Origin: Neoconidiobolus thromboides FSU 785
Taxonomy: Eukaryota > Fungi > Entomophthoromycota
Length of the DNA stretch: 49,978 bases
Direction: 5' to 3'
Assembly: GCA_025603075.1 (NCBI GenBank)
Contig: MU626402.1
Coordinates: forward strand, 1 to 49,978
Shown here: piece after piece, positions 1 to 49,978 of the stretch
Position numbering within the stretch: position 1 is the stretch's first letter
Layout of the letters: each line of letters opens with the position of its first letter
Translations under genes and position numbers: made by a program
The notes under the pieces: generated by a model
What the model was told of the DNA's origin: nothing
Seen by the model: the letters and a program-made list of their open reading frames with translations, nothing else
Database searches by the model: none

Positions 1-330
1 AGAATATTATCTTCTCATTTTGATACTTATACTTTTCAGAGTATAAAAGAGTTTACAGAGTATAATAGTTCGAGGCTTTTTAACTGAATTAATCCCTGAT
101 ATCTCGAACATTTAATAAAGCCACTAAGTTTTCTTAATATTATTTTACATAGATTTTACATTAGTATTGTCTATTCTATTTGTCTTATATAGCTTGTAAC
201 CTATTACATGCTATTCCTCATAACCCAAGTCTATCTTAATCACATAAACTAAGACCTTTCGACTTATAGTGTAGTCAACCCAGCAATAGCTGTTCTTGAC
301 TCCAAACCCTGAGTACCAGATTTCACACAA

Positions 331-385
331 GTATTATTTGAGTAGAGAAATCGTTAGTAAAATTCTTAGACACAAATGTACATAA
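331..385 (+). mobile_element. Truncated copy (right half) of the ~105-bp MITE-like element
   Basis: TATTTGAGTAGAGAAATCGTTAGTAAAATTCTTAGACACAAATGTACAT matches the internal core and right end of the family. Confidence 0.55.
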
Positions 386-401
386 CATTATATATAAAAA
401 T

Positions 402-507
402 ATATGTGGATGTTTTTTTTAGTTTCATTACTTTTTCTATTTTTAAGTACTATTTGAACGGAAAAATTGTTAGTAAAATTCTTGAGCAAAAAAACACATC
501 CTCATAT
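402..507 (+). mobile_element. MITE-like element copy A
   Basis: ATATGTGGATGTTTTTTTT...AAAAAAACACATCCTCATAT termini are inverted repeats; internal core TTCATTACTTTTTCTATTTTTAAG..CTATTTGAACGGAAAAATTGTTAGTAAAATTC. Confidence 0.8.
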
Positions 508-513
508 ATTTAA

Positions 514-622
514 ATATTTGGGGATGTATTTTTGTGTTTAAGGATTTTACTAATAATTTTTCCACTTAAATAGCGCTTAAAAGATAGAAAAAGTGATGAA
601 GCAAAAAAAAAACACCCCCATT
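514..622 (-). mobile_element. MITE-like element copy B, inverted and abutting copy A
   Basis: Reverse complement matches the family core; termini TTTGGGGATGTATTTT and AAAAAACACCCCCATTT. Confidence 0.8.
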
Positions 623-799
623 TAATAAAAAGTTTTAAGATTTTAATAAAAAAATTATTTTAAATTTTGTTAATTATATGACTTTTAGCTTTTTCCTATA
701 ATATTAGATAAACTTTAGAACTTTTTTATATATTTATTAAATAACTTGGTATTTAAATATTTACAAATAAGGCTATTTGGGTTAATAAAGATAAAAAAG

Positions 800-905
800 A
801 TATGGGGATGTGTTTTTTTGCTCAAGAATTTTACTAACAATTTTTCCGTTCAAATAGCATTTAAAAATAGAAAAAGTGATGAAACTAAAAAAAGATCTCT
901 ATATA
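800..905 (-). mobile_element. MITE-like element copy C
   Basis: Begins ATATGGGGATGTGTTTTTTTG; reverse complement of 800-893 matches 414-507 at 90 of 94 nt by my manual alignment. Confidence 0.8.
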
Positions 906-1114
906 TAGGCCTTTTTAGATAGGATAATAAAAAAAACGCCCGATATTATCACAAACACACCTATATAATATGCTACTATATATGGTATTCCAAAGCATCC
1001 TTCCACCACATTGGTATACTATAAAACTTAAGATAGATCCTATACAGAAGAAAAGATATTATTATGTATATTTTATTTTTTTGTTTAGTTTGCAAATACC
1101 AATACAAAGTTAAG

Positions 1115-1217
1115 ATATGGGAGTGTTTTTCTACTTCATCACTTTTTCCATCTTTTAAGCATTATTTGAGTGGGAAAACTGCTAATAAAATTTTAAACGC
1201 AAAAAAAATCCTCATGT
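1115..1217 (+). mobile_element. MITE-like element copy D
   Basis: ATATGGGAGTGTTTTT..CTTCATCACTTTTTCCATCTTTTAAGCATTATTTGAGTGGGAAAACTGCTAATAAAATTTTAAACGCAAAAAAAATCCTCAT. Confidence 0.75.
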
Positions 1218-1289
1218 TCTATCTACATGGAATAATTTGGACATTGCTCTCATATACTGGTTTCGACTCAAATAGTTTCCTGTAGCTGC

Positions 1290-2460
1290 TCATAAAATAT
1301 GAGTGCTTTTTTATCAAACTAGACATGAAGACACTTTTCGATATTATTGCATTACTAGCTGGTATATCATAGATAAGTAGCAAGACTTATGGAATCAACT
1401 TTATCATAACAGTAGCCACATATTCATAGCAATAGGCTATAATCGAGCCGTTCTTAAAATTTCTTTGATTTTGAGAACTATCATGGTTTTCTTACCTCAC
1501 CAGAGAGCTTCTTTTCAAGATAGATTCGATAATGTAGATTACACTGGTTTCAAATTTAAGAGTTGAACGAAATTTCTATTTTTAAAACTGAGAACATTGA
1601 AAGAAAAAATTTATTAGGCTAATTTCATACAGTATTGTTTAAAAAAGAATTATTTGATATAATACTTCCTTTATTTGTATTATACAAACAACAATAGATT
1701 TTTTTAATTATCAAAAACGAAAACCAGTTTGCGTAAACTAAGGTCCTTTGAAGGTGTTGAATCAAAAGTTAGTAAAGGTAGATAAATAGTCGTTTCTAGT
1801 CTATAAAAATGTCAAACTTGTGAATTAAAGTATTTACGTTGCTTTGGTTGTTAACTATATTTTTGTACATCTCATTTTATCTGAGTTAGAAGATGGATTT
1901 GATGAGTTTATTCTCAGGTTTGTTGCTATTGATTTTAAAAGTAGTTTTGGAAATTTTTCTTTTACTAGCTATTAGAATCGGTAAATTTTAATAAATGATG
2001 AAAAGAGTTTTTAAAAAGCTCTTGGTCTGCCAAAATTACTTATATCTGCTAGAATAAAAGATTTAATGAACAGTGTAACTCATCTTAGTATTGCGGCTGC
2101 CCAAAAGATTGGTATTTTAGGAGACCTTATAGGATAAAACTTATAATTAGGGGATATGTTTGCTGTGGTTAAAGAGAGTGGAAACTCGCTTTAAGTGTTT
2201 AGACAACTTGGCCCGGGTATATGTACTTCATTAAAAGATTACATGTAACTTGTAGTGATGACCCTGATGATATTGAAGAGAAAGCGTTCGGAAAATGTAT
2301 TGTATATCTAAAAAGTTGTACTTGAAAAAACTCACTTGTTTTGAATTTGATTTTGCTACATTTCAAATCTTCAGAAAAATAAGATTCTGTTTGAATTAAA
2401 CTTAGTATTGGTAAAGGTCAGGAACCCCCCCCCAATTATGGGCTGAACATATGCCTCTAG
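1290..2460 (+). pseudogene. Possible decayed coding sequence (TE or gene relic) of unknown identity
   Basis: Higher G content than flanking intergenic DNA; frame +2 (about 1862-2250) shows G-rich first and A/T-rich third codon positions but is broken by TAA/TAG stops; FFIKLDMKTLFDII at 1307-1348 weakly resembles RT motif A. Confidence 0.3.
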
Positions 2461-2684
2461 TCGATTCCTTTTTTGTCAATAAAACGCTTTAGAACTTACC
2501 CTTTCATGAGTATAAAAAAGTGTTAATAAAGATACTATGTGCTAAACTGTAAAAAAAGCAAACTTGGTTGCTGTTCATTATCAATACTGACAACTGTTAT
2601 CAATATTATCAATTATTATTACCAGTAAGTAGAATATTATTAATCCATGACTACAATTATAAAGCTTAAAATGTTTCAAAATTT

Positions 2685-2725
2685 AAATCAAATTAAATTA
2701 AATCAAATTAAATTAAATTAAATTT
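2685..2725. repeat. (AAATT/AAATC)n microsatellite
   Basis: About eight tandem 5-mers AAATCAAATTAAATTAAATCAAATT... Confidence 0.7.
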
Positions 2726-2887
2726 ATTAACAAGTTCCTTTCTCTTGGATTAAGTTTGGACTAATATTAGATTAATTGATTAGTTAGTAAAAGAAGGTGG
2801 ATGGTACAATAATTAGATCCAAAGTATTTAAATTATATAATCGTTGTATAGCCATTAAAGCAATCCTCCCAAAAGAAGATATCGTTT

Positions 2888-5064
2888 TCATTCGTTAATA
2901 CTTAACTTCAATCTTTTTAAGTACTTTGCCAACATGACACTCATATCTCTAAGAACAAATGAGCATATAATGTTAGATAAAAACCCATTAACTCGATTTA
3001 ACCGCGCTACAATTTGTATATTTGAACTCTGAATAGGCGGGAGTGCCACAAAATGTTGATACCACTTTTCTATTGAAATTTAGTTATAAATGAAAGTTAA
3101 ATGAATATTAATTACCTAAGAATTGGGATGCTTTAAAAAGTTTAACTAAAGACTCTATGTAAAGTGAGGAGGAATCGGTTTTAATTTTGAGATATGACAT
3201 TTGTATTTTTTCTACCGATTTTGTAATTTTATTTCCTAAAGAGGCAAAAGCATTGCTTTGAATTCGTTTCAATGGCTCGATAAAAGTTAGTTTTTTAGCT
3301 AAGTTATTTTGGACAGTGTTTAAAATAGAATCAAGTCCTTCAAGCTCCTATAAATTAAAAATTAAAAATAAAATTTTATAAGTAATAAATATATTACCTT
3401 GAGAATTTGATTTGTATCCTTTATATCTATCCCTTTGAAGCGTGCTAAATATTCTGATATTACTTCACATGAATGAATCTTAACCTCTAAAGATTGTAAA
3501 CGAACCCCATTTTGATGCCTAAACAATGATTAGGTTTTATAGTAATTTAAGCATTTATAAATTACCAGACGCTTCTTGGAATAAATAACTTTTTTGATAG
3601 ATAACCACCTACTGTCATTGAACGCTCTAAAGATCGCATTAACCAAAAAACTCGAAATTCATTAGAAATAGGTGGGGTTTCAAAAACACAATTCTATAAA
3701 ACAATTAATATACAAAAATAAGAAAGTAAAATGATTATTACTTCTGAAGGTTCTTCGCGAAACACTCTTTGAATTGTAATGAGGTTATACTGGCGTGATT
3801 TATGAGAAGATAAGGCCTGTGAACTTACTGCCATATCAACTACCTTAGAAGAAGCCAAAAGGAACGAACTTGGCCTAGTGTTAATATTGAGATTTATAGC
3901 TTTAGAGCTAAAAGAAGCTATGGAGCCGCCATCATGTCTTTTCAAAACAGAACTAGATGATATACTGTTAGAATCACTTAGCGAATTTTGAGGAAAAACA
4001 TTTTGATTGAAATCATCATGATGGATTGTTCCATTTAAGCTGAGATCCCAAGAGCGATGAGCAGGGTTATAATTCAACCCTTTCTCATAAATAACACTTA
4101 GACTATGTCTGGATGATTGCGTATCTGGAGAACTATAACTAACACTACCACTATGACTATGATTGGTGCTTGAAATAGGAGTATTGGTTGAAGTTGGAGG
4201 CATTGACCTACGTCTATCAGCTTTTAAATGCTTCTCACTTCTATTTAAATCGGATTCAGGAGAAAGGGGTGAAAAATATTTATAACCGCTAAAAACAGGC
4301 ATCGAAAATCGTGAATTTTGTAAGGGTATAACTGGGTAATTAAAATTGACTTTTTTGGGTGGTATCATATTTTCCGGAGTAGTATCTACATGGGTATCGT
4401 CTGAGAATGAATTATTATTTATATCGACATTAGAAGATAAAGTATTTGTTGGGTATTTGTTTAATTCGCATGGCTGATTGCTATTATTGCTTTCAGTTTC
4501 TTTAATTTTAGTTCCTAAATTTTCAGGTGAGTTTGGAAAGCTATTATTTGATATTGGATCCTCATAGACTGGGTTACTTTTCATTAAAGAAATTTCTTGA
4601 GGACAATCATTTGAAAGCATCAGCGGATCATCTTTTGGACTTACAAGGTTTGAAAGTAGGGCTACCCTTTCAACATATGAAGTTTGCTATATAAAAAGGA
4701 TTAAATTAAATAGTTTAAACATCATAATACTTACAATATTAATAAGCCTTGAGTTCGATCGGAATGTTGGAGATGAGTCTAGTACATTAGTAATTAAATT
4801 TAAAGCCTCTTGATAACAGTTTAAAGCTTTTGAAAAGTCATTTACATGATCAAATTCAACAGCATGCTGCGCTTTTTTTAAAGCTGTTTGTAGCATGACT
4901 TTACAAGAAGGGGCATTGTTAGATCCTGTTGAGCTTAATTCTGAGTTTAAACTACTGTTATGGGTATGGCCACGATTCGAAATTTTGTCAGAAGGATTAT
5001 TTTTTCCTCTTTCGTTTGATAATCCTGACGGAGCAGGGGAAGGTAAAATTGCCATGCTCACCAT
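2888..5064 (-). CDS. MIT-domain protein with Ser/Pro-rich linker and conserved fungal C-terminal domain (6 exons)
   Basis: Exon 1 has MIT-like ALKKAQHAVEFDHVNDFSKALNCYQEAL; intron 4734-4687 joins in frame to ORF 3694..4620; further exons give FRVFWLMRSLERSMTVGGYLSKKLFIPRSVW, ELEGLDSILNTVQNNLAKKL and end FVLRDMSVMLAKYLK..NE-TGA at 2888-2890. Confidence 0.75.
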
Positions 5065-6896
5065 GGAATGAGATTTAAAAGGATAAGTTTTTGTAAAAGA
5101 TAGCTTTTACAAAAGAAAGTAATATAGTTATTGAATAAAAGGAGTTAGGGAAGAGGATTAATTTAAGGAGATTGAAAAAATCTTGATTTGTAGAACAGTC
5201 ACCAGCCCAAAATTAGTTGCAAATTTAAATTTAAAACCAGTTTAAAATTGGAGAAAATTACTAGAAAATAGGAATTTGGAGAAAATAAAGTTTATAAGCC
5301 AAAGTTGATAAAAAAAACAACAAGTAAACTTCAATTATAATCTATTTAATTAGTAAAATATAGTTAAACTAAAGTTAATAACTAGATTATATGAGTTGTT
5401 TTAACTGAAAGATATTGATCTTAATAACAAGATTATCCAAATAAGGTGTTTACAGAATGATTATTTAGCGGTTATAATTTATTACTTTTACCTTAAAATA
5501 GAGTCAAATTTTAAAAAATAGTTGACATAAATAAATTAAAAGGGATAACTATGTTTATTTAAAACTATGTACTTAACTATACACTCTAAATTGACTTCTA
5601 AAGGTAAGCTAATAATAATCGTGCATTATTAAACTATTGTACTTTGCCTATTAATTAACTATAAACTATAAACTATAACACATAAAGCTCAATGAGAAGA
5701 ACAATTTATGAATATTATTGGATAATTTGAATGTTGTTGCTATTTCAAAGTTTTAAGCCATCCGTTTAAGCTATTTATGTGCCCCTTAACCCCACCTTGA
5801 CAAATGCTTTAATTAATTGTATACTTTTAATTTGTTTATATTGGCCGAAACTTTAAGTGTCATAAAATATCATAACTTATTGGCTAAAAACATTAAGCTT
5901 CACAGCTGAAAGATTTGAATTAGTAAAATAAAAACCTTAAATTTTAGTAATTATCATTTTTGCACATAGTAAGAGACATTCTATGTTCTGTTATTTTATT
6001 ATAAAGATAATTTCAATCCTTAATTACATTAGAAGTTCATGAGTAATAAATAAATTTTAAAACTTATCAAAAAAGAGGCTGTTATGATTAATCCATTGGA
6101 TCACATGAAAAGTTAACTACTTAAATATACTTTATTAATTGCACATATTAATTATTTTCCACCTTAAATTTACATTTTGAGAAACTATGGCCTAGAATAT
6201 TTAAAGATTGTAGCTTAAATTAAAGAATTTTTTAGAAAAATTGTTTATAAAATACTTAAAGTATTTTAATACTATACTATTATGTAAAGTTACTTTTAAA
6301 ACAATATCTTATCACAATGATTATTTATAAAATAATTAAAGTACATTAAAAGATAAGGTCAAGCTCAATTAGTTTAAAATTAAGAGAGTTTTAAAACATT
6401 TGAGTAAATGTGATCTCAAAACTCCAAATTAGATTTAATTTTACAAAATTTTAAAATCACTTATTAAAAATTAATAAAAAACAAGTAAAAATGTAGTAAA
6501 AATATAAGCTTATTATAAATTGAGACTTACTTATCTATAATCGGGGCAGAGTAATATGATCTCAATTAAACTTTTGCTTAGCTATGTTTACCAGTTATAA
6601 GTGATCTATAATGCTAAGGAATTTAATTTAGATTGTTAGTCAAAAAAAGCTTTATAGTCTTTAAATATTTAAATATTTTTAAATTTTACCTTAAAAGTAC
6701 ACTGATGGTTACCTTAATAACATAGCTTCAAACTAACCTTTAGAATTTGCATATTTAAAAATTAAGGTACTTTTTTGCTTTTTAAATTTAGCCTAAGGTA
6801 AAGCTAACTTCAAAATCAAACATTATTTATTCTTCGAGTAATTATTAATAAACTTTGATAAAAAGCTTAAGGTTTGATTTTACAATTAACAACAAG

Positions 6897-9227
6897 ATGG
6901 CCACATTAAACGGGAAAGGATATAGTAACTTACTTGATAGTCTAATGATAGAAAAAAGGAACAATAACAACAAAAAGACTGACATGTGGTGTGATATAAA
7001 GAATAATAGAATGCTTCTTCCAGTTAAAGAGCGTCAACCAGCTATTGGATTAATAAACAGAGAGATAAATGTCGAAAAGTCAAGCTTAAGCCCTAGTCTA
7101 AGTTCACATGTTCCTGAACAAATAAACCTGGACGTGTTAAAGAAAGAGCTAAATGAATGGAACTTATTACCCTTAAAAAAGGAAAAAGAACAAAAGGAGC
7201 AAATCAGTGACTACAAAGTCTATAAATTATTAGGTAAAGGTGGTTTCGCAAAGGTATATTATGGAATAAATAGAAAAGAGGGCAAAAAATTGGCGATAAA
7301 AGTATTGAAGAAAAAGGAAGTAAATAAAAACGATAGTGCTAAATTGAGAGTCAAAAAAGAGATTAAAATTCAAAATTTTCTAAAACATAAGAATATTTTA
7401 AAGATATTCACTTTTTTTGAAGATAAACAAAATATATATTTGACTTTAGAGCTATGCCCTTATGGAGATATGCTTCAATATTTGAAAAGCAAAAGACCAA
7501 ATTTAATATTAGAAGAAGAAGTGCGAATGATATTGGATCAAGTGGTAGATGCTTTAATTTATTTGCATTCTTTTAATATTTTACACCGAGACTTGAAACT
7601 ATCTAATTTGTTAATTTATGATCAAAGTAAAAAATAAGTATAAGCATTTTAAAAAGCATTAAACGTTATTTTAGGCACTATTAAACTAAGTGATTTCGGT
7701 TTGGCTACTCAAATCCAAGAAGATATTGGAGAGCAGAAGACTTTATGTGGAACTCTAAATTATATATCTCCAGAAATTATCCACCGTAAGCCTTACAATT
7801 TGCAATCTGATCTATGGTCACTTGGATGTTTGACCTATACTTTATTAACCGGAAAAGCACCATTTGAGGGTACCAATATCAAAGAAACTATCAAGAAAGT
7901 AAGTAATGTAGAGTACAATTTACCAGAGGGGATATCATTAGAAGCTGTTCAATTAATCCAATCTTTGTTAAGATTTGAGCCTAGAAAACGAATTCAATTG
8001 AAAGATTTATTGATGTTACCCTTTTTCCATAAAAATAGATTAAGATTAAACCTAGATTTATTATACTTGAAAGATAATACTAAAGAAGAAAAGCAATCCA
8101 ACTCGATAACTGATATAGAACTAAATAACCATATTTACAATAAAGATATCAATATCAATAATAATAATAATAATAATATCATTAGCATTGACAACCAAAA
8201 TCAAAAAAACTACTTTACCGTTAATAATACAAATAATGGTAAAATAATAATATTATTATAAAGTATAATTTTAATTTTAAGTTTAGATTTTTCAAATGAA
8301 CTTATTGGATATAAGTTTAATACACTATATTTACCTTCAAATGAAAAAAGGATGGATGGTTTTGTAATTGAATTACAAGAAGATGGGATACTAAAATTAA
8401 CAAATACTTTCGAAGAATACTTTATAACAATATCATCATCTGGAGAGGTTATTAAAATAATGAATCAGCAATTCCATCAAAGTAAAGCTTATTCTTTGAA
8501 AGATTTGCCCAAAAAATATCACAACTATTACAAATATGCAAGTAAATGGATAAATTTATTAAAAAGTAAAACGGTAAAATTTAGTTATAAAGAGGAAGAA
8601 AACATATTTCAATGGATGTTAAGTGATATGGATTTTGAATTTGAATATTCACGCTCTATAAAGTTGAATTTAAATCAAAGGAAACAGTTGGTTACTATTA
8701 CTTCAATTCAAAAGCATAATTGCTTTGAAAAGTTAGAATTGAATCTAAACCATGATATGTTGGATTTACCTAAGGAATTTCATGCTTGTTATAAACTGTT
8801 TATAGACTTTAATAAGAAAGCCAAGCTTTTAAATGAATACATCACTTCCCATATGGAACATTACAAATACTCATTACCTTATAAATTTAATTCACACCAT
8901 TTATCAAAGTTGAATAAAAATAATGCAAGCAAAGATTCAGAAACAATAAACAATAAAACCGATACACAAATAAAGTCTTCTATTAGCCATGAAGGATCAA
9001 ATGCTAAAGTTAAGTATTTAAAGAATGTTGGATGGTATATACAATTAGACCAATTTCATCAAAGGTTACTGTTTATGGATGGAGTTCAAATCTTGTTATC
9101 TGATTCTGGTATTCAATATTTTAAAGAAGACAAACTAATTAAAAAGTTTGACAAAAAAGAATTTTTAGATAGCGAAATTCATTATCGTTTGAAATTGTTT
9201 ACTGCTTTTATAAAAGATTTTTCTTAA
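6897..9227 (+). CDS. PLK4: Polo-like kinase 4 (SAK/PLK4): kinase domain, cryptic polo box PB1-PB2 and PB3; introns 7627-7674 and 8239-8286
   Basis: LGKGGFAKVY, HRDLKLSNLL, spliced IKLSDFGLATQ..TLCGTLNYISPEI; C-terminal YSLKDLPKKYHNYYKYASKWINLLKSKT and YLKNVGWY...FMDGVQ resemble the metazoan PLK4 PB1/2 and PB3 motifs as I recall them. Both 48-nt GT-AG introns restore the frame. Confidence 0.85.
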
Positions 9228-9561
9228 CAAATCTACTTTCATTTCTATTTTTATCAACTTATCGTGGCAATTGTTCTTCCTTTAAGCTTACCTTTGAGTA
9301 AGAAGTGTATTATATTTAATAATAAAGTATATAATGTTTTCCAAAAAACGTAGTTCATAATATTGATAGATTATAAAAAATTATACTAGTATTTTTGTTG
9401 ACTATCTAAATATTTATTAGTTCTGCTTTAAATTCATCAACTAATGATAACAACACTAAATATTAAGTGGAAATTAAACTATTTTATTAGCAAAATAAAA
9501 GACAACCCTTTTCAATAGTTAATAAAAGCTTAAGCTACTCAGATTAACTTTAATACAATAT

Positions 9562-12500
9562 TTATTTCCTAAATGCTTGCATAGAATTAAATGGTGAAGT
9601 ATACTCATTGGTATTTGCAAGTGCTTGTAAATCTGATTTTACTATATATAAAATAGAGGTGATTAAACTATTAATGTTAATGGTCAACTAAAAATACCTT
9701 TCATAAAATGATGAGATTTAGAAGGAGTAACTTTTATAGGACTATAGAAATAGATAAATAATATATATTGCAATAATCATACAAACTTACTTTGAGGTTA
9801 AAAATGGATCTTTTCCTAATGCATTAACAATTTCTTGACGAGAATTAATAAGAATATTTAAAAATAAATCCCCATATTTTTTTATCATTGAATTTGGGGC
9901 TTTAGTCACTTCTGCTAACTCATCAATACCTAATACTAATTAAAATAACTCAAAATATAAAACAAACTTACCAGTTGGCATATAATTACACTAAGTAATG
10001 ATGAATATTAATATATTAAAAAACAAAACATATAATATTACCATTTCTATCAACGCATTATTTGTAAATATAGTCTTAGCTGTAATATTGGATTGATCAA
10101 TTATCTAAAAATAATAAACATAACAAATGACTGAAATAAATAAAGTTACTTGATTCCTTAATGCCTTCATTTTATCCAAACAATCGCCTTTTAAACTTTC
10201 ACAAATACTTTTTAATGAATCATCTACCTCATTTCCTATTTGACCTGTGTTTAACCTACTCAACTTTGAGGCAGGTAGGATCATAACTGGCTCGTCGCTT
10301 TCATTTTCAACCAAATCGATCACTTGTGTTGGGTTTTTTAAAGCAAATGCATTACTGCTATTACTTTTCTTTAACATTTTTGAATTGTTATTTGCTCTTA
10401 TAACTTTTGTAGTTTGTTTTTTTAATGTTTGGAATGGTTCTTTGCTTTTCTATTAAATAATTAATAACTAATTCCAGATTATTATATTAAACCTTTTTTC
10501 TTATTACTTCAAATTCCATACTTAAGGTAAGTCTATTTTCTAGCAATTCCACTGCTTTAGGAGTACACTAGTAATTATTATTATTTAAATCTATAATATA
10601 TATATACCATACCTTTATATAAGTACTTGAAAATCCAGATTTATTCATTAAAGTATATTCTGATACTAAGCTTGAAGTCACTAACAAATGGAATAACCTT
10701 TCTACTTCAGTTTTAGTCATATGAGATCCTGCTCCATGAGTAGGGTTAGATAAATAGCCAGCCCTTTCCAATGCCTTTGATTTTGAACCTTTAAATATGT
10801 CAATACATTTGATCAAGGTAATGTTTTTCCATTCATATGTCTTAATTAATTGAATAGCTTTCTTAGCCAAATCAGTAACATCCTTGGCTATTCTCACTAT
10901 ATCCCTCGATTGGAAACAATTATCGCATGTACCTTGGCATTCATCTGAAGTAAAATTTTCGCCAAAATAAGATAAAACCTGCTGCCTTCGACATTCTATC
11001 TTATTCTCACAATATTGCAAAACTCTACGTAGGTTCGATCTAAGCCTTTCTTTAGAATCATAGCTGCCTTCACTTTTATCTATCATAAAATCATGTAGCT
11101 TTTTGTCATTGTAATTGTAGAATAAAACACAATCCGAAGGTGCTCCATCCCTACCTGCTCTACCGGTTTCCTGATAATATCCTTCCAGCGACCCAGGAAG
11201 GGATTGATGAAGGACAAACCTTACATCGGGCTTATCAATACCCATGCCAAAAGCAATAGTAGCAACAATAATTTTGACTTTCCCATTGATGAACTCAGTT
11301 TGAATGCGATGCTTATCACCTTTATTTAATCCTGCATGATAATATTCCACATTTAAATTAAACTTGATCCTAAGTGCCGTCGCAGTTTGCTCGCATGCTT
11401 TTCGAGTGGTTGCATAAATAATACCAGGCTCATTGTTGTGTCTAGTTTTTATGTAATTATACATATCGTCTACGATTGTGCTCATGCTTTTTGGCCTAAC
11501 TTCATAGTATAAGTTCCTTCGGTTAAAACTTTGCGTAAATGTTAAACATCCATCAATATTTAAATACTGGATAATATCTAACTTAACTTTAGAATTAGCT
11601 GTTGCTGTCAACGCTATGAGTGGTATATCAGGGTATTTGGACTTTAATTTGCCTAGCTCTTTATAATCTGGTCTAAAATCATGACCCCACTGAGAAACGC
11701 AATGTGCTTCGTCAATTACAAACCTTGCTAATTGTTTTCTTTGGTAAAGCTTGTCTATTAATGATCTAGTCATATCACTATGGCTAAGCATCTCAGGGGT
11801 AAGATAAGCTAACTTAGTATCTGGAACTGGCTCCTCTAGTTTATTACAAAAAAAGGCGCGCTGGTTTGGAAGACATTCACCGTTTAATGTAATTGTTGGG
11901 ATACCAAGTCCAAGAAGCTTTTCAATTTGGTCTGTAACCAATGATAAGAGTGGCGATACAACAATAGTTACACCCTTGGTTTTTCCTGAGTTAACCACAG
12001 CAGGTAACTGATAGCATAAAGATTTACCGCCGCCAGTTGGCATTAAAACAAATACATCTTTACCGGATAGAGTAGCATTAATAGCATCCAACTGGTTATG
12101 TCTAAAATTGTCTAAATTAAATGTATGTTTAAGTGCATTTTTGACATCTTGAGTCCATTGGAAGATTTTCTCAGGTTCATCTTCATAATCAGACCCAATA
12201 TAGTCATCAAATATTGTGCTTAATTGGCCATTATCGTTATTTTCTACCCTTTGGTGAATTTCGGCTGTGTTTTTCTCAATGTTTTTGGAAAAATTATAAC
12301 ATGTCTCTCTATCACTCCTCATATTTTCAAAATTGACATTATTAGTATGACCCGTATCATCATTATCTATGTAACTATGTATACTCTGAGCTTTACTTAT
12401 CCCTTTTTCATAAATATTGAACTCTCGTGTAAGCAAACTTTTGTACTGAGGGGTACCGTTTTTTATATTATTTGCTAATAAATCAAAAGGTTGAGATTCA

Positions 12501-13234
12501 GAAAGATTTTGAGCTGGACACTTATCGTAATTAAAGGTTGTACTATCGACCACTCTTTCCCCCTCTTTTATTTTCTTAAAATGTTCAATTTCCTCTGTTA
12601 AATCTCTAACTTTTTGAACCACTGCAGCTCTTTTATCCCACAAATCATTGCGTAACTCATTCAAGGTTCGATCTTTAATCCTTTCATCATTACAAATTAT
12701 GTCACATATTTCATTACTTAGCTCATTCCTTTTTAAAACTGTCTCATTTAACTGTTTTTCCAACTCTTTTTTCTTTTCATCAATATTTGTATCTTCATCT
12801 TTTTTTACTTGGCTTAATCTATTTCGTTCAAGCGACTTATATACTTGAAGCTCCATAAAGTTTAATTCTTTTACAGGTTTGTTTATATTAAATGAGTTTG
12901 AGTTACTGGACAAGGACTTAGGTTGGTTGTTTGAATCAATTAAGCAGCCCAGACCTATAATTTTTATCATCTAATGTCACCAAATCTTGTTTTAATAAAA
13001 TTTACCTTTTAATGATGTGATATCACTCTGCCCTGTCCTGTACAACGGGAAATTAATTGACTCAGTTCTTTGTAGCTCGTTTATTTCAGTCCTTTTCTTT
13101 TTTGTTGTAGTGTTGTTAAAATTCTCCTGAACATCTGGTATTACCTCTTGGTCATCAAGTTCTGAATCATCACTACCAAAGAATTTGGATGCTATAGCAG
13201 CATAATTGTTTTTTATTAAGTGGTTGTATTCCAT
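9562..13234 (-). CDS. SGS1: RecQ family DNA helicase (SGS1/BLM-like), multi-exon
   Basis: MPTGGGKSLCYQLP, DEAHCVSQWGHDFRPDY, ATIAFGMGIDKPDVR, YYQETGRAGRDG, RQC Zn motif CRR..C..TCDNC and downstream HRDC-like exons (TIFTNNALIEM); first intron 13005-12955 restores frame; last exon ends AFRK-TAA near 9562. Confidence 0.9.
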
Positions 13235-13706
13235 TATCCTTTAATTCATATATTTCCCTTATGTTATTTTATTGCTTTTTATAATAGATAGCTATATATA
13301 TAAACAAGGGATAAAGATGTGCGTTTTCTATTAAGTAAATCCAACAAAGTTTGACTTTTTAGTTAAGCAATTTGACTTTGCAATATTCTATATTTAGACT
13401 ATTATTTTGAAAATGAAGCTTATTTGCATGTAATGTTTAAATATTATTAAACCTATTGGCCAATTACTTAAAATACTTGTTTTTTATATATCAGCTTTGA
13501 CTTAGTATGTAGTACTTTTAAAAAAAAAGAGTTACTCTAAAAATAATAATTTAAGCTTGTTGGACAAATTATCTCGTTACAAACTAAATAGAGTATAAGG
13601 TACCAAATTTTATATAATATTTGAATTTATTTTAATTATAATTTTATATAAATTTTTTGCTACAAAAAATAATATTGTTATGGAAGATTTGTTAATTTTA
13701 AAAGCA

Positions 13707-13712
13707 ACGCGA
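13707..13712. promoter_or_regulatory. MCB-like element ACGCGA
   Basis: CGCG core in the divergent SGS1/CTF4 promoter of a very GC-poor region. Confidence 0.4.
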
Positions 13713-13814
13713 TGCAATTATTTCAAATGGAATCACAATTTAAAAATAAACCCAAAATACTTCTAAATGCCATCAAATTATTGGTTAATTATACTGATTT
13801 ATGATAGGCTTTCC

Positions 13815-13820
13815 ACGCGT
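13815..13820. promoter_or_regulatory. MluI cell-cycle box (ACGCGT)
   Basis: Perfect ACGCGT 73 nt upstream of the CTF4 ATG, inside near-palindromic TTTCCACGCGTTTC; I saw no other CGCG in intergenic DNA besides 13707. Confidence 0.55.
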
Positions 13821-13887
13821 TTCAATAATTTAATAGTTACTTATCTGGATTTGAGTTAATAGACTTTTTAAAATTAAAATTTTGGAA

Positions 13888-16800
13888 ATGAGTAATATTC
13901 AAGAGCCAAATATATTTTTAGCACATTGCGATGGTCATACAGTTGTTTCTTTTTCTTCGGACGGAAAGTAAAATATAATGTTTTTTTTTTGAAAAAACTC
14001 AATTATTAGGTATATAATTACTGGAGGAAGTGATAATCTAGTGCGTCGTTTTAATGCTTCAATTGATGGTCGTGATGAAGAGCCACAGACGATGCAATAC
14101 CATAGTCAACCAATAAATTCGATAATGGCTACAGTAATAATATTAATTCTAAGTAAATTATACTCATGTTTTTAGAAAGAGCAAATTATTATTGGTTCTG
14201 AGAATTGTTCAGTAACATCCCACTGCATTACCTCATTAAATTTTTTGGAAACCTTATCGCGCTGTACTTTACCAATCAGATCATTTGATGTATTATTATC
14301 TCGAAAAAGTGGGAAACCAGAAAGGGTTGCTATAATTTCAGAAGAATTGAATATCAAATTGTATGATTGTGTTGATAAAAAAGTTCATTATTTAAGTGGT
14401 TTAAAACAACCAGCGAACGCCGTTGCTTTTCACCCAAATGGGAGAATTTTGGTAATAATTTACTTTTATTAAATTGATCAATTAATCGTATCTATAGGTT
14501 GCTATAAGTAGTAATGGTACCCTACATAAATATGATCTTTCTAATCATGTTAACAGAGATGAATCTAATTTCGAGCCTATTGTATCATTTAAAGATATTT
14601 CTTATTCAACTCTACCTAGAGATAAAAATCAATTTCAAATTAGTTATCATCCTAAAGGCACTTATTTAGCTGTTCCAGGTAAAGAAAAAGGCGTCAGATT
14701 ATTGAAAGGAGATTCTTTGGTGTTATATAAAGATATAGCAACTAACCAAAATAACAAAATATCTCTTTGTGAATTCTCTCCGAACGGCAAATTTGTTGCT
14801 TCAGTAGGTTTAGATAATTATGTTACTATTTATAATTTGGAATCTGAAACACCTGAAAATATCTTTTCATACCAAAATGACACTAAAGTTACCGGATTAG
14901 ATTGGTCTCCTAAGGATAATACTTTGTGTATTACTGATGATAATGGTGTTTTGAAGGTATTTGATAGTGTAATTAATGCAGCTCATCTAAATAACACCAA
15001 CTGGACTATTGAAGATGACACCAAGAATAATATGATAGATATCTTTGATAACGATATTCCTGATGACAAAGCGATATCAATTGATGACATTAATGATGAG
15101 TATACTCAACAGAGAAAACTAGATTCGATTGATATGGGATTTCATATTAAATCTTCTTCTAGAGGATCGGAGATCGGAGAAGGACTAGAAGAGGACTTAC
15201 AAAGCATAAGTGATCGTTCTTTTAAAAATGCCCATTATACAAATGAAAAGGTACAACTACAAAAAGCATTTTTGCCTGGATCCACATCAATTGAAGGATC
15301 TGAATGTCAGTTCTTAAACTTCAATAGCATTGGATATGTTTCAGCTTATGCCACTCATGAAAAAACTATGTATAACGTTGTATTCCATGATCAAAGTAAA
15401 CTTAAAAATTACAAATTTAGCGATTATGGGAATTATACTATGGCATCTATAGGCTCAAGGGGAACATTGTTTGGCTCACAAATAGATGAGGAAAATGATA
15501 AAGATGCAGTGATTTATTACAGGCTTCATGGTAATTGGAGTACAAATGAAAGAGAGTGGCGCATGATTCTAGATAAAGATGAGGACATCATTACTTTATG
15601 TGCTACTTCTTATGGACCAGTAGTTGTTACAACATTAGGATATATAAGATATTTTAGTCATTCTGGGAATCAAATTGACATTGCAATTTCTTACTCTCCA
15701 ACCATGTTGACAATATGTACTGATCATCGTGACTTGTTATTATTTGTTTATCATCAATCTGCTGATGCTAATGATGCTAGATTAGGATACACAATTTATA
15801 ATATTGAGACTAAACAAAAATGTAATGAAGGCCAAATTACTTTAGGAAGAGGAGCCTCATTAGAATGGGCTGGGTTTTCTGATAAAGGAACCCCAGCATA
15901 TTCTGATTCTTACGGTACAGTATCAGTATTATTAAACTTGAACAATAATAACTCAATATGTTGGAAACCAGTTTTAAGACTTGATGTTAACACCCAATTC
16001 CCTTTTGGGTTGGATGATGAAAACTTACATTATTTATTGATCACGCCTGGATCGTCGTGGATTATTGAACCTGAACCCTCAATGACTCCATTTAAAATAC
16101 CATTGATATCTAATACAAATACAGAGATAAAACTAGAAGAAGAGCTACTAAACACAAAAATCAAGAAGCAACTTTATATTGATTCATTAATATATGAAGA
16201 TCATAAACTGGCAGAAATGAATTCAAGAGAAATAGACAAATTTCAACATTCTGAGGACAAAATAATTCTAACTTTAATCGGCAGAGCGTGTAAAAACAAA
16301 CAAGTTAAAATGGCAATTGAGCTTGTATTGATGCTTAATGAGGAATATTCTTTAACTTTAGCAAAAAACATTGCAGCACGCTATGATGCTTTAGAATTAG
16401 TTAGAAGCATCCCAGAATTAGCAAAGGTGAATCTTTTTAATTGCTAAGTTATGATATTTATACTTTTTCTATAGAAAAAAGCGCTACAAAAAAAGTTAAA
16501 TGATGATCAATCTCAAGATGACATAGTTAATGCTTTAGAATACGAAACTACTAAAAAATCTCGTGATGAATCAACAAAGTAAAGTTATAACTATTATAAT
16601 TCATAATCTAATTGTTTTTTAGATACATTGACATATCTAATAAAAACAAAGCCCAATCACCTTCAATTGTTAATAGTAAGAGGCAGGTAGCAGGTAGCTT
16701 GTTTTTTAATATCTTATAATATATAGCTAATATACATATTTAGAAGAAAGCCCTTTTTCTAAATCTTATGGGCTTAACCAAATAACTCCTAGGTTAAACC

Positions 16801-17039
16801 CACGTAAACCAATTATCTTAAATGAGGTTGATAAGAAAAGATCTCTCGGAGAGGTTAATGATGAAACAACTACATTCGAATCTAACAATAAACGGGTTAA
16901 TGTAATTCAAGCTTTGTTTTCTAAAAAAGATACAAATGAAAAAAAAGATGAAGAAAATATTGTAAGCTTTGTTGATTAATAACAAATTTTAACTAATATA
17001 TTTTAGCCAGGGTCTATTGTATTAATGTCTGATGATTAA
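13888..17039 (+). CDS. CTF4: Ctf4/Mcl1/AND-1 replisome and cohesion factor (WD40 + SepB domain), multi-exon
   Basis: MSNIQEPNIFLAHCDGHTVVSFSSDGK then YIITGGSDNLVR; QKAFLPGSTS..FLNFNSIGYV, VIYYRLHGNW..NEREW, LEWAGFSDKGTPAYSDSYG are typical SepB/Ctf4 motifs; terminal exon ends MSDD-TAA at 17039. Confidence 0.85.
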
Positions 17040-18233
17040 AGTACCATACAACCCTTCTTTTGTAGAATTATCATAATGTTCAAATTTCTCATTATTTTTA
17101 AGTTTAAATATGGTCATAATATGAAGTATTATTATTATGTTAATTTTGAAAATACATACTCTTATCCTTAGTAAAATTTTACTCGAATTATATATACTTA
17201 TTCTTTAATAAAATTTATTAGTTTAATATAAAAATTACTATTGTTAACACAGAATTTAAAGTTATATTTAAAATTGTTTGATTTCATGATAATGGTATAA
17301 TTTTAGCTTTTCAAAACTAATTTCAAATCAAGTTACTATTTAAGTATTATTTTAGTATATAAATTAATGAGCTATTTGAATACTAGATACTATTGTTTAG
17401 GTTGTATAAACAAAATCAATATAGCAAGAATCTAATACAAAAAGATAGGATTAAAATGTATAAAAATTTAGCATATAAACTTAAATTGTTAAAATGATAG
17501 CTATGAACACTAAAATGAATTATTTTAGTCTAATAAAATTACACTTAAATCCTCTAACTTTGGTTTAAAACTAGTTTTTTTCCAATAGTTTCCTTTAAAA
17601 TAATATTTTACATATACGCTTTTTACATCAGATTTAATTGAATTATATAAATGTTTATATGTTAAAGTATGCACTTCTGGTTAAAAACAAGCTTACCAAA
17701 ATGTTATAAGCAAATTATTGAATTTGTGAATAGCTTCTTACTAATTATATCTTTTTAAAGGATACTATAATTTACAAATATTGTTTTCAAGCTAATAGCT
17801 TAATTCAAAGTTAACTCGGACATTTCAGTTTTAAGTTTTACACTAAAAATAATAAACTGAATACTTTATAGTAATTTAAATCTTGTTATAAACACCATGT
17901 TAACATTTCTATAGAACTTCACATTCAGGTTTTATTTGCCATGTAGATAAACATAAAAGAGCTCTTCACTAACATAAAGAAATGTTTTGGTACTCTTTAT
18001 GATACTTATTCTATAATCATATTTTATTTTATCTACTAATTTTTACCCCAAAATTTACCCAAGTGGAAGCATGATCAAAAAAACGGAAAATTTTAATATT
18101 TCCTTAAAAAAGGAGAGTTAGAAATAATATAGTGGTTATAATGAGTTTATTATTGAGATTAATAAATAAAGCATGATTTTAATATATAATTAAAGAGTTT
18201 TCATTAATATTTACTTCGTATCTTAAAAATAAA

Positions 18234-18339
18234 ATATGGGGATGTTTTTCTTGATTTCATTACTTTTTCCATCTTTTAAGCATTATTTGAATGGAAAGAT
18301 TGTTAGCAAATTCTTAAACAAAAAAATACATTCCCATAT
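18234..18339 (+). mobile_element. MITE-like element copy E
   Basis: ATATGGGGATGTTTTT...AAAAAAATACATTCCCATAT termini with family core. Confidence 0.85.
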
Positions 18340-19009
18340 GCTTGATAACTATTGTTTTATTTTCCATTTTTAGAATCAAGCTAAAATTATTGACAATGTT
18401 TAAAAAAGAAATGAAATTATCATGTTAATAAAATTCACCCTGAAACCCAAGCTATTGAAAATTATATTATGGTAAAAAAAGGAGCTGTTTATACCCCTCA
18501 AAGTTATGTTAAAGCTAAAAATGATTTAAAAAAATAATTTAAAGAGTATAAATTTCTTTTTATCATATTCTATCACAGTTACTCGAATTTATTTAATATC
18601 ATTTTAACGAATTCATCGTATTGTCAACTCAAGTAATAATAATACCGATTAATCTTTATTTAAAATCAGTGAAATACAGCTTGCTTATATTATATTTATT
18701 TAGATCAAACTAAGAAAATTTAATGTCTTTAACAGTTTTGACTGAAAGTGTGACTCTTAATACATCATTTAATATCAAAGGATCTTTTGAGACTTCAATT
18801 AATGGGTTTAAAAAATATCAAAAAAATGAAAATGCCTCAATATGTTACCTTTATTACAAATTAACAGAGGGTAAAATTAATAAGAAAGGTATAAATATTT
18901 TAGATCTATTGAATTCATTTATTAAACATAAACATAAATAGCGCATTATTCCTTTAAAAATAGTATTAAAAAAATAAATAATAAGCTAGACATCTATTTA
19001 AATAGGAAA

Positions 19010-22000
19010 ATGAACTATTTTGGAATAAAATTAATATTTTTGAGCTCTCCTGTTCCTAAGATTAAGCTGGATTTTATGATTCCATATCCCAGGTGGTTGC
19101 AAACTCAATCAATTTTAAAGAGCTGGTCTACAAAAGAAATTCATGCCTTTCAATTATTAACTGGTCTTCAATATATCCATCGACAAGGGATATTCCAAAT
19201 AGGTCTAAAACTAAGTAGTATAAATCTAGTTTCTGGAAAGGATAAGACGAATTGGAGACTAACTATTGGGAATGGAAATAGTTCAGCCAAATTTAATAGT
19301 TACCATAGGACTTGGATATTAGCAAAAAATATATCAACCCCAAGTTGGACTCCTAAGTTGTACTTTCAAAAATTTATAATTGAAGAAACATTTAAAAAGG
19401 ATTTGTATGATATTGGTCAAATCTTTTATTACATTAGTTATAATACTTTCGACAACATTGCTCGTTTATCCGCAAAACCAGTTACTAATCCTTCTCAAAA
19501 TGATTCACAGATACCAAAGTTATCTTATTTATCCCCCTTTCCTATTCCTCATGCTATTCCTTATACTTATTATTTAGTAATGCGTCGCTTTTTATCCAAT
19601 AATTTTGAAATAAGGGGTACTGTGCGCACAGCATTAAAAATATTAAGTGGTAAAGCTATAAAACGAAATAAGGATAAAACAAATAAACATCTTAATAAAT
19701 TGATAGCAATAAGATCGCAATTAGCGCCAAGTAGTATATCTATAAACTCAAACTCAAAATCCGACTTTGCTAGAAGTATAAAATCAAAAACTGAATCTCA
19801 TACTGCTTCAGAAATTGATGATCTGTATCATAGAGATTCTGTACAAGGACAACTTTTGTTAGGAAATTGTTACTACGAAGGCCTTGGTGTACAAGTGAAC
19901 CATGATTTAGCAGCAGAATTTTATGAAAGTGCTGCACATAAAGGAAGCCATGAAGCCCAATATAAGTTAGGTATATGTTATAAATACGGCCATGGTAAAC
20001 CAGTAGATTATTTGTTAGCAGCTTATTGGTTTGAACAAAGTGCACTTAGTGGCACAGGTCCTGCACTAACTGCATTAGGGCTTTGTTATGAATATGGATA
20101 TGGAAAAATACAAGATTTTGAGGTTGCATTTACATGGTATTTAAAAGCAGCAAATCAAGGAGACCCTACCGCGCAATACTATCTAGGGTTCTTTTATTAC
20201 AATGGACAGGGAGTTAAACAAAATTATGAATACGCTATAGGGTGGTATAATCGTGCTGCTGATCAGGGACATTCTGGGGCACAAAATAGACTAGGTGATT
20301 GCTTTTATTTTGGTCTTGGGATTAAGAGAAATCTAGAAAGGGCAATGTACTGGTATGAAAAAGCCGCACAGCAGGGAGATGCAGCTTCTAGTTACTCTCT
20401 TGGTCTTGGTGATGATAGTAATAATAATTCGCAAGATTATGAGAAGGCATTTCATTTCTTCAAAAAAGCTGCTGAGCGTGGTGTAGTCACATCACAAGCC
20501 AATTTAGCTGATTGTTATTACGTTGGCTTAGGCGTAAGGCAAAACTACTCCAAGGCCGTAAAATGGTATGAAAGGGCTGCAAAAAAGAACCATGCTCATT
20601 CTCAATATTCATTGGGACTGTGCTATGAATCGGGACGAGGGATCAATAAAGAAAATGATCGAACTTTTCAATTTCAAACTCCTGGTAATACAAAAAGGAC
20701 TTTAGAAATGTTAACAGGAACAAGTACAGTCCTTTTACCAGGAATCAATAGAACTGTATCCGCAGGTAGCTCTAGCTCTAATTATAATATTTCTGGTTCG
20801 AAAGCTATTTACTGGTTTGAGAAGGCTGCTGAACAAGGACATACTGGATCCCAAGCTAAGCTAGGTGATTGTTATTATTATGGCATGGGAACAAGAGCAG
20901 ATCCACGTAAAGCATATTTTTGGTATAAAAAAGCAGCAGGCCAGCGCCATTTAATGGCTCAATTTAACTTGGGCAGGTGTTACGAGCTTGGTGTAGGTGT
21001 TAAGACTGATCTTGAAAAAGCCGTTTCATGCTATCGAAAATCAGCAGATCAAGGCTCATCCTTGGCTCGTAATAAATTAGGCGATTGCTATTATAACGGG
21101 TTGGGAGTGAAACTAAATTATGAAAAAGCTATTACTTGGTATGTCAAAGCAGCAGAACAAGGCAGTATAGAAGCTCAAGCATCTCTTGGCTTTTGTCATT
21201 ACAATGGCCATGGTACAAGGCAAAGTTACCCAAAAGCAGTTGAATGGTTTGAAAAAGCTGCTATTCATCGAGATCCCTCAGCACAAAATAAATTAGGTGA
21301 TTGCTACTATTTTGGACTGGGAGTTAAACAAAGCTATTTAGAGGCCGTTGCATGGTATCAGAAGGCTGCTGAGCAAGGATATGCAACTGCTCAATATAAT
21401 TTAGGATACTCTTATTATAATGGACGTGGTGTAGAAAAAGATTGGGAATTAGCTGTTGAGTGGTATGAAAAGGCTGCAGACCAAAACCATACATCAGCAC
21501 AAAAAAATCTCGGCGCTTGCTGTGAAATCGGTAGGGGTACTGAGCGTGATCCAAGCCGAGCTTTTTATTGGTATAATCGAGCAGCTGAGCTTAAACTCCC
21601 AGACGCCCTTTACCATGTTGGTAGATGCTATGAAAATGCCATTGGCGTTTTAAAATGTGATCTTGAAAAGGCTTTTAATAGTTATAAAGCAGCTTCTGAT
21701 TCTAATCATGGTGAAGCAATGACAAGTATTGGTAGATTCTATGAAAACGGGATTGTAGTCAAAAAATCGTCAGAAAAAGCTGTATCTTATTACAAAAAGG
21801 CTTCTGAACAAGGATTCGCTGAAGCACAAACTCTTTTAGGAGATTGCTATTATCGTGGAGTAGGCTGTAGACAAGATTACACTAAAGCAATTGGGTTTTT
21901 TAATAGAGCTGCTGGTCAAAACTACGCACCGGCACAATATCATTTAGGTTTATCATATTTAGAAGGAAAAATTACTAAAGTTGACCATAAAAAAGCCTTT

Positions 22001-23131
22001 TGTTGGTTTGAGATGGCAGCTAATCAAGGTCACCCGGAAAGTCAGATTGAGTTGGGCCATTGCTATTTAGACGGTAAAGGAGTAAAGTCAAATCCTTCCA
22101 CTGCTGTTAGATGGTATACTAGAGCAGCACAATCAAAAAATGCCGAAGCGCAAAATCAGCTAGGTATTTGTTACTATCTAGGCCGAGGGTTGCCTCAGAG
22201 CTATGAATTAGCCATGGATTGGTATCTTAAAGCAGCAGAACTAGGCCATGCTGGTGCTCAGAATAAGTTAGGAGATTTATATTGCTTTGGATTAGGCACA
22301 GAACAAAGCTTACAAAATGCAATGGAGTGGTATTTGAAATCAGGAAAACAAGGTCATACTGAAGCAGAATATAATTTGGGCTATTGCTTCTATATCTTAA
22401 AGCAATATGAAAATGCTGTAGCATGGTTTGAAAGAGCCGGTTCAAAGGGGCACAATATTGCACAAAATTATTTAGGTACATGTTATGAGAACGGACATGG
22501 TGTAAAAAAAGATTACGAAAGGGCGGTAAGCTGGTATAAGAAAGCTGCTGAACAAAATCACCCAGATTCCCAAAATTCAACAGGCTATTGTTATTACTAC
22601 GGTCTTGGTGTGCGCCAAGATTTCCAAAAGGCTGTATCTTACTACGAAAAGTCTGCCCTTCAAGGGTATGCTGAAGCTCAAACAAATCTAGGAACTTGCT
22701 ACTATCTTGGTTGTGGAATCGAGCACAATTATCAAAAAGCCATGCAGTGGTTTGAGTTGGGCGCCGAACAAGGAAATGCTGAAGCTCAAACGAATTTAGG
22801 CACTTGCTATTTTTTTGGTCATGGAACACAACAGGACTATGAAAAAGCTGCATATTGGTATTCTAAAGCAGCAGAGCAAGGAAACGCAAATGGCCAGACT
22901 TCTTTAGGTATATGCTATTTTAATGGACTTGGATGCGCTCAAGATTACTCCAAAGCTGTCCAGTGGTATACTAAAGCCGCAGATCAAGGGGTTGCAGATG
23001 CACAACATCGATTGGCGGAATGTTACTCTGAGGGAAATGGAGTTGAAGTAAACCCCTTAATGTCGGAATATTGGTTTCAAAAAGCAGCAGAAAATGGTGG
23101 CGCTGATCCCAAAAAGTGTACTGTAATGTAA
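19010..23131 (+). CDS. Degenerate kinase domain + 29 Sel1-like repeats + C-terminal CaaX (Chs4/Skt5-like architecture); 5' exons probably extend to about 18723 or further upstream
   Basis: Repeats of AQ..LG.CY..G.GV..DY.KA..WY.KAAEQG counted by eye; N-terminal FQLLTGLQYIHRQGIFQIGLK resembles a kinase C-lobe; ends KKCTVM-stop. A candidate intron 18871-18989 joins ORF 18723 in frame. Confidence 0.85.
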   Translation: MNYFGIKLIFLSSPVPKIKLDFMIPYPRWLQTQSILKSWSTKEIHAFQLLTGLQYIHRQGIFQIGLKLSSINLVSGKDKTNWRLTIGNGNSSAKFNSYHRTWILAKNISTPSWTPKLYFQKFIIEETFKKDLYDIGQIFYYISYNTFDNIARLSAKPVTNPSQNDSQIPKLSYLSPFPIPHAIPYTYYLVMRRFLSNNFEIRGTVRTALKILSGKAIKRNKDKTNKHLNKLIAIRSQLAPSSISINSNSKSDFARSIKSKTESHTASEIDDLYHRDSVQGQLLLGNCYYEGLGVQVNHDLAAEFYESAAHKGSHEAQYKLGICYKYGHGKPVDYLLAAYWFEQSALSGTGPALTALGLCYEYGYGKIQDFEVAFTWYLKAANQGDPTAQYYLGFFYYNGQGVKQNYEYAIGWYNRAADQGHSGAQNRLGDCFYFGLGIKRNLERAMYWYEKAAQQGDAASSYSLGLGDDSNNNSQDYEKAFHFFKKAAERGVVTSQANLADCYYVGLGVRQNYSKAVKWYERAAKKNHAHSQYSLGLCYESGRGINKENDRTFQFQTPGNTKRTLEMLTGTSTVLLPGINRTVSAGSSSSNYNISGSKAIYWFEKAAEQGHTGSQAKLGDCYYYGMGTRADPRKAYFWYKKAAGQRHLMAQFNLGRCYELGVGVKTDLEKAVSCYRKSADQGSSLARNKLGDCYYNGLGVKLNYEKAITWYVKAAEQGSIEAQASLGFCHYNGHGTRQSYPKAVEWFEKAAIHRDPSAQNKLGDCYYFGLGVKQSYLEAVAWYQKAAEQGYATAQYNLGYSYYNGRGVEKDWELAVEWYEKAADQNHTSAQKNLGACCEIGRGTERDPSRAFYWYNRAAELKLPDALYHVGRCYENAIGVLKCDLEKAFNSYKAASDSNHGEAMTSIGRFYENGIVVKKSSEKAVSYYKKASEQGFAEAQTLLGDCYYRGVGCRQDYTKAIGFFNRAAGQNYAPAQYHLGLSYLEGKITKVDHKKAFCWFEMAANQGHPESQIELGHCYLDGKGVKSNPSTAVRWYTRAAQSKNAEAQNQLGICYYLGRGLPQSYELAMDWYLKAAELGHAGAQNKLGDLYCFGLGTEQSLQNAMEWYLKSGKQGHTEAEYNLGYCFYILKQYENAVAWFERAGSKGHNIAQNYLGTCYENGHGVKKDYERAVSWYKKAAEQNHPDSQNSTGYCYYYGLGVRQDFQKAVSYYEKSALQGYAEAQTNLGTCYYLGCGIEHNYQKAMQWFELGAEQGNAEAQTNLGTCYFFGHGTQQDYEKAAYWYSKAAEQGNANGQTSLGICYFNGLGCAQDYSKAVQWYTKAADQGVADAQHRLAECYSEGNGVEVNPLMSEYWFQKAAENGGADPKKCTVM

Positions 23132-23733
23132 TCTACTTTAACATTAATAATTATATATACTTAAATTTAATTGACAATTTACACTTAATACTTTAATTCA
23201 AAACAAATAAATACCAACAAAAATTATGTAGTTTTTTGAAAAATAGAATTTGAATTTTTAAGAATCTAAAGAATTGATTTACAATATACAAAAACATAAA
23301 TGATTTTGTGTGCCTTCATAAATTAATACTTGTATAGTTTGAAAATAGTGCATTGTTATACTGGCGATAATTACTTAAATCCTAATCACTTAAAAAAAGT
23401 AAATTAGAGCCAATAGAATATTTTAAAGGTTGTGTTGAAGTATTGATCTTATTGGTATAGTTATACTACTTTAAGGGTATTCCTTGAAGTGAGTCTATTC
23501 CTACCCTTACTGAGTACGAAATAATGCATCCAGAGTTCACTATGTAAATATAGGTCAAGGATTATTATTATGCTCCATAAATATTTGGTTATAGAAAATC
23601 TACATAAAGTATCATAATTTTAATATATCAATATATTAAATAGTGTGTTTATTTTTATAAAAATAATTGAAATCGCTTGATAATTAAATCTCAGATTAAA
23701 CTGTTTTCTATATTCTATACAAGTATAATTAAT

Positions 23734-26051
23734 TTACCAATGGAAATCTTTTACATGACGATTTAGTGTTGCTTTCCTACTATACGATTTGTCGCAGCCA
23801 GGTTCTGTACATTTGTATTTTGCTTTGTTTTCCTGTTTTCTAAAATGTAGACTGTTCGGTGAACTACTTCCTTGTGTTTCGTTATCACAATGTGCATTTT
23901 TCATATGCCTATACCATGAGCTTTTATTTTGGTAAGTTTTGTTACAACCATCTACTTTACATCTAAACTTTCCATCTCCCAGGTTAATGGGATCAGCCTC
24001 AAGCTCCTCTATTGATTTTTCAGTCAAAGGACTAAATAATTGCTCCTCCAGACTCGGTTCATTTCCACTATTGTATGATTCACTTTCCATTTCTTCTACT
24101 ATTTGTTGACTATTACCAGTATTTGTTTTATCTAGAAAATCATTTGCTCTACTTTTTTCATCCAAGTCATTGAGGTTATATGTTTCTTTGTGACCATTCT
24201 TGTCTAATGTATCAAATTTGAACGCGTCTTGAGGCTCATTTTCATCCATTTTTCCAGCTTTAGAGGCTCCTAAAACAGTATATTCTAAAGCAGAAACTGT
24301 ACTCAAATCCTCAATATTTTTTCTGAAAGTTAAAAAATGGACAGCTTCTTCGATTTTTTCCAGTTCCTCATTGTTTGTATTTTGTTTATCCAGTTTATAT
24401 CTGGCTCTTTTAGTAGTTAGCCCCTCAAAACAGGGTTCATTAGTGCTTTTTGGAATATTATGAGATTTGAAAATATGATGTTCCAAGGCTGACAACCTAT
24501 CAAATCTATATTGGCAATCGTGCTTAGGACATTTGTATTTTCTTTTTAAATATTCTTTTTTCGCATCACTTATTCCTAAAGTATTTAAAATCAATTCAAC
24601 TTTATTTTCGTCTTCATTTAGTCTATTTGTATCATCATTTAAATTTCCATCAAAATCATTATCAGATTCTCCTGATTGGGTCTGAGTAGAAGAATGGTTA
24701 TCTGTCTCCTTAATTTCATTTTCGTTATTTCTAATTTCTTCGTTTCTTCTTTCAACGTCTTCTAATCCTCTTATTATTTTGTGATGGTGGACCAAGTGAT
24801 GAGTGAGACGATTTTTCGATAATAATATGTGGTTACAGTTGATTACTGGACAAGTGATACTTCCTTCTAGCTGTGACAAAGATTTTGGATGTTTACGACG
24901 AATATGCATGTTTAGACGACCTTTAGATGGGAAAGACAAACCACATTCAGGTATTGGACACGAAAGTTCAACAGAAGATGATAAATGAACAGCTTTTAAA
25001 TGCTCCGTCAAGTTTTTTTTCTATAAGTGGTTTTCAGATGCTGTTCAAAATAACTGCATTAAAGATAAAAATACCTGTCCAAATTCACTATTACATTCAG
25101 CCTGAGGGCATTTAAATAAAATAACTTTCTTAATTCCCATATTTGTTGGTCCCTCGAACCCTCTAAAATGAGTTTTTACATGTGATTTTAATAGTGATCT
25201 ACTGTGAAAAAGTCGGTTACATACATGGCAAACTGCCGGATGTTTTTTACGATTATGAGAAACAAGTTCACTCCATTTTTGAAATCGAGAATTACATCCT
25301 TGAGTACTGCACAAATAATAATGTGTATCTATTTTAATAATTAACACCGTGTATAAGAATTTTATGACAAAGATTACCAGTGTGCGATAATAGATGATTC
25401 TTAAGCAAAGAAGGGGTATTAAACCTTCTATCACAACCATCAATAGTACAAGGATGCGGCAATAACCCTTGATGTTTACAAATATGGCGATTCAACTTGT
25501 TACGCTTAGTAAATGCTTCATTGCAATTAGGCCATGTGCACTACAAATCATTAGAATTCAAATTTAACTTTTACAGAAATATTTTACATCATTATATGAG
25601 AATTAATATTTTACATATTAAGGATTACAAAAAGCTGTAATTAACTAATTCTTACCTTGAACTCTTTGGCTTCATGAAATGTTTTTATATGTTGGTTGAT
25701 ATAGTGTTCATAAACAAAGCTCCTTTTACAACCTTGAATAGGGCATTGAAAACCAGCAATTTCATTGCTTTCATTTTCTTTATCTGACCTTTTATTATGT
25801 ATTTGATGGGCCAATATATGCCTATCTAAATGATCTTTCCTATAATATGCTTTCTCGCAACCATTATATGTACATTTGAATGATTTTTGACCTATATGTG
25901 TTTTAAAATGCGCTCGTAAGATGCTTGGTTTTCTATAAGATTTTTTACAGCCTGAATAGGTGCAGTTATACATCCTATCTTCACCTTTTAGTACAAGTAT
26001 TTGATTTTCTTCATTGTCACTTGTCTCAGGATTTATATATTCTTTGTCCAT
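23734..26051 (-). CDS. PZF1: C2H2 zinc-finger protein, transcription factor IIIA-like, 13 fingers, 4 exons
   Basis: Tandem C-x4-C fingers, TFIIIA-like finger 6 CSTQGCNSRFQKWSELVSHNRKKH followed by short C-x2-C finger 7, and late finger CQYRFDRLSALEHH; an exon at about 25541-25379 supplies fingers 4-5. Confidence 0.7.
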
Positions 26052-26457
26052 TACTGTTTCTATTGTTTCTATTTAGTAAATATGCTAGAAGGATTTGAAT
26101 ATCTAATTAAATTTGCCTAATAATATGAAAAGTTTATTTATTAAAATGTAATAAATTTTATAAATAAAAGTTTTTTTGGTTTACTATTGAAACCACTTAA
26201 AATAATGGGCTCTTTTCTCTATTATGTAATTTTTTGAATAATTTTCTAGGAATTTAAAGAATATGAACACACAGCTGATTCGGGTAAATTACTGTATCCT
26301 TAGCTGTGATTTTTATAATTGATAGTTGGTTGAAACGGTTCTTTCAATACCCCCTGTCTTAGATTTAGCTTAATTTTAGACAAGTATTTACTCTCAAATG
26401 AACGGTTAGTTAAGTCACAATAGAGCTGCAGCAACTGTAAATAAAAATGAGAAATTT

Positions 26458-26562
26458 ATATGGGAATATATTTTTTCGTTTAAGGATTTTACTAACAACC
26501 TTTCTGCTCGGATAGCACCTAAAAAATGGAAAAAATAATGAAGTCAAAAAACACTCCCATAT
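26458..26562 (-). mobile_element. MITE-like element copy F
   Basis: ATATGGGAATATATTTTTT...AAAAAACACTCCCATAT; reverse complement matches core. Confidence 0.8.
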
Positions 26563-26928
26563 GCTTATTTTGAGTATCTTTAATACTTCGGTTTTATTTC
26601 ATTGCAATACTAAAATTAATATTAGATGAAAAATGTATCTATGGAATAGGCTGCACCTATACCTTTGTTTTTGTTCTGCACTTTGTTTTTTTAAATATAA
26701 ATTTATGATTGTAAAAAAAGCTTTAAAACTCAAAGCAATAGAAAATAAATACAAATTAAGAACGCCAAGTCATCATCTAATTGCAACTTGTTCTATTTAT
26801 TTAATTCAAAATTAAAAACTATAAACTGGCTTAAAATCAGAAGGAGACAATTAACTTTATTATAACTAAATTAATAAAATAGTATAAATCAAAATGACGA
26901 TTTGAGTAATTTAATATTGTAAAATCAA

Positions 26929-28501
26929 CTATGTAGCATGATTTGGTAATGAATCAATAATAGATTTCACTTTAGGTTGAGGCTGAGGCGGTCTGAAAGC
27001 TGGTAAATTTGTGCTAGAAGTGCGTGAGATTGAAGGGTACTCATCAACATTTTCATTAGAAATATTTGTCTTTTCATCTTTTTCTTCGTTTAAATAACTA
27101 GACTTTTCACTGTTAGGACTTAATATTGCATTTTCCATTTCATTTTCACCTCTCTTAATGCTGTCGTGACTCCTTTCCTCGCTTTCACTATCAACCTCTA
27201 AAGGTGGAGAGTTAGGCAAAGGTGGGCCAAACCCATAGTTGGGATGGGTAGGAGAAAGCTCATCCTCTTTGCCCCAAACATCTCTATCATCTTCGATCGA
27301 GAACGAATTTCTATTCTGGTATTCATTAAGTTGCTGCTGAAAGTTAACGAGGCTAGCTGGCATAGGCTCATGATCGATTTCATGATCTTTTTCTGTTGCT
27401 GGGTGAGAGCTTTGATCAGTAGTTGTAGATAAATCAATGCTTTCCAATGCTGGACTTAGTCCAGTCTCTTCAATCTTTTTTAATGACTCACTTACCTCTT
27501 GAGCCCTATTAGTAGGATTTGTATAAGTAGTATCTATAGTAGTATTTGAAGCTACTTCTGGGATACCATCTAAATTTTGTTCTTGGTTTTGAAAACTGCT
27601 AACTGGCTTGTTTGGTACATCGTTGAGGGGAATGTTATTATTCCTCAAAAAATTAGGTGTAACAGAAGCTGAAGCTGGTGAATGTGATAATCCAGAATCT
27701 CTTCTAGCATAAGGGCCTGTGATAGGTTTTGCCAAAATTACACTACATGGGCCTTTTTTTAACAAATAATCCTCTAGACCACCGTATATGGTCCTAAACA
27801 TAAGATTTAAAAACTATGTGCGTTTTCAAAATATAAATTACTTTTGAATAATGTTAATTGGTAAAGGGCTTAAAACAATCATTTCAGCATGAGTATATTG
27901 GGCTAATTTCACTATAGTAAGTTTGGCATCTCCTTCAGGCATGATAACTTTTTGAGATACGATCTAAATAAAATTAGTATAACATTACATAATAAATAAA
28001 CATATGTTACATCATGTTCAGCTAAACTCATACGAAAAACTTCCATTTCTTGTTCAATCCTTTCTTGTTTCTAAAACATATTAATAATAATAATAATTGT
28101 TATATATTATTACCCTTTTATGCTCGATCTCTACCGATATTTCCTCTATTTTTATGTTAGTAGTGTACATTAACATTATATTTTTTATCTCTTTAAAAAA
28201 TTTACCATTTGCTAATTTCCAAAGCTTTTTTGTATCAACAATAGTATAAGCTTCATCCAAGAATACCGATAATAAAGTAACGTAATCCAGCCCAGGCCTA
28301 AAAATGTTTTCTAAAGCCCTAATAAAATGGCTTAATAAAATATAACTATAATCGAATTTGTTACCATTGAAACGATGGACCTGATAGTTCTAAAGAATAA
28401 TATAAAAATATAATTTTTCTTCTATTCCCAATTGCAATATTTCCAGAAACTGGAGACTGTAGAGGTAAACGAGGTTGTATTAAAGAAGGTGTTCTTTGCA
28501 T
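26929..28501 (-). CDS. Universal stress protein (USP) domain + long acidic/Pro-rich tail, multi-exon
   Basis: Spliced RRKIIFLYYSLELSGPSFQW-ALENIFRPGLDYVTLLSV, EGDAKLTIVKLAQYTHAEMIVL and YGGLEDYLLKKGPCSVILAK follow the USP fold pattern. Confidence 0.65.
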
Positions 28502-29575
28502 TTTAGAATGAATTAAAGTAAAATTAATTGCTTTTATATTTTGGAAAATTAATGGCTAATTTAATGTTCAACTAGGATGAGGTGTGCTTAAGTTCAAAAT
28601 ATTTGCCAATAAATTTCAAAAAATACACCAGTAATTTATATGATTGGAAAAATTCTTATTTTCATTTGTAATATACCCAATTAAATAGTAGTGTAAATTG
28701 AAATAAGAACATTTATGGAATAGTATTAAATTTTGTGTTATGCCCTTAAAGGCCTTCATTTTAAACATGTTAAAAAAATGTAATTCAAGTTAATCCTTGA
28801 AAAGGCCCCCTATGTTTAAAAAGTAATTTAACTTAGATAATCGTTAATGCTATTTATATAGTATATTGAAATGTGTAACATGACTTAGGAGATATTATTT
28901 CAATTTGGTATTAGACCTATTTGGTTGGTTGTACTTATCTTGGTTAGATTTGAGCTAATTTAGAAACACACCTGATAATTTTATTAGTACTATAAATTTT
29001 AAGTGATTAAATTAGCATTACTAAATTTTGAAATAAAGTTTTCGTTTATAAGTCAAACATTTAATGCCTATGAATCTTGAACTTAGAGAGAGCCAAAGGA
29101 AATAGTGATATCTTTATACATTAAATTATGTAATGTGTATTTTCAGATTGAAATAAGGTTCAGAAAAATTCTATTCTTACAACTAATTTCTATCTTGTAA
29201 TATTTCTGTGTCTACAAAATATGACTAGATAAAATAAAAACATCGCCTTATTTTTAACATAAATAATGGCGAAATTCCAAATACCACCATCAAGTTAAGG
29301 AGAAATTTACGCTTTAACTATATCAACTTAGTTTATACTTGAATAAACTTTATAAGCATTTTGAATATAACTACTATGATATTAGTAGCCTTAATTTGTG
29401 TTGAAATAATATAAAAAATGTTATATTTTTAGTCTGTTGACCCTATATTAAATTGTAATATAAACTTTTCAAAATAATGAGTTCAACATTTTTAATACAT
29501 AGACAAATTTATAAATTTATGTTGTCTTACTAAGTTTGATATAATAATAGTAATAAATTTAATATGAAATTTAAA

Positions 29576-31065
29576 TCACCATTCAGGATCACCTTTGATT
29601 CCTATAAAACTAGATACCAATGAAGTACAAATAATAGTAGTAGAATGGAATGCAAACCCTCTATACAAAGCGCCAAATCCGTGCGTTTGATAATATGTAG
29701 TTACACCAATAAGTTGACGTTTTGGCTCAGGTTTAGCTTCCTCAGTAACAATACGATAAGCACAATCTAGAGCATTGGCATAAGGAGCATTACGAGTTCT
29801 AATACACCCGATAAAGTTTTTATTGGCAGTTGATTTATAACGAGGTTGAGCTTGTAACCTTTTACGTATTGTGTCTAATGGAAGAACTATCATTAGTTCT
29901 ATTGTACTTAGTGCTAATTCAAATAGCCCATAAATGAATGGAGAATCAAGTGGTGATATATGAAATAATCTGTCTATAATTAATGGGGCGCACTGTTGCA
30001 TGAGTGGGCTCAATATATGATATAGAGCACTTGGTAATATATCCTCTCCCCAATATAAAGCTTCGAGGCCTTCTTCTTGTAAAATTGTAACTAAAGCATG
30101 GAAAGGTCCATTATATTTTGCCACTTTAGGGTCAGAAGATTGTACTATTAATCTAAAGTAATTTGTTTTTATATCTCAATTATATCTTGCTTGATAAAAA
30201 TTACCTTGTACGTATAAGATCTAATGGGTTCAATAATAAACCAGCTGCTAGATTTGAAACCATCATAGTTGCAATATTTGGACCAGCTGAGTCTAAATGC
30301 ACTAATGGTATTGTATCATCGTATAAATCAAAAGTGTCATTTAATGTTCCTTCAATGCTTGGTTGTAAAAATAGATGTAGCATATTATAAATCCAATAAC
30401 TAAACTGTCCTAACATTTAAGGTTAAATCATTATATTACACTGTAGCTAAAACTTACCTTTCCATAAAGAAAACACACCTTCACTAGGGTGTTTTATAAT
30501 GCAATTCATAGTGCTCCATAAACCGCCTTCTAAATCAGATAGTTGATAAGCTGGTTTTGTGCCAATGTCTTCATTCTCTACTATATAGCCCATTTTATCA
30601 GTAACATTAATTTTATTTGTATTTAAGCTAATTTCTTCGTCCATACCTTTTTTTGTAGTATCCTCAATATCAGAATCAAACTAATTCAATTTCAGTATTA
30701 ATTCTATATAATATGATTTCTCTTACTTCATCTGAATCATCTGAGTCAAAATAATGCTTTTCATTGACCTCCTTTTTTTGGAAACTAGTCGGAAGGTGTT
30801 GAACTTGGATTAAAGTATGGGCAACTTCAAACGGGGAGGCCATAGCTGTGGTTACATACTTCATTAAAGCATACGTTATAATATCCCAATGATCATGCTT
30901 CTCTTGAGTTGGAAGGGCAAATGTAAGAGCTGATTGGGGATCAATGTTACCACTTGGTAAATAAGGATTCAAAGATGCAGGGTTACTGACGCTAAAATCT
31001 ACATAAGGCCTATAAGGATTGACTTTTTCAGAATCATTCTTCTGGTACGAATTATCACCATTCAT
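29576..31065 (-). CDS. UGO1: Mitochondrial fusion protein Ugo1 (SLC25A46-like carrier fold), 4 exons
   Basis: SPFEVAHTLIQVQ, EGVFSLWKG, NPLDLIRTR, LPLDTIRKRLQAQ, LYRG carrier signatures with the acidic insertion typical of Ugo1. Confidence 0.75.
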
Positions 31066-31205
31066 TTTGAAAAATAGTAAAAAACATAAAAGTGACCTCA
31101 TTAATAACTCACTAAATTAAATCCCATAAAAGTTAATAAATCCAATTCAATCCAACCTAATAAAAAAGTTATTTTCAAATTTAAATAAAAAAGTGGTTTA
31201 CTGGA

Positions 31206-33091
31206 ATGGCTGAAGTTGCTCAAAAGAAAAGGAATCGTAAACGATCAAAAAAAACTGGTAAAAAAGAAGTTGTTGACAATGATAACAACAATGTCGACGT
31301 AACAACACCAGAGGTTATAGAAAAGGAGGAGGAAAAAGAAACTAAAGCTGAAGATAGTGAAGAAGAGGAAAATTTACCTGGTAAAAAGAAACCCAAGGCA
31401 GAGAAAGCACTTGAAAGTGAAGAGGAGCCAGAAGAAGAGGAGAGTGAGGAAGAGATCCAAGAAAAAGCTGAAAAGAGTGTCAAGTATAAGGAAAATGCTT
31501 TAAGCAGCTTTGATGCAACTAACAAAGTAGGAACAGGAGAGGTAAATTATGACTTTTCAAGTTTAGATATTAGTGAGTCAACTCTCAATGCTATCAATGA
31601 TATTGGATTCACCAAGATGACTGAGGTACAAGCACGTACAATACCCGCATCTTTAACTGGAAGAGATATCTTAGGTGCTGCTAAAACAGGTAGTGGTAAA
31701 ACTGTTGCTTTCTTAATTCCAGCCATTGAGCTTTTATCAAAATTGAAGTTTAAACCTCGAAACGGGACTGGTATTGTTATTATTTCTCCAACTCGTGAAT
31801 TGGCTTTACAAATTTTTGGAGTTGCAAAAGATCTTTTAAAATACCATTCACATACATTCGGTATAGTTATGGGTGGCGCTAATCGTAGAGCTGAAGTAGA
31901 AAAATTGATCAAGGGAGTAAATTTAATTGTTGCTACCCCAGGTCGTTTGTTAGATCATCTTCAAAACACTCAAGGTTTTATTTATAAAAACCTTAAAGCT
32001 TTGATTATTGATGAAGCAGATCGTATTTTAGATTGTGGTTTTGAAGACGAAATGAAGCAAATCATTAAAATATTACCAAAAGGTACGTTAAATTTTATAT
32101 TTCAATATTTTAACTAACCTTTTTAGAACGCCAAACTATGTTGTTTTCGGCTACACAAACTACCAAGGTTGAAGACCTTGCCAGAGTCTCATTAAAGAAG
32201 AGCCCATTATATATCAATGTTGATCAACATAAAGAAGCATCAACAGCAGAAGGCTTAGAACAAGGGTATGTAGTTTGCGATTCTGACAAACGATTTTTAT
32301 TATTATTTACATTTTTGAAAAAAAATCTAAAGAAAAAAATTATTGTTTTCTTTTCTTCATGCAATTCAGTAAAATATCATGCTGAATTATTGAACTATAT
32401 TGATATTCCAGTGCTCGACCTCCATGTAAGTTTGGTTATTAATTATAAATACAAATTATTTAAAAATATAGGGTAAACAAAAACAAGCAAAAAGAACGAA
32501 TACCTTCTTTGAATTTATGAATGCCGAGACTGGTATATTGATCTGTACAGATGTAGCTGCACGTGGTTTAGATATCCCAGAAGTTGATTGGATTATTCAA
32601 TTTGATCCTCCAGATGATCCAAAAGATTATATTCATAGAGTAGGACGTACGGCTCGTGGTAAAGGAAAAAAGGGAAAATCTTTATTGTTTTTATTACCAT
32701 CTGAGTTAGGATTTTTGAGATATTTAAAACATGCAAAAGTGCCTTTAAATGAATATCAATTTCCAACATCTAAAATAGCTAACATCCAAAATCAATTGGA
32801 ATCTCTTATAGAGAAGAACTATTATTTAAATCAATCTGCAGTTCAAGGGTTCAGATCTTATCTTCAAGCATATGCATCTTATTCTCTCAAGTCTATTTTC
32901 AAAATTAATGACATGAACCTTATTAAGGTAGCCAAAGCCTTTGGTCTTAAAGTTCCACCAAAGGTCAATTTAAGTAAGTTTATGATTCACCATTAACACA
33001 TTGTTTAATCTTTATTTTAGCTATTGGACCATCATCTACCAAGGATTCACAGCGCAAGTCTAGGCCCCTTTCAGAAAAAAAGAAGCTTTAA
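31206..33091 (+). CDS. HAS1: DEAD-box RNA helicase Has1/DDX18, 4 exons
   Basis: [73 protein letters not shown]; last exon ends KKKL-TAA at 33091. Confidence 0.92.
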
Positions 33092-33257
33092 TTTAACTTT
33101 GATTTATAGTTTTTAAATCATCAACTACTTCTAGACTATTAAATAACTATAGAATATAATTCACTTTACAACTCATAATGATTTATACTTCTAAAATTAT
33201 TATGATTTTTTTTTAAATATATTTATGTAAAAAACCAAAATGAATTTTGTTACCCAA

Positions 33258-33360
33258 TATATGGATGTATTTTTGTTTAAGAATTTTACTAACAAATTTT
33301 CCACTCAAATAGCGCATAAAAATGAAAAAGATGATAAAATCAAAAAGAATATCCCCATAT
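33258..33360 (-). mobile_element. MITE-like element copy G
   Basis: ATATATGGATGTATTTTTG...AAAAAGAATATCCCCATAT with reverse-complement core. Confidence 0.8.
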
Positions 33361-33889
33361 GTTAAATTACATATTTTTATTGTATATTAATTCCATAGTT
33401 TAAATACCTCTGCTTAAAATTTTAAGCCGTATAGTAGCCTTTTCTGAAGGATACTATAGTTGTATCTGGCTTTTCTGAATCAACATGTTAAAAATGCCTC
33501 CAATAAAATAAAAACAGTTTTTATTAACAAATTGCAACTTGACTAAATTGGAGATAAATTGAGACTTCATTTTACCTTTTAGCCAATAACATTGAAGTAT
33601 TTCAAATTAACTATATAGACTTTGAAGCAATCAGCTTTTATTCAAATAATTGACTTTAAACTTGCTTTTTTAAAGTTCTAATAATTTAATAATCTTCTGA
33701 TTCAAATAAATAATTATGGTTTTTATGGGTTATTCGTATTATCAATTTAGAATAAATTATGAAAACTTCTTTGCTTTCCAGTATTTAAAATCTGGCCCAA
33801 TAAAATAAAATAAAATCATAAAATAAGGTATCAGAGTTTATTTTATTAACAGTTAGATATAAATTAATAAAGTCACTTTTAAGCTTCAA

Positions 33890-35680
33890 ATGGGGAGGGC
33901 TTGCTATTTATGTAGAAACAAACCAGATCATAAAAATGAATGGTGTAATCATTCATGTCTTATTCAAAGCAAAGACCACAAAAGGATAAGTCTCAATTTA
34001 GAGAGACATGAGTTGAAGAAAAAGAATCAATATGATGATATACATAGCTGGGCTTTGCCATTTATAACTTTCAATATACCAGAGTCAAATGTCAAAGAAT
34101 CTAATAATAATAAAGAAAAAATAGAGATAAAAAAAAGCAAACAATATGATCCAATTCACAATTGGGCAGTTCCGATTATTCAATTTGCACCACAAAATGA
34201 AGAGAAAAAGAAGAGGAGTAAACCAAAGATCAATCATATCATACAAAGAAAGGTTATAATTAAAGACAACATTTCAATCAAAGATTATATGACAATTAAG
34301 GACAACATCTTTATTTCTATCATTCGTTTCCCGATTAAAACTAGAATGCAAAATGTAATGACATTGATACAGTATTCTTTCCCAGTTAAAGATGACAAAG
34401 TGGAACTTTTTCTTTTATTAGTAAAAAAATTGAGACTATTGATTTCTAGTGGACGAAAGATTAATTTCGATTCAAAATTAACGGAAGGATTTTATAAGCA
34501 AGAGTTTATAAACTTAGGATTGGAAAGTTTTTTAAGCCAATGTTCTTTAAGTATTAATTTATTTTCAAAAATGGATTTTGATTATGAAAAGTTAAGTACG
34601 CCATTAAAATGGACAATAGTTGCTTGTGGGCTAAGTTGGGTGGAACAAACAGAACAGGTAAAATTACAGTTGAAATATTTAGAACAAGTTATCTGGAATC
34701 ATTTTTCTCATCTTACTTCTATTCGCCCCACTTTACAAAATTTACAAGCCATGTTATTAATAGCTATACATTTACCAAATTTCTTATCAACAAACAGTGT
34801 AAGGGCTTCTCTTATCCTACAATGTTTAACAATATCATCTGCTATCGGTTTGCATTTGTTCGCTAATAGATTGAATTCAAAGACAAGGTTTGAAAGACAA
34901 CTTGCTTATGCAGCACTAATATTTACATCAACATTAATGGACTTGTCTTCTGGAGCATATATGGCTACACCATTTAAGCCAAAAAATATAGACTCAGCTA
35001 ACCTTTCAAAGCCTATTTATACATGTCCCTTTAAGGAATATGTTACAAAAAATGAGGAAAGCTTGGTTGATTTAATATTGGCAGATTATTTTTGTGAAAT
35101 AGCAGGAATTGTTTCAATGATTAATTTTATAAAAGAGAGATTTAAAATAAGTCAAGACAATAAATTGGTTAGTAGTTTGACGAAAATACTAAGTCAAGTA
35201 AAAACTACTACTTTAAACTACCTTTTTAAGCTTTCATCCATTAACAATAGTACAAGTAATGATTATTTAATAGCTAGAATTAGATCATTAGATCATATGA
35301 TAAGGCTTTTAAACCATTATATACAATTTTTTATACTATCATTGAACTTTTATCATCCTAGTAAAGATAATAAATTAAAGAAAGGAGACTCGAATATTAA
35401 AGGAGTATTAAAATTAGCATTATTACAATGTCACCTCTTTATTGAGCATGTAATCAAACTTCCTCCACAGTTCATGGTAGGCTTTCCTATTCCCATGCTT
35501 TCCCAATGCCTTGCGTTCTTAGCACAAAACCAATACTATGACAATATAGAAACAAATAGACTCGCAATTCTCAATGGTTTAAAATTAATGGAATCTTTAA
35601 ATCAATATTTAGTTCATTATTGGCCATGTAAGCTAAATGTTGATCTTATACATATGATTATAAAGTCTAAAAATGTATAG
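33890..35680 (+). CDS. Fungal-specific transcription-factor-like protein with degenerate Zn-cluster N-terminus, intronless
   Basis: MGRACYLCRNK start; PTLQNLQAMLL...IGLHL...FERQLAY resembles the Fungal_trans middle homology region; clear paralog of 47921..49561. Confidence 0.6.
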   Translation: MGRACYLCRNKPDHKNEWCNHSCLIQSKDHKRISLNLERHELKKKNQYDDIHSWALPFITFNIPESNVKESNNNKEKIEIKKSKQYDPIHNWAVPIIQFAPQNEEKKKRSKPKINHIIQRKVIIKDNISIKDYMTIKDNIFISIIRFPIKTRMQNVMTLIQYSFPVKDDKVELFLLLVKKLRLLISSGRKINFDSKLTEGFYKQEFINLGLESFLSQCSLSINLFSKMDFDYEKLSTPLKWTIVACGLSWVEQTEQVKLQLKYLEQVIWNHFSHLTSIRPTLQNLQAMLLIAIHLPNFLSTNSVRASLILQCLTISSAIGLHLFANRLNSKTRFERQLAYAALIFTSTLMDLSSGAYMATPFKPKNIDSANLSKPIYTCPFKEYVTKNEESLVDLILADYFCEIAGIVSMINFIKERFKISQDNKLVSSLTKILSQVKTTTLNYLFKLSSINNSTSNDYLIARIRSLDHMIRLLNHYIQFFILSLNFYHPSKDNKLKKGDSNIKGVLKLALLQCHLFIEHVIKLPPQFMVGFPIPMLSQCLAFLAQNQYYDNIETNRLAILNGLKLMESLNQYLVHYWPCKLNVDLIHMIIKSKNV

Positions 35681-36452
35681 TTATCGATATTAATGCTTAC
35701 TTATACCATATTGAATGTACCATTTTGTAATTTTATTTCATCCTTTTCATATATGTATTGATAAATTAATTGAAACCTTCATTTACATTTAAACCTATTT
35801 TGTATTGTTTTTAAAAAACAGATATTTAATTCATTATATTTTTAGTGTTCAACTTCTACAAAAATAGTTTATTTAAAAAATTGATATTTACATAATAACT
35901 ATAAAATGATAAAGTATATCCTAATTTTCTGGGTAATGATCTATTAATTTCATTTTATTTAAGTGAAATTAGCTGTAAAAAAATTAAGTACTAAGATGTC
36001 AATGTAATAATAATTTGGATTTTCTAACAATCATAATTCATTTATTATCTACTATAATTAACTACTTTTCAAATGATTGAATAAAATATATTTGATATCA
36101 TAATTTTATTTGTCTTCTGATAAACTATATTGATCTCTCCCATTTATAAAACAAACAGGCTATCTTTGTACACCAAATAAATAGCTATTTTTTAAATACT
36201 AATTTGAATTTGACAATTAACTTTAATTATAAAATAAAGTAACAAATGAATATTAATGATATTTCAAATAAACTTGATATCATATTTTAGCTTTTAGTTT
36301 TTAATAAAAATATTATAAATTATAAGTTTAAAGCAACCTATAGATTTGATAAATTTAAAATAATTTAAAATAATTGGAATTATTTATGTAAATATAATAT
36401 AATTAAAATTAAACAATAAAGTATGCTGTAAAGAGAGGAAAGAAGTCCGAAA

Positions 36453-36983
36453 TCAATAATTATAATCCCCACAACCAAAGGTTTGTGTCCAATAATAATC
36501 AGCCATGCCAGCTCCCATCTCCGTAAACTCTGGGTTAACCATATTACGATAATGGCCTGGAGAGTTGACCCAAGTATTGACTACTTCTTCCACTGATTGT
36601 TGATTATAAGCTACATTTTCGGCTTCACCTGAAGAACGGTAACCTGTGTTCCGTATTCTTTCAAAAGGTGATGATCCATAAATCCCACTATGAGACATCC
36701 TTCCTACTTGAGCTTGGTATTCTGAATGTAACTGTGCAGCTTTATTTAACTTATGATTATAGGTTAAAGGACGCGATCCCACGTTTTCTCTCTCACGGTT
36801 AACCAAATAAATCATGTAATTATAGTCAAAGTCACCATAATCGCCATTATTATTATAACTTGGATAGTCATTAGAAATATGACTAGCTGCAGTTAATTTG
36901 GCATTTAACAAGTTTTGGTGTGTAGTCAAAGGATTTCCCTTTAAAAAAGTGAATAAAAAAGTAATAATATAAATAATATGCAT
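36453..36983 (-). CDS. Secreted CAP/SCP (PR-1-like) protein, bacterial YkwD-like type
   Basis: Hydrophobic N-terminus; LVNRER...PL...KLNKAAQLHS...MSH...ENVA...W.NSPGHYRNM...G.G...YWTQTFG. Confidence 0.85.
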   Translation of the reverse strand: MHIIYIITFLFTFLKGNPLTTHQNLLNAKLTAASHISNDYPSYNNNGDYGDFDYNYMIYLVNRERENVGSRPLTYNHKLNKAAQLHSEYQAQVGRMSHSGIYGSSPFERIRNTGYRSSGEAENVAYNQQSVEEVVNTWVNSPGHYRNMVNPEFTEMGAGMADYYWTQTFGCGDYNY

Positions 36984-36984
36984 A

Positions 36985-37042
36985 TTAAATATTGAGATTA
37001 AATATTGAGATTAAATATTGAGATTAAATATTGAGATTAAAT
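36985..37042. repeat. 13-bp minisatellite (TTAAATATTGAGA) x4.5
   Basis: Four perfect units at 36985, 36998, 37011, 37024 plus TTAAAT, ending 1 nt before the CAP start codon. Confidence 0.9.
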
Positions 37043-38184
37043 GAAGATGTATGAGTTTAAGATTTCAAAAGACAGATATCAATGAATGATTATATATACT
37101 AATTTAAGGACAGTTAGGAAAATAATTCTCAAGTTTCAAAAAAAGTTACTTTAAATGAAACTAGGAAAAATAAAAACATTCAAATTTTTTAAATAATTTT
37201 ATAGTTAATAACCAGCCTACTTTATTTTTTTCTGCCACTTTATGCTCTTCGTTATTATTGTTTAATTTTCTCCAGTTTTCTCTGACTTATTTTAAGTTAA
37301 CGTGTCTTTTTTCATTGTTTATGAAATTTTATAGGACTTTATTTTTTTGGCTAACTTTATTTTGTTGATACATTGTATGATGATTTAATAGACAAAATGC
37401 CTAAGTAAAGGTGAAAGGTTTTAATAGATAAAAAATAATAGTATATAATGTAACTAAAAGTTATTTTTTTAATTACTATTACGTTTTAGCCTTTAGAGAT
37501 TATTTATTAATAAATTGTCTGACAATATTAATATTCGATAATTTAGTTTCAGCATCAAAATAATGTTATCACATAAAAATTATAATCTAAATATAGAAAT
37601 TCGAAACCTAGGATAATTATATTCATTATTGTTCCATTTAATGATTGTTATCTTTACATAAAAAAACATCTCAATGATAGAACTGTGCTAAAGTTTGATA
37701 AAATAATTGCTTTTTAAGCTTATATAAACATTCTTTCTACCTTTTTAGCAGAATTTAGTAATATTCTTATTTTTTTAATACTGTTATTATTATATACAAT
37801 AAAAAAAATTAAAAAATACTAGAACATTAGATGTGATTACTAATCCTAAATAAAGGTGAAGCATAACAACACAAAATTGAAAATAAATCGGCCTATTATT
37901 TTGCTTCATGCTGCAACATTAAATGAATTTTTAAATTTTCATGAAGGGGTAAAATAATATTTAATGATTTAAGTTCAAAATGAGCCAATAACTTTGAAAC
38001 TAATACTAATTTCAAGAACTATTAATAAGCTAAAGGGATTGATTTGAAAGCAATAACAAAAATATATACAAAACATACATAAAGAATACACAGTAATTAA
38101 TAGAACCGAAAAGATATAAATACCAAGAAAAAGTTGAGAAAACTAATATTAAAAATAATTTAATTGTTAAACTTAGATCAAAAA

Positions 38185-38940
38185 ATGGCCGTTATTAATA
38201 AACCAAAAGTTTTTATTGTATTTTACTCCACTTACTCTCATGTATACAAATTAGCTCAAGCTATTAAAGAAGGTGCAGAAAAGGAAGGAAAGGTAGAAGT
38301 ATCTATTTATCAAATCCCCGAAACTTTATCTGAAGAAGTATTAAGTAAAATGGGTGCTCCTGCTAAACCAGATGTACCTGTAATTACTCCTGCCTTACTT
38401 AAGGAAGCTGATGGTATCTTATTTGGATTTCCAACTCGTTTTGGTACTGTACCAGCTCAATTAAAAGATTTTATTGATTCTTGTGGTCAATTATGGGCTA
38501 CTGGTGCTTTAAATGGTAAACTAGGTGGTATTTTCACTTCCACTCAAACTCAGCATGGTGGTCAAGAAAGTACTGCTTTCACTTTCCTTACTGTACTTAC
38601 TCATTTTGGTATGCTTTATGTACCTAATGGTTACTCTACTCCATTAATTCAAGAAGATAAAGAAGTTATTGGTGGTTCTCCATGGGGTGCTTCAGTTGTT
38701 GCTAAAAATGATGTACCATCTCCAAATGAGAAAGAAATTGAAATTGGTAGAATTCAAGGTCAGAATTTTGCTAATTATGTAGCCAAATTTAATTCATCCG
38801 TTCCCCAAGAATCTACTGTTGTAGTTGAACCAGAAGTTAAAAAAGTAGAAGCTCCTAAATCTGAAGTTAAAACTGAAAAAGTCGAAAACAAAACTAGTGG
38901 CCTCAAAAAATTATTTAAACGTTTATCTATCCTTAACTAA
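38185..38940 (+). CDS. WrbA-family flavodoxin-like NAD(P)H:quinone oxidoreductase, copy 1
   Basis: IVFYSTYSHV, ADGILFGFPTRFG, DSCGQLW..GAL.GK, QHGGQEST, GGSPWGA; ATG at 38185. Confidence 0.9.
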   Translation: MAVINKPKVFIVFYSTYSHVYKLAQAIKEGAEKEGKVEVSIYQIPETLSEEVLSKMGAPAKPDVPVITPALLKEADGILFGFPTRFGTVPAQLKDFIDSCGQLWATGALNGKLGGIFTSTQTQHGGQESTAFTFLTVLTHFGMLYVPNGYSTPLIQEDKEVIGGSPWGASVVAKNDVPSPNEKEIEIGRIQGQNFANYVAKFNSSVPQESTVVVEPEVKKVEAPKSEVKTEKVENKTSGLKKLFKRLSILN

Positions 38941-39369
38941 ACCTAGAAGGTACAATCCCGTTCCTTAATACCTTTATTTAATAAAATAATATTTCAATGC
39001 TATTCATTCAGCCTTTAATATAAATAAAACTGTTTGTTATACTTTAACTTTATAGCTAATATTAATTATGAATGTTTTTAAAACAATAGATATTATAATA
39101 ACAACTAAATATTTTAATACCCTGAAGTTTGAGGCTTTATATGCAAATATAAAAAAGGCTGATATCGACCATACTCACTATAGTTAGATTTGTTTTTTAT
39201 AAAACCCTTTTTGATTTAAATTTAAATATTCCAATGTGGCCTCAGAGCAATAATAATGGATATACATTAGAAACAATGTACATAAATAAAGCATAAAAAT
39301 CATTAAACACTTATCATTAATAATGATCAATGTATAAAAAATTTACTAGAAATTTTATTTTCAAAGACC

Positions 39370-39472
39370 ATTTGGAGGCGTATTTTTTTTGTTCAAGGAT
39401 TTTATTAATAGTCTTCCCGCTCAAATAGTGCTTAAAAATAGAAAAAGTGATAAAACTAAGAACATTCCCATT
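39370..39472 (-). mobile_element. MITE-like element copy H
   Basis: TTTGGAGGCGTATTTTTTTT...AAGAACATTCCCATTT with reverse-complement core. Confidence 0.75.
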
Positions 39473-39765
39473 TTATAAGTTTAAAGTACTAAAGAATTTT
39501 TTTATCTATTCTTCACATAAATGGTAAAGATTACTAAGATGACTATAAGATAAAAAAGTTAAAGATAGTAAAAGGTATAATAAACATTAAGATTAACTTA
39601 GTTTTTTGATCATTATTTTTGAAACTTTTGCTTACAATAGTTAAATAAACTTTAAATTTTTTGCATAAAGCTTAAAATAAATAATGAATAAAAAGTACCT
39701 ATAAATAAAAAATCTGTTACTGGAATAACTATATCTATATTCAAGATAACAATAGACTGAACAAT

Positions 39766-39872
39766 ATATAAGGATGTTTTTTTTGGTTTCATCACTTTTT
39801 CTATTTTTTGAGCGTTATTTGAGCGGAAAGATTATTACTAAAATTTTAAATGAAAAAATACATCCCCATATA
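39766..39872 (+). mobile_element. MITE-like element copy I, about 370 bp upstream of the P450
   Basis: ATATAAGGATGTTTTTTTT...AAAAAATACATCCCCATAT with family core. Confidence 0.8.
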
Positions 39873-40238
39873 TTTGATAATCACAATTAAAATTTATTAA
39901 CAAATTTCAATACTATATTCACAAAGTGTAAGATTAAAATTTCTTTTTAAGTAAAACTTTAAGCTTTAATGAAAAGATTAATTTTTATAGTAATCCCGGT
40001 TAAAAATTTTCTCCAATTTTATTACACTTCAATTTTTTTTAAAAAAACTTTAACTTTAGACCAAGGCACTTTAAAATTACCCATTAATTACCAAATTTAG
40101 CTCAAGTTAATTTACTTGGCAGAGTTAGTTAATAAATCATTAAAGTTTAAAAATCAATAGTTAAAGTAGTATAAAAAGGCTATCATACTCTTTGATTTTA
40201 GTTATTATACTTCATTAACAGAACTCCAATATTTAATC

Positions 40239-41761
40239 ATGTTCTATTACCTTTTGCTTTTTGTCTCATTGGTATCATTTATAGCTTATAAAAGATCCAA
40301 ATTATTTCAAATTCCAGAGCATTTAAAACATGTACCACAAGTATCATCCATGGACAACATATTATCTTTTATTAAAGGAGAATCATTTGCTATTCGACAT
40401 AAGAAGTTTTTTGAACCTGTTATGAAAGAAACAGAATATGCAATGATGTGGCAACAAGGGAATTGGGAATTGTTAGTATCAGATACTTTAAGTGTTAAAT
40501 ATATATTAAATAATACAGATGTATTTTTAAAGAAGAAGGAGGAAGCATTTACAAAAGATCAATTGGGTTATAAACTTTTTGGTAGTTCTAATATTGTAAA
40601 TAACGATACTTTGGAGTGGAAACGTCATCGTCGTATTATTAATCCAGCTTTTAAAAAATCTTGGTCAACTGAGTTATTTGGTGATTGCACTAATGAATTC
40701 ATTAATATTATTGAAAAGAAGGGTGGTCAACCAGTTGAAATACGTACCCTTCTCCAACATCTTGCATTAGATATATTAGGAAAAGGTTTATTTAGTTTTG
40801 ATTTTGAAGCAGTTAAAAATGGTGATAAAAGTGAAATGTTATTTACTTATAATGAGATAATGAAAGGTTTATTTAATCCTATTTATTTCTTATTTCCAAA
40901 ATTAGAAACAATAATACCATCTCGTCAATATTATCATCTTAAAAATGAAGAGTTTCGTTCTTTTTTAATTGATATTATTACACTTCGTAAAAAAGAGATT
41001 GAAAATGGAGATGCTAAAGAGGATTTACTTACTTTAATGCTCAAAAATTCATTGGAATCTAAGGAAGATTGCTTAACTAATGAAGAAGTTGTAAACAATT
41101 TAGCTTCTTTTTTTTTAGCTGGCCATGATACTACCACCAATGCACTTACATCAGCTGTTTATTTTTTAGCAAAGTATCCACAAATTCAACAAAAAGTTCG
41201 TAATGAAATTATTCATGTTTTAGGTGCTAATGAAAATACTATTCCATCTCATGAAAAACAAAAACAGTTGATTTATCTAAATTGTTTTATTAAAGAAACA
41301 ATGAGATTCATTCCAACAGTTAGCTTATTAAAACGTTATTGTATTCAAGATCAAGTTTTACCTAACAATTTACTTGTTAAAAAAGACTCTTTTGTTTATT
41401 GTTATCTTTGGGGATTACATCACAATTCAAAGAATTTTCCAAATCCAGATCAATTTGATCCAGATCGATTTTTAGATCCTTATGGTGAGCAATCTAGTTC
41501 TTGGATGCCATTTAGTGGCGGGTCTAGATTATGTAATGTTACTATATTTTTGTTAATTTTTATTAATAATTTTGTTTAGGTGTTGGTATGAATTTTTCAT
41601 TGATTGAACAAAGAATTGTACTTTGTTTATTATTACAAAAATTCCAAATTCAGTTAGGTCCGAGATCAAAAAATTGGGAATCTCCTTTACTTTCTGATAC
41701 TGGCTTTATTCATATAAAAGATTTAGATATCCAATTTATTGATATAACTAATTGTGTTTAA
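40239..41761 (+). CDS. Cytochrome P450 (resembles zygomycete CYP509-type), one intron 41533-41579
   Basis: N-terminal TM, WKRHRR (C-helix), FFLAGHDTT (I-helix), KETMR (ExxR), FDPDRF, spliced heme motif FSGGSRLCVGMNFS. Confidence 0.92.
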
Positions 41762-41797
41762 GATTAATATAATAAAAATACTGTTTGAAAAAGCTTG

Positions 41798-41840
41798 TTT
41801 TTTATTTTTTATTTTTTATTTTTTATTTTTTATTTTTTTT
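41798..41840. repeat. (TTTTTTA)n microsatellite in P450 3' region
   Basis: About six tandem T-run/A units. Confidence 0.7.
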
Positions 41841-42103
41841 GTTTACTAAATATATATAACTTACTTTATAGTAACAATAATAATAATACAATCTATGTAA
41901 TATTTGTTTAAATAATATTAAATTTTAATAAATCGATTTTTTTATTTTTTTATTTTATTTTTAAAAAAAAACTATTGCTTTTAAAAGCAGAAAATATACA
42001 TATTTGAATAATAAGTAAAAAACATACCTTAATAAGAAATATTACTTATTATATTATTAATTATTATCAATTCAATTTATTAAGTATTTAAATACAAATT
42101 ATA

Positions 42104-42207
42104 ATATGGAGTATTTTTTTTTATTTCATTACTTTTTCCATTTTTTAAGTGCTATTTGAGCTAAAAGATTGTAAAATTTTTAAAAAAAGTACACTCACTC
42201 TCATATA
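42104..42207 (+). mobile_element. MITE-like element copy J
   Basis: ATATGGAGTATTTTTTT..TTTCATTACTTTTTCCATTTTTTAAGTGCTATTTGAG...CTCTCATAT. Confidence 0.7.
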
Positions 42208-42387
42208 TTTAAATTAAATTTAAAACTAAGTTCCAATTTGAGTAATAAAGTAATACTATAAAAGAAGATGAACTAAACTATGTTTAACTTAAAGATATTT
42301 CGATTTAATAATAAAAATAAAAGCTAGAAAAGTATAGGAACAATTTTTAAAAGAAATGAGCCACGTACATTAAAACATGCATAAAAA

Positions 42388-42478
42388 GTAAGTGTTTTTA
42401 ATTTTATTATTCTTTTATTTTTCAAATCTTATTTAAATGGAAAAATTGTTAATGATATTTAAAAAATATATACATCTT
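42388..42478 (+). mobile_element. Highly degenerate MITE-like copy K
   Basis: CTTATTTAAATGGAAAAATTGTTAATGATATTTAAAAAATATATACATC retains the core and right end. Confidence 0.45.
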
Positions 42479-42621
42479 TAAATATTTGTTAAATTTAATA
42501 TTAATATTTTTAATCATACATAATATTAAAAATTAGATCTTTTAATAAATTAATATTAAATTTTATTTTTCTAAAATTTAATAATAATATCATAAAAAAT
42601 ATCTAATAATAAAATATTATT

Positions 42622-42727
42622 ATACGGGGATGTATTTTCGTGTTTAAGAATTTTATTAACAATTTTTCCGCTTAAATAGTGCTTAAAAATGGAAAAAATA
42701 ATGAAGTCAAAAAAAACACTCCCATAT
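42622..42727 (-). mobile_element. MITE-like element copy L
   Basis: ATACGGGGATGTATTTT...AAAAAAAACACTCCCATAT with reverse-complement core. Confidence 0.8.
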
Positions 42728-42734
42728 TTAGTAC

Positions 42735-42810
42735 AGAATTTACTAAAAAGCTTTCTGCTAAATAGCATTTAAAAAACAAAAGTGATAAAACCTAAAAATA
42801 CATTCTTATA
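42735..42810 (-). mobile_element. Partial MITE-like copy M, tandem to L
   Basis: GAATTTACTAAAAAGCTTTCTGCTAAATAGCATTTAAAAAACAAAAGTGATAAAACCTAAAAATACATTCTTATA. Confidence 0.6.
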
Positions 42811-43205
42811 TGGATTTTATTTATCTGTATTTTATAATATCTAATATTTAATAAAAAAATATAAAAAATATATATGAAATATATATATATATATAAAATA
42901 TATATTAATGGTATATTTAAATAAAATAATATAAAAAATAAATAGTACATATAAAATGATTTTAATGAAAAAAAAAATTGATGTTTTATAATCAATAATA
43001 CTAAATTTATTTCTCTGTTTCAACTATTTCAATTATTTTATTTTTAATTTATATTAAAAAATATTTAGAGCTATATTTAAGCTTATAATTTTATTTATTT
43101 TTAATATTTGAATAAATATTAATTTAAATTATTCTTTCTATTCAAATTATTTAAACAGTAATGTTAATGATAAGGATTTATTAGGAGTATCATTGAATTT
43201 TATTA

Positions 43206-43294
43206 ATTTGGAGATGTTTTTTAGCTTCATCACTTTTTTCATTTTTCAAGCGCTATTTGAGTAGAAAGATGATTAATAAAATTCAAAAAAACAT
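43206..43294 (+). mobile_element. MITE-like copy N (right TIR shortened), left arm of a palindromic pair
   Basis: TTTGGAGATGTTTTTTAGCTTCATCAC...AAAATTCAAAAAAACATAT. Confidence 0.8.
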
Positions 43295-43401
43295 ATGGGG
43301 ATGTACTTTGTTTAAGAATTTTACTAATAATCTTTCTACTCAAATAGCGCTTGAAAAATGGAAAAAGTGATGAAGCTAAAAAACATCCTCACATCCTCAT
43401 T
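43292..43401 (-). mobile_element. MITE-like copy O, right arm of the palindromic pair
   Basis: ATATGGGGATGTACTTTG...AAAAAACATCCTCACATCCTCAT (terminal ACATCCTC duplicated). Confidence 0.8.
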
Positions 43402-44205
43402 TATTGAAACAGTTTTAGAGATTAAAAGTTTTAATTAATGTTTTAACATTAATTTTATATGTAATATTATTCAACATAAATCTATATTTATATGTTATAT
43501 AAAAAATAAAAGGATGAGAGAATTCCTAATATTAAAATAAAATATAGTGCTTATTTATTAAGAATTTAATAACATCTAATAATGTTTTTAATTTTGAGAA
43601 TCTATATAACTGTATCTTATCATTTATTTTAAAACTTTTAAAAAGTATTAGAAAAATAAAAGATAAAGATAATAACTCTATTAATAATACAATTCAAAAG
43701 TTAACAATTTTATTCTATTTTTTGTATAATTTGTTTAATCATACAAGTTTATCGTTTATATCATGCAAAAAATAATTTTTAATCATTTAACCTAAATGTC
43801 TAATTAGAGAAATCGGCTATTTTGATAATAATTATATGACTAAATTTAATGTTATTTATAAACAACTGAGATTCTAATAGTTTGTATAATAATTAATAAA
43901 ATAATAAAATAATAAAATACACTTATAGTTTGATATTGACACAATTAGTCTACAACAATAGTAAATGAACTAAATGTTTAATTATCTACTAATCTTCTAT
44001 GTTTTTCAATAAAAATAATAAAAGCGAACTCAATTCAGATTCAACTTAATACAATATGTAAGATAGGATAAAAGGGTAAACTGGGTAATTTAAATCCAAT
44101 AGATTTATAAGAATAAAATTAAACAAACAAGTATAAAAACAAATAATATTTAAAATTTATTATATTTAACCTTTTAATCACTTAACGTAAACTATTATTA
44201 TTACT

Positions 44206-44973
44206 ATGGCTACTATTGTCAAACCCAAACTCTATATTGTATTTTATAGCATGTATTTACATGTATATAAGTTAGCATTAGCAGTAAAAGAAGGAGCCGA
44301 AAGAAATGGTAATGTTGAAGTAAGCATATTTCAAATTAAAGAAACGGTCCCTGAAGAAATTTTGACTAATATAAAAGCTCCGAGTAAACCAGATGTACCT
44401 GTAATTACTCCTGCCTTACTTAAGGAAGCTGATGGTGTATTATTTGGATTTCCAACTCGTTTTGGTACTGTACCAGCTCAACTAAAAGATTTTATTGATT
44501 CTTGTGGTCAATTATGGGCTACTGGTGCTTTAAACGGTAAATTAGCTGGTACTTTTAATTCTACTCAAACCCAACATTCAGGCCAAGAAACTACAGCTTT
44601 TACTTTCCTTACAGTATTAGCTCATTTTGGTATGATTTATGTACCTAATGGCTATTCATCCCCATTGATTCATGAAGATAAAGAAATTATGGGTGGTTCG
44701 CCATGGGGTGCTTCTGTCGTTGCTGTTAATACTGGGGTACAATCACCATCTGATAAAGAATTAGAAATTGGTAAAGTTCAAGGTGAAAATTTTGCTAAAT
44801 ATTTGGCTCAATTCCATGGTTTTGGTAATCAACAAAAAATCGTAAAAGAGGAGGTACCTGTTAAAACCCAAACTGTTAATAAGGATGATAGAGTTACAAC
44901 TGAACGTGTTGAAAATCCTAAAAAAGAAACTGGTTTTAAAGGTTTCCTTAAGCGCCTATCCGTTCGTAATTAA
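44206..44973 (+). CDS. WrbA-family flavodoxin-like quinone oxidoreductase, copy 2
   Basis: IVFYSMYLHV, GFPTRFG, QHSGQETT, GGSPWGA. Confidence 0.9.
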   Translation: MATIVKPKLYIVFYSMYLHVYKLALAVKEGAERNGNVEVSIFQIKETVPEEILTNIKAPSKPDVPVITPALLKEADGVLFGFPTRFGTVPAQLKDFIDSCGQLWATGALNGKLAGTFNSTQTQHSGQETTAFTFLTVLAHFGMIYVPNGYSSPLIHEDKEIMGGSPWGASVVAVNTGVQSPSDKELEIGKVQGENFAKYLAQFHGFGNQQKIVKEEVPVKTQTVNKDDRVTTERVENPKKETGFKGFLKRLSVRN

Positions 44974-46271
44974 AATATTTATTACTCCTTTTTAAATATT
45001 ATTGAATAAATATATTTGTATTATAAATTCTTCATTTTTTGTTTTCTTTTATTAACCAAGCTGGCTTCTATAAAGGCTATAGTTATTTATATATTACTTG
45101 ATGTTTAGCTAAACAATACTTTCAAATATCAAAAAAATTATAATTGATTGTTTTCAATATTACAACTGTTGGACAGCTCTATTACGACTTTTTTTGGTCA
45201 CAATTTTTATAATAAAATTATTTGTAAAGCCAATTGTTTTTAAGGACTGTTTAAATATTCTATCATTTTAATATGAATTTTTTCTTAAATCAGGACTTAA
45301 TCAGGTCACAAAAGAGCAGCAACAGTTGTAAAGCCTCCAATTAATTTTTGATTAAAAATAATTAGTGGCAAAATATTGCATATTGACAATTTATAGGCAG
45401 AAGTTGGGAATGCTTTCTACCTATTGCCCTTTTTTATTATTTTTTAGAAATTGAATTAATGCAGATGTTTAATTTTAACATGTACTGAAAAACAGTGAAT
45501 TTTATAACTAATTATTTGTCCTATTATGCTAATTTGAGACTTATTTAGTTTTTGTTTTCAAATAAACAGTTAATTAACCAGGACTCATCCAAGCTTGAAC
45601 AGCTTATTGATTAATTGATTTTTAAATTTAAAAAATAGCAAAAAAGAACTAGTAAAATAGCATCCCAGTCAGATTATGCAAATTAAGAATAGAAATTTTG
45701 AAGATAACAATCGTTTTAAAATAAGATAAAAATAGATCATCTATAATGTTATAGAAGCTATACTCCTGCTAGAAAGAAAGGTTCTATAAGTTTATTTCAA
45801 AACAAATTTATTGTAAAATGTACTTATTGAACTCGGCAAAAAGCTGATTTTATTATATATTTATAATATATAATTTATAGTGCAAAAAAATAACTTGAGA
45901 TTGAACTTACAGTAATTAGCATAAATATTATAACTAAATCATTATAATAAATAAACAAAGAGTTTATAAACTAGAAAAAAACTTAATAGATCTTAGATTC
46001 ATTTAATTATATCATCCTTTCTTTATATTTAAGGTCCCTCGACTTTTTTATCTTCTATTAATTGAAATATTCTCAACCAAAATACAAAATTAGAAATATA
46101 CTAATGAAATAAGCATATAAATAATATTGTAGGCTAAATGGAAGAATTTTAAATCAAAAGGAAACAGGTTAATTAAAGGCTAGGTATATAAAATACAATC
46201 AAGATTATTATTTCGATGATTGTTTATCCTTTATTAACTAATTCAATAATTATTTTTATATCAATTACACT

Positions 46272-47030
46272 ATGAGTTCTATTCAAAAACCTAAATTATT
46301 GATTGTATTTTATTCGACATTTATGAATGTATATAAGTTAGCCTTAGCAATCAAAGAAGGGGCTGAAAAAGTGAATGAAATAGATGTAGAAATTTATCAA
46401 GTAAAAGAAACATTAAGTGATAGTATATTAGCTAAAAAAGGGGCGCCAGAGAAGCCAGATATTCCCATAATAACACCGGAATTACTAAAAGAAGCCGATG
46501 GTATTTTATTTGGATTTCCAGCTTGCTTTGGACTATTACCAGCTCAACTAAAAGATTTTATTGATTCTTGTGGTTCTTTATGGGCTTCGGGTGCCATGCA
46601 GGGTAAACTAGCGGGCATCTTTAATTCAACGGAATTACAACATTCAGGTCAAGAAACTACAGCTTTTACTTTTATAACAATTTTAGCACATTTTGGTATG
46701 ATCTTTGTACCTAATGGGTATTCCTGTCTTGAAATTCATGAAGACAAAGAGATTTTAGGTGGTTCGCCATGGGGTGCTTCTGTTGTTGCGAGTAAAAAAA
46801 TAAGATCACCATCAAACAAAGAAAAAGCGATTGCTAGATGTCAAGGCGAAAATTTTGCTACTTATTTAGCTAAGTTTCATGGAGCTTTAGATCCTCATAA
46901 TGAGGCTAAATCAAACCTAGAAGGTAAAATTAAAATTCATAAATTAAAAGAAGCGGAGGATATCGATGTACCTATTTCGAAACCTAAAAGTATTAAGAAA
47001 ATCTTGAAACGTTTATCAATGCAAAGTTGA
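46272..47030 (+). CDS. WrbA-family flavodoxin-like protein, copy 3 (divergent FMN-binding motifs)
   Basis: IVFYSTFMNV, GFPACFG, QHSGQETT, GGSPWGA. Confidence 0.85.
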   Translation: MSSIQKPKLLIVFYSTFMNVYKLALAIKEGAEKVNEIDVEIYQVKETLSDSILAKKGAPEKPDIPIITPELLKEADGILFGFPACFGLLPAQLKDFIDSCGSLWASGAMQGKLAGIFNSTELQHSGQETTAFTFITILAHFGMIFVPNGYSCLEIHEDKEILGGSPWGASVVASKKIRSPSNKEKAIARCQGENFATYLAKFHGALDPHNEAKSNLEGKIKIHKLKEAEDIDVPISKPKSIKKILKRLSMQS

Positions 47031-47920
47031 TGATTATTTATTATATTGATAAAGCTATATTCTTATTATATATTGATTATTTTTTAAAGAGGGTTTTTAG
47101 TGACTTTTATTTTTATGACATTTATAATTCATAAAATAAACAAGTTATTTATAATTATATAGCAATAATTACAATAAATGATCATTCAATAACATAGCCA
47201 ATAACACAACCATGATTTTATTATAAATTCTAGTAGTTATTTTTCTATAGATTGAACTAAGATCCTTAATATTGAATGTTTATAAGATAACTAATCGAAT
47301 AACTTATAATTTACTTCAACCTTATTTTATTTCAGGCTGTTTATTATATGTATTTTATTAGTATTGGTATATTCTTAGCATTATAGATAAGCGGTGCTCA
47401 TAGCTTAAAGTAACATACATCTATTTTACTTAAGAAAATGGCCCATAAAATGTTAATCCTATTACCTTAAAAAGTAGTGATTTAATAATCATTAACAAGT
47501 GTTTTGAAAATAGAATGATACTGAGTATATGCTTTATACAGATTATTTAACAACATTATATAAAATATCATAGATATTTATATGACGTTATTTAATTATA
47601 AGTACTTGATATTAATCGAATTTATTTATGTATTATGATTTCATGTTTAGAATTCTAGAAACTTTGTAGTAAAATATTGAACATTTTTTGTGTGACGAGT
47701 AACTATTGATATCTGCTTTCAAATTTTATAATGATTTCGAATTTAATTAGTGATAAACTGGAAATAAAATTCTTAGGTTAGTCATCAAATCAAATTTGTT
47801 CAATAAAATTTATAATCAATTCCAATTAGAAAAATCAATTAAATTTAATAATTAGAAATTACAAAAATCTTGAATACTTTATGGTTTTGTTTTTTAAATG
47901 TTCATCTTTTTATTTTCAAT

Positions 47921-49561
47921 ATGCCAAATCGATTTACTTTCGTTAAAGAAAGTGGCAGAGATTTAAAAAAGAAACAAGATAAGGACAAGTTTACTATTGT
48001 TCATTTTGATGGCGATAAAGAAGTCAAAGAAGTTAGGGAAGCCAATAAGTATGACAACATGATCATAAAAGAGTATCAGACAAAGGATAACAATAAAGAA
48101 CACATAAGGAATAAAAACATAGTGAAGTCAATTCCGATACAAAGAAAGCTAAGGATGTTTACTTTTTTAAAAGATCCCATCACTAATTTCGCGTCAACCC
48201 ACATCAAACAATTAAATTTACCACCATCTTCATTATTGGAAAACTTAATGGCAATAGCTTTCTGTAATACAACCTATTTTTCCAAAGAAAGAGAGGGTAT
48301 ATTAAACTCCTTATTTGAAAAACTGAGGTCATTATTAAATAGAGAAAACAAGTTAATTAGTAATATCCGAATCAATAATTTGAATGACCAAACAAGTATG
48401 AATAATATTATATTACATAATTTCTTCCACAAAGGATCTTCTACGTTTAGTTTATTTAGTAGCACATCATTTGATTTGAATGAACAACCAGAAATATTAA
48501 AATGGTCTATATTAGCTTCTGGATTAGTATGGATGGAAAACGACTATCAAGTAAGTGAAGAAATCAAACGGATAGAAACCAACTTGGTCCAATTATTTAC
48601 TTCCTCGACAAATATTAAGCCAAGTTTACAAAATTTACAAGCCATTTTATTGATTGTAATTAATTTAACTAATTTTACAAATATTAATGCTCTAAGGACA
48701 ACTTTATTAAGTTTAGCTTCAAGGTTTGCTTCCATCCTTGGTCTACATTTAAACAACCCTAAATTTAGTGCCAAAATCCAATTTGAACGTCAACTAGCCT
48801 ATTCGAATTTAGCTTTTATTTTGGCCTTTATGGATTTAAATTGTGGTAGTCACTCTGCAGCAACGTTTCGATTAATGAATCCAAACACAAATAATTTTAA
48901 AATAGATATAAAACATCAAAAGAATGAAAAATGGGATATATATGATAAAGTTAGTTTATTATTTGCTAACTATCTTTCTGAAATGTCAGCCATTATGTTT
49001 TTATTAAGGATAGCAAAAGAGAATAGAAATTTAAAACACACAGAATCGAAACATTTTAGCAATTTAAATAAAGTCCAGCTACAGCTTACTAATTTATCTA
49101 AACAGATGATTGAAGACTTAAACATTTATTTAAATCAATTTAGTACCAACAATGATTTAAAACTTAGGATTGCTGCCCTTAAAAAAGTAATTAGTTTATT
49201 GCGGCATTACCTTTTATTCTTTATTTTATCAATCCAAGCTTCACCTTCAATATTAAGCGATAGTAACAATAATAATGCCTCGGCAAAACAGAGCCAAGAA
49301 AATCTATTATTACAATGTCAATTAACGATTGAATTCGCAATGCAATTACCATCCCATTACATGGTCTATTTCCCAATCCCAATTTTAACTCAATGTTTAT
49401 CCTACCTTATTCAAATAGCTGAAAAAAGTAAAGTGAATCAAGTATTTATTAAAAAAGGCCTTAAAAGGATTAAACAACTTAAAAAATTTCCTACTGTCTA
49501 CTGGGCCTCTTTAGCCCATTTAGCTGTGGTACAGTTGATTTCAGATGCTTCAAAAGGATAA
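47921..49561 (+). CDS. Fungal-specific transcription-factor-like protein lacking a recognisable Zn cluster, intronless
   Basis: LKWSILASGLVWME, IKPSLQNLQAILL, LGLHL..FERQLAY, FPIPILTQCLSYL align with the 33890 paralog; likely ATG 47921. Confidence 0.6.
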   Translation: MPNRFTFVKESGRDLKKKQDKDKFTIVHFDGDKEVKEVREANKYDNMIIKEYQTKDNNKEHIRNKNIVKSIPIQRKLRMFTFLKDPITNFASTHIKQLNLPPSSLLENLMAIAFCNTTYFSKEREGILNSLFEKLRSLLNRENKLISNIRINNLNDQTSMNNIILHNFFHKGSSTFSLFSSTSFDLNEQPEILKWSILASGLVWMENDYQVSEEIKRIETNLVQLFTSSTNIKPSLQNLQAILLIVINLTNFTNINALRTTLLSLASRFASILGLHLNNPKFSAKIQFERQLAYSNLAFILAFMDLNCGSHSAATFRLMNPNTNNFKIDIKHQKNEKWDIYDKVSLLFANYLSEMSAIMFLLRIAKENRNLKHTESKHFSNLNKVQLQLTNLSKQMIEDLNIYLNQFSTNNDLKLRIAALKKVISLLRHYLLFFILSIQASPSILSDSNNNNASAKQSQENLLLQCQLTIEFAMQLPSHYMVYFPIPILTQCLSYLIQIAEKSKVNQVFIKKGLKRIKQLKKFPTVYWASLAHLAVVQLISDASKG

Positions 49562-49755
49562 GGTATTGGTTGTTTGATGCTTCAATTCGCTTTCTGTAAT
49601 TGTAACCCCTTTTTATTTAACTAGTTTTTTTGTAAAATAATTAGTGTATTTCTATAATAATGAGTAAAATGAAACATTCAATAATAAACTTATTTTAAAT
49701 TTACAGGATTCTTTATTTTAAATTTGTAGTATTCTTTATTTCACATTTTTATATT

Positions 49756-49977
49756 TTAATAATCATATTTAGGGGAGTAATCATATTTTGGAGAATAATC
49801 ATAGGTTGGGTAAGGATTTTTGGTTTTGGTTTTTGTTCCATAGCAGTTTTTATCGCCATTGCAATAGGCTGGAGTAGATACAGACGGAGTTTCTACTGGA
49901 GTAGTAGCAGTAGTGTAAGTTACAGGAGTGGATATAGATGGAGTTTCTACTTGACTAGTTCCTGGAATAGTAACAGT
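49756..49977 (-). CDS. 3' end of a Thr/Pro/Ser-rich protein with Tyr-rich C-terminal repeats (runs off the window)
   Basis: Open 74-codon frame TVTIPGTSQVETPSISTPVTYTTATTPVETPSVSTPAYCNGDKNCYGTKTKTKNPYPTYDYSPKYDYSPKYDY-TAA. Confidence 0.7.
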   Translation of the reverse strand, partial: TVTIPGTSQVETPSISTPVTYTTATTPVETPSVSTPAYCNGDKNCYGTKTKTKNPYPTYDYSPKYDYSPKYDY

Positions 49978-49978
49978 T

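What the first reader, a model, noticed from the sequence alone, without database searches (positions are those of the whole stretch)
6897..9227. Intact PLK4/SAK centriole-duplication kinase in what looks like a non-flagellated fungus
Seen: the gene carries not only a polo-type kinase domain but also the PLK4-specific cryptic polo box (about 8310-8800, YSL.DLP.KY..YY.YAS.W..LLKSKT) and a PB3 (about 9000-9220, KNVGW..Q...F.DG.Q), all in frame. Established: PLK4 triggers centriole assembly through CEP152/Asl, CEP192/SPD-2 and STIL/SAS-6, and is absent from yeasts and moulds with spindle pole bodies, which keep only a Plk1/Cdc5-type kinase. Inference: if this genome is a zygomycete or entomophthoralean, PLK4 has been retained after flagellum loss, implying a relic centriole-like core (EM has shown such structures in Basidiobolus and Coemansia) or a repurposed PLK4 pathway at the SPB.
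Basis: partly seen in the sequence, partly recalled or inferred. Interest (0 to 1): 0.85.

Follow-up and report, generated by a model that had tools for sequence, protein, structure and literature searches.

The report
PLK4 kinase kept by flagellum-less fungus
A fungus with no flagella or known centrioles (Neoconidiobolus thromboides) keeps, transcribes and conserves an intact copy of PLK4, the kinase that starts centriole duplication in animals, and several other flagellum-less fungi keep it too, so its role there can now be tested.

Summary
Window 6897-9227 (+) is a three-exon gene of 744 aa, with two 48-nt GT..AG introns. One 2410-nt RNA contig confirms both splice sites exactly.

- **Kinase:** the catalytic motifs are intact, and human PLK4 is the best solved-structure match.
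- **Pfam:** Plk4_PB1 misses its cutoff by 1 bit; PB2 and POLO_box give no hit. The domain is real but strongly diverged.
- **Organism:** N. thromboides FSU 785 (Entomophthorales), which has no flagellated stage.
- **Selection:** differences from a close relative are 31 synonymous to 9 non-synonymous.
- **Relatives:** PLK4 orthologues also occur in Massospora, Entomophthora, Basidiobolus, Syncephalis, Ambispora, Calcarisporiella and apparently Protomyces.

The function is inferred, not shown. Most likely PLK4 controls duplication or assembly of the nucleus-associated microtubule organiser. A relic centriole-like core is a live rival. No paper found reports PLK4 in these fungi. Earlier notes of this scan flag possible STIL-, CPAP-, CEP135- and CCDC77-like remnants elsewhere in this genome; I did not test them.

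The parts
6761..9266 (+). Transcribed region (mRNA) of the PLK4 gene
   Evidence: One RNA contig of 2410 nt in run X4 lies on 6761-7626, 7675-8237 and 8286-9266 with no mismatches.
6897..7626 (+). Coding exon 1: N-terminal extension (residues 1-102) and kinase N-lobe up to HRDLKLSNLLIYDQ
   Evidence: ATG at 6897 and GT donor at 7627. Pfam Pkinase E 3e-34. Human PLK4 is the best PDB hit at 110.5 bits.
7627..7674 (+). Intron 1 (48 nt, GT..AG, carries an in-frame stop)
   Evidence: The joint 7626>7675 is seen in RNA contigs of four runs.
7675..8238 (+). Coding exon 2: kinase C-lobe (DFG, activation-loop Thr, SPE) and the Asn-rich linker L1
   Evidence: Pfam Pkinase E 3e-27. PDB scores: PLK4 113.4 bits against PLK1 109.9. 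Alignment.
8239..8286 (+). Intron 2 (48 nt, GT..AG)
   Evidence: The joint 8237/8238>8286/8287 is seen in RNA contigs of four runs.
8287..9227 (+). Coding exon 3: end of L1, cryptic polo box (PB1+PB2), linker L2, PB3 and the stop codon
7203..8039 (+). Protein kinase domain (residues 103-365, interrupted by intron 1)
   Evidence: Envelope from a kinase-domain HMM search. The motifs GKGGFAKV, AIK, HRDLKLSN, DFG, TLCGT and SPE are present.
8340..8570 (+). Polo box 1 of the cryptic polo box (residues 450-526): six strands plus a helix
8580..8852 (+). Polo box 2 of the cryptic polo box (residues 530-620): six strands plus a long helix; strongly diverged
   Evidence: AF2 pLDDT 65-82. It superposes together with PB1 on human and Drosophila PLK4 CPB. 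No Pfam Plk4_PB2 hit. Near-invariant family residues are replaced.
8853..9005 (+). Linker L2 (residues 621-671), partly disordered
   Evidence: pLDDT below 50 at piece residues 218-237.
9006..9221 (+). Polo box 3 (residues 672-743)

Best explanation
**Identity (about 0.93 on its own).** This is a genuine, expressed, selectively maintained orthologue of polo-like kinase 4 (PLK4/SAK) in Neoconidiobolus thromboides, a fungus with no flagellated stage and no described centriole. It has an active-looking Ser/Thr kinase domain, a two-box cryptic polo box (PB1-PB2) and a third polo box (PB3).

**Mechanism (inferred).** By analogy with animal PLK4, the cryptic polo box would dimerise the kinase and dock it to a scaffold at the nucleus-associated microtubule-organising centre (spindle pole body or nucleus-associated organelle). 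PB3 would bind a helical coiled-coil partner through its retained hydrophobic cleft and so activate the kinase. The kinase would then phosphorylate organiser components to license duplication or assembly of the organiser once per nuclear cycle.

**Why it was kept.** I think it most likely survived for a centriole-independent role of this kind. It lacks the animal DSGxxT degron, so its turnover must be controlled differently.
For: **Shown here**
- **Gene model and transcription:** confirmed by spliced RNA contigs.
- **Purifying selection:** 31 synonymous against 9 non-synonymous differences from a close relative's transcripts, over 412 synonymous and 1820 non-synonymous sites, so dN/dS is about 0.07.
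- **Catalytic motifs:** all present, with PLK4-type signatures HRDLKLSN and NYISPE, where PLK1/Cdc5 have ...LGN and NYIAPE.
- **PDB sequence ranking:** PLK4 scores 110.5 + 113.4 bits for the two kinase pieces. PLK2 scores 92 + 99. PLK1 scores under 79 + 110.
- **C-terminal sequence hits:** the only PDB sequence matches with E below 0.1 are PLK4 CPB and PB3 chains, in the right order.
- **Independent profile:** a profile of six PLK4 C-termini built without the window scores 52.5 bits on residues 460-636 and 28.4 bits on residues 639-743.
- **Full-length collinearity:** the protein aligns end to end with Massospora (31% over 705 aa, E 4e-88) and Ambispora (32% over 671 aa) proteins. These two proteins pass the Pfam Plk4_PB1 and Plk4_PB2 cutoffs.
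- **PB3 cleft:** 9 of the 10 hydrophobic human PB3 positions that contact the STIL coiled coil (PMC4530586) stay hydrophobic.
- **Tree:** the kinase groups with Massospora and Entomophthora (98/96), consistent with vertical descent.

**Precedent for centriole-independent PLK4 roles**
- Spindle formation in the acentriolar mouse embryo needs PLK4 (PMC3898710).
- PLK4 acts at acentriolar organisers in oocytes (PMC5674873).
- PLK4 self-assembles and promotes de novo organiser formation (PMC6398482).
Against: - **No functional data.** Localisation, partners and substrates are unknown.
- **Diverged docking domain.** Pfam thresholds are not met. Near-invariant family residues in the first strand of PB2 (consensus AKCxLMEN) read NIFQWMLS here, and a Cys that is invariant in the 42 relatives aligned is Phe. 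Docking partners may therefore differ or have been lost.
- **Kinase tree not decisive alone.** An AU test does not reject placing the window with PLK1 (p 0.31), nor PLK4 monophyly (p 0.38).
- **Model not independent of the family.** The AF2 model was built with an alignment of PLK4 relatives.
- **Partner genes untested.** I could not search the genome for SAS-6, STIL, Cep152 or Cep192.
Confidence: 0.55

Rival explanations
1. Relic centriole pathway. The fungus still builds a reduced centriole-like core inside its nucleus-associated organelle, such as a ring of singlet microtubules or a cartwheel remnant. PLK4 would trigger its assembly through surviving STIL/Ana2-, SAS-6- or CPAP-like partners, as in animals and chytrids.
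For: - The PB3 hydrophobic cleft that binds the STIL coiled coil is largely kept.
- The whole three-box architecture is kept under purifying selection.
- Basidiobolus ranarum has a very canonical PLK4 (PB1 63.7 bits, PB2 89.5 bits). From my own knowledge, not checked here, McKerracher and Heath 1985 reported microtubule-like elements in its nucleus-associated organelle.
- Coemansia has a ring of nine microtubules in its spindle pole body (PMC6070874).
- Unverified notes of this scan report STIL-N-like, CPAP G-box-like, CEP135-like and CCDC77-like genes in this genome.
Against: - No ultrastructure for Neoconidiobolus was found.
- No SAS-6 note exists for this genome.
- The earlier STIL-like note says the coiled coil and STAN parts are missing.
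- The cryptic polo box is much more diverged here than in Basidiobolus.
- PLK4 is also kept by Glomeromycotina, and apparently by Protomyces; I know of no centriole-like core described in either.
Confidence: 0.25
2. PLK4 was kept for a function unrelated to the microtubule-organising centre, for example another cell-cycle, septation or stress-signalling role. The polo boxes would then serve only for dimerisation and new targeting.
For: - The docking surface is strongly diverged and the animal degron is absent.
- Distribution among non-flagellated fungi is patchy.
Against: - Every characterised PLK4 or ZYG-1 acts at centrioles or acentriolar organisers (PMC4554922, PMC3898710, PMC5674873).
- Retention of all three polo boxes in the same order argues for conserved interactions.
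Confidence: 0.12
3. The gene is a functionless leftover on its way to being lost.
For: - Pfam scores for the polo boxes are below threshold.
- Six non-synonymous differences cluster at residues 458-490 in PB1.
Against: - The reading frame is intact and the transcript is correctly spliced, at substantial depth in four RNA runs.
- dN/dS is about 0.07.
- All catalytic residues are kept.
- Orthologues are kept in Massospora and Entomophthora.
Confidence: 0.05
4. It is not PLK4 but a diverged Cdc5/PLK1 paralogue or another kinase that only resembles it, or it comes from contaminating animal DNA.
For: - The AU test on the kinase domain alone does not reject a position next to PLK1 (p 0.31).
- Pfam thresholds are not met.
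Against: - The PLK1/PLK3/Cdc5 clade (100/100) excludes it in both free trees.
- The two-box unit superposes on PLK4 CPB, while PLK1 polo-box domains match a single box.
- It has a third polo box, which PLK1 lacks.
- The gene sits in a 50-kb fungal scaffold of uniform 24-39% G+C among fungal genes. Its nearest relatives are Entomophthorales proteins on contigs of 254-477 kb.
Confidence: 0.03

Closest known systems
Animal PLK4/SAK (human PLK4, Drosophila SAK)
   Same: - Same domain order: kinase, L1, PB1-PB2 cryptic polo box, L2, PB3.
- PLK4-type kinase signatures.
- The hydrophobic PB3 cleft is kept.
   Different: - Only 16-19% identity in the CPB.
- No DSGxxT degron after the kinase domain, which all 8 animal sequences checked have.
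- A short Asn-rich L1 linker and an N-terminal extension of about 100 residues.
- Conserved residues of the first PB2 strand are replaced.
- The host has no known centriole.
PLK4 of zoosporic fungi and aphelids (Batrachochytrium, Spizellomyces, Sorochytrium, Paraphysoderma, Amoeboaphelidium)
   Same: - Same architecture.
- The highest kinase-domain identity to the window is 49%, to Paraphysoderma.
- They also lack the animal degron.
   Different: - These organisms build centrioles and flagella.
- Their polo boxes pass Pfam thresholds easily.
PLK4-like proteins of other non-flagellated fungi: Massospora cicadina, Entomophthora muscae, Basidiobolus ranarum, Syncephalis plumigaleata, Ambispora, Calcarisporiella thermophila, Protomyces lactucae-debilis
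   Same: - The closest relatives are Massospora and Entomophthora (98/96 clade). With the window they share loss of the Pro in GTPNY.
- Kinase plus polo boxes in the full-length members, and none has a flagellated stage. Syncephalis is known only as a 299-aa fragment without the kinase, and only PB1 passes Pfam in Protomyces.
   Different: - Basidiobolus, Ambispora and Calcarisporiella are far more canonical (PB1 58-66 bits, PB2 72-90 bits) than the window.
- The window (PB1 25 bits, no PB2 hit) and Entomophthora (PB1 17, PB2 22 bits) fall below the Pfam cutoffs; Massospora just passes (PB1 27, PB2 35 bits).
C. elegans ZYG-1
   Different: ZYG-1 acts in centriole assembly by recruiting SAS-5/SAS-6 (PMC11169420). 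No centriole is known in the window's host.
PLK1 / Cdc5 / Plo1
   Same: A polo-family kinase domain, with the C-lobe scoring almost as well as PLK4 (109.9 against 113.4 bits). Individual polo boxes share the fold.
   Different: - PLK1 has two polo boxes forming a phosphopeptide clamp, and only about 80 residues superpose.
- Its kinase signatures are LGN and IAPE.
- It forms a separate clade with 100/100 support.

Membership tests
PLK4/SAK subfamily of polo-like kinases | N-terminal Ser/Thr kinase domain of the polo family, with catalytic residues intact | tested here: met
   Pfam Pkinase on both exons. The Gly-loop, AIK Lys, alpha-C Glu, HRD, DFG, activation-loop Thr and SPE are all present.
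PLK4/SAK subfamily of polo-like kinases | Kinase domain closer to PLK4 than to PLK1-3 or Aurora | tested here: inconclusive
   - PDB bit scores favour PLK4 (110.5 + 113.4) over PLK2 (92 + 99), PLK3 (86 + 105), PLK1 (under 79 + 110) and Aurora (88 + 83).
- The free trees exclude it from the PLK1/3/Cdc5 clade (100/100) and join it to Entomophthorales PLK4-like proteins (98/96).
- AU tests reject neither PLK4 monophyly (p 0.38) nor window-plus-PLK1 (p 0.31).
PLK4/SAK subfamily of polo-like kinases | Cryptic polo box: two tandem polo boxes (PB1, PB2) in the PLK4-type end-to-end arrangement | tested here: met
   - AF2 model with six strands plus a helix, twice.
- A custom PLK4 C-terminal profile scores 52.5 bits.
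- The model is a prediction, built with an alignment of relatives.
PLK4/SAK subfamily of polo-like kinases | Passes the curated Pfam models Plk4_PB1 (PF18190) and Plk4_PB2 (PF18409) | tested here: not met
   PB1 scores 25.4 bits against a cutoff of 26.4 (E 1.6e-5). PB2 gives no hit at E up to 1. Its full-length relatives Massospora and Ambispora pass both.
PLK4/SAK subfamily of polo-like kinases | Single C-terminal polo box 3 | tested here: met
   - Phmmer against mouse Sak PB3 (1mby) gives E 8e-3.
- The custom profile scores 28.4 bits.
- Pfam POLO_box gives no hit.
PLK4/SAK subfamily of polo-like kinases | PB3 hydrophobic cleft that binds the STIL/Ana2 coiled coil | tested here: inconclusive
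   Nine of 10 human contact positions remain hydrophobic and one is Gln (residue list from PMC4530586). These residues also pack the fold. Binding was not tested, and no partner has been identified.
PLK4/SAK subfamily of polo-like kinases | Phosphodegron DSGxxT after the kinase domain (SCF-betaTrCP/Slimb control) | tested here: not met
   It is absent from the window and from all 30 other fungal and aphelid sequences at that position. It is present in all 8 animal sequences. In this sampling it is therefore an animal feature rather than a family-defining one.
PLK4/SAK subfamily of polo-like kinases | Homodimerisation, docking to Cep152/Asl or Cep192/SPD-2, and a requirement for centriole or organiser duplication | not testable with these tools
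   This needs biochemistry, localisation and genetics. I could not search the genome for the partner genes.

The most novel reading that the evidence does not exclude
PLK4 retention is not an oddity of one fungus. It marks an ancestral PLK4-dependent duplication seed that survived loss of the flagellum in several terrestrial fungal lineages: Entomophthoromycotina, Zoopagomycotina, Glomeromycotina, Calcarisporiella and even Taphrinomycotina-like ascomycetes. On this reading the fungal spindle pole body evolved on top of a centriole-derived, PLK4-triggered core, and these fungi are living intermediates in which that transition can be dissected.
Probability: 0.2. Interest if true: 0.85.

Novelty: new member of a known kind. 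Interest (0 to 1): 0.62.

Why it matters
**The textbook picture.** The centriole-duplication machinery, PLK4 included, is said to have been lost in fungi together with the flagellum and to survive only in chytrids (PMC6070874, PMC6559791).

**What this finding changes.** An intact, transcribed and constrained PLK4 in a flagellum-less entomophthoralean, with orthologues in at least seven other non-flagellated fungal genera, shows that loss of PLK4 and loss of the centriole are separable.

**What becomes testable.** How the spindle pole body replaced the centriolar centrosome is a long-standing question. One can now ask directly whether PLK4 sits at the nuclear organiser of these fungi, what its polo boxes bind, and whether a centriole-like core persists.

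**A second point.** The SCF degron of animal PLK4 looks like a later addition, because no fungal or aphelid orthologue examined has it.

Tried and rejected
- **Rfam on the whole window:** no RNA family.
- **Pfam on the C-terminus:** Plk4_PB2 and POLO_box gave no hit, so Pfam alone could not settle the matter.
- **Phmmer of the exon-3 piece against 1.84 billion representatives:** only 18 hits, best E 3e-8. The window's own protein and any close Conidiobolus relative were missing. I therefore could not build a within-family alignment of close relatives.
- **Cluster look-ups:** names are hidden for window proteins, and none exist for the metagenomic hits.
- **First kinase tree:** three very long outgroup branches left it unresolved. 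I rebuilt it without them.
- **AU tests on the kinase domain:** they could not discriminate.
- **ESM Atlas search:** only generic polo-box and C5orf34 clusters.
- **AlphaFold DB clusters:** PLK4/SAK models came back, but the organism names were hidden.
- **Literature searches:** PLK4 with Conidiobolus, with Basidiobolus, and a multi-term search of PLK4 with zygomycete group names found no such paper. A search for the assembly accession also found nothing.
- **Contamination, pseudogene and PLK1 paralogue:** all considered and rejected (see the rival explanations).
- **Centriole partner genes:** I could not search this genome for SAS-6, STIL, CPAP, CEP135, Cep152, Cep192, POC1 or delta/epsilon-tubulin. 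Only unverified notes of this scan exist.
Full report
**1. What is in the sequence.** The window is very AT-rich, 17-39% G+C in 2-kb bins. ORF listing shows three same-frame open stretches between 6855 and 9227.

Reading the sequence gives an ATG at 6897. There are two candidate 48-nt introns with GT..AG ends, at 7627-7674 and 8239-8286, and a stop codon ending at 9227. Splicing them yields a 2235-nt coding sequence and a 744-residue protein.

RNA data confirm this exactly. A 2410-nt transcript contig of run X4 lies on 6761-7626, 7675-8237 and 8286-9266 without a mismatch. The same two joints appear in three further RNA runs of a closely related organism. The gene is therefore real, complete, transcribed and correctly spliced.

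**2. Which organism.** The window is the whole of NCBI scaffold MU626402.1 of assembly GCA_025603075.1.

The nearest named homologues of a window-encoded WrbA-like protein are three paralogues annotated Neoconidiobolus thromboides FSU 785, at 63-65% identity. Conidiobolus coronatus follows at 47%.

N. thromboides is an entomophthoralean. The kinase tree independently joins the window protein to those of Massospora cicadina and Entomophthora muscae. Earlier notes of this scan name the same species. That Entomophthorales have no flagellated stage is established knowledge.

**3. The kinase.**
- Pfam Pkinase matches exon 1 (E 3e-34) and exon 2 (E 3e-27).
- Against all solved structures, the N-lobe piece scores best with human PLK4 (110.5 bits). 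PLK2 scores 92, Aurora B 88 and PLK3 86, and PLK1 is below the 60 listed.
- The C-lobe piece scores 113.4 bits with PLK4 and 109.9 with PLK1.
- An alignment with fungal, animal and PLK1/Cdc5 sequences shows every catalytic element: GKGGFAKV, AIK, the alpha-C Glu, HRD, DFG, the activation-loop Thr and SPE.
- The same alignment shows the PLK4-type signatures HRDLKLSN and NYISPE, where PLK1/Cdc5 have LGN and IAPE.

In maximum-likelihood trees of the kinase domain, PLK1/PLK3/Cdc5 form a 100/100 clade that excludes the window protein. With the worst long-branch outgroups removed, the window joins Massospora plus Entomophthora at 98/96. The kinase domain alone is not decisive. AU tests reject neither a single PLK4 clade (p 0.38) nor the window placed with PLK1 (p 0.31).

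**4. The C-terminus.** This is what discriminates PLK4 from other polo kinases.

*Pfam is borderline.* Plk4_PB1 scores 25.4 bits against a cutoff of 26.4. Plk4_PB2 and POLO_box give nothing.

*Other sequence evidence points one way.*
- In a phmmer search of all PDB sequences, every match with E below 0.1 is PLK4. The cryptic-polo-box chains match piece residues 67-129. The PB3 chains match residues 241-312, in the right order.
- Phmmer against 1.84 billion representatives gives 18 hits.
- All ten that I scanned carry Plk4_PB1, and eight also hit Plk4_PB2 (seven above its cutoff). The named ones come from chytrids, an aphelid, Massospora, Ambispora and Syncephalis.
- The spliced protein aligns end to end with the Massospora and Ambispora proteins (E about 1e-88).
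- A profile built from six PLK4 C-termini without the window scores 52.5 bits on residues 460-636 and 28.4 bits on residues 639-743.

*The predicted fold agrees.* An AlphaFold2 model of the exon-3 product, made with a 43-sequence alignment, has mean pLDDT 81. It shows three units of six strands plus a helix.
- Foldseek's top eleven PDB hits are all PLK4 cryptic polo boxes, with E 1e-8 to 3e-6.
- PLK1 polo-box domains align over only about 80 residues, which is one box.
- AlphaFold DB cluster representatives named PLK4 or SAK align across all three boxes.

I conclude that the PLK4-specific architecture is present, but the sequence is unusually diverged. Several near-invariant family residues are replaced. 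The first PB2 strand has consensus AKCxLMEN and reads NIFQWMLS here. A Cys that is invariant in the 42 relatives aligned is Phe.

**5. Is it maintained?** Forty listed differences between the window and transcripts of a close relative are 31 synonymous and 9 non-synonymous. The gene has 412 synonymous and 1820 non-synonymous sites, so dN/dS is roughly 0.07. Six of the nine replacements cluster in residues 458-490 of PB1. Eighteen further differences were not listed by the tool, so this is a rough estimate.

**6. Functional surfaces.** Arquint et al. (PMC4530586) list ten hydrophobic PB3 residues of human PLK4 that contact the STIL coiled coil. Nine of the ten aligned positions stay hydrophobic in the window protein; V907 is Gln. 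This is consistent with binding a helical partner, but these residues also contribute to the fold.

The DSGxxT phosphodegron that follows the kinase domain in all eight animal PLK4s checked is absent from the window protein. It is also absent from all 30 other fungal and aphelid sequences at that position.

**7. Wider distribution.** The searches show PLK4-type proteins in other fungi that lack flagella, most of them on large genomic contigs:

| Organism | Protein | Evidence |
|---|---|---|
| Massospora cicadina | 694 aa | |
| Entomophthora muscae | 665 aa | |
| Basidiobolus ranarum | 696 aa; PB1 64 bits, PB2 90 bits | |
| Syncephalis plumigaleata | 299-aa C-terminal fragment | |
| Ambispora | 754 aa | |
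| Calcarisporiella thermophila | 779 aa | |
| Protomyces lactucae-debilis (an ascomycete) | annotated as fused to an Ariadne-type E3 ligase; PB1 34 bits | |

Eight unnamed sequences from metagenome or run assemblies are closest to the Protomyces protein. For the two I looked up, the genes lie in compact fungal contigs with shared neighbours.

Reviews state that PLK4 was lost from yeasts and kept in chytrids. They also state that centriole-biogenesis proteins are not found in fungal genomes other than chytrids (PMC6070874, PMC6559791). My searches found no paper that mentions PLK4 together with these fungi.

**8. How it most likely works.**

*Shown:* an expressed, constrained polo-family kinase with intact catalytic motifs and the PLK4-type targeting domains.

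*Inferred from animal PLK4 (PMC4554922, PMC4530586):*
- the cryptic polo box dimerises the kinase and docks it to a scaffold;
- PB3 binds a coiled-coil activator;
- the kinase then licenses duplication of the microtubule organiser.

No centriole is known here. PLK4 also has documented centriole-independent roles at acentriolar organisers (PMC3898710, PMC5674873, PMC6398482). I therefore favour a role at the nucleus-associated organiser without a true centriole.

The main rival is a surviving centriole-like core, as suggested for Coemansia (PMC6070874) and, from my own knowledge, Basidiobolus. Unverified notes of this scan report STIL-N-like, CPAP G-box-like, CEP135-like and CCDC77-like genes elsewhere in this genome. 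I could not test them, and no SAS-6 note exists.

**9. Verdict.** This is a new, diverged member of a known family in an unexpected host, and it is part of a wider, apparently unreported pattern of PLK4 retention in flagellum-less fungi. The function is open and directly testable.

Noticed in passing
P0064 (Protomyces lactucae-debilis); loci L002:4305-6530 and L003:6001-8664: An ascomycete of the Taphrinomycotina carries a PLK4-like kinase with a Plk4_PB1 hit above cutoff (34.3 bits). Eight unnamed assembly-derived proteins are its closest relatives (43-73% identity). In the two contigs examined the gene is intronless and flanked by a bacteriorhodopsin-like gene and an ABM-domain gene. PLK4-like kinases may therefore persist in some Dikarya.
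   Followed up: partly
window 8040-8100 (just after the kinase domain), and the same position in 30 fungal and aphelid PLK4 proteins: The SCF-betaTrCP/Slimb phosphodegron DSGxxT, present 15-25 residues after the kinase domain in all 8 animal PLK4s checked, is absent at that position from every fungal and aphelid PLK4 checked, zoosporic or not. It looks like an animal-lineage addition.
   Followed up: yes
window 8601-8624 (protein residues 537-544) and residue 603: The first strand of PB2 has the consensus AKCxLMEN in 42 relatives (A, C, L and N in 95-100%) but reads NIFQWMLS here. A Cys that is invariant in those relatives is Phe. The docking domain of this species is the most diverged of the family members seen.
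   Followed up: partly
window 8364-8461 (residues 458-490): Six of the nine non-synonymous differences from the related organism's transcripts cluster in the first strands of PB1. The kinase domain has one in fifteen listed differences.
   Followed up: partly
window 8019-8080: One low-depth RNA contig of run X8 skips 60 nt (an in-frame deletion of 20 residues, non-canonical ends) at the end of the kinase domain. This is probably an allele or an assembly artefact rather than splicing.
   Followed up: no
window 7752-7766 (GTLNY) and the Massospora and Entomophthora proteins: The Pro of the polo-kinase GTPNY motif is replaced in the window (Leu), Massospora (Ile) and Entomophthora (Leu), but not in Basidiobolus or any other PLK4 aligned. 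It is a shared derived change of the Entomophthorales copies.
   Followed up: partly
window 38164-47030: There are three tandem WrbA-type flavoprotein genes (60-69% identical to each other), and further paralogues elsewhere in the genome. I used them here only to identify the organism.
   Followed up: partly
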